A stretch of 64,000 bases of DNA from Anolis carolinensis (Eukaryota), in NCBI RefSeq assembly GCF_035594765.1, contig NC_085842.1:16468782-16532781 (forward strand). Direction: 5' to 3'. Under the pieces are notes generated by a model. That model ran no database searches, had not been told where the DNA came from, and was given only the letters and a program-made list of their open reading frames with translations. A program made the position numbers and the translations under genes. Positions 1 through 64,000 of the stretch are shown here, one piece after another (position 1 is the first letter of the stretch; every line of letters starts with the position of its first letter).

Positions 1-126
1 ATGCTGAGCTGGCTACCATCCCCCACACACTGCTAACTCTAATACTTGCCCTTTTAAAACATATACACACAATTAAACATTCATACTTCATTACACCCTC
101 ATGAAGCCAGAAGCAGGAATGTTAAA

Positions 127-258
127 CTGCCTCTGTGTTTATCTATATATGTCATATGTCTAATGGCATTGAATGTTTGCCATATATATGTGCATTGTGA
201 TCCGCCCTGAGGTCCCTTCGGAGTGAGAAGGGCAGAATATGAATACTGTAAATAAATA
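127..258 (+). mobile_element. 3' tail fragment of tRNA-head/L2-tail SINE (SINE2-type)
   Basis: gcattgaatgtttgcc...gatccgccctgag...gaagggcagaat...gtaaataaataa matches the tail of the fuller copies at 5805 and 23321. Confidence 0.6.
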
Positions 259-345
259 ATAGCTATCCAGTAATGGAAAAGAATTAACTTGTATTTGTGG
301 CCTTGTTTGATACATTTTTTGTATTCACTTGGCAGGAATCCTTAC

Positions 346-424
346 CCAACGAGGTGGATGCGCTGTTACCGTCTTGCATAGCCCACTCATTCTTCATCTC
401 AACTGTCTCTTTGGCAAAAATGTT
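346..424 (-). CDS. Gene 0 (SCAN-ZNF, continues off left edge): coding exon 2, linker (NIFAKETVEMKNEWAMQDGNSASTSL)
   Basis: 79-nt exon, gtacag acceptor and G|gtaagg donor, phase 0 to 1; paralogous to 13026-13104 and 22912-22990. Confidence 0.75.
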
Positions 425-549
425 CTGTACCGAGGAAAAGGAAAGAAAAAAGAAAATTGGGAAAAAAGCCAAGTCTGGAAAACTACTTTGCATGGTTTCC
501 AAAAAAAAAACAAAAAAAAAAACAGGAAGCAGTGGGGAGTTTCCATATA

Positions 550-872
550 CAGTAGAGTCTCACTTATCCAAGCCTCGCTTATCCAAGGTTCTGGATTATC
601 CAATACATTTTTGTAGTCAATGTTTTCAATATATTATGATATTTTGGTGCTAAATTCGTAAATACAGTAATTACAACATAACATTACTGCGTATTGAACT
701 ACTTTTTCTGTCAAATTTGTTGTAAGACATGATGTATTGGTGCTTAATTTGTAAAATCATAACCTAATTTGATGTTTAATAGGATTTTCCTTAATCCCTC
801 CTTATTATCCAAGATATTCGCTTATCCAAGCTTCTGCCGGCCTGTTAAGCTTGGATAAGTGAGACTCTACTG
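550..872. mobile_element. Tc1/mariner-type MITE
   Basis: TIRs cagtagagtctcacttatccaa / ttggataagtgagactctactg with TA duplication; empty site in the paralogous intron near 13225. Confidence 0.85.
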
Positions 873-1177
873 TACCAATATACCTCAGTTAACGAAGCAG
901 ATGTGTTTCTATGCAACATGGGAAGAGCCTGGGATGTGCTATTGGAACCACAATCCTCCTGAGCTCAAGGCCACTCCATGTGGGGCTGGAGGGGAGAGAC
1001 ATGGGACTAGTGCTGAGCCAAAGCAATGTGTCCTAGCCATAGACCATAGGAGGAAGGGGCTGGCTCCACCTGCATACTATTGTATGCATTCCAGAGTAAA
1101 GACTATGTTTTCGAATGCTACCACTCTGGATTGTCTTTGTATTTGGCTCAGAAACCAATGGAAGTGTTACTACTCAC

Positions 1178-1570
1178 CTCCTGCTCTTTGAATTTCTTCT
1201 CTTCTTCGCAACTCAGGAGGAATCCTTCAGCCAAAGCCACAGCCTGGGAACTGGTCTCTGCCCCACATTCCCTCACCCAGCGCTCCATCTCCGCAGGAAG
1301 GACGGCCAGGAACTGCTCCAGGAGCACCAGGTCCAGCATCTCCGCCTTGGAGTGTCGCTCTGGCTTCAGCCACAGGCGGCAGAGAGAGTGGAGGCGGCTG
1401 CACACCTCTCGGGGTCCTGCAAACTCCTGGTAGCTGAACCACCCGAAGCCTTGTTGCGCGCCCAAATCCCACTCCTCATACCCCGGTTCCTTTTGCATGT
1501 CTCCTCCAAAGAATCCCTGAACAAGGCCAGGCCCTTCTCCCCACTCGGGGCTCACTGTGTGCACGGGCAT
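1178..1570 (-). CDS. Gene 0: SCAN-domain exon
   Basis: ATG at 1570; [41 protein letters not shown]...VALAE is a SCAN domain; 393 nt, donor gtgagt, phase 0. Confidence 0.88.
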
Positions 1571-1894
1571 CTCAGCCTGTAACCTGTTCCCACATTGACT
1601 GCTAAGCTCTCAATCACCTCCCTCTCTTCCTCTCTCATCCCTGCCTGGGCCTTTCCCCTTCACCCCACCATTGAACACTCCCACTTCCCCACCTTCTTCC
1701 TCTTCCTCCTCTCACTGAGTGGGGGGCAGGCTGTTACCCAGCTGTCACTCTTGCCCATGGTCCCACCCCTTCCTACTATAGTTATGCTCCTTCCTAGAGC
1801 AGAGCGGGAGGCAGCCACAGGGACCTCAGAGGGACTGTATTGAAAACTTTGGCGCCCGCTAGAGGACTAAGTAGCCACAGTAAGAACAGATCAC

Positions 1895-2822
1895 GGAACA
1901 ACAGACTGGTTCAAGATTGGGAAAGGAGTGCGGCTGGGCTGCATACTTTCACCCTCCCTATTCAACTTCACATCATGCGACATGTGGGGCTTGACGAATC
2001 CAAGGCTAGAGTTAAAATTGCTGGAAGAAACATTAACAACCTTAGGTATGCAGATGATACCACTCTGATGGCCGAAAGCGAGGAGGAGCTGAGGAGCCTT
2101 ATCACCAAGGTGAAAGAAGAAAGTGCAAAAGCTGGGTTGCAGTTAAACGTCAAGAAAACCAATATCATGGCAACTACAACTATGGATAATTGGCAAATAG
2201 AGGGAGAAAACGTGGAGGCAGTGACAGACTTTATATTTCTAGGCACAAAGATCGCTGCAGATGCAGATGCAGCCAGGAAATCAGAAGATGTTTACTTCTT
2301 GGGAGGAGAGCAATGACCAATCTTGAAAAGATAGTGAAGAGCAGAGGCATCACACTGGCAACGAAGGTCCCCATAGTCAAAGCAATGGTATTCCCCATAG
2401 TAACCTATGGATGTGAGAGCTGGACCATAAGGAAGGCTGAGCGAAGGAAGATAGATGCTTTTGAACTCTGGTGCTGGAGGAAAATCCTGAGTGCCTTGGA
2501 CCGCAAGAAGGTCCAATCAGTCCATCCTCCAGGAAATAATGCCCAATGGCTGCTCACTGGAGGGAAGGATAGTAGAGGCAAAGCTGAAGTATTTTGGCCA
2601 CATCATGAGGAGACAGGAAAGCTTTGAAAAGATCACGATGCTGGGGAAAATAGAAGGAAAAAGGAAGAGAGGCCAACCAAGGGCAAGATGGATGGACGGT
2701 ATCCTTGAAGTGATTGGGTTGACCTTGAAGGAACTGGGGGCGGTGACGGCCGACAGGGAGCTCTGGCATGGACTGGTCCATGAGGTCATGAAGAGTTGGA
2801 GACGACTAAACGACTGAGTAGC
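1895..2822 (+). mobile_element. RTE-BovB LINE, 5'-truncated and frameshifted RT/3' end
   Basis: GRNINNLRYADDTTLMAESEEEL, KAMVFPIVTYGCESWT, LKYFGHIMRR split across three frames; 3' end gagacgactaaacgactgag. Confidence 0.88.
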
Positions 2823-2884
2823 AGAGGACTCAAGCTCATGTGCGGGGAAGTCCAATTAATATTGTTGTTAGTATAACAACAACA

Positions 2885-3115
2885 ATATCCTGCAAATCTC
2901 TTGGGAAGACAGGCAGACCAAGGTCAGTGTGTTGAAAGAAGCAAAGACCACCAGCCTTGAAGCGATGCTCCTACACCATCACCTCCACTGGACTGAATGC
3001 CACGTTGTCCAAATGCCCGCTCACCGTTTCCCAAAGCAGTTACTCTACTCCCAACTCAAGAACAGAAAACAGAATGTTGTTGGACAGGGAAAGAGATTGA
3101 AAGACGGTCTTAAAG
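2885..3115 (+). mobile_element. RTE-clade LINE C-terminal fragment (continues at 5368-5610 after the nested L2)
   Basis: ILQISWEDR...SLEAMLL...PKQLLYSQL...RLKDGLKAN, resuming as LRTVAK...WEALALERSSWRSAV. Confidence 0.7.
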
Positions 3116-4076
3116 CTAACAAGCTGAAGCTAAATCCTGACAAGACAGAGGTCCTCCAGGTCGGTCAAATGACTGACCAGGGTATAGTGTGGCAACGTGT
3201 GTTCAATGGGGTCACACTCCCTCAAAGACACAGGTCCACAGTCCAGGGGTCCTCCTGGATTCAGTGCTAACGCTTGATGCTCAGGTGTCAGGGTGGCTGG
3301 GAGGGCCTTTGCACAACTAAAACTTGTGTGCCAGCTGCGACCGTACCTTGTGAAGTCTGATCTGGCCATGATGACCTATGCCTTGGTTACCTCTAGACTG
3401 GATTATTGCAATGCGTTCTATGTGGGGCTGCCCTTGAACACCCAGAAACTTCAATTGGTCCAACTCTCGACAGCCAGGCTAACTGGTGCGACTTACAGGG
3501 AGCAGTCAACCCCCCTGTTCATGGAGCTCCACTGGCTGCTGTTTACTTTCCGGTTCCAATTCAAGGTGCAGGTTATTACCCACAAAGCCCTAAACGGTTC
3601 GGGACCTGCCTACCTTCATGACCGCATTTCTCCCTATGAACCGGCGCAATCTCTTCAATCTTTGGGGGAGGCCCTCCTCTCACTCCTGCCTCCGTCTCAG
3701 GCACGGCTTCTGGGGGCGAGGGAGAGGGCCTTCTCTGTGGTTTCCCCCGACTCTGGAACCCGCTCCCCAGGGAGATTAGGCAGGCACCCACTCTGCAGGC
3801 TTTTGGAGAGTGAATAATCATCCCATGTTAGGTACCCGTCCCAGTGACCATTACTGTACTTGATGTATTTTATTCTATCCCATCAGTTAGAAATAATTTC
3901 AGTGTGTACCACAGCCCAAATCTCCTATCAATTGCAGCACTTGGGCTTTCTACTTCATTTTCTCGTTCACAGTATAATCTATGTGCACTTTGGCCCAGTT
4001 TGTTTTATAATCCTTGCTCAGGTTTAGACTATGATTTTATGATTTCAATGGATTTTACTGTTTTTAATGTTTAGTG

Positions 4077-4836
4077 CCCTGTGCAAAGGATCGTTACCTT
4101 GACGTGGTGCTGGGGCTTGAGTGCCTCGATGAGGCCATGAGCTATACCGTGCAGGGCCACCCAAGACGGGAAGGTCATGGCAGAGAAGTCAGACCAAGCA
4201 CGATCCCTGGGGAAGGTAATGGCAACCCACCCCAGTATTCTTGCCATGAAAACTATATGGATCAGTACAACCAGAGAAATGTCAGTATACCATCGGAAGA
4301 TAGGACCCCAGGTCGGAAGATGGTCAAAATGCAACTAGGGAGGAACAGAGGACTAGTCCAAGTAGCCCCAGATGTGATGACGCAGTTAGCTCAAAGCCGA
4401 AAGGAAGGCTAACGGCTGGAGGTGAAGGACGAATCCGATGTTCTAGAGATCAACTCACTATAGGAACCTGGAATGTAAGATCTATGAGCCAGGCAAAACT
4501 GGATGTGGTTACTGGTGAGATGTCAAGATTAAAGATAGACATTCTGGGAGTCAGTGAACTGAAATGGACTGAATGGGCCACTTCACAAAAGATGACCACC
4601 AGATCTACTACTGCAGACAAGAGGAACACCGAAGAAATGGAGTAGCCTTCATAGTTAATAATAAAGTTGTGAAAGCAGTGATTGGATACAACCCCAAAAA
4701 ATGATAGAATGATCTCAATTCGAGTTCAAGGCAAGCCATTTAACATCACAGTGATCCAAATATACTGGGAGCTCTGGCGTGGACTGGTCGATGAGGTCAC
4801 GAAGAGTCGGAGACGACTAAACGACTGAGCAGCAGC
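4077..4836 (+). mobile_element. Internally deleted BovB (5' UTR + start of APE joined to the 3' terminus) with TSD
   Basis: APE start GTWNVRSM; jump at ~4764 to the same 3' end as 2757-2820; flanking direct repeat aatgtttagtg at 4066-4076 and 4837-4847. Confidence 0.78.
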
Positions 4837-4877
4837 AATGTTTAGTGAGTATAACTGTGATGTGATGTGTTTTTAAT

Positions 4878-5103
4878 TATTTATTTTATTTATTTACAGC
4901 ATTTATATTCCGCCCTTCTCACCCCGAAGGGGACTCAGGGCGGATCACATTACACATAAAGGCAAACATTCAATGCCATGACACAGAACAGAGACAGAGA
5001 CAAGACGCAGGCACCGGGCTGGCCTTGAACTCATGACCTCTTGGTCAGAGTGATTTGTTGATTTGTAGCAGCTGGCTTGCTTTCCAGCCTGCGCCACAGC
5101 CCG
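4878..5103 (-). mobile_element. tRNA-head SINE (SINE2-type)
   Basis: reverse complement of gggctgtggcgcaggctgg...gagttcaaggcc head and (taaa)n tail. Confidence 0.75.
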
Positions 5104-5367
5104 GTAATGCGATGTATTTTAATTTTTCTGATGACTTTAATCATCCGAGCCTCTTATTAAATGCAGCACTTTATCTATCTCATTTCACTCCATGGACTTT
5201 GGTCCAGTTCGCTCTCGTTTGAGTTTTGTACTGTTTTTTATATTTTGTTTTATTGTCATTGTTTGGGCTTGGCCCCATGAAAGCCATCCTGAGTCCCTTT
5301 GGGGGGATGGAGACGGGGTATAAAAATAATGTTGTTTTTGTTGTTCTTCTTCTTATTATTATTATTA

Positions 5368-5610
5368 CCTTAAGAACTGTAGCAAAGACACCAAGAAGGA
5401 ACTGGGAAGCTCTGGCCCTTGAGCGCTCTAGTTGGAGGTCAGCTGTGACCAGCAGTGTTGTGGAATTTGAAGAGGCACGAATGGAGGGCGAAAGGGAGAA
5501 ACATTCCAAGAGGAAGGCGCATCAAGCCAACTCTGATCAGGACCGCCTTCCACCTGGAAACTGATGTCCTCACTGTGGTAGAACATGCCGGTCAAGAATA
5601 AGACCCCGCG
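5368..5610 (+). mobile_element. RTE-clade LINE 3' fragment
   Basis: NWEALALERSSWRSAVTSSVVEFEEAR...CPHCGR; continuation of 2885-3115. Confidence 0.65.
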
Positions 5611-5627
5611 GTCACCTACATATCCAG

Positions 5628-6720
5628 TATAGTAGGAAGGGGTGGGACCATGGCCATGAGTGACAGCTAGGGAACCTCTCAGTCCTATTTGTATGGGGAG
5701 AAGGAGGAGGAAGAATGTCCAAGACCTTTCCTTAAAATGTTAGCATTGAATGCAGCAATTTAAGTTCTGACTCGTCATATTTCTTTTTTCATATACTTTA
5801 TGAAGGCCCGGGGTGTGGCGCAGGCTGGAGAGCAAGCCAGCTGCAACCAGCTGCAATGAATCACTCTGACCAGGAGGTCATGAGTTCGAGGCCCGCTCAG
5901 AGCCTATGTTTGTCTTGTCTTTGTTCTATGTTAAAAGGCATTGAATGTTTGCCTATATGTGTAATGTGATCCACCCTGAGTCCCCTTCAGGGTGAGAAGG
6001 GCGGAATATAAATGCTGTAAATAAAATAAATACTTTAAGATAATTTTTACGTGGCAGTTACTTTGATTCTGCTATTACCTTCCTATTTGTGTATGTCTAT
6101 GTGAATGCTTTTTCCTAATGTCATTTTAATTCAGGTGACATTTCAAGAGGTGGCTGTGGATTTCACAGAGGAGAGGGCTCTCCATGGAGAAGTGATGGAA
6201 GAGAACTTGACCGCTGTGTCCTCTCTCCTTTCCCCTTGCAGCTCATCAAATCAATTTGCAAGAGACAAAGCATTGTTTTGGTGCTCTTCTTCAGCCTTCC
6301 TGTATTTGTCATGTACAGGCTAACTCTAATCTAGAAAAGTTCTCAAAAATCTAGAAGCTTTAGTCAGAAAAACAAGAGTAGATTTCACTAAATAGTCATT
6401 AGAAATGAAGGATTAGGGGTTATAAAATATATAGTTATAAGCATGAATTTTCAACTTGCATTTTGTGTATTTTAATATGTATTTTATAGAAATATGTTTT
6501 AAATATGCATCTTTATTGAAATACATTTTAATATGTATATTTCTAGAATTTTTACAATATTTTTGTGTTTTAATTATGCTGTAACATACCTCAATCCACA
6601 AGGAGAGGTGAGCAATAATAATATTACAAAGGCTACAACCCAATTCCTCAATTAATGAAAACATCCCATGAATGATCTCCCCTTCCCCCCTTTATACACT
6701 GTCTCTCACCATCATCATCA
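5628..6720 (+). pseudogene. Relic SCAN-KRAB-ZNF unit A: upstream block plus decayed KRAB-A exon (6135-~6227); SCAN, linker and ZNF exons absent
   Basis: cag|VTFQEVAVDFTEE-RALHGEVMEENLTAVSSL lacks EWALLSPGQ and the splice donor; flanks match gene 2 introns (23715-23780, 24200-24650) and the upstream block at 1740-1780. Confidence 0.72.
5805..6030 (+). mobile_element. tRNA-head SINE (SINE2-type)
   Basis: A box tggcgcaggctgg, B box gagttcgaggcc, tail gaagggcggaatataaatgctgtaaataaa. Confidence 0.8.
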
Positions 6721-6989
6721 CAAAACACAAAGAAAAAGGACACACTTAAACAGTCCAAACCTGAGGTGTTAGCTGTGAAGAAAATTATATTATTGCTTGT
6801 GGGAATACAACATAAGGTTTGTGAGCTCTGAAATTCCAACAATGTTCTAAACTTTGACATGGTTCCACCTACGTTGCATTTCCGAAACTATTCTTTATTT
6901 TTGCCACCCTCCATGAATTCATATCATTTCTATAAAACATGAATATTTTGGTGTGGTATAATGTAGGAATTCAACCATTTTACTGATTT

Positions 6990-7721
6990 CTTTCCTATGT
7001 GAGTTGTCAGAGGACGAGTGAGACGTATTTTCTGATTGAAGCTCTTTCCATAATCTTGGTGGTGATTTAGGCTTATGGGTAACTTTTTCCACACTCCGCA
7101 TACTTACAAAGTTTCTCCCCCACATCTATACTTTGATGTGACACAAGGGCCGACTTTGAGCTGAACCTGTTTCCACACTCCAAAAACTCAAAGGGATACT
7201 TTGCTGTGTGGGTTCTGTAATGGCGAGTGAGGTGTTGCTTTTGGGAGAATCTCTTCCCACACTGAAATATGAAAATGGTTTCTCTCTTTTATGTGCTGCC
7301 AGATGACAAGTGAGTCTTTCCTTCCAAGTGAAGCCCTTTCCAAACTACAGACATAAACTGTTTCTCCCGAGTGAGTTGATTGATGATTTGTGATGTCAGG
7401 ATCACCATAGCAGCCTGGAACTGGCTACTTCGGTTCTCTGCCAGAAAGAAGGGAGGTAGGAGGAAGGGAGGCTGGGAACAGGGTAGTGTAGGTAAGACAT
7501 CTGTTTTGTGAGGGAAATAGAAATTGCAGTTAACAGACTGTGGGCACACTGGGGCAGATGGGAGTTGGGCTGTGATATTACAGGGTGTTTGAGTGGGAAA
7601 GATGGAATAAATCATTTGCTTCCAGCGTGTTGTTGTTGTGAGCTTGATTTCAACTCCAAGAACTTCTAGAATCTTACATGTGAAGCTTTCTATGCCTGAA
7701 GCTCTTTATACACTACAAATA
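6990..7721 (-). pseudogene. Degenerate C2H2 finger repeats downstream of the gene 1 stop
   Basis: ttcccacact/ggtttctc finger-type repeats with stops and indels, interrupted by a solo LTR. Confidence 0.7.
7394..7678 (+). mobile_element. Solo LTR, 285 bp
   Basis: TGTCAGGAT...ATCTTACA ends, 5-bp TSD tgtga at 7389-7393 and 7679-7683, internal AATAAA. Confidence 0.72.
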
Positions 7722-9517
7722 TCAACATGGTTTCTCCCCTGTGTGAATTCTTTGATGTGTCAGAAGTGCTGATTTTTCCCTGAAGCTGTTTCCACACTCC
7801 AAGCACTGAAATTGTTTTTTTCCCGAATGAGTGGCTTGGTGGCGATTTAGGCTTAATTTGTATGGGTAACTTTTTCCACACTCCGCACACTTATAAGGCT
7901 TCTCCCCCGTATGTATGCTTTGATGCGACACAAGGGCCAGTTTCAAGGTGAACTTCTTTCCACACTCCAAGCACTCAAAGGGTTTCTCTCCTGTGTGGGT
8001 TGTAACATGGCGATTGAGGTGTATTTTCTGCGAGAAGCTTTTCCCACACTCCAAGCACTGAAATGGTTTCTCCCCTGTGTGTATTCTTTGGTGACAATTG
8101 AGGCTTACTTTTTGACTGAAACATTTTCCACAAGTCACACATTTGAATGGTTTCTCCCCTGTATGAGTTCTTTCATGTGATGAAAGCATACATTTCTGCC
8201 TGAAGCACTTTCCGCACACCAAGCATTTGAATGGTTTTTCTCCGGTATGGATTCTTTGATGTGATATGAGGATTGACTTCCGATTGAAGCTTTTCCCACA
8301 CTCCATACACTGAAATAGATTCTCCCCTGAGTGACTAACTTCATGACAAGTGAGGCTTTCTTTCCCAATTAATTTCCCCCCGTATTCCAAATATTTAAAT
8401 GATTTCTCACCTGTATGAGTTGCTTGATGGCAAGTGAGGCTTAATTTATGCCTGAAACTCTTTTCACAATCCAAGCATCCAAAGGGTTTCTCCCCTGTGT
8501 GAATTCTTTGGTGTGCCAGAAGTGCTGATTTTCCACTGAAGTGGTTTCCACACTCCAAGCACTGAAATGGTTTCTCTCCTGTGTGAGTTCTGTAATGGCG
8601 AGTGAGGTGTTGCTTTTGAGTGAAGCACTTCCCACACTCCAAGCACTGAAACCGTTTCTCCCCCGTGTGAGTTGCAAGATGAGTAGTGAGATGTGATTTG
8701 GTAATGAAACCTTTGCCACACACCACGCATTGAAAGGGCTTCTCTCCAGTGTGAGTGGCTAGATGACGACTAAGGCCTGTTTTTTGACTAAACGTTTTCC
8801 CGCATTCCAAGCATTTAAATGGTTTTTCTTCCATGTGAGTTGCTTCATGACTGGTGAGGTGCGTCTTCTGATTGAAACTTTTCCCACACTCCAAGCACTG
8901 AAATGGCTTCTGTCCTGTGTGCGTTCTGTAATGATGAATCAGGTGTGCCTTTTGAGAGAAGCTGCTTCCGCACACCAGGCACTGAAACGGTTTCTCTCCT
9001 GTGTGCGTGGCCAGATGACGAGTGAGGTTTTTCTTCACGGCGAAGGTCTTTCCACACTCTAGACATATAAAGGGTTTCTCTCCTGTGTGAGTTCTTTGGT
9101 GTGACACAAAGTGTGACCGCCACTTGAAGCTCCTTTTGCACCTCCAACAGTTAAAAGCTTTCTCTCTCGTTTGAAATCTTTCATGGGAAATCAGAGACTT
9201 CCTTAAACTGGGTGTCCTTTCCCACTCACCAGTATTGAAAGATATCTCCTCTGGGTGAATTCTTCTATGAACAACAAGGCTTCCTTTGCACCTAAAGCTT
9301 TTCTCACACAGGGGATAAAAACATTTATTCCTTTCTTTCCCTTTCTCTGTTAGTTCTTCAACTGAGATGTCACCCTCCTGAGAAGCAGGATATGTGTTCC
9401 TTCTGTTGGCGTTAGTGTCTGATTTTCTTTTCTTCCTTTTCATCTGCTTCTGCTTGTTCCTTGGCAGGAATGCCTTGCTTGGTTCTCTGTTGTTCTCACT
9501 CTCTTGCTCATCCCAAC
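7722..9517 (-). CDS. Gene 1: C2H2 zinc-finger exon (16 canonical fingers, one CX4C finger, degenerate ones)
   Basis: TGEKPF-linked CxxC...HxxxH repeats; acceptor tttcag|GT phase 1 matches KRAB donor; spliced CDS 2466 nt, ~821 aa. Confidence 0.92.
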
Positions 9518-9664
9518 CTGAAAAAGAAAAGCACAACTACTCATAGCCTAACCGAGATATATAGAAGTAAGTGAAAGACTTAACACAATTATTAAGCTGA
9601 CATCGATTGACATTAAACTATGGAAGCTTCTCAAAAGAGAGATGTCACTCCAGAGTCTCTACAA

Positions 9665-10285
9665 TGCTTTTCCTGAGGGACCAGCTCCACCAAGTCTCCC
9701 ATCCCCTTCCCTGAAAAATAGATACTCTTTGGATTTTGAAATCTCACGCTCTACTGGCTAATGAGTTGAATGCTCAACTTTTCGTATCCTGTTTCATTTT
9801 TGGATGCTCTGCTATATTTTAGGATAGTATTTCCCTAACAAAAAGGGTTATGGGCCCAGGCTGTGTACCTAGTCTAGGTTCCCAGGCTTGAATGAAAAAT
9901 AGGAAGGCTAAATAGAGCAGAGAGGCTTATTTCAAAGGGTTTTGGAGGTTTCGGGAGTTTTTGGAGTTTTGGAGCATCTCTATTTTTGGAAGGATGCAAA
10001 AAATGGGAAGGAAACAAGAGTTCTTCCTGAGTCTAACTATTCAACTTGGAAGATGAGACTGGAGCTACTTCTGGATTCAAAGTAAACCAAGGTCTGTCAA
10101 CAAGATCCACCACAAGCTGATGACGATGACTATGAAGCGGGGACAGAAATCGACAGATGGGTGAGAGCCTTAACTGCAAATTCCTTATCTAAGAAGGCTT
10201 TTGAATATGTTAAGAATGATGCAAGAGCTAAAGCCACACTTGCACATCTGGAGAAAATCCACAGCAAAACTATACGTTGTATAAC
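9665..10285 (+). mobile_element. Copia-type LTR retrotransposon relic: LTR end, tRNA-iMet-half PBS, start of gag
   Basis: ...ccctaaca (9840), GGGTTATGGGCCCAG (9845-9859), then LPESNYSTWKMRLELLLDSK, resembling a Copia gag N-terminus; left boundary approximate. Confidence 0.68.
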
Positions 10286-10484
10286 CCCTAATCCTTGTGT
10301 CTTAATGACTTTGTAGTGAAATGCACTCTGTTTTTCTGACTAAAGCTTCTAGACTTTTGAGATATTTCAGTTTCTGGAAGAAAGTTAGCCTGTACATGAC
10401 AAATACAGGAAGGCCAAAGAAGAGTTCTAAAACAATGCTTTTGCTCTTGTAAACTGATTTGAAAGGAAGAGAAAGGGGTCTTAC

Positions 10485-10605
10485 CCAGAGAGAATACCAT
10501 CCTCAGATTCTCATCCATGACTTCTCCATGGAGGGCCCTTTGGCCTGGAGACAGCAGGGCCCACTCCTCCTCCGTGAAATCCACAGACACCTCTTGAAAC
10601 GTCAC
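10485..10605 (-). CDS. Gene 1: KRAB-A exon
   Basis: [40 protein letters not shown]; 121 nt, cag| and |gtaag, phase 0 to 1. Confidence 0.88.
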
Positions 10606-10762
10606 CTGAATTAAAAAAGACATGACCCATGAGGCATGGTGTTGAAAGGTCTGCCACGAGGAAAAGACTAGGTAGGAGTTCTGCTAAGAATGTGACGGTC
10701 TTCAAAGAACAAGAGCGCCCAGCCAACCTTCTTCTCCACCCAACAGGAATCCTGTCCCTCAC

Positions 10763-10839
10763 CTGGTTCGGCCTCATAGGAACTGTTTGAGGTTCATCCG
10801 TGTAAAGAGATGCTTTTGTCCATGTCCTTGTTGCACCTC
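10763..10839 (-). CDS. Gene 1: linker exon 3
   Basis: 77 nt, tacag| and |gtgagg, phase 1 to 0, open ([25 protein letters not shown]). Confidence 0.75.
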
Positions 10840-11509
10840 CTGTAAGGAAAATAAAATGGATCAAGGAGTATTCTTTACTACACTCTCTGTTTCTGATTTA
10901 ATATTTCTGTTACAGGCAGAGAGCAAAAAGCATTGGCACCCAAATACACAAATAGGAAGGTAATAGCAGAATTAAAGTAACTGCTACATGGAAATGCTCT
11001 TGATCAAAGTATCTGAAGAAAGAAAGAAGACCAGACAGAACTAAAGAGTTGCATTTGATCTTACCATTTTCAAGAAAAGTCTTAGGAATTTGATTGAGAG
11101 GCAACCACATTACAGAATTCCTCTTTAAGGGACAAAGGAGAGTAGACTTCTCTAATGCTGTTTGTAATGCCATAAATAAGTGTCCAGCACTTAAGTACTT
11201 TTCCTTTGAGAAGCAACATAGATTTTAGCTTAGAACTGTGTCCTATGGGATATAGTGTTACTACAACCTTTTGGTTTAAAATCATAGTGTTTCCATCTAG
11301 TACAGCTTGCATTTCAATCCCCTCCCTTTTAGTATGAGAGAAAAGGGAAATGCTGAGGTCTGTGCTAACATGTCAGTATTCTTATTCAACATAACTTCTT
11401 CAACCTGTCTATATTCTGTGGCAAATGCCATACCGTATATACAAAAACAATTAGAACATAACAGCCAAACTAAAGTAATCCTGAGCTTAGCAGAGCTTAG
11501 CATTTTCTT

Positions 11510-11670
11510 GTTACGTTTCGCCTGCATCTATGGCAGACATCCTCAGAGGTTGTCTGCCATAGATGCAGGTGAAACATCAGGAGAAAATGCTTATGGAACA
11601 TGGCCATAGAGCCTGGAAGACTCATAGCAAGTCAGTGATTCCGGCCATGAAAGTCTTTGACAACACAATT
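11510..11670. mobile_element. Penelope terminal fragment in inverted arrangement
   Basis: cgtttcgcctgcatctatggc...gccatagatgcaggtgaaac...ggccatgaaagtctttgacaacaca. Confidence 0.65.
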
Positions 11671-11699
11671 AAGAAAGGTGGAGTGGGCTGAGCCTGCTT

Positions 11700-12205
11700 T
11701 AGATCCCTGTTAACACCATGGCCAATTGACTTGGCCAAGGTGGTCCATGCCTTATTTACCTCTTGGATAGATTACTGTAATGCCCTCTACATGGGGATAC
11801 CTTTGAAGACAGTCCAGAAACTTCAACTAAACTGGAGCAAATTATAGGGAGCACACACACACACACACACACACACACCCCTCCTAAAGCAGCTCCATTG
11901 ATTACCTATATGTTACCAGGCCCAATTCAAAGTGGAGGTTATTACCAACAAAGCCCTAAATGGTTCAGGTCCAGGCTATTTATGCGAGCACATCTCCCTC
12001 TATGACCCTGTGCGGGCCCTGAGATCGACTGGGATTTCACAGTACCAACCTTGTCGCAAGCGTGGTTGGTGGGGACAAGGGAGAAGGTCTTCTCGGAAGT
12101 GGCCTCCTGGCTCTGGAACACTTTCCCCAAGGAAATTAAACAAGCCTCCACACTTTCAATATTCCAGAAGAATTGATAACCTGGCTTTACAAACAGGCCT
12201 TTGAT
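11700..12205 (+). mobile_element. Degenerate L2 LINE fragment containing (CA)n
   Basis: homologous to L2 at 54006-54731 (gattactgtaatgccctctac, cagctccattg, ggctctggaac). Confidence 0.65.
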
Positions 12206-12371
12206 AATGGTCAAACATAAAAATGTCAATGGTCAGATAACCTAATCGGATGACATTTTTTAAACTGGACCTTGGTCTCACTAACCTATGCAGTGGTGCA
12301 GATGTTTTAATCGTTTTATACCATACAATTCTAGATTTTAAGGGATGATGTCTGTTTTTTAATTTAATATG

Positions 12372-12639
12372 AGGAGCCTCTGGTGGCCTAGGGGATTAAA
12401 GCCTCGTGACTTGAAGGTTGGGTTGCTGACCTGAAAGCTGCCAGGTTCGAATCCCACCTGGGGAGAGCGTGGATGAGCTCCTTCTATCAGCTCCAGCTCC
12501 ATGTGGGGACATGAGAGAAGCCTCCCACAAGGATGGTAAAACATCAAAACATCCGGGCGTCCCCTGGGCAATGTCCTTGCAGACGGCCAATTCTCTCACT
12601 CCAGAAGCAACTCTGGTTGCTCCTGACACGAAAAAAAAT
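12372..12639 (+). mobile_element. tRNA-head SINE with Vingi-like tail
   Basis: B box ggttcgaatccc, body catgagagaagcctcccacaaggatgg, tail gctcctgacacg(a)n; four copies in window. Confidence 0.75.
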
Positions 12640-12654
12640 ATTAATATGTATATG

Positions 12655-12895
12655 TTTAAGACATTCTGTGATTATTCTACATGTCTCATCCAGTGATATA
12701 TTCACCTGCTTCACGTGGGCAGATTTATGCCAGACGGGACAGGCATACTCAGCAGCTGAATAAGACAAGGCCAGGGCTGATGTTCTTATTAATATTGGGT
12801 CTGCACCCCATGTGCTGCCAGTAAGTTTCCACAGGATGTTATTGCATGCAGCTACTTTGTGCTTGGTGTTCGCACAGTGTTTTCTAAATGTGGCA
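12655..12895 (-). mobile_element. Vingi/Ingi-type LINE RT C-terminal fragment
   Basis: NNILWKLTGSTWGADP...RTSALALSYSAAEYACPVW. Confidence 0.7.
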
Positions 12896-13025
12896 GGGTA
12901 TAAATAATACATAAAGTTATTATTATTATGAAATGTTGACATCACTATCCAGTGATGTAAAGAATTAACTTTTATTAGTGGCCTTGTTTGATACATTTTC
13001 GTATTAACTTGGCAGGAATCCTTAC

Positions 13026-13104
13026 CCACTGAGGTGGATGTGCTGTTACCTTCTTGTGTGGCCCACTCATCCTTCACCTCAACCGTCTCTTTGGCAAAGA
13101 TGTT
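13026..13104 (-). CDS. Gene 1: linker exon 2
   Basis: 79 nt, NIFAKETVEVKDEWATQEGNSTSTSV, G|gtaagg, phase 0 to 1. Confidence 0.75.
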
Positions 13105-13609
13105 CTGTACCGAGGACAGGAAAGAAAAAAGAAAATAAGGAAAAGGACAAAGTCTGGATGACTACTTTGCATGGTTTCCAAAAAAAAAAGAAAAAAAAAA
13201 AAGAGGAAAGCAGTGGGGAGTTTTCATATACCAATATACCTCAGTTAACGAGATAGATGAGTTTCTATGCAACCTGGGAAAATCCTGGGATGTGCTATCA
13301 GAACCACAGCCCTCCTGAGCTGAGGGCCACTCCATGTGTGGCTGGAGAGGAGAGCCATGGGACTAGTGCTGAGCCAAAACAATGCATCCTAGCAGTAGCA
13401 GGACCTTTGCAGGAGGAAGGGGCTGCCTCCACCTGCACACTAGTGTATGCATTCCAGAGTAAAGACTATGTTTTTGAATCCTACCACTTTGGATTGTCTT
13501 TGTATTTCGACCAGGAACCAATGGAACTGTTACAAGAAGCTGTGTCCATCTGCTGGTTGCAGCTCTTTGAACTAGCAGAAGTATTAAAATATTCTTCAAT
13601 TGGAGCTCC

Positions 13610-13900
13610 ATAGATTCATAGAGGTGGAAGAGACCCCAAGGGCCATCCAGTCCAACCCCCTTCTATCAGGCAGGGAAATACATTCGAAACGCTCCTGACA
13701 GATGGCCATCCAACCTCTGCTTAAAAACCTCCAAAGAAGGAGACTCCAACGCACTCCCAAGCCGCAGCATATTCCACTGCTGAACAGCTCCCAGCGCCAG
13801 AAGGTTCTTTGCAATGTTTAGGTGGATTCTTGAGCAACAGGAAACAAGCCAGGCCCCTCCTCAATGGGGCAGCCTTTTAAATCTTTAAATATGGCTCTCC
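13610..13900 (-). mobile_element. CR1 LINE 3' fragment
   Basis: reverse complement of the CR1 3' end (aagcagaggttggatggccatctgtcagg...ggttggactggatggcc). Confidence 0.65.
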
Positions 13901-13904
13901 TATC

Positions 13905-14728
13905 TCCTATGGTGCAGTGTGTTAAAGCGTTGAGCTGATGAACTTGCAGACTGAAAGGTCACAGGTTCGAATCCGGGGAGTGGAGTGAGCACCTGCTGCT
14001 AGCCCCAGCTTCTGCCAACCTAGCAGTTTGAAAACATACAAATGTGAGTAGATCAATAGGTACCACTCAGGCGGGAAGGTAACGGTGCTCCATGCAGTCA
14101 TGCCGGCCACATGACCTTGGAGGAGTCTACGGACAACGCCGGCTCTTCGGCTTAGAAATTTATTTTATTTACTTATTTACAGTATTTATATTCCGCCCTT
14201 CTCACCCCGAAGGGGACTCAGGGCGGATTACAATGAACACATATATGGCAAACATTCAATGCCAACAGACAAACAACATTCAGTTTTAGACAGACACAGA
14301 GGCATTTTAACATCTTTCCAGCTTCACGATTCCGGCCACGGGGGGAGCTGTTGCTTCACCGTCCATTGGTGGCTGTTCTTCCTCATTCTTTTCCTCGTGT
14401 TTTGCTGGCAGTTTTATGGTGTTGTAGATTAGTTAAATTAGCCTCCCGCATAAAGCGTACCTAAATTTTCCCTACTTGACAGATGCAACTGTCTTTCGGG
14501 GCTGCATAGGTCAACAGCAAGCCGGGGCTATTTTTATTTATTTTATTTTTTTAATGGTCGGAGGCTTAACCCGACCCGGGCTTCGAACTCATGACCTCTC
14601 GGTCAGTAGTGATTATAGCAGCTGGTTACTAGCCAGCTGCGCCACAGCCCGGCCCCAAATGGAGATGAGCACCAACCACCAGAGTCGAACATGACTGGAC
14701 TTAACATCAGGGGAAACCTTTACCTTTT
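13905..14728 (+). mobile_element. Sauria SINE interrupted by a SINE2-type element (14159-14655, minus strand)
   Basis: ggttcgaatccgggga head, gagtagatcaataggtacc body, resumes at 14656 to the acctttacctt tail. Confidence 0.78.
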
Positions 14729-14837
14729 TATCTCCTCTCAGCCTTCCTTTCTCCATGCTAAAAACACCCAGCTCCCTTAATTCTTCCTCACAGGGAGTCA
14801 TGGCATCTTTCACCATTTCTCCAAACATGGTCTAGCT

Positions 14838-14946
14838 CAAGCATGGGCAAACTTCGGCCCATTTCCCACTTCAACTCCCAGCTGTTAGGAATTGTGGGAG
14901 TTGGAAGTCCAAAACACCTGGAGGGCCGAAGTTTACCTATGTCTGG
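14838..14946. mobile_element. Short hAT-like MITE
   Basis: imperfect TIRs catgggcaaacttcggccc / gggccgaagtttacctatg; second copy at 35557-35655. Confidence 0.55.
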
Positions 14947-15001
14947 TCTAGCTTGTCAAAGTATAGCATATTAGAATCATTCAGGCTGAAAGTGACTAGG
15001 G

Positions 15002-15125
15002 CAGGGGTCCCCAAACTAAGGCCCGGGGGCCGGATGCGGCCCATCGAAGCTATTTATCTGGCCCCCAAGGCACAAGGGCAGAAGCGGGTTGGGCTAAATG
15101 ACCCAAGGGGTCTCTTCCAACCCTC

Positions 15126-15170
<45 letters not shown>

Positions 15171-15288
15171 ATTGAGGCTGGGTGGCCATCTGTCAGGGGT
15201 GCTTTGCTTGTGCTTTTGGTGCACAGAGGCAGAAGGGGGTTGGACTAAATGACCCAAAGGGTCTCTTCCAACCCTCTTCATTATTATT

Positions 15289-15321
<33 letters not shown>

Positions 15322-15435
15322 ATTATTATTATTATTATTATTAATTATTATTGCTTGGTGGCCAACTATAGTCCGGCCCTCCAACGGTCTGAAGGATCAT
15401 GAACTGGCCCCGTTTTAAAAGTTTGGGGACCCCTG
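15002..15435. mobile_element. Non-autonomous hAT (Charlie/OC1-like) element
   Basis: TIRs caggggtccccaaact / agtttggggacccctg, perfect 8-bp TSD gactaggg. Confidence 0.88.
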
Positions 15436-15778
15436 GACTAGGGCATATATGTCACCCTGGTCACATCAGACCCATCTGCAGGAACAGATTCAGTTGCATC
15501 CAACTTTTAACTGAGCAAATGCACTGCTGGTCACCCAGAAAGCTGAGCACCGGGTTTAAGGAGGAATCCAGGAGTACACTGAGACTGCAAACTATGACTT
15601 CAGAAAAGTTTAAATCTGTTCAGCACAGACTACGCTCCTTTGTCTTGATTTCTTATTTGATTGACCAGGAGTGCCTATGTCATATTGGAATTAAACTACA
15701 GTTTGTTCAAGCATTGTTACTATCCTTGCAAACAAATACATCTCACCTTCTGAAACGTCTCGGAGAAAATCCACTCAC

Positions 15779-16171
15779 CTGCTGCTCTTTGAATTTCTCC
15801 TCTTCTTCCCGACTCAGGAGGAATCCTTCAGCCAAAGCCACGGCCTGGGAACTGGTCTCTGCCCCACATTCCCTCACCCAGCGCTCCATCTCCGCAGGAA
15901 GGACGGCCAGGAAATGCTCCAGGAGCACCAGGTCCAGCATCTCCGCCTTGGAGTGTCGCTCTGGCTTCAGCCACAGGCGGCACAGAGAGTGGAGGCGGCT
16001 GCACACCTCTCGGGGTCCTGCAAACTCCTGGTAGCTGAACCACCCGAAGCCTTGTTGCGCGCCCAAATCCCACTCCTCATACCCCGGTTCCTTTTGCATG
16101 TCTCCTCCAAAGAATCCCTGAACAAGACCAGGCCCTTCTCCCCACTCGGGGCTCACTGTGTGCATGGGCAT
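15779..16171 (-). CDS. Gene 1: SCAN-domain exon
   Basis: ATG 16171, SCAN motif, 393 nt, CAG|gtgagt; nearly identical to 1178-1570. Confidence 0.88.
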
Positions 16172-16515
16172 CTCAGCCTGTAACCTGTTCCCACATTGAC
16201 TGCTCTGCTCTTAATCACCTCCCTCTCTTCTTCTCTCATCCCTGCCTGGGCCTTTCCCCTTCACCCCACCATTGAATTCTCCCACTTTCCTGCCTTCTTC
16301 TTCTCTCCCCACACAAAAAGGACTGAAAAGGGGTCAGGCTATTCTCCTGATATCACACTTACCCATGGTCCCACCCCTTCCTACTATAGTCATGCTCCTT
16401 CCTACAGAGGAGATAGAGTGACCACAGGATGGACTGTATTGAAGAGTTTGGTGCCCCCTTTCCACTGGAGGACTCGAGCTGGAGTTGGGAGCAGTCGAAT
16501 GAATGAATGAATGAT

Positions 16516-16852
16516 AAAGGTAAAGGTAAAGGTTTTCCCCTGACGTTAAGTCTAGTCATGTCTGACCCTGGGGGTTGGTGCTCATCTCCATTTCTAAGCC
16601 GAAGAGCCGGCGTTGTCCGTAGACACCTCCAAGGTCATGTGGCCACTGGCATGACTGCATGGAGCGCCGTTACCTTCCCACCGGAGCGGTACCTATTGAT
16701 CTACTCACATTGGCATGTTTTCGAACTGCTAGGTTGGCAGGAGCTGGAGTTAACAGCGGGCGCTCAAGCCGCTCCCAGGATTTGAACCTGGGACCTTTCG
16801 GTCTGCAAGTTCAGCAGCTCAGCCCTTTAACACACTTCGCTACCGGGGCTCC
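16516..16852 (-). mobile_element. Sauria SINE
   Basis: aaaggtaaaggt tail, ggtacctattgatctactcac body, tRNA-like head. Confidence 0.82.
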
Positions 16853-16884
16853 TGAATGAATGATAGTAACATTAATATTGTTGG

Positions 16885-17099
16885 GTTGTTGTATGTCTTT
16901 CGGGCTGTGTGGCCATGTTCCAGAAGTATTTTCTCTTGACGTTTCGCCCACATCTATAGCAGGCATACCTCACAACCTCTGAGGATGCCTGCCATAGATG
17001 GGGGCGAAATGTCAGGAGAAAATACTTCTGGAACATGGCCACACAGGCCGAAAGACATACAACAATCCTGTAATCCCGGCCATGAAAGCCTTTGACAAC
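16885..17099. mobile_element. Penelope inverted terminal pair
   Basis: ~80-nt inverted arms; flanking direct repeat acattaatattgttg. Confidence 0.7.
16974..17019 (+). ncRNA. Minimal type I hammerhead ribozyme motif in a Penelope end
   Basis: cct-CTGAGGA-t-gcc...ggc-GAAA-tg-TC-agg: conserved core, stem II and short stem I. Confidence 0.55.
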
Positions 17100-17125
17100 A
17101 CATTAATATTGTTGTTAGAGTCCGA

Positions 17126-17850
17126 CAGATTATTTCCACCCAATGGGAAGCTTCCACCAACAAGGTGCAGTATAATAGCAATTAAGATGGAAAGTAACGT
17201 TGGGGCAATTACACATCCCTGTTTGGCACCCGATTTCACCTTGAATTGATCACTTTGGGAGCCATTGCTTTTTTTTCGTGCCAGGAGCGACTTGAGAAAC
17301 TGCAAGTTGCTTCTGGTGTGTGAGAGAGAATTGGCCATCTGCAAGGACGTTGCCCAGCGGACGCCTGGATGTTTTGATGTTTTTTTTATCATCCTTGTGG
17401 GAGGCTCCTCTCATGTCCCCGCATGGAGCTGGAGCTGATAGAGGGAGCTCATCCGCACTCTCCCTCGGTGGGATTTATTTACAGCATTTATATTCCGCCC
17501 TTCTCTCCCCGAAGGGGACTCAGGGCGGATCACATTACACATATAGGCAAACATTCAAGGCCTTTTACCATAGAACAAAGACAAGACAAACATAGGCTCC
17601 GAGCGGGCCTCTAACTCATGACTCCTGGTCAGAGTGATTCATTGCAATGATTCATTGCAGCTGCTCTCCAGCCTGCGCCACAGCCTGAGCCCAAGGATTC
17701 GAACCTGGCAGCTTTCAGATCAGCAACCCAACCTTCAAGTCACAAGGCTTTAATCCACTACACCACCGGGGAATCCGGGAGCCATTGTTGTCCAACACTA
17801 TTGCCATCATGTCATTGTGGAGGAGCCACAGGATGTTCACAATTTTGTCA
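17126..17850 (-). mobile_element. RTE LINE RT fragment with nested Vingi-tail SINE (17268-17780), itself interrupted by a SINE2 (17475-17692)
   Basis: DKIVNILWLLHNDMMAIVLDNNGS / NGSQSDQFKVKSGAKQGCVIAPTL on either side of the SINEs. Confidence 0.7.
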
Positions 17851-17923
17851 ATAATAATAATAATAATAATAATTATTATTATTATTATTATTATTATTGA
17901 CAAAATTGTGAACATCCTGTGGC
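17825..17923. repeat. 99-bp near-perfect palindrome with (AAT)n/(ATT)n centre
   Basis: 26-nt unique arms gccacaggatgttcacaattttgtca / tgacaaaattgtgaacatcctgtggc. Confidence 0.9.
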
Positions 17924-19072
17924 ATTATAAATTGGACACAGGCAGAACTGGACAATTTGGACAGAAAAACAAGAAAACTCATGACCATTCATCATTCACT
18001 GCACCCTCACAGTGATGTTGACCGGCTCTATCTGCCTAGAAGATCAGGGGGCAGAGGACTCTTACAAGTAAAACAAGCAGTCAAAGAAAAAGAACATGCC
18101 CTGGCAGAATATGTAAAGCAAAGTGAAGAACCTGCTTTGATTGAAGTCAAAAATCAGAAACTCCTCAAAACACAAAAGACAAAAAACCAGTACAAGAAAA
18201 CTGCACTACAAACTAGAGCTGTCAGCTGGCACAACAAAACACTGCATGGAAAGTTCCTTGACAAAATTGAAGGAAAAGCTGATAAGGAGAAGACCTGGCT
18301 CTGGCTCACAAATGGGACCCTGAAGAAGGAGACAGAAGGCCTGATCCTTGCAGCCCAGGAGCAAGCCATCAGAACAAATGCAATTAAGGCCAAGATCGAA
18401 AAATCAGCTGATGACCCAAAATGCAGACTGTGCAAGGAAGCTGACGAAACCATTGATCATATCCTCAGCTGCTGTAAGAAAATTGCACAGACAGACTACA
18501 AACAGAGGCACAACTGTGTGGCCCAAATGATCCATTGGAACTTATGCCTCAAGTACCACCTGCCAGCAGCAAAGAACTGGTGGGATCACAAACCAGCAAA
18601 GGTCGTGGAAAATGAACACACAAAGATACTGTGGGACTTCCGAATCCAGACTGACAAAGTTCTGGAACACAACACACCAGACATCACAGTTGTGGAAAAA
18701 AACAAGGTTTGGATAATTGATGTTGCCATCCCAGGTGACAGTCGCATTGATGAAAAACAACAGGAAAAACTCAGCCGCTATCAGGACCTCAAGATTGAAC
18801 TTCAAAGCCTCTGGCAGAAACCAGTGCAGGTGGTCCTGGTGGTGATGGGCACATTGGGTGCCGTGCCAAAAGATCTCAGCCGGCATTTGGAAACAACAGA
18901 CATTGACAAAATTACGATCTGCCAACTGCAAAAGGCCACCCTACTGGGATCTGCGCACATCATCCGAAAATACATCACACATGGGAAGTGCTCGACTTGT
19001 GATTTTGTGATATGAAATCCAGCATATAGGTCTTGTTTGCTGTGTCATAATAAAATAATAATAATAATAATA
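17920..19072 (+). mobile_element. R4/Dong-clade non-LTR element, 5'-truncated, with open C-terminal ORF (zinc knuckle + restriction-like endonuclease)
   Basis: CRLCKEADETIDHILSCC, RHN, PD...IIDVAIP...K..RY motifs in ORF 17957-19015; (taa)n tail. Confidence 0.85.
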
Positions 19073-19914
19073 TTTTTATACCCCGCCCCATCTCCCCAAA
19101 GGGACTCGGGGCGGCTTACATGGGGCCAAGCCCGGATATCAACAATATAAAAACAAAGCAATAAAACAAGTCAATCAACAATAAAAACAAGTCATAAAAG
19201 ATCACATACAAAAACTGTAATGATAAAATCTTGGGTCAAGGGGTCAAGGCCCCCTCCCTGTGTGGGGCAAGCAAAGTGGATCCTAAAAAGTTCTGCTCAG
19301 TCATGGATACAGCTGCCAGACTATTCAACTGTCTTGGATCTTGAGGTAGAGCCACTGAATCCATAGCCACTACTCATGTGTCAGTCTATCACTAGGTGCT
19401 TCCCCCGTCACCACTCACTGATCACCATGGGACTTTTGTTGGTTTTGTTTTATTTTTTCCAGGAAGAAACCAGTGCGTAAATTTAATTTATGTGTGGAAT
19501 TCGGTGCACAGCCAATCTGCACACAGTCTTCACAGAATGAGGGTCCCATCCCGTGGCATGGTTTACCCGACGACAGTGGCTTCTCATTTGTAGCAGTCTT
19601 CTTCCGCCTTCACAGCCATAGTAATGTATACCATCCTCCACTGGCTCTGCCATTGAGGAGTTTAGATTGTGTTTGGTCTGGTTTCTCCCTGTGGGCCTCC
19701 CTAGGAGTACCTGACTCTGACGGCTTCACCTGCCGATTCATTGGAAGACACAAGCCCTCTCACCACGACAATGTGACAACCCATCAAAGGGGAGTAGTAA
19801 TAGCATTCCAAGTTGAACAGAGGGCACAGGGTAAATGCTCCACCTGCTCCAGGGACAAACCCTAAATTTGCTCGACAACACCTCTACAGTATTCTTGCTG
19901 CTATTATTATTGTT

Positions 19915-20455
19915 ATTTGATACACAAAAAGATTAGTCCACAGCAAACAAGATCACTATCCTGGCTATTGTATTGGATCACGCCTCAAACACTTCCCAAG
20001 TGTCTAGGGCTATGTGTTGTACAGGCAAATAATGCATGCAGATCCGAGTAGGGTGGCCTTTTGCAGCCGACAAATGTTAATTTTGTAAGCGCTGATTGTT
20101 TTCAAGTGCAAACCAAGGTCTTTAGGCACTGCACCCAGTGTGTCAGTCCCCACTGGCTTGTGCCAGAGTCTTTGCAGTTCAATCTTCAAATCCTCGTATC
20201 GTTTCCAGTTTTTCTAGTTGCTTCTCGTCAATCCTACTGTTGCCAGGGATTGTAACAACAGCGATCCATACTTTGTTTCTTCCCACGATCGTGAGGTCAG
20301 GAGTATTGTGCTCAAACAACTCTGTCAGTCTAAATTTGGACATCCCTGAGTAATTTAACGTGTTCATTTTCTGTCACTTTTTCATACTTGTGATCCTACC
20401 AGTTCTTTGTCACAGGCCGATTGTTTTTATGGTACAACTTCCAATGGATCATCTA
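19915..20455 (-). mobile_element. Degenerate R4/Dong-clade 3' fragment
   Basis: EHNTPDLTIVGRNKVWIAVVTIPGNSRIDEKQLEK, homologous to 17957-19015. Confidence 0.7.
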
Positions 20456-20580
20456 ATCATCATCATCATTTGATTATTATTGTTGTTGTCGTCATTATTA
20501 TTATTATTATTTGAGCAGAGAGTGGGGATAAACACCCCAGCTCTAGAGGACTGTTGTTTTTATTACTCTAGCCACAATTA

Positions 20581-20887
20581 GGTAAGGTAAAGGTTTTCCC
20601 CTGACGTTAAGTCCAGTCGTGACCGACTCTGGGGGTTGATGCTCATCTCCATTTCTAAGCCGAAGAGCCGGCGTTGTCCGTAGACACCTCCAAGGTCACG
20701 TGGCCGGCATGACTGCATGGAGTGCCGTTACCTTCCCCCTGGAGTGGTACCTATTGATCTACTCACATTGGCATGTTTTCGAACTGCTAGGTTGGCAGAA
20801 GCTGGGGCTAACAGCGGGCGCTCATTCCGCTCCCGGGATTTGTTCAGCAGCTCAGTGCTTTAACACACTACGCCACCACCAGGGGCC
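20581..20887 (-). mobile_element. Sauria SINE
   Basis: same body as 16516-16852. Confidence 0.8.
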
Positions 20888-20903
20888 CATATTAATGTTA
20901 ATA

Positions 20904-21227
20904 CAGTAGAGTCTCACTTATCCAACATAAACGGGCCAGCAGAACATTGGATAAGCGAATATGTTGGATAATAAGGAGAGATTAAGGAGAAGCCTATTAA
21001 ACATCAAATTAGGTTATGATTTTGCAAATTAAGCACCAAAAACAACATGTTATACAACAAATTTGACAGAAAAAGTAGTTCAATGTGCAGTAATGCTACA
21101 TAGTAATTACTGTATTTACGAATTTAGCACCAAAATATCACGATATATTGAAAACATTGACTACAAAAATGCGTTGGATAATCCAGAATGTTGGATAAGT
21201 GAATGTTGGATAAGTGAGACTCTACTG
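20904..21227. mobile_element. Tc1/mariner-type MITE
   Basis: both TIRs and TA flanks, as at 550-872. Confidence 0.85.
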
Positions 21228-21640
21228 TACATTCATTAGGCTGCTCCCCACTCCACTCGAGTCCTCCAGTGGAAAGGTGGCGCTAAATTCTTCACTACAT
21301 TCCATCTGAGTTCCCTGCGGCTGCCTCTAGGAAGAAGCATAACTCTAGCAGGAAGGGGCGGGTGCAAGGCCAAGAGTGACAGCAGGGCATACCTGGGACA
21401 GGCAGGTATCACCCCCTTGGATGGAGGAACACACTGTTATACACTACACTAGTTGTGCCACTTCAATGCCTCCTCGGTGCAGACATGTTGGTGTTACTGA
21501 ATGATTGGAAGGCCAAGCTGTTTCAGCTCTCCATGGAAGGAGACAGGGAATGATTAAGGGCAGAGCAGTGCAAAGAGTCATCTGGATGTGATGGACGTCC
21601 AACTCTGAAAGCACTCTTTGGGAACAGGTGAAAGTCCAAG

Positions 21641-22036
21641 ATGCCCATGCACACAGTGAGCCCCAAATTGGGAGAGAGGCTTGATCTTGATCTTGCGGGA
21701 TTCTTTGGAGGAGCCATGCAGGAGGAACCGGGGAAGGAGGAGTGGGATTCGGGCAAACAAGAAGGCTTCAGGCAGTTCAACTACAAGGAGACTTTGGGGC
21801 CCCGAGAAGTGTGCAGCCGGCTCCACTCTCTCTGCCGCCTGTGGCTGAAGCCAGAGAAGCACTCCAAGGCGGAGATGTTGGACCTGGTGCTCCTGGAGCA
21901 GTTTCTGGCCGTCCTTCCTGCGGAGATGGAGCGCTGGGTGAGGGAATGTGGGGCAGAGACCAGTTCCCAGGCCGTGGCTTTGGCTGAAGGATTCCTCCTG
22001 AGTCGGGCAGAGGAGAGCAAGTGGAAAGAGCAGCAG
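21641..22036 (+). CDS. Gene 2: SCAN-domain exon
   Basis: ATG 21641, [18 protein letters not shown]...EGFLLS, 396 nt, CAG|gtgagt. Confidence 0.88.
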
Positions 22037-22189
22037 GTGAGTGGCAACAGTTCCAATGGTTTCTGTTCTGAATACAAAGACAAACCAGAGTGGTAGGATT
22101 CAAAAACATAGTCTTTACTCAGGAATGCATACACAAGTATGCACGTGGAGGCGGCCCCTTCCTCCTGCTAAGGTCCTGCTTCTTCTATA

Positions 22190-22640
22190 ATAAAATAATA
22201 AAATAAAACTTTATTAATACCCCGCTACCATCTCCCCGTGGGGACTCGGGGCGGCTTACATGGGGCAGAGGCCCAAACAACATAGAACAAAACATAAGCA
22301 ACATAATACAAATCACACTATAAAAAGATAAAACAGTAATACAATATATCAATTAAAACAAAAATACAGGATAAAAAATTGCATTTAAAACACATAAATG
22401 GTAAAATCGTAATAAAAACGGGATAGATTATTAAAAACCTTCTGGGACTGATTAATTAATGACTGTATCTCCAAAGGCCTGCCGAAACATCCAACTCTTC
22501 AGTTGTTTCCTGAAGGAAGGTAGAGAGGGAGCCAACCTAATCTCCCTGGGGAGGGAGTTCCAGAGTCGGGGAGCCACGGCCGAGAAGGCCCTCTCTCTCG
22601 TCCCCACCAAACACAGTTGTGAGGAGGGTGGAAGCGAGAG
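22190..22640 (-). mobile_element. L2 LINE 3' end
   Basis: GTRERAFSAVAPRLWNSLPREIRLAPSL on minus strand plus tail; absent from paralogous introns. Confidence 0.75.
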
Positions 22641-22911
22641 GAGGACACATTGCTTTGGCTCAGCACTAGTCCCATGGCTCTCCCCTCCAGCCCCACACGG
22701 AGTGACCCTGAGCTCAGGAGGGCTGTGGCCCCAATAGCACATCCCAGGCTCTTCCAATGTTGCATAGAAACTCATCTACCTCGTTAACTGAGGTATATTG
22801 GTATTGGAAAACTCACCACTGCTTTCCCCCTTTGTCTGGAAACCATGCAAAGAAGTCACCAGACTTTGTCCCTTTCCTAATTTTCTTTTTCTTTTCTTGA
22901 CCTCGGTACAG

Positions 22912-22990
22912 AACATCTTTGCCAAAGAGACAACTGAGGTGAAGAATGAGTGGGCCATGCAAGATGGTAACAGAACATCCACCTCAGTGG
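22912..22990 (+). CDS. Gene 2: linker exon 2
   Basis: 79 nt, gtacag|AAC ... GTG G|gtaagg. Confidence 0.75.
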
Positions 22991-23181
22991 GTAAGGATTC
23001 CTCCTGAGTCTGCCCGATATTATTTAATTGTGTGCATTGCAGTCCTTTCAAGCTGTTGACCTGTCCTCCCTTGCCCTTTAACATTCCATACATCTTTGGT
23101 GGTTTGGCATCCTCACCCCAGACAGACAGACAGAAAGAAGACCTCATCACATTAGGGCAACTGCCCACTTAAAATCCTATA

Positions 23182-23685
23182 CAGTAGAGTCTCACTTATC
23201 CAAGACTCGCTTATCCAAGGTTCTGGATTATCCAAGGCATTTTTGTAGTCAATGTTTTCAATACATCATTATATTTTGTTGCTAAATTCGTAAATACAGT
23301 AATTACAACATAACATTACCGGGCCGGGCTGTGGCACAGGCTGGATAGCAAGCCAGCTGCAACAAATCACTCTGACCAAGAGGTCATGAGTTCGAAGCCA
23401 GCCCGTGCCTGCATCTTGTCTCTGTCTCTGTTCTATGTTATGGCATTGAATGTTTGCCTTTATGTGTGCAATGTGATCCGCCCCAAGTCCCCTTCGGGGT
23501 GAAAAGGGCAGAATATAAATGCTGTAAATAAATAAATAAATAAATTACTGCATATTGAACTACTTTTTCTGTCAAATTTGTTGTATAACATGATGTTTTG
23601 ATGCTTAATTTGTAAAATCATAACCTAATTTGATGTTTAATAGGCGTTTACTTAATCCCTCCTTATTATCCAAGATATTGGATAA
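23182..23685. mobile_element. Tc1/mariner MITE (right end lost) with inserted SINE2 (23321-23543, +)
   Basis: left TIR present; MITE body resumes after the (taaa)n SINE tail. Confidence 0.75.
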
Positions 23686-23865
23686 TATGTGTATGTGTGT
23701 GTGTGTTTGTAATTTTTATGTGGCAATTACTTTAATTCTGCTATTACCTTCCTATTTGTGTATGTGTGTGAATGCTTTTTGCTCTCTGCCAGTTATGGAT
23801 ATATTAAATCAGAAACAGAGAGTGTAGTAAAAAATACTCCTTGATCCCTTCTGTTTTCCTTACAG

Positions 23866-24232
<367 letters not shown>

Positions 24233-36952: not shown

Positions 36953-37600
36953 TTATTTCCCCGTGTGTGTTGCTTGATGAAGATGGAAGTTTCTCTTCCG
37001 TTTGAAACTTTCTCCACACTCCAAACATTGAAATGATTTCCCCCCAGTGTGAATTCTTTGGTGTTCTCTGAGGTTTGCCTTCCATGCAAAGCCCTTTCCA
37101 CAATCCAAGCATTTGAATGGCTTCTCCCCAGTGTGTGTTGCTTGATGAGCAATTAGACATCTTTTGTCTGTAAAAGAGCTTTTGCACTCCAAGCATTTAA
37201 AGGGCTTTTCCCCAGTGTGGATTCTTTGGTGTTCTGTGAGGTTTGTCCTCCATGAAAAGCTCTTCCCACAGTCCAAGCATTTGAATGGCTTTTCCCCAGA
37301 GTGTGTTGCTTGATGAGCAATTAGGCATCTTTTTTCTGTAAAAGAGGTTTCACATTCCAAGCATTGAAAGGGTTTCTTCCCTATGTGAATGGTCTGGTGA
37401 GAGGCAAAGCATGCCTTTAGACGGAAGCTCTTTCCACACTCCAAGCACTGAAAGGGTTTCCCCCCAGTGTGGATTCTTTGATGTTGTGTGAGGTTTGACT
37501 TCCGTGCAAAGCCCTTTCCACAATCCAAGCATTTGAATGGCTTTTGCCCAGAGTGTGTTGCATAATGAGCAATTAGACCTCCTTTGTCTGTAAAAGATCT
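36953..37600 (-). pseudogene. Gene 3: out-of-frame distal finger array (7.5 fingers)
   Basis: intact fingers continue in a second frame after a 1-nt deletion at ~37598 (TGT GGA GA- TCT TTT). Confidence 0.8.
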
Positions 37601-38393
37601 CCACACTCCAAGCATTGAAAGGGTTTCTTCCCTGTGTGAATGGTCTGGTGAGAAGCAAAGCAACCCTTTAGACGAAAGCTCTTTCCGCACTCCAAGCATT
37701 TAAAGGGTTTCTCCCCCGAGTGAATTTTTTGGTGAGAAGTGAGATTTCTCTTCTCAATAAAAGACTTCCCACATTCCAAGCATTTAAATGGCTTCTCCCC
37801 AGTATGAGTAGCTTGATGATCGGTAAGGCCTATCTTTTGAGTGAAACTCTTCCCACACTCCAAACATGTAAATGGCTTCTCCCCAGTATGAGTAGCTTGA
37901 TGATAAGTGAGGTTTATCTTCTGAATGAAGCCCTTTCCACACTCCAAGCATTTAAATGGCTTCTCCCCAGTATGAGTAGCTTGATGATAGGTAAGGCTTA
38001 TCTTGTGAATGAAACCCTTTCCACATTCCAAGCATTTAAATGGCTTCTCCCCAGTATGAGTAGCTTGATGAGAGGTGAGACCTGTCTTCTGAGTGAAACT
38101 CTTTCCACACTCCAAGCATTTAAATGGCTTCTCCCCAGTATGGGTAACTTGATGACGAGTCAGGTTTATTTTCTGAAAGAAGCCCTTTCCACACTCCAAG
38201 CATTTGAATTTTTTATCTCCCGTGTGCATTGCTTGATGATAAGCAACGCTATTCTTATTACGGAAAAATTTTCCGCACTCCAAGCACTTAAAAGGTTTCC
38301 TCTTAGCGTACGTTGCTTGCTGACCAGAAAGGCCCAGCTCCTTCTTCTCTCCACAGTCCCAGTATTGAGATGATTCCCCTTCTCTGTCAGTTG
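37573..38393 (-). CDS. Gene 3: C2H2 zinc-finger exon (8 fingers before the frameshift stop)
   Basis: tgtcaag| phase-1 acceptor shared with gene 4; TGEKPFKCLECGK repeats. Confidence 0.85.
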
Positions 38394-39387
38394 CTTGACA
38401 ACAAAGAAAATGAGAACACATATTTTAAAAAACCCCAAAATCTTAATAGGTATCATTCAAGTGCTCACCAGAAATTTAGGTAATCAATCCCATTGCTGAG
38501 CTTCTCTTACTTCAAGAGTTTCTTTTTCAAAATCTACTTTTTTCTAATGTCCACCTATTAGACCTGGTACACTCTTTAACAAGACTAAATGCTAACTTTC
38601 CAGGGGTAGCAAACTGTAAAATCATGTAGAAGATACCACTTTCCCCAAGGCTCGGGTGGGTGAAACCATGTATATGAATATACAGGGTACATGCTATAGT
38701 TACCAATTGATAGGATTAACTGTGAAATAGAGAGCCTATTTCTGCATTTCGGAAATGGTATTTCCAATAATAAAGCAAATTACAAACAACTAGAAACAAG
38801 ACTGCTCCCCATATTTTGTGAGGGATTGCAGGCTAAAAAGCCAATTTTTTGGGGGGGGTTTGTTGTTGTTGTTTGATTGCTAATAGAGGAGCATTAGAAA
38901 AAAAGTGGACAACCTCGCAATTGGAGTTGTTTATACAGTGGGCTATGATAGACACTATATTTGATACCCTGCTCAGTCATGGAAACAAATTGGGTGAACT
39001 TAGACAAGTCACACAGTATCAGTCCCAGAAAACCCTGTGATAGATTTCTTTAAGGCTTGGCATAAAATGGAAATGACCTCAAGGTACACAACAATGACAA
39101 GAACAATGAAAAAATGTACAAAATGATAGAAACATCCAGTTTCTTTTCAACCTGTTTCAACAATGGGTTGATTTCAAAAATGACACCTAGTATTTTCTGC
39201 CCCCCTCCACATCATGTCAGACATATAGAGAGATGCTATAGTTGACTGATAAATTTAATGTTATTTCAACCTGTTGTGAACCTATGATGAACCTGGTGAG
39301 TTCTTTGCCCTCCTCCTTTTTTAAGTGACATTATGTGACGATGTCATTTTTGCTACTAATACATTTTTATAAAAGAGGGAGCCTTAC

Positions 39388-39508
39388 TTAAAGAGGACAC
39401 AGTCTCCACATTTTCCTTCATGACTTGTTGATGCAAGGCCCTTTGGTCCAGATCCAGCAGGGCCCACTCCTCCTCACTGAAAGACACAGCCACCTCTTGG
39501 AAGGTCAC
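39388..39508 (-). CDS. Gene 3: KRAB-A exon
   Basis: VTFQEVAVSFSEEEWALLDLDQRALHQQVMKENVETVSSL, 121 nt, ccag| and |gtaagg. Confidence 0.88.
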
Positions 39509-39711
39509 CTGGACAAAGAAACATTCTTGGTAAGCAGGAAATGCTGACCCCAGCCAGAAAGCCAGTTGCTTTTGGTGGCCAATACTGATGTCAATCTTTA
39601 CACAGGGATTCTGCTGCAGGCCTCTTGGGTGGAAAGAGGAGAGAATATCAATGCAAAGAGGACACCGGAAGCCTGAGCCCTTCTTGGCCCATCAGGGATT
39701 CTCTCACCTAC

Positions 39712-39791
39712 CTGATCTGGTGTCACAGAATTCGTACTGAGTACATCAAAAGGAAGAGGGAAGTCAGTATATGTTGGTTCTGATTCACCTC
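39712..39791 (-). CDS. Gene 3: linker exon 3
   Basis: 80 nt, ctacag|GA ... CAG|gtaggt, open (GESEPTYTDFPLPFDVLSTNSVTPDQ). Confidence 0.72.
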
Positions 39792-39874
39792 CTGTAGGAA
39801 TAGAAAGGGCAAGGGTATTTTATTGGCTATGGTCTACATTTCTGGTGGTACCATCTTTCTAATGGTAAAAGGTG

Positions 39875-40056
39875 TTTAATAATGGAGTATGCTGTGACCT
39901 GAGAGTGTGGTGGAGTCTTTTTCTCTGAAGGTTTGGATGGGCATCCATTAGGAGTGCTTTGAATGTGTATTCCTGCATGGCAGGGAGTTGGGACTGTATG
40001 ACCCTTGTGGGCTCTTTCAACTCTAGGATTCTGTTATTTTATGATTCTATGATTCA
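39875..40056 (+). mobile_element. Old CR1 3' end shared with gene 4 (56390-56590)
   Basis: ggatgggcatccattaggagtgctttgaatgtg...attctatgatt tail. Confidence 0.55.
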
Positions 40057-41330
40057 GTCATGGAAGGCACAGCCCTGAAATGGCACAACCTGAGCAAGGC
40101 TGGGAAGGGTAGGGCGTTGTTGTTGTTGCTGCTAAGTGCCTCCAGGCCAACTTTGAATGATGGTGATTCCATGAATGAGAGACCTCCAAGCTAGGTCTGC
40201 TCAGGTCTTGTAGATTCAGGACAGCCATGTTTCCCTTGGTGGAGTCCATCCCCCTACAATCCAATCTCTCTCTTTTCCTGCTGCCTGCTCTCTTACTAAA
40301 ACATTTTGTCATATCTAGTGAGCCCTGTGTAATCGTGATATGTCCACATTGCAACTATGTCTGTTCAGTCAACTTGGCTTCTGGGAGGAATTAAAGCTTG
40401 ATTTTCTCTATGACCCATTTATTTGTCTTTTTAGCCGAAGGCATCCATACAACCCTCTCCCAGCACATTTCAAATCGGCTTTCTTCACAGTGCAGCTTTC
40501 ACAGTTATACATAGAAAAGGGTACCTGTGGCCTTTAATTCACTAGTCAAAGGCATTTGAAACCAGTTGACATTAGCAACCTCTGGCCTGGATACTTCAGC
40601 CATTGGGATCTTTGAAGTATTATTCCCCTCCCCCGTTTTTTTGGTGGCTATTAGAGAGAGAAAACTGTACCTAATCCATCTGGCACTTAAAAATAGGTTC
40701 TCACCATGGGAATAGCATAGCAATATGTGTATCAATATGACATCCTTTCAACATATTCCCATCTTAACCTGCTCTTCTCCAGGCTAACCATATCCAGCTC
40801 CGTAAACTGTCCCTCATAGGGACAGCCACAGAGCTCTGCTGTTTTATTTATTTTTTTAATTAAGTAATTATTAGGGAGAAATAAGAAATGTTTAGGTTTG
40901 CAGCTGGACTTCTTCTCTGGCTGCCTACTAGTAGTAGCAATGGGACTCGTCTAGGAGCAGGCGACAGCAGTGGAGGCCATCATATATGTCAGTGACCTCA
41001 AAGTCACTGCACATTATCGCGTGGCTGAAATTGCTTTGGAAGACTGAGTGAATGCATGTTGAACAGCCCTAATTTTCAAGAACAGCTACTTAAGTACAAC
41101 TGGAAGATTGGTTTGCAGTGAGTTGACAGTGCTGTCATGTAAAGCCAGCCACCATCCAACGCAGGTCACATCCCTATGCACTACACTCCTAATGATGCAG
41201 CCAAAATGCATTGTTTTTTATGCCGCTTGATTATTTTTTACTCATGTTCAGTAAAACATATATCCAAAGGCTGCTAGATCCCTTTCACACACATATATGT
41301 TCATTGAGCCACAAAGACCAAAAGGAGTGG

Positions 41331-42064
41331 TGTGCTGGAACTGTATAAGTCCCAGTTCCTTTTTTCAGGCTGACTCACCCACAGCTTGAGACTAGCCATT
41401 TTTCTGTTAGTTTAAGAGGATGGAGTTCTAGTTTGGAACAGTAGGTTTGCCCACCCCATTGCCTGGGAAAGATTTAGCTTAAGAGTTATTACCACCAGGG
41501 AATCTTGGAAGCAAGATGTGTCTATAGTTGGTCACATCGAGATCCAGGTTTGGGCAGGCCATTTCAAGTCAATACTAACTATTATTCTGGGAATTCATTA
41601 GACTTTACTGACCTACCGCTGGTCAGTAGCAGCCTGTGGAGTTTCCAGCACCTTCAGCAAGGTGCCAGTACTCAATAGGAGAGGCCTGCTCTCTCAGCCT
41701 CCATCCTGATCACCTTGGGCATTGGGTGCCCCAAAGGCCCCTTTTCCAGAGAAAGTGAGCAAGGGAAACTTTCACCTGTCCTTTGTCTCCAGAATCCTCC
41801 ACTAACAGTGACTTCAAGAACAAGCGGTTATCTTCGAACTTTAAGTATGGACTTTGTTGTGGGGAAACCAAGATAGTGCCTGGGTGGAGATAGGCCCAAG
41901 ACCAATTAATAAATTGTTACTGTTTCTTTAAAGCAATAGTGTGGGCATTGATTCTGTGGGGTTCCTTGCTCAAACAGGAAGGCAAACCAGCATCCCCCAA
42001 CTGTTAGAAAGTTAAGACATATTAGTGTTAAAGACATTTAAAGCAGCTTGGGTGCAACAGTGCA
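41331..42064 (+). mobile_element. Solo LTR, 734 bp, in gene 3 intron 2
   Basis: TG...CA ends, 5-bp TSD agtgg, AATAAA ~41908; empty site aaaaggagtggagtaaag in gene 4 at ~58045. Confidence 0.75.
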
Positions 42065-42100
42065 AGTGGAGTAAAGTCATCCGTGTCCTTTGGTATTTAC

Positions 42101-42206
42101 TTGTGGAGCTGGGTGGTTCCCTTTGTCCTGCGCAATCCAGCATCTGGCTGGAGGTGGAGGGAGGCCTTTCCAACGAGGTAGCCACTTCTGCACACAAGTC
42201 CACCGC
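42101..42206 (-). CDS. Gene 3: linker exon 2
   Basis: 106 nt, tttcag|AVDLCAEVATSLERPP... A|gtaaat. Confidence 0.72.
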
Positions 42207-42342
42207 CTGAAAAAACACCAAAGGACACAGATAAAAATGATCAGAAAATAAGGAAAAGAGGCGAGGGAGGGATCTGGAGTCTGGCTCCCTTCATAATCAC
42301 CGTCCTTGCCTCCTTGAAAGGGTGGGGAGAAGATTCTCTCAC

Positions 42343-42900
42343 CTGTTGCTCCTTCTCTGTCTCCTCTTCTGCCCAACTCAGGAGGAATCCTTCAGCCAAA
42401 GCCACGGCCTGGGAACTGGTCTCTGCCCCACATTCCCTCACCCAGCGCTCCATCTCCGCAGGAAGGACGGCCAGGAACTGCTCCAGGAGCACCAGGTCCA
42501 GCATCTCCGCCTTGGAGTGTCGCTCAGGCTTCAGCCACAGGCGGCAGAGAGAGTGGAGGCGGCTGCAAACCTCTCGGGGCCCCAAGGTCTCCTTGTAGTT
42601 GAACTGCCTAAAGCTCTGGCGCTCTGCCTCTGAAGGTGGGCTGTGTTCCCGCAGCCCCTTCCCCAAAAGGCCTCCTTCCCAGAACTGCCCTCCATTCCCA
42701 GCAGGAAAGGCAGGCGGGTCCGTGCTTGGCTCAGGGTCTAAGGCTTCTTGCTTTCCTACCCGCCTCCTGTTCTTGCAGACAGGCTCCAGCATGGGCAGAA
42801 GAGCCATCTCCCTCTTGGGAAGGCACACTCCCTCCTTCTCCACAAACCCTGCAAAGCACACCCAGTCACTCCTCCTCCTCCTCCAGGAAGATTTCCACAT
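42343..42900 (-). CDS. Gene 3: SCAN-domain exon (first in-frame ATG 42900; start uncertain)
   Basis: SCAN motif, CAG|gtgaga donor; the ATG used in gene 4 is GTG here; candidate acceptor at 43021. Confidence 0.82.
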
Positions 42901-44189
42901 GGCCAGAAGAGGAGGGACCTTGCCTGCAGGAAGCTTATCATTGACCACTGACTTCCCCTCTAGGAATCCACTCCTTTGCTTTAACTTTTTGGATGCCGCA
43001 GAGCAACCCCCCCCCCCCCTCTGAAAGACATGGGGAGATGCTGCTTTCAATGCATTTCCCCAGGAACAGAAGAGGGTTGAATAACTTAAACCATCAGTTC
43101 CCAAACTGAGGTCCTCTGGATGTTTGGACTTTAATCAACACAATCTGTAATCATTGGCCAAGGAAAATGAGGCTTCTGGGAGTTGAAGTCCAAAACCTCT
43201 GGGAGTCTGGAAACTGAGACACTGCCTTAAAGGGACCAGACATTTTCTGTACTTGGAAGCGAAGAAGGGGTGGCTCTGGTAGTGCTTGGGTGGGAGACAC
43301 CAATGAATCCCAGATGCTGTAGGAAGCCACTGGCAAAACTTGTGCATTACAGTTGCTGCCTGCTTCTTTAAAATCCAGAGATTTAGGACTCTAAATCTTC
43401 CAGCAATAGAAAAGAGAGCCAGAGAAATAAGCCACCCTTCCATCAAGGAGCCTCTCCCGTTTCTCCTGCCTCAGCTTCCTTGGTGAACATGACTTCAATG
43501 GCCCTGGCTCAATGTTGTAGAATCCTGGGAGTTGTAGTTCAACAAGCTCTTTAGCTTTCTCTGCCAATGAGGGCTAGTGCCCCCCCCAACTACAAATCCC
43601 ATGCAGTATAGAACAGATGCATCCTAGGTGATTCCAAAATCCTTGGGTGAATCTATACTGGAATCAATGCAGCCTGATGCCACTTTCATTGCTATGGTTC
43701 AATGCTATGGAATCATGGGGGCAGGAGTTTACACTGTCTTGAGACTTTGGCAAAGAATGCTGATGTCTCATCAAACTACAACTCCCAGGATTGCATAGTT
43801 CTGAGCCATTGCAATTAAAAGTGCTGTCAAAGTGCATTAACTCTGTAGTGTAGATGCATCCTAGGAGGGCTATGCTTGCTGGGGCCAAGACTTTTTGGTG
43901 ACCTTTCTCTGAACATATTATAGGTTGTCAGGGTGGATGACATAAATAAAGTTTCACACAGGAACCACTGTGACATTTGGGAGGTCCCCATGTAGGATCA
44001 CAGCGGTACTTGAAGCGGATGAGTTTGGTTTTGAAGAACCTTAGGTTGCAAAGACTGAATATAACAAAATTGGAAGATAAGGATAGAGAGAGATCTTTTC
44101 ATTTCTTGTAACATTTAAGTGCAATGGCCCAGTCAAATAGTATTGATCTTGGATTGCTGTGAGTTTTCTGAGCTATATGGCCATGTTCT

Positions 44190-44352
44190 GAAATGCAAAG
44201 ATACAGAATGGGGAGTGCCTGGCTCGACAGCAGTACACATGAAAAAGATCTTGGAAATCCTCGAGGACAACAAGTTAAACATGGGCCAACAATGTGATGT
44301 GGCGGCAAAAAAAGCCAATGGGATTTTGGCCTGCATAAATAGGAGTATAGCA
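44190..44352 (+). mobile_element. CR1 internal fragment
   Basis: [29 protein letters not shown]. Confidence 0.7.
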
Positions 44353-44769
44353 GGGTGAGAAAAGCTGAGCAGGGAGAGAAAGGGAGAAGATTCTGGAAGT
44401 CCAATAGAAGTTTGGCGAGGGACAGAAAGAACTCGAAAAAGTATAAGGAAAGGTTAGAATATTAAATACTAATATTAAAACATACATATACATAATCAGC
44501 AACAACAGCTGTTACAGCAGTTCAGCAAATCATAACCATCTGGTGCAAGCAACAGAGAGACTGAGCTTAAGCAATCCAGGACTTTATTCAAAGAACATAA
44601 GTAGATAGGAAAGTTAACAGGGCCAAACTATCCATCTTACCCACAACAGACATAATTCCATGCTCATAGAAGAGCAAAGGGAACAGCTGCTTTGTGTCTC
44701 CTTTGTTGAGAGAAAAAGGGGACTCCCAATATATACTCCACATACCTGGCCATGCATCTTGTCCAGCCT

Positions 44770-46850
44770 TGATGACCGAAACCCCAGCTTTTAAATTAAT
44801 TTAAAAAACGCAGCAGAGAGTTCCGCAGATCACTCACCAAAGGAACGGAACGGGACCGCAGCAGACTATTATTAAAAAACCTTTTTTCTTCACTTTCCCC
44901 TTCCCTGCACTATGTAACAAATCCCCCAATAAAAGTAGCATTTATTTTAACAGTAACACTCTCTATCTGGTTATTTTGTGTCTTTTTCTGACTCCTTCCT
45001 TTGCATGTAATCTCTCTCTCCCCCTCGCTAACCCGTCTGATCTTTAAACCCTGGCGGAGGTTTCTCCGCCATAGATTAATACGGCGGGCGGTACAAATTG
45101 GCTCATATCTTTATCAAAACTACCTCTAGCATGCTCTTCTTTTAGTCCTAATCCTTTCTAAGGCTCCTGACTCAAGGACCACCAGCGGAACCGAAATCGG
45201 TCCAGTTCTCAGCACCTCAACAGCTGACTGTCAAACGGGACCGACTGCTCTTTCCAAGCCGGACTGCTTTCTTTCAGCCTTATCCCGGACTTTCCTCTCT
45301 CCGCGACACGCGGAATGGTTTTAAGAGATCCCTAGCCCCTTTCTGTGAATTGGGGATGGGGGGATCGCTCTCTCGCTGGGGAGACATAGTTCTCCACCCT
45401 CTCTACAGCTGCCAGGGGGTGCCTGGACGGGCGCCCTCCACGTTTCATTCATACCTTCATAATTTTGTGAAGGAGAAGAACACTCTTCCCCAGACCTACC
45501 CCTGGACTTATGAAATCCTATACTTCCAAAGACTGCAACCCACATGTGCCCCTTCCCCATGCCATCTCTATGAATTCCTTCCATCACAGATGAACTCTTT
45601 TTTCCTCATATATCCGTGAATTTTCATATTCTATGTACCTGGACACCCTCATGACTCACTGTCGTATGAATTTCTAATCGTTGGGCTAACTTCATGAATT
45701 GTGAAATCATGCTGCTAGAACTCCACTCCTATGACTTTCCATATTGGGTTCCCCAGATGTTGTGAACTTCGTTCTTATCAAATGTTTTCAATTGTTTATA
45801 TCATTCATGATTCCCCTTTGTGAAATGTAACTCACTTTTACGAATTCTCCCTTATTTCCATGAAATCTATCTGCCTATATGTATTTGTACTCTTTGGGAT
45901 CCCCGGAAAATATGTGTTTTTCCCAGTTGGGTTTATGTTCCAACTTTATTTTATTTTTCATTTTTTATCTCATATAATTGTCAAATCATGAGATCAAATG
46001 GGAAATGTTTTGACCCCAACATGAACCCTAGCCCCTATGACCCAGGCCTCCCTTCCCAAAAACAAAAGGATAATCTGCCACAGCTTAACCCAATCTAATC
46101 CAGATTGCATGGACAATATAAGGCTAAGAGTCACCAAATTCGGAATATAGTCCTAAAGGTGATTCAGCCCCCAGGGCAAACATTGTCATATCTCAGGGAA
46201 TTCCAGGACGCCCCACGTTGGGCGCCCTGTGGAGCCTGTCAATTTTGGCTCATCAACACCCATCACCACTTCCCCTCTGACACCCCAAGGCATATCTAAA
46301 ATCTGTGAATGTGACAGGACCCCGGACATCCTTGATGGGTGCCATTAATCCCTTTAGAAATCGGCCGGGCAAGGACTAATCCGGTCCTTCCTGCTTAGTC
46401 ACTTCATTGTTTCAATAGCTCCCGCGTCCCCCTCTCTGATTGGCCCGAGTGGGGACAAAAAGCGGCTCCCCATTGGGCCAGCAGAGCAAGGCGGGAAACG
46501 AAAGCCCGCCTCGTTCAACCTTCTAGCCTATCCGCGATCAGATGGGCGGGGGAGCGGGGCGGGAAATTCAAAGGGCTGTCAGACCGAAACATTGTATAAA
46601 TATGGCTTTATTTGAAACATATGATACGCTAGTAGACTGAATGATCGCTACTAGTGTCCTTTTCAGCTGAATCGCTCAATAAAGACTCCTTGGCGGATTT
46701 TCCTTCATCTTTGGCGGACCTTCTTCATTTCGGCTCCAGGTTGTATTGCGGCTCATATTCTCCTATTGGCTCCGCCAAGGTCCGTTCTCTCAGGACCGGA
46801 TCGGCTCTCTCCTTAAGGGGCCCGATCCCCCTAAAACGCGGTCGACAACA
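44770..46850 (+). mobile_element. Giant solo LTR (2081 bp) of an ERV-like family
   Basis: TGATGACCG...CGGTCGACAACA, 4-bp TSD gcct, empty paralogous site at 36696; homologous to 61307-63287. Confidence 0.85.
46435..46683 (+). promoter_or_regulatory. LTR core promoter and polyA signal
   Basis: two ATTGG (inverted CCAAT), GC boxes 46543-46563, TATAAA 46595-46600, AATAAA 46678-46683; the best-conserved part between the two LTR copies. Confidence 0.7.
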
Positions 46851-46904
46851 GCCTGAAACCTCTTTTTGTCTTCTGTCTTATTTTCAGTAACTCTTTCTTT
46901 GATG

Positions 46905-47945
46905 GATTGTTTTGAGTTCTCTGGGCTCTCTGGCCATGTTCCAGAAGAATTCTCTCCTGACATTTTGCCCACAACTATGGCAGGCAACCTCAGAGGTTGA
47001 GGTTTCTGTTGGAAAATAAGTAAGTGAGGTTTATATATCTGTGGAATGTCCAGGGTGGGGGAAAGAACCCTTGCCTGCTTGAAGTACAGTAGAGTCTCAC
47101 TTATCCAACACTCGCTTATCCAACGTTCTGGATTATCCAACACATTTTTGTAGTCAATGTTTTCAATATATTATGATATTTTGGTGATAAATTCATAAAT
47201 ACAGTAATTACTATGTAGCATTACTGCATATTGAACTACTTTTTCTGCCAAATTTGTTGTCTAACATGATGTTTTGGTGCTTCATTTGTAAAATCATAAC
47301 CTAATTTGATGCTTAATAGGCTTTTCCTTAATGCCTCATTATCCAACATATTTGCTTATCCAACATTCTGCCGGCCCGTTTATGTTGGATAAGTGAGACT
47401 CTACTGTATGTGTGAATGTTGCAAATTGCCACCTTGATTAGCATTTTAATGGCCTGCAGTTTCAAGACTTGGCTGGTTGATGCCTGGGGGAATTATTTGT
47501 TGGGAGGTGTTAGCTGGCCCTGATTGATTATTGTCTGGAATTCCCCTACTTTTTGAGTCTTGCTCTTTATTTACTGTCCTGATTTTAGAGTTTTTGAAAT
47601 ACTGGTAGCCAGATTGTGTTCATTTTCATGGTTTTCTCCTTTTTGTTGAAATTGTCCACATTCATGTGGGTCTCAATGGCTTCTCTGTGTAATCCGACAT
47701 GGTAGTTGTCAGAGTGGTTCATCAAGTGCTCTGCTATGGCTGACTTCTCAGGTTGAGTTAGTCTGCAGTGCCTTTCATGTTTCTTGATTAGTGTTTGGGC
47801 AATGCTACATTTGGTGGTCCCTAAGTAGACTTGTCCACAGCTTCACGGTATATGGTAGACTTCTGCAGAGGTGAGAGGATCCCTCTTGTCTTTGGCTGAA
47901 GGTAGCAGTTGTAGGATTTTATTCATGAGTCTGTAGATGGTTTGT
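46905..47945 (-). mobile_element. Penelope remnant with nested Tc1 MITE (47087-47406)
   Basis: ggccatgttccagaag terminal sequence, GIY-YIG-like ctgtggacaagtctac; MITE with both TIRs. Confidence 0.72.
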
Positions 47946-48229
47946 ATTCTCATCAGCTCCCCTATGCGTACAGTGTTTCTCTTGATAAATTGCAAGAACA
48001 CTTTTCCTCTGGGTGGATCTTTTTTTGATATTTCAGCAAAAGAAGCCAATTTGTTCAGAAAGAAATACTTTTTAAAATGTCAGTTATTCCTAAAAAAGCA
48101 ACAACAAAGAAGTACTATTTTAAAGTCATCTCACTCTATTACAGAAGTTCAGTCTCCTCGTGGTTTGGATGAAGGGTGATAGGGGAGGCGTTTTTTCTGG
48201 CAAAAGCTCTTTCGTAACTCCGGGCATTT

Positions 48230-48660
48230 AAAGGGTTCCTTCCCCTGTATGTGTCGCTTGATGAAGATGGAGTTGTCGCTTCAGTTTGAAACTTCTTTCA
48301 CTCCAAACAGTGAAACGGTTTTTCCCCAGTGTGGATTCTTTGATGTCGTATGAGGCTTGCCTTCAGTGTGAAACCCTTCCCACAATCCAAGCATTTGAAT
48401 TTTTTTTCCCCAGAGTGTGTTGCTTGATGAGCAATTAGACATCTTTTCTCTGTAAAAGAGCTTTCACACTCTAAGCATTTAAAGGGGTTTTCCCCAGTGT
48501 GGATTCTTTGATGTTGTTTGCGGTTTGCCTTCAGTGTGAAGCCCTTCCCACAATCCAAGCATTTGAATGGTTTTTCCCCAGAGTGTGTTGCTTGATGAGC
48601 AATTAGACATCTTTTCTCTGTAAAAGAGCTTTCACACTCTAAGAATTTAAAGGGTTTTTC
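48230..48660 (-). pseudogene. Gene 4: out-of-frame, decaying distal fingers
   Basis: after a +1 G at ~48660 the repeats continue with a Cys>Phe change, a Leu>Arg change and a TGA at 48298. Confidence 0.78.
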
Positions 48661-50601
48661 CCCCAGTATGGATTCTTTGATGTCGTGTGAGGCTTGCCTT
48701 CAGTGTAAAACCCTTCCCACAATCCAAGCATTTGAATGGTTTTTCCCCAGTGTGTGTTGCTTGATGAGCAATTAGACATCTTTTCTCTTTAAAAGAGCTT
48801 TCACACTCTAAGCATTTAAAGGGTTTTTCCCCAGTGTGGATTCTTTCATGTTGTGTGAGGTTTGCCTTCAGTGTGAAGCCCTTCCCACAATCCAAGCATT
48901 TGAATGGTTTTTCCCCAGAGTGTGTTGCCTGATGAGCATTTAGACATGTTTTCTCTGTAAAAGAGCTTTCACACTCTGAGCATTTAAATGGTTTTTTCCC
49001 ACTGTGGATTCTTTGATGTCGTATGAGGCTTGCCTTCAGTGTGAAACCCTTCCCACAATCCAAGCATTTGAATGGTTTTTCCCCAGAGTGTGTTGCTTGA
49101 TGAGCAATTAGACATCTTTTCTCTGTAAAAGAGCTTTCACACTCTGAGCATTTAAAGGGTTTTTCCCCAGTGTGGATTCTGTGATGTCGTGTGAGGCTTG
49201 CCTTCAGTGTGAAGCCCTTCCCACAGTCCAAGCATTTGAATGGCTTTCCCCCAGCATGAGTAGCTTCATGATTGGTGAGACCTGTCTTCTGAGTGAAACC
49301 CATACCACACTCCACGCATTGAAAGGGTTTCTCCCGCAAGTGAATTGTTTGATGAGAAGTGAGATGTCCCTTCAGAATAAAAGACTTTGCACACTCCAAG
49401 CATTTAAATGGTCTTTCCCCAGAATGAATTGCTTGATGGTAAGTCAGATACATCTTGTGAATGAAGCCCTTTCCACACTCCAAGCATTTAAAAGGCTTCT
49501 CCCCAGTATGAGTAGCTTGATGATAGGTGAGATTTGTCTTCTGAGTGAAGCCCTTTCCACACTCCAAGCATTTAAATGGCTTCTCCCCAGAATGAATTGC
49601 TAAATGACGAGTCAGGCTTATCTTGTGAATGAAGCCCTTTCCACACTCCAAGCATTTAAATGCCTTCTCCCCAGTATGGGTACCTTGATGAATGGTGAGG
49701 CTTATCTTCTGAGTGAAACACTTTCCACACTCCAAGCATTTAAAAGGCTTCTCCCCAGTATGGGTAGCTTGATGATAGGTAAGGCCTAACTTCTGAATGA
49801 AGCCCTTCCCACACTCCAAGCATTTAAATGGCTTCTCCCCTGTATGAGTAGTTTGATGAGACGTGAAGCTTATCTTGTGAATGAAGCCCTTTCCACACGC
49901 CAAGCATTTAAATGGCTTCTCCCCAGTATGTGTAGCCTGGTGATCGGTAAGGGCTGTCTTCTGAGTGAAACTCTTTCCACACTCCAAGCATTTAAAAGGC
50001 TTCTCCCCAGTATGGGTAGCTTGATGACGAGTCAGGCATATCTTCTGTATGAAGCCCTTTCCACAATCCAAGCATTTGAATGGCTTCTCCCCAGTATGGG
50101 TAGCTTGATGATAGGTGAGGCTTATCTTCTGAGTGAAACTCTTCCCACACTCCAAGCATTTAAATGGCTTCTCCCCAGTATGGGTAGCTTGATGATAGGT
50201 GAGATTTGTCTTCTGTTTGAAGCCCTTTCCACACTCAAAGCATTTAAATGGCTTCTCCCCAGTATGAATTGCTAAATGACGAGTCAGGCTTATCTTGTGA
50301 ATGAAGCCCTTTCCACACTCCAAGCATTTAAATGGCTTCTCCCTAGTATGAGTAGCTTGATGATAGGTGAGGCTTGTCTTCTGAACGAAGCCCTTTCCAC
50401 ACTCCAAGCATTTGAACTTTTTCTCTCCAGTGTGCATTGCTTCATGACGAGCAGTGCTTTTCTTATTAGGGAAACATTTTCCGCACTCCAAGCACTTAAA
50501 GGGCTTCCTCTTAGTGTACGTTGCTTGCTGACCAGAAAGGCCCAGCTCCTTGTTGTCTCCACAGTCCCAGTATTGAGATGATTCCCCTTCTCTGTGAGTT
50601 T
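48647..50601 (-). CDS. Gene 4: C2H2 zinc-finger exon (22 fingers)
   Basis: phase-1 acceptor tgtcaag|; spliced CDS 2868 nt, ~955 aa. Confidence 0.9.
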
Positions 50602-51299
50602 CTTGACAACAAAGAAAGAGAACACATATTAAAAAAAACAAAAATAGATATCATTAAAGTGCTCACAAGAACTTTAGGTAATCAATCCCTTTCTCTTACT
50701 TCAAGAGTTTTCTTGTACACTTATCTCAGAATCTACTTTCTTGTAACTTCCAACTATCAGACCTGGATGTATCCTCTTTTGCAAGACTAAATGCTAACTT
50801 CCTGAGGTAGCAAACCATAAAATCATGTAGAAGATACCACTTTCCCCAAGGCTCGGGTGGGTGAAACCATGGATATGAATATACAGGGCACATGCTATAG
50901 TTAACAGTTGAGCTGATTAACTGTGAAAAAAGAGTGCCTATTTCTGCATTTTCGGAAAGGTATTTCCAATAATAAACCAATTTACAAACAAGCAGTTCTT
51001 GTTGACTCAAAAACAGAACTGCTTCCCGTATTTTGTGACAACTCTGAGGGATTGCAGCCTAAAGATCTAAGTATTTTTGGGTTTTTGTTGTTGTATGATT
51101 GTTAATTTGTTTTGTATCAAAAACACTGCATAAATATAACACTTAAAAAAATAGAGGAAACACAAGCGGCTAGACAATTTTTGACCAAACATGGACAACA
51201 GCTAATAGATTGCTGATTGCCAATAGATGAGCATTAGAAAAGAAGGTGGACGACAAGAGTGGTTTGAACTTTGGGCTATGGATCTTCTAGACACTTATT

Positions 51300-53666
51300 T
51301 GTTGGAAATAGCAACCTTCTACAAGCCTCCTATACTAGTTATTTGTTATGTGTATAATTGAGATTGCTTACTATATTGTATGCATATATTGGTATGCAGT
51401 TTTCCCCTTAACTCTATGTTGTTTGAAGGTTGTGGGAGGGACTACAGACCATGTGACCAGATCTGGACTATTCAAACTGAGACTCCATTTTAGAAGTCAG
51501 TATGCTTCAGTTTGAGTTAGTATGTAGTATGCTTCAATATGTAGTTTAGCAAAGCACGCGATAGTATGTAGTTGACTACAGTATGTTGCAGGGAGTAGTC
51601 AGTTTATACTGAGTCTGTGTTCAGTAATGTATTAAACTGAAGAAAGTGTTAATCTGTACGCAAAAGGGAAGAGACTGAAACAGAATGCTTATAGAACAGA
51701 CTGTTTAAACTCTGAACCAATAAGCAGTGTACCTGTATACTGAATACATTATGTTTGTAAGTAAATCAACTCTGCAAGGAGAAGATGGGGTGATGGCGAC
51801 AGGGGACAGGGAAAAGGCAGAACTGCTCATTGCCTTCTTTGCCTCGGTCTTCTCACAAAAAGAAAGCCATCTTCAACCTCAGCAACATGGAATGGACGAA
51901 GGATTGGGGGAAATCCCACCTCAAATAGGGAAACAAGTTGTCCAGGAACACCTGGCCTCTCTAAACGAATTCAAGTCCCCAGGGCCAGATCAGCTACATC
52001 CAAGAGTATTGAAGGAATTAGCGGAAGTTATTTCAGAACCACTAGCAATTATCTTCGAGAGTTCTTGGAGAACGGGAGAAGTCCCAGCAGATTGGAGGAG
52101 GGCGAATGTGGTCCCTATCTTCAAGAAGGGAAAAAAGAACGACCCAAACAATTACCGTCCGGTCAGCCTCACATCGATACCAGGCAAGATTCTGGAAAAG
52201 ATCATCAAGGAAGTGGTCTGCGAACACTTAGAAACAAATGCGGTCATTGCTAATAGTCAACACGGATTTACCAAAAACAAGTCATGCCAGACTAATCTGA
52301 TCTCTTTTTTCGATAGAGTTACGAGTTGGGTCGATACAGGGAATGCTGTGGATGTAGCCTACCTGGATTTCAGTAAGGCCTTCGACAAAGTCCCCCACGA
52401 CCTTCTGGCAAATAAACTAGTTAAATGTGGGCTAGACAAAACTACGGTTAGGTGGATCTGTAATTGGCTAAGCGAACGAACCCAAAGGGTGCTCACCAAT
52501 GCGTCGTCTTCATCATGGAAAGAAGTGACAAGTGGAGTGCCTCAGGGCTCCGTCCTGGGCCCGGTTCTGTTCAACATCTTTATTAACGACTTAGACAAAG
52601 GGTTAGAAGGCACGATCATCAAGTTTGCAGACGACACCAAACTGGGAGGGATAGCCAACACCCCAGAAGACAGAAGCAGAATTCAAAACGATCTTGACAG
52701 ACTAGAGAGATGGGCCGAAACTAACAAAATGAAGTTCAACAGGGACAAATGCAAGATACTTCATTTCGGCAGAAAAAATGGAAATCAAAGATACAGAATG
52801 GGGGACGCCTGGCTTGACAGCAGTGTGTGCGAAAAAGACCTTGGAGTCCTCGTGGACAACAAGTTAAACATGAGCCAACAATGTGATGCAGCAGCTAAAA
52901 AAGCCAACGGGATTCTGGCCTGCATAAATAGGGGTATAGCGTCTAGATCCAGGGAAGTCATGCTCCCCCTCTATTCTGCCTTGGTCAGACCACACCTGGA
53001 ATACTGTGTCCAATTTTGGGCACCACAGTTGAAGGGAGATGTTGACAAGCTGGAAAGCGTCCAGAGGAGGGCGACTAAAATGATTAAAGGTCTGGAGAAC
53101 AAGCCCTATGAGGAGTGGCTTAAAGAGCTTGGCATGTTTAGCCTGCAGAAGAGAAGGCTGAGAGGAGACATGATAGCCATGTACAAATACGTGAAGGGAA
53201 GTCATAGGGAGGAGGGAGCAAGCTTGTTTTCTGCTGCCCTGCAGACCAGGACACGGAACAATGGCTTCAAACTACAGGAAAGGAGATTCCACCTGAACAT
53301 CAGGAAGAACTTCCTCACTGTGAGGGCTGTTCGACAGTGGAACTCTCTCCCCCGGGCTGTGGTGGAGGCTCCTTCCTTGGAGGCTTTTAAGCAGAGGCTG
53401 GATGGCCATCTGTCAGGGGTGCTTTGAATGCGATTTCCTGCTTCTTGGCAGGGGGTTGGACTGGATGGCCCATGAGGTTTCTTCCAACTCTACTATTCTA
53501 TGATTCTATGTTAACTTTTAACAAAGACTACGTATTTTTGGTCTACTGATAGCATGATTTAAAAGAAACATATTTTATGGAAAAGTAGATGTCTTTGGGC
53601 AACTGAAGTAACACTTCTGAAGATCTGCTATATGTTTTATTCATTGGCGTATCCTTATTCCTAACA
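51300..53666. mobile_element. Possible LTR (TGTT...AACA) interrupted by CR1
   Basis: tgttggaaata / tattcctaaca inverted ends, absent from gene 3 intron; no TSD found. Confidence 0.4.
51770..53510 (+). mobile_element. CR1 LINE, 5'-truncated, intact RT frame
   Basis: RT motifs; almost identical to 28743-30297; attctatg tail. Confidence 0.93.
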
Positions 53667-54005
53667 CTTCAAAGAGATAACCAGGAATATCAGTTTACCA
53701 ATGAAGAAACCTAAATTTCCTTGCATGAATACTAGTGGATATTTACCACTAAGGAGAAGATTGAGTCAAGCAAATTTTTAACTCTTCTCGGGAAGATCAT
53801 ACTTTATGATTATTCCAAATAGTGTGAATGCCAATTAAAATCCAAAAAGGATCACACTTCAAAATGGCTATGATGATTCTGGTTTTACAAAAGTTCTCAA
53901 AAAGGTCATGCCTTTCAAAAGGCTATGATTTCAAAAAATATTTGATTCCCTGCTCAGTCGTGGAAACCTACTGGGTGTCCTTGGGCGAATCACACAATAT
54001 CACAT

Positions 54006-54735
54006 AATCCTGACAAGACAGAGGTCCTCCAGGTCAGTAGCTCGGCTGATCGGGGCATAGGGTGGCAACCTGTGCTCGACGGGGTCGCAGTCCCCCTTAA
54101 GACGCAGGTCCGCAGCTTGGGGGTCCTCCTGGATTCAGCGCTGACGCTTGAGGCTGAGGTGTCGGCAGTAGCCAGGAGGGCCTTTGCACAGTTAAAGATT
54201 GTGCGCCAGCTGCGACCGTACCTAGTGAGGTCTGACTTGGCCATGGTGGTCAATGCCTTAGTTACCTCCAGGTTGGATTACTGCAATGCACTCTACGTGG
54301 GGCTGCCTTTGAAGACGGTTCGGAAACTACAGTTGGTACAAAGATCAGCGGACAGATTAATAACGGGAGCAAGTTATAAAGAGTGGTCAACTCTCTTGTT
54401 TAAACAGCTCCACTGGCTACGGATAAGTTTCCGGGCCCAATTCATGGTGCAGGTTATCACCTATAAATGCTTAAACGGTTCAGGACTTGCCTATCTCCGC
54501 GATCACCTCCTCCCCTATGAACCTACGCGGACCCTAAGATCATCCAGGGAGGCGCTTCTCTCGCTCCCGCCTTTGTCTCAAATGCAGCTGGTGGGGACGA
54601 GGGAGAGGGCCTTCTCGGCAATGGCCCCGCGGCTCTGGAACTCTCTCCCTAGGGAGATCAGATTGGCTCCCTCTTTGCCCATCTTTCGCCAGGAACTGAA
54701 AACGTGGATGTTCCGGTGTGCATTTGAATGAATAG
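54006..54735 (+). mobile_element. L2 LINE ORF2 C-terminal fragment (open frame)
   Basis: NPDKTEVL...ALVTSRLDYCNALYVGLP...RAFSAMAPRLWNSLP. Confidence 0.85.
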
Positions 54736-54874
54736 GCCCTTCAGACTTGTCTTCATACTGTTATTGGTTATGTTTACAAATGGTACATTCAGTGTTATTT
54801 TATCCTGCTATGAACCTATGCTAAGCCTGGTGAGTTCTCTCCCCCCCCCCCTTTTAAGTGGCATTATGCAGCTA

Positions 54875-55195
54875 CAGTAGAGTCTCACTTATCCAAGATA
54901 AACGGGCCAGCAGAACATTGGATAAGCGAAAGTCTTGGATAATAAGGAGGGATTAAGAAAAAAGCCTATTAAACACAAAATTACATTATGATTTTACAAA
55001 TTAGGCACCAAAACATCATGTTTTACAAGAAACTGACAGAAAAGTCAGTTCAATACACAGTAAAGTTATGTAGTAATTACTGTATTTATGAATTTAGCAT
55101 CAAAACATTGCAACATTGCAACTACAAAAACAATGACTACTAAAAGGCAGACTGACTTGGATAATACAGAACCTTGGATAAGTGAGACTCTACTG
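54875..55195. mobile_element. Tc1/mariner-type MITE
   Basis: both TIRs and TA flanks. Confidence 0.82.
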
Positions 55196-55249
55196 TATGT
55201 CATTCTGTTACTAATACTTTTTTTATATATATAAAAGAGGGAGCCTTAC

Positions 55250-55370
55250 TTAGAGAGGACACAGTCTCCATATTTTCCTTCATGACTTGTTGATGCAAGG
55301 CCCTTTGGTCCGGATCCAGCAGGGCCCACTCCTCCTCACTGAAAGACACGGTCACTTCTTGGAAGGTCAC
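55250..55370 (-). CDS. Gene 4: KRAB-A exon
   Basis: VTFQEVTVSFSEEEWALLDPDQRALHQQVMKENMETVSSL, 121 nt. Confidence 0.88.
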
Positions 55371-55513
55371 CTGGACAAAGAAACATTCTTGGTAAACATG
55401 AAACACTGACCCCAGCAGGTGGCCGATAGAGATATCCATATTTACACAGGGACTTGGCTGCAAGCATTTTGGATGGCATGATTTTAATATTGAATGTAAC
55501 GTTTATATATACA

Positions 55514-55981
55514 CAGTAGAGTCCCACTTATCTGACACACCGTATTATCCGACGCCCTGACCCCCGAGGCTATCCTCCCCTCCTCACTCGCTCACTCACT
55601 CACTCACCAGGCCGGATCCAGGTGCTGCCAGGACCTGGCCTGGTGAGTGAGTGAGTGAGCAAGGCATGGAGGGTGGGCGAGTGAAGGAGGACAGGAAAAG
55701 CCATCCCTTGCTCACTCACTCACTAACCAGGCAGGGTCCCGCTGCTGCTGGGACTCGGCCTAGTCAGTGAGCGAGGGACGGAGGGTGGGTAAGTGAAGGA
55801 GGGAGGCAAAGGCCCTCCCTCACGCGCTCACTCACTTACTTACTCACCAGGCCTGGTGCTGGTGCTTCTGTTGCTGCTGCCAGGACCCAGCCTGGTGAGT
55901 GAGCAAGGGAGGGCGAGCGGGCACCCATCCTGTTATCCGGCAGTATCGCTTACCCGACATTCTGCCCGCCAGACTCTACTG
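55514..55981. mobile_element. Tc1-TIR element with GC-rich (TCAC)n/(GTGA)n hairpin interior
   Basis: cagtagagtc / gactctactg ends; interior unrelated to the other MITEs. Confidence 0.6.
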
Positions 55982-56234
55982 TCCCACTGGGGGAGAAGAG
56001 CGGTATAGAAATTAAATAAATAAATAAATAAATAAATATTATTAAATTCATTTGTGTTTAAGCTTACTGTTTGTATGTGTTTCAAGGAATTGAATAATTG
56101 CCATAATATAAGCCACCTGAGTCCCCTTCGGGGTAGAAAAAGGCAGGGTATAAATAGGGTAAATAAATAAATAAGTAATTAAAATGGAAAGAGGGGAGAG
56201 CCCTTCTTGGTCCATAAGGGATTCTATCACCTAC

Positions 56235-56314
56235 CTGATCTGGTGTCATAGAATGTGTGTTGCATTCATCAAAAGGAAGATGGAAGCCAGTATGTGCTGG
56301 TTCTGATTCAACTC
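56235..56314 (-). CDS. Gene 4: linker exon 3
   Basis: 80 nt, open (VESEPAHTGFHLPFDECNTHSMTPDQ), canonical splice sites. Confidence 0.72.
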
Positions 56315-57078
56315 CTGTAGGAATAGAAAAGACAAGGGTATCTTAACTGGCCATGGTCTATATTTCTGGTAGTATCATTTTCCCAATAGTAAGAGCGGTT
56401 CAACAATGGAGTATGCTGTGACCTGTGAGTGTGATGGAGTCTCTCTCTGGAAGTTTTTACACAGAGGCAGGATGGCCATCCATTAGGAGTGCTTTGAATG
56501 TGTATCCCTGCATGGAAGGGAGCTGGGACTGGATTCCCCTTGTGGGCTCTTCCAACTCTAGGATTCCGTTATTTTATGATTCTATTATTCAATCATGGAA
56601 GGCACAGCCCTGTGATGGCACAACCTGAGTGCCTGGGAAGAGTAAGGCATTGTTGTTGTTGTTGTTGGTGAGTGCCTCCAGGCCAACTTTGACTGACGGT
56701 AATGCTATGATGAGGGACCTCCAAGCCAGGTCTGTTCAGGTCGTGGCGATTCAGGACAGCCAAGGCTCCCTTGGTGGAGTTCATCCTCCTACAGTCCAAT
56801 CTCTCTCTTTTCTTGCTGCCTTCTCTTTTAATAAAACTTACTGTCTTTTCTAGTGAGCCCTGTGTAATCATGATATGGCCACATTTCAACCATATCAGTT
56901 CAGACATCTTGGCTTCTCGTAGGAATTAAAGCTTGATTTTCTCTAGGACCCGTATATCTGCCTTTTTAGCAGATGGCATCCACGAAACTCTCCTCTAGCA
57001 CATTTCTTCACTTTCTTCACTGTATAGCTTTCACAGTCATACATAGAAAGGGGTACCTTGTGGCCTCTAATGTAGTCA

Positions 57079-57124
<46 letters not shown>

Positions 57125-58085
57125 GCGACATTTATATCCCACCCTTCTCACCCCAAAGGGGACTCAAAGCCACTATGAGAGCAGTTGACATCAGCAACAA
57201 CCTCTGGCCTGGATACTTCAGCCCTTTTATACACCCTGATCCCCATTGTGCTCTTTGAGAAATTTATCCTCCTCCTGCTTTTTGGTGGATATTGGGGAGA
57301 GAAACTTGTATCTAACCCATCTAACCCAACCTAAAAATAGGTTCTCACTATGGGAATAGCATAGTAATATGGATAGCAATATGACATTCTTTCAGCATAT
57401 TCCCCTCTTAACCTTCTGTTCTCCAGGCTAAGCATACATGGCTCCCTAAGCTGCCCCTCGTAGGGATTCATAATATCCAGATCTATGACCACTTTGGTCA
57501 TCTTTGTCCAGGGACAGCCACAGAGCCCTGTTGTTGTTTTAATTAATTCGTTTTTGAAAGGAAGTGCTTGGGGAGAAATAAGAAACGTTTAGGTTTGCAG
57601 CCGGACTTTTTCTCTGGTTTGCTACGAGCAGTGGCAATGGGAACAGACTGGGAGTAGGCGACAGCAGTGGAGAGGATGAACAGCCACAACACACCCACCA
57701 CATATGTCTGTGGCTTCAAAGTCACTGCACATTATCACATGGCTGAGATTGCTTTGGAAGACTTACTTAATGCATGTCGAGCAGCCCTAATTTTGAAAAA
57801 GAGCTACTTAAGCACAACATGAAGATTGGTTTGCAGGGGGTTTATGGTGCTGTCCTGTAAAGCTAGCCACCGTCAAACACAGTTCACCTCCCTAGGCACT
57901 ACATTCCTAATGATGCAGCCAAAAATACATTGTTATTTAAGCTTCTTGATTATACTGTTTACTCATGTTCAGTAGAACCTGTGTATCCAAAAGCTCCTAG
58001 ATCCCTTTCATACATATATATGTTCACTGAGCCACAGACTCAAAAGGAGTGGAGTAAAGCCATCCAAGTATGCATGGGTATTTAC

Positions 58086-58191
58086 TTGTGAAGCTGGGTA
58101 ATTCCTTTTGTTTGGCACAATCCAGTATCCGGCTAGAGGTGGAGGGGGGCCTTTCCAATGCGGTGGCCACTTCTGCCCACAAGTCCGCCAC
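58086..58191 (-). CDS. Gene 4: linker exon 2
   Basis: 106 nt, VADLWAEVATALERPPSTSSRILDCAKQKELPSFT. Confidence 0.72.
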
Positions 58192-58328
58192 CTGAAAAAA
58201 CACCAAAGGGACACAGATTAAAAAATGATAAGAAAACAAGGGAAAGAGGCGAGGGAGGGCTCTGGAGTTTGGCTTCCTTCATAATGTGTCACTACCTCCT
58301 TGAAAGCGTGGGGAGAAGATTCTCTCAC

Positions 58329-58934
58329 CTGTTGCTCCTTCTCCGTCTCCTCTTCTGCCTGACTCAGGAGGAATCCTTCAGCCAAAGCCACGGCCTGGGA
58401 ACTGGTCTCTGCCCCACATTCCCTCACCCAGCGCTCCATCTCTGCAGGAAGGACGGCCAGGAACTGCTCCAGGAGCACCAGGTCCAGCATCTCCGCCTTT
58501 GTATGTTTCTCAGGCTTCAGCCACAGGCGGCAGAGAGAGTGGAGGCGGCTGCAAACCTCTCGGGGCCCCAAAGCCTCCTTGTAGTTGAACTGCCTGAAGC
58601 TCTGGCTTGGCGCTGCCTCTGAAGGTGGGCTGTCTCCCAGCAGCCCCTTCCCCAAAAGGCCTCCTTCCCAGAATTGCCCTCCATTCCCAGCAGGAAAGGC
58701 AGGAGGGTCCGTGCTTGGCTCAGGGTCTAAGGCTTCTTGCTTTCCCACCTGCCCTGTGTCCTTGCAGCCAGGCTCCAGCCTGGGCAGAAGAGCCATCTCC
58801 CTCTTGGGAAGGCACACTCTCTCCTCCTCCACAAACCCTGCAAGGCTCATCCACTCACTCCTCCTCCTCCAGGAAGATTCCCACATGGCCAGAAGAGGAG
58901 GGACCTCGCCTGCAGGAGGCTTAGCATTGGCCAT
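58329..58934 (-). CDS. Gene 4: SCAN-domain exon
   Basis: ATG 58934, SCAN motif, 606 nt, CAG|gtgaga. Confidence 0.86.
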
Positions 58935-59624
58935 TGACTTCCCTTCTAGGAATACACATCATTTGCTTTAACTCTTCGGAAGCCAACTAGCAAAACCTCC
59001 CTCTAAAAGACATGGGAAGATGCTGCTTTCAAGGCATTTCCCCAGGAACAGGAGAGGGTTTGAATAACTTAAAGCAGCAGTTCCCAAACTCAGGTCCTTT
59101 GGATGTTTGGACTTTAATCACACAATCCGTAATCCTTGGCCAAGGAAGAGGTGGCTTCTGGGAGTTGGAAACCAAAACATCCCAGAATCCCATACACTGA
59201 CTAATGGTACTCTGTGTTATCAGACAGCTTACCTGCTTAAGGTATAGGACTATGCTGGGGCCCTAGACTTTAGTCCCCAAATGCTTTTAGAGCTGCAAAA
59301 GGAAACCACAGACAAATCAAATCAAGTTCAGCTGCTAGAACCGACCATTGTGGTGGCCTTTCTATGAACATATTATAGGTGGCCGGGGTGGATTACATAA
59401 ATAAAGTTTCACACAGGAACCAAGGTGACATTTGGGAGGTCCTCATGCAGAACCGCAGTAGCAGTTGAAGCGGATGAGTTTATTTTTGAAGAACCTTAGG
59501 TTGCAAAGAATGAAGATGCCAAATTTGGAAGATAAGAGCAGAGACAGATCGTTTTATTTCTTGTAACTTTAACAAAGTTCAAATCAATATCATCTAACGG
59601 CAATAGTCCACTCAAAAATATTGA

Positions 59625-60385
59625 TCTTGTTATTCAGGCTGTGCGGGCATGTTCCAGTAGCATTTTCTTCTGACCTTTTGTCTGCATCTGTGACTGGCAT
59701 CCTCAGAGGTTTGTTCAGAGTTCTGTTGGAAATGAGCCAAGTGGGGTGTATATATATATATACCTGTGGACTGTACAGGGTGGGAGAAGGAACACCTGTC
59801 TGTTTCAAGAAAGTGTGCATGTTGCAGTTAGCAAGCTTGAATAGCACTGAGTAGCCCTGGAGTGTGCTAAGTCAACCACTTAGGGTATTTGCATAGAGCT
59901 ATCCTTGTCTTCATTGCCTGGAGGCATCCTCTGTTGGGGAGGGGGTGTTTATTGCCATTTGTTTGCTGTCTGGAATTCCTGTTTCTGAGTGGTGTTCGTT
60001 ATTTACTGTTTTGATTCTGGTGTTTTTAAATGTTGGCAACCAGATTTTGTGCATTTTCAGAGTCTCCTCCTTTCTGTTTAAATTGTCCACGTGCTTGTGG
60101 ATTTCAGAGGCTTCTCTGTATAGCCTGCGATTATGGTTGCCAGAGTGGTCCAGCATTTCTGTGTTCTCAAGTAATATTCTGTTCCCCAGGTTGGTTCCTC
60201 AAGTGCTCAAGTCCTACATAGGTGGCCCCTATGTAGACTTCTTATCCACTGGTGCATGCTAAACGGAGATTCCTCCAGTGGTTAGAGGACCCCTCTTATC
60301 CTCTGCTGAACGTGGCATTTATTGAATATTCTTGGTGGGTCTGCATTGATCTTCCCACAAAACCCTGCAAGGGCTTCAGTCATTG
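59625..60385 (-). mobile_element. Penelope remnant paralogous to 34840-35760
   Basis: LYREASEIHKHVDNLNRKEE; same position within the duplicated unit. Confidence 0.72.
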
Positions 60386-61306
60386 ATTGCTGGGAGGGGT
60401 CTCTCCTGGTCAAAGGAAGTCTACTTCCATGAGACTTTTGTCTTCAGGCAGTCATTCTTGAAGTGTAAAGAGTGGCGACCACATTAATTCACACTAAGCA
60501 TGTCATATGGCTAGAACTGTGTCCATTCCTTTCCTTTCGGGAAGTCAGCTGAGAGGGGGGGAGAGGGGTGTCATCTCACTTTATACTTGAAGAATGACGG
60601 GCTGAAAAGGAGAGCCTCATGGAAGTGCCGTAAAACCTAACCATTCATACAGGAATGTTATGGGGAAATGCAAATACACAGATAAAGCCCTCCAGAGCAG
60701 TGTGCATTTATTTACATTGAAGCAGAACAATTACAACTTCTATCCAGTGAGTACATCAGCCTAAGCTGCAAGCCTCCTCCCCTCCAAATTTCAACCAGTA
60801 ATATGGTGAAGAATTGCAGTTTCATCCAGATTTGGGTAAGAATACGTCCATCACTTGTCATGAAAACTCATTAGACCTTTTCTCCTAGCATGACTTGAAT
60901 TACTCATTGATTAGATGGGAGGCTCAGCAATCATCAAAGGATGCAAAAGAGGAGCACATCAGTTGTATCATGGCTGAGCAGGGAGAGAAAGGGAGAAGGT
61001 TCTTAAAGCAATCTAAAAAGTATAAGGAAGGTTGAGAATATTAAATATTAATATTAAAATATGCATAGACATAATCAGCAACAACAGCCGTCGCAGCAGT
61101 TCAGCAAATCAGAAGCTTCTGGTGCAAGCAATAGAGCGACTGAGCTTAAACAATTGAGGAACAGAGTCAAACTTACAAAGACTTTATTCAAAGAACATAA
61201 GTAGGAAACTAACAGGGCTTAGCTATCCATCTAACACACAGCGGACATCTTCCCATGCTGATAGAAGAGCAAAGGGAACAGTTGTTTTGCGTCTCCTTTG
61301 TGAATA

Positions 61307-63287
61307 TGATGACCGTCACCCCGGCTTTCAAATTGATTTGAAAACGCAGCGGAGAGTTCCGTAGATCGCTCACCAAAGGAACGGAACGGGACCGCAGCAG
61401 ACTATTATTAAGAGATCTTTTTATTTCACTTTCCCCTTCCCTGAACTATGTAACAAAATCCCCCAATAAAAGTAGCATTTATTTTAACAATAACACTCTC
61501 TATCTGGTTATTTTGTATCTTTCTCTGACTCCTTCCTTTGCATGCAATTTCTCTCTCTCTCCCGTCCCTTTAACTCCGGCTGAGGTTTCTCCGCCATAGA
61601 TTAATATGGCGGACGATACAAATCGGCTCATATCTCTATCAAAATTACCCCTAGAACGCTCCTCTTTTAGTCCTAACCCTTTCTAAGGCTCCTGACTCGA
61701 AGACAACCAGCGGAACCGGAATCGGTCCAGTTTTCGGCACCTCAACAGCTGACTGTCAAACGGGACCGACGGCTCCTTTCAAGCTAAACTGCTGCCTTAT
61801 CCCGGACTTTCCTCTCCCCGCGGCCCGCGGAATGGTTTTAAGAGATCCCTAGCCCCTTTCTGTGAACTGGGGATGGGGGGATCGCTCTCTTGCTGGGGAA
61901 ACATAGTTCTCCAAGAACCCTTACCCTCTCTACAGCTGCCAGGGGGTGCCCGGACGGGTGCCCTCCACGTTTCATTCATACTTTCATAATTTTATGAAGG
62001 AGAAGAACACTCTTCCCCAGACCTACCCCTGGACTTATGAAATCTTATACTCCCAAAGACTATAACCCACATGTGCCCCTTCTTATGTACCTGGACACCC
62101 TCATGACTCACTGTTGTATGAATTTCTAATCGTTGGGCTAACTTCATGAATTGTGAAATCATGCTGCTAGAACTCCACTCTTATGAATTTCCATATTGGG
62201 TTCCCCAGATGTTGTGAACTTCGTTCTTATCAAATGTTTTCAATTGTTTATATCATTCATGATTCCCCTTTATGCAATGTCACCCACCTTTATGGATTCT
62301 CCTTTATTTCCTTGAAATCTATCTATCTGCCTATACGTATTTGTACTCTTTGGGATCCCCGGAAAATATGTATTTTTCCCAGCAGGGTTTATATTCCAAC
62401 TTTATTTTAATTTTCATTCTATCCCATATAATTGTCAAATCATGAAATCAAATGGAAAATATTATGACCCCAACGTGAACCCTAGCCCCCATGACCCAGA
62501 CCTCCCTTCCCAAAAACAAAAGGATAATCTGCCACAGTTTAATCCAATCTCATTCCGATCGCATGGACAATATAGGGCTTGAGTCACCAAATTCCTAAAG
62601 GTGACTCGCCCCCAAGGCAAACATTGTCATATCCCAGGCCAGGACGCCTCAGGAAGGCACCCCTGTGGAGCCCGTCAATGACGGCTCATCACCACCCTTC
62701 TTTACTTCCCGTCTGACACCCCAAAGACATATCTAAAAATCTGTGAACGTGACAGGACCCCGGACATCCTTGATGGGTGCCATTAATTCCTTTAGAAATC
62801 GGCTGGGCCAGAATTAATCTGATATTTCCTGTCCTGTCACCTCATTGTTTCAATAGCTCCCGCCTCCTCCTCTCTGATTGGCCCGAGTGGGGACAAAAAG
62901 CGGCTCCCCATTGGGCCAGCAGAGCAAGGCGGGAAACGAAAGCCCGCCTCGTTCAAACTCTCAGCCTATCCGCGATCAGATGGGCGGGGGAGCGGGGCGG
63001 GAAATTCAAAGGGCTGTCAGACCGAAACATTGTATAAATATGGCTTTATTTGAAACATATGTTACGCTAGTAGATTGAATGATCGCTATTAGCGTCCTTT
63101 TCAGCTGAATTGCTCAATAAAGACTCCTTGGCGGATTTTCCTTCACCCTTGGCAGACCTTCTTCATTTCAGGCTTCAGGTTGTATTGCGGCTTATATTCT
63201 CCTTTTGGCTTCGCCAAGGTCCGTTCCCTCAGGACCGGATCGGGTCTCTCCTTAAGGGCCCGATCCCCTAAAACGCGGTCGACAACA
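61307..63287 (+). mobile_element. 5' LTR (1981 bp) of an ERV-like provirus
   Basis: homologous end-to-end to 44770-46850; TATAAA 63033, AATAAA 63116; followed by a PBS rather than host DNA. Confidence 0.85.
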
Positions 63288-63292
63288 TAATT

Positions 63293-63313
63293 TGGCTTTA
63301 CCACGAAGGGACT
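63293..63313 (+). promoter_or_regulatory. Primer binding site, tRNA-Arg-like
   Basis: TGGCTTTACCACGAAGGGACT resembles the vertebrate tRNA-Arg(TCG) complement TGGCGACCACGAAGGGAC (from memory), 5 nt after the LTR. Confidence 0.65.
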
Positions 63314-64000
63314 TGCTTGGAAGTTCCAAAAAAAATCAATTTTTTTAGGCTAAAATTCCAAGCGGCGACCTTGGTCCAGATATTCTGGAACAGGTTGGGG
63401 AGAGAAACGGCTGCAAGGAGGGCCCTCCGACCAACAATTTGACCTCATTTCACATCCAAATTTCTCTGGCAGTCCCTTTCTCTCTCTAGATCTGATTCAG
63501 GGTACTGAACAAAGGAGCCAGATAGGAGGAAGCAGATTTTTAGCTCCTCGAAGGAAAAGCGCCAACGTGAAACAGGGGACGCCCTGGAAAAAAAAATAAA
63601 AGGGAACCGGCCCCGTTGTTGAGACCCAGGTGGGCGGAGCTCTGGAGGTATTGCACTTCGGATCAGGGCTCGGTAACAAATTCCTGGTGAAACACGGGAA
63701 CATCTGGCACCCGGGGGGCGTGTGAGAACAGTCTGGCTTGTAAGATTACAGGTTCAAGGATCGTGGGGTAGGGGAACGGTTGTGTTCCCGGGGCACCTGC
63801 GGATTCCACGAACGCCAGCCATTCAGCCTTGGTAGAAGGAACTCTTGAAAGGACGAGCTGACCTGGCCGGTTGGGTGAGTCGTTACTCCATTAACTGTCG
63901 GGTCTGGGCAGGGGCTGAGCCAAGGATGGGTGTTTGTTCAGCACGTCTAGGGTGTCCCACCCCAGCAGACATCCCCAGGGATTCTCCATTGGGTAAGATC
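63314..64000 (+). mobile_element. ERV internal leader region (continues past window)
   Basis: non-host, CpG-containing sequence after the PBS, with candidate splice donors (ggtgagt ~63875, ggtaag ~63992); no gag seen yet. Confidence 0.55.

What the first reader, a model, noticed from the sequence alone, without database searches (positions are those of the whole stretch)
44770..64000. ERV-like family with ~2-kb LTRs: solo LTR plus tRNA-Arg-primed provirus start
Seen: a 2081-bp TG..CA element with 4-bp TSD and an empty paralogous site, and a 1981-bp homologue followed by an Arg-like PBS and leader. TATA and AATAAA lie in the last ~260 nt, so U3 is ~1.8 kb. Established: a 4-bp TSD with a tRNA-Arg PBS fits class I (gamma/epsilon-like) ERVs, whose LTRs are usually well under 1 kb; very long U3s in MMTV and foamy viruses hold accessory genes or RNAs. 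No ORF is cleanly shared between the two copies. Inference: a possibly undescribed squamate ERV lineage with a large non-coding U3 cargo.
Basis: partly seen in the sequence, partly recalled or inferred. Interest (0 to 1): 0.7.

Follow-up and report, generated by a model that had tools for sequence, protein, structure and literature searches.

The report
Giant-LTR lizard retrovirus, second poly(A) site
These are copies of a young endogenous retrovirus of the green anole whose end repeats are about 2 kb long, show no maintained gene, and keep an extra poly(A) signal just behind the envelope gene, which likely lets the virus end some messages early while others read through to make full genomes.

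Summary
Real. 44770-46850 is a solo LTR (TSD GCCT, two empty paralogous sites). 61307-63287 is the first of three LTRs of a tandem, internally deleted provirus. The family has MLV-like gag-pro-pol and an ASLV-like env. That pairing is a published lineage, and three env loci of this very family are tips in a 2026 tree. At least 803 long-LTR copies exist, and LTR pairs differ by under 0.5%. U3 (about 1.85 kb) shows no maintained gene: 17-19% of indels keep frame, and substitutions lack the codon bias of env. One weak ORF signal remains (p 0.02, post hoc). It is kept in four diverged LTR lineages (1.8-2.4 kb) and in 37 of 38 env-bearing copies. An env-less 1.3-kb-LTR derivative (at least 775 copies) lost it and still spread. 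Best reading: a non-coding regulatory U3 with likely alternative polyadenylation, not yet tested on RNA. New variant of a known kind; interest 0.5.

The parts
44766..44769 (+). 5' target-site duplication GCCT (3' copy at 46851-46854)
   Evidence: empty paralogous site 36696-36699
44770..46850 (+). solo LTR, 2081 bp, lineage A; U3 about nt 1-1855, R-U5 about the last 225 nt (TSS inferred from TATA)
44913..44985 (+). proximal poly(A)-site signature: TGTA (44913), AATAAA (44928-44933), GU-rich stretch (44974-44985)
   Evidence: use on RNA untested
45044..45079 (+). short hairpin downstream of the proximal site; lineages B and C have stronger hairpins at this position
   Evidence: weak support in lineage A
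45219..45235 (+). AACAGCTG(A)-TGTCA island (E-box plus MEIS/PBX-like site; names recalled); the E-box core is shared by lineages A, B, C
45560..46040 (+). T-rich, indel-rich stretch with many RTGAA words; open frames here differ from copy to copy
46107..46118 (+). GCATGGACAAT island (octamer/Sox-like in lineage C; name recalled), positionally conserved
46438..46606 (+). promoter: two inverted CCAAT-type boxes, two GGCGGGAAA (E2F-like), CHR-like AATTCAAA, TATA at 46595 (site names recalled)
46662..46683 (+). TTCAGCTGAAT island and distal AATAAA in R
61307..63287 (+). 5' LTR (1981 bp) of a tandem LTR-3.8 kb-LTR-3.8 kb-LTR provirus; proximal site 61449-61522, TATA 63033, distal AATAAA 63116
63293..63312 (+). 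bulged tRNA-Arg(TCG) PBS, 5 nt after the LTR
63313..64000 (+). leader, candidate splice donor GGTGAGT at 63874, start of a broken gag remnant; beyond the window pol and env are mostly deleted and 1.6 kb with no match to the family's genes sits in their place

Best explanation
Both elements are LTRs of a young class I ERV (MLV-like gag-pro-pol, ASLV-like env) whose 1.85-kb U3 shows no maintained gene and likely works as a two-exit RNA end plus an enhancer. Shown: the LTR architecture, the gene set, the youth of the family, the lack of frame-keeping in U3, the conservation of a UGUA-AAUAAA-GU-rich site about 125 nt after the env stop, and that the whole U3 is copied (LTR pairs near-identical over 2 kb), so some RNA reads through to R. 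Inferred: part of the RNA is cleaved at the proximal site, giving short-tailed env (and possibly gag-pol) messages that lack R and cannot be reverse transcribed. This would spare env a 1.9-kb 3' UTR of the kind NMD targets. Read-through RNA would be the packaged genome. The distal 1.15 kb holds the promoter, motif islands, R and U5, and is all of this LTR that an env-less derivative kept while spreading. The window's own provirus is a non-autonomous deletion form moved in trans (inferred).
For: Genes: Gag_p30, RVP, RVT_1, RNase H, rve and MLVIN_C in one long copy. Best PDB hits are p80 RT/RNase H chains, E 2e-200 (MLV/XMRV identity of these chains recalled). Env TM best hits are ASLV chains, E 7e-13. 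87 of 150 scored env matches cover the TM query at >=90% identity, 71 of them in stop-free frames of >=421 aa (counted by hand). Youth: 1-9 substitutions per 2-kb LTR pair in 5 proviruses. Non-coding: distinct gaps that are multiples of 3 number 22 of 132 (A), 14 of 75 (B), 3 of 17 (C). N/S ratios in lineage A are 0.5-1.0 in all six frames against 0.05 and 0.16 for env in frame. Proximal site: full pattern in 65 of 66 A, 13 of 15 B, 6 of 7 C and 3 of 3 D LTRs; 3 matches in 59 kb x 2 strands of window background; column variability 0-0.0025 against LTR means of 0.058-0.066. A and B are mostly unalignable by BLASTN elsewhere in U3. The env stop ends at LTR nt 35 and the AATAAA starts at nt 162 in the copy checked. 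37 of 38 env-bearing 3' LTRs keep the site, and the exception is interrupted at nt 150. 0 of 28 short-LTR copies have it, and 0 of 17 short-LTR inter-LTR stretches match env. Long 3' UTRs are NMD targets for retroviral RNA (PMC9143442, passages).
Against: No RNA evidence of cleavage at the proximal site. A strong early site should cost genome RNA, and no regulator is identified. The loss in the short-LTR derivative is probably one recombination event, so it is a single independent contrast. The window's own env-deleted provirus still keeps the site. Some env-bearing copies have 130-218-aa U3 ORFs in a shared frame, with a slight synonymous excess (71 vs 59 expected, p 0.02, frame chosen after the fact). 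In LTR12 an AATAAAA acts as a TATA box. Motif names are recalled and no binding was tested.
Confidence: 0.5

Rival explanations
1. The proximal site acts mainly in the 5' LTR as a terminator. It ends host read-through transcripts, and the 1.6-kb spacer lets Pol II fall off before the viral promoter. Env plays no part.
For: Same conservation data. It gives a reason for the length of U3. Pol II terminating well downstream of a poly(A) site is established knowledge (recalled).
Against: The short-LTR derivative lacks both site and spacer and reached >=775 copies. The same site is present in the 3' LTR, where it would cut genome RNA anyway.
Confidence: 0.15
2. The proximal AATAAA is a TATA-like element of an internal promoter, as in ERV9/LTR12. 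It would start a 1.7-kb U3 non-coding RNA ending at the distal signal.
For: LTR12 uses AATAAAA about 30 nt upstream of its TSS and yields U3 RNAs (PMC11853044, passages). Hairpins follow the site in B and C (column-shuffle z -4.9 and -2.9).
Against: The flanking TGTA and GU-rich stretch are co-conserved and fit a poly(A) site. No conserved CCAAT or GC box lies upstream in the three-lineage alignment. Lineage A shows no alignment-level structure (z -0.6, 0 compensatory pairs). No Rfam match inside the LTRs.
Confidence: 0.12
3. U3 holds a decaying or lineage-limited accessory gene, like MMTV sag or foamy bet, around LTR nt 730-1390.
For: 12 env-bearing copies have ATG frames of 125-218 aa that share a core frame. 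The longest exceeds the shuffled 95th percentile of 148 aa. Synonymous excess p 0.02.
Against: Frameshifts are frequent and often shared by several env-bearing copies. Substitutions by codon position are 60/70/75 against 48/18/109 in env. Median longest ORF 86.5 vs 86 shuffled. No Pfam, protein-database or Atlas support. No protein-level match between A and B in this region.
Confidence: 0.1
4. The conserved island is only a DNA-level enhancer site (TGTAAC resembles bZIP half-sites, recalled) or a relic of an ancestral short LTR, and is not used on RNA.
For: It sits among other conserved enhancer-like islands.
Against: Three separate elements are kept with poly(A)-type spacing and a variable spacer. 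The proximal block is not similar to this LTR's own R-U5 (score below the shuffle mean).
Confidence: 0.13

Closest known systems
Gamma-pol / alpharetrovirus-like-env ERV lineage (AREs, Mab3/Mab4-like, CHIRalphaEnv relatives; PMC13568524: sections 10 and 11, passages, supplement search)
   Same: Gamma-like pol with alpha-type env, reported as widespread in reptiles. Three env loci of this family are tips of its tree.
   Different: Its main text does not mention Anolis. The bat LTRs it gives are 161-690 nt. No 2-kb LTR or U3 poly(A) site appeared in what I read.
HERV9 / LTR12 (PMC11853044, passages; HERVW9 grouping in PMC5753468, passages)
   Same: Class I with long U3 (up to >1,300 bp) and CCAAT-rich promoter. 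Arg PBS and 4-bp TSD in ERV9 are recalled.
   Different: LTR12 length comes from 41- and 72-bp tandem repeats, absent here. This LTR has a true TATA, two AATAAA signals and an alpha-type env.
Simian foamy virus LTRs (PMC6832937, one passage) and MMTV LTR (PMC2664473, passages)
   Same: Size class: Old World SFV mean 1696 bp, longest 2074 bp.
   Different: MMTV U3 carries the sag ORF, and foamy U3 overlaps bet and encodes miRNAs (recalled). Here no maintained ORF and no Rfam hit. The pol is class I.
HTLV-1 and HML4 displaced poly(A) signals (PMC2664473, passages)
   Same: AAUAAA placed unusually far from the end of R.
   Different: There a stem-loop bridges one signal to its cleavage site. Here the offset is about 1.7 kb and a normal distal AAUAAA also exists.
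BARE retrotransposon separate RNA pools (PMC3735527, search listing only)
   Same: The idea of separate translated and replicated RNA pools.
   Different: Plant element; its mechanism was not read here.

Membership tests
Class I (gamma-like) ERV | RT closest to MLV-type RT; gamma-type capsid and integrase C-terminal domain | tested here: met
   Gag_p30 1e-38, MLVIN_C 1e-14; best PDB hits p80 RT/RNase H; nearest RTs are bird ERVs at about 60% identity
Class I (gamma-like) ERV | gag and pro in one frame separated by a stop (read-through type) | tested here: met
   one copy: gag ends TGA-CTAG and pro follows in frame
Class I (gamma-like) ERV | TG...CA LTRs, 4-bp TSD, tRNA PBS, polypurine tract | tested here: met
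   TSD4 in 24 of 24 A, 12 of 15 B, 5 of 7 C solo-like copies, no 5- or 6-bp TSD; PBS; purine tract before 3' LTRs
Genus Gammaretrovirus proper | gamma-type env with CXXC in SU | tested here: not met
   no CXXC; 432-aa env; TM best matches ASLV; weak Avian_gp85 hit below cut-off
Gamma-pol/alpha-env (ARE) lineage | alpha-type env on a gamma-type pol | tested here: met
   family loci among the published tips
Gamma-pol/alpha-env (ARE) lineage | RT groups with ARTgagpol / CHIRalphaEnv RTs | not tested
   reference RTs not in hand; my unrooted tree (31 rows: the query plus 30 of 120 listed hits) only separates it, with bird, crocodilian, turtle and gecko ERVs, from other Anolis, lacertid and frog ERVs (100/99)
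HERV9/LTR12-type LTR | U3 built of about 41-bp tandem repeats; TATA-less or AATAAAA-driven promoter | tested here: not met
   no U3 array; TATAAA near the 3' end in 65 of 66 A, 15 of 15 B, 7 of 7 C
MMTV/foamy-type coding U3 | maintained ORF in U3 | tested here: not met
   one weak residual signal
Foamy/BLV-type small-RNA cassette | Pol III miRNA hairpins | tested here: inconclusive
   no Rfam hit at gathering level; no convincing A/B box pair; hairpins at nt 240-420 in B and C with 1-4 compensatory pairs; no small-RNA data
Named Repbase/Dfam Anolis ERV1 family | match to a library entry | not testable with these tools
   no such library available; an entry may well exist for a family this abundant

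The most novel reading that the evidence does not exclude
A recently active reptile retrovirus lineage with LTRs as long as or longer than any retroviral LTR I found reported (1.8-2.4 kb) uses alternative polyadenylation inside U3 to split translated env messages from packageable genomes. My searches found no such U3-internal switch for a retrovirus.
Probability: 0.4. Interest if true: 0.75.

Novelty: new variant of a known kind. Interest (0 to 1): 0.5.

Why it matters
Retroviruses are described as making one primary transcript that ends at R (PMC9143442, passages). A conserved second poly(A) site in U3 would be a different way to divide message from genome and to tolerate a very long U3. It can be tested with ordinary 3'-end sequencing in a model lizard. 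The family has also put at least 803 long and 775 short LTRs into this genome recently. All carry a promoter, and the long ones carry two poly(A) signals, so effects on host transcripts are plausible. Copies with a tRNA-perfect PBS scattered among bulged ones offer a natural record of primer copying in vivo.

Tried and rejected
RNA runs: no RNA holder listed. Two layings of 7 different contig-only runs showed no poly(A) loose end or canonical splice joint in the rows displayed, with most rows not shown. These are uninformative either way. Old-LTR duplication: the proximal block does not align to R-U5. Variable cargo bay: distances suggested one in lineage C, but typical C copies are collinear at about 1.87 kb and the antisense env piece in L084 was seen once only. 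U3 derived from gag, pol or env: no match beyond the env overlap. Long-range pairing between the proximal region and R: duplex predictions had no control and showed no shared helix. One search scored the distal AATAAA as 0 of 15 in B; that was a pattern error, and one search gives 15 of 15. The counts 762, 257 and 304 mix long and short LTRs, as learned. Rfam hits lie outside the LTRs, and the one has E = 1. Paper searches listed no description of these LTRs or of a U3-internal second poly(A) site. The library lacks most subscription journals, Repbase Reports and Dfam. bioRxiv supplements were not seen and may bear on novelty. Earlier scan notes held nothing on this family.
Full report
Observation. 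The window is a C2H2 zinc-finger gene cluster of Anolis carolinensis (source label and matching contig length). 44770-46850 is a 2081-bp TG...CA element flanked by GCCT. Two paralogous gene ends carry the empty site. 61307-63287 is a 1981-bp homologue followed by TAATT and a PBS. The host has two tRNA-Arg(TCG) genes whose 3' ends fit this PBS apart from a 2-nt bulge.

Beyond the window. The second LTR opens an array of three LTRs spaced 5754 bp apart. The two internal stretches are identical over 4001 bp, and the LTRs differ by 1 and by 5 substitutions plus a 9-bp gap. The internal region keeps the leader, a broken 5' gag, the end of integrase and the tail of env. The middle 1.6 kb has no match to the family's genes and recurs at 93-97% identity across most of the 40 scored places, so this is a non-autonomous subfamily. 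A longer copy elsewhere carries gag, pro, pol and env; its pro and pol lie in different frames. Pol is gamma-like. Its nearest database RTs are bird ERVs at about 60%. An unrooted tree of 31 rows groups it with bird, crocodilian, turtle and gecko ERVs, apart from other Anolis ERVs. Env is 432 aa, lacks CXXC, has CX6CC, and its TM matches ASLV best. Of 150 scored env matches, 87 span the TM query at 90% or more, and 71 of those lie in stop-free frames of at least 421 aa (hand count). LTR pairs differ by 0.05-0.45%; at neutral rates I recall, that is a few million years at most.

The long LTR is a lineage trait. Searches with diverged env neighbours gave four lineages: A 1921-2121 bp (the window's solo LTR plus 65 of 70 candidate loci that passed a length filter), B 2092-2368 bp (15 of 20), C 1830-1899 bp (7 of 28) and D 2219-2283 bp (3 of 4). 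The filter drops truncated or interrupted copies, so these ranges describe complete LTRs only. A and B share little by BLASTN outside the promoter, yet a multiple alignment keeps motif islands in order. Shared 8-mers number 22 against 5-8 in reversed controls. A second ERV family in the same genome, with a 519-aa env frame, has an LTR of about 490 bp by inspection. An exact lineage-A pattern occurs 803 times.

No maintained gene. Gaps that keep frame are 22 of 132 in A, 14 of 75 in B and 3 of 17 in C. No frame in lineage A shows a ratio under 0.5; the lowest in B is 0.34 in the first 300 nt. Env gives 0.05 and 0.16 in the same test. Against this, 12 env-bearing copies hold ATG frames of 125-218 aa with a shared core. 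In the longest, synonymous changes are 71 against 59 expected (p 0.02, frame chosen after the fact), but codon positions are nearly flat (60/70/75; env 48/18/109). Many frameshifts are shared among copies. Pfam, the protein database and the Atlas give nothing. Rfam gives nothing inside the LTRs. Hairpins follow nt 240 in B and C, weakly in A, with few compensatory pairs and a lenient control.

What is conserved. Env ends inside U3 at nt 35. About 125 nt later stands TGTA, then AATAAA, then a GU-rich stretch. The full pattern is present in 65 of 66 A, 13 of 15 B, 6 of 7 C and 3 of 3 D LTRs, and 3 times in 118 kb of background. Its hexamer is almost invariant where the LTR varies by about 6%. 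The distal AATAAA in R is also kept: 66 of 66, 15 of 15 and 7 of 7. A recombinant derivative with 1238-1390-bp LTRs (775 exact junction matches) swaps the first 830-920 nt for about 165 nt of other sequence and lacks the proximal site in 28 of 28 parsed copies (2 of 30 did not parse). It shows no env in 17 of 17 inter-LTR stretches, of which 16 matched the family leader. Env-bearing 3' LTRs keep the site in 37 of 38. This is probably one evolutionary contrast, and the window's env-deleted provirus keeps the site, so the link to env is suggestive only.

Mechanism. Shown: the whole U3 is reverse transcribed, so some RNA reads through to R, and the derivative spread with only the distal 1.15 kb of this LTR. 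Inferred: cleavage at the proximal site yields short-tailed messages without R, avoiding a 1.9-kb 3' UTR. Long 3' UTRs draw NMD on retroviral RNA (PMC9143442, passages). I put about 0.9 on a non-coding regulatory U3 and 0.5 on this specific mechanism. The rivals are a terminator in the 5' LTR, an LTR12-like internal promoter, a decayed accessory gene, and an unused motif. Public runs could not decide among them.

Known versus new. Gamma-pol/alpha-env ERVs are published as widespread in reptiles (PMC13568524, sections 10 and 11, passages). Three tips labelled Anolis carolinensis in its supplement overlap my env matches. It is therefore a member of a known lineage, and not a Gammaretrovirus proper by env. 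Class I LTRs reach beyond 1,300 bp in LTR12 (PMC11853044, passages). The longest SFV LTR cited is 2074 bp (PMC6832937, one passage). The longest vertebrate retroviral LTRs are said to be in betaretroviruses and spumaviruses (PMC2664473, passages). Ten paper searches did not list these LTRs or a second U3 poly(A) site; repeat libraries could not be checked. Also seen as passages: PMC5753468, PMC10435555 and bioRxiv 10.1101/2024.07.05.601823; none of the passages seen describes this family.

Verdict. A real feature and a new variant of a known kind. Interest 0.5, rising to about 0.75 if use of the proximal site is shown.

Noticed in passing
window 63293-63312 and family-wide: The PBS is mostly bulged. 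Of the first 100 of 304 listed junctions, 85 have TTT, 11 match one host Arg-TCG gene, 3 match the other (these could also be CpG decay) and 1 is another variant. Perfect copies fall at several places among bulged ones on a tree, as expected from copying of the primer. Why the bulge stays dominant is unexplained; escape from PBS-targeted silencing is a guess.
   Followed up: partly
window 44769/44770 and 61306/61307: Two independent insertions (different TSDs, 92% identical) sit about 60 bp apart in paralogous 3' ends of neighbouring zinc-finger genes, antisense to them. This suggests a local integration preference.
   Followed up: partly
window 61302-61306: The provirus's 5' junction reads GAATA, like the internal purine tract-LTR junction, instead of the GAGA found at the 3' end. 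Possibly overwritten by gene conversion within the tandem array.
   Followed up: no
G000:C2:16530088-16543567: Triple-LTR tandem with two identical internal stretches: a recent LTR-LTR unequal exchange or an assembly duplication. A similar array of four short LTRs lies at C1:38.79-38.81 Mb.
   Followed up: no
L035:2788-2794: Gag ends in TGA-CTAG, a read-through context I recall from alphaviruses and some mammalian genes, rather than the MLV UAG. One copy checked.
   Followed up: no
L031:1517-3140 and relatives: A 1.6-kb block with no match to the family's genes replaces gag-pol in a non-autonomous subfamily. Several members still lie next to an env with an open frame.
   Followed up: partly
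L079 (G000:C5:147419000-147428999): Mosaic LTR with lineage A ends and a B-like middle, showing module swapping within U3.
   Followed up: partly
L084:1606-1845: A lineage C LTR whose middle is replaced by an inverted env 3' fragment; seen once.
   Followed up: yes
L085, L086: A second young ERV family with a 519-aa env frame (about 32% identical TM) and an LTR of about 490 bp.
   Followed up: no
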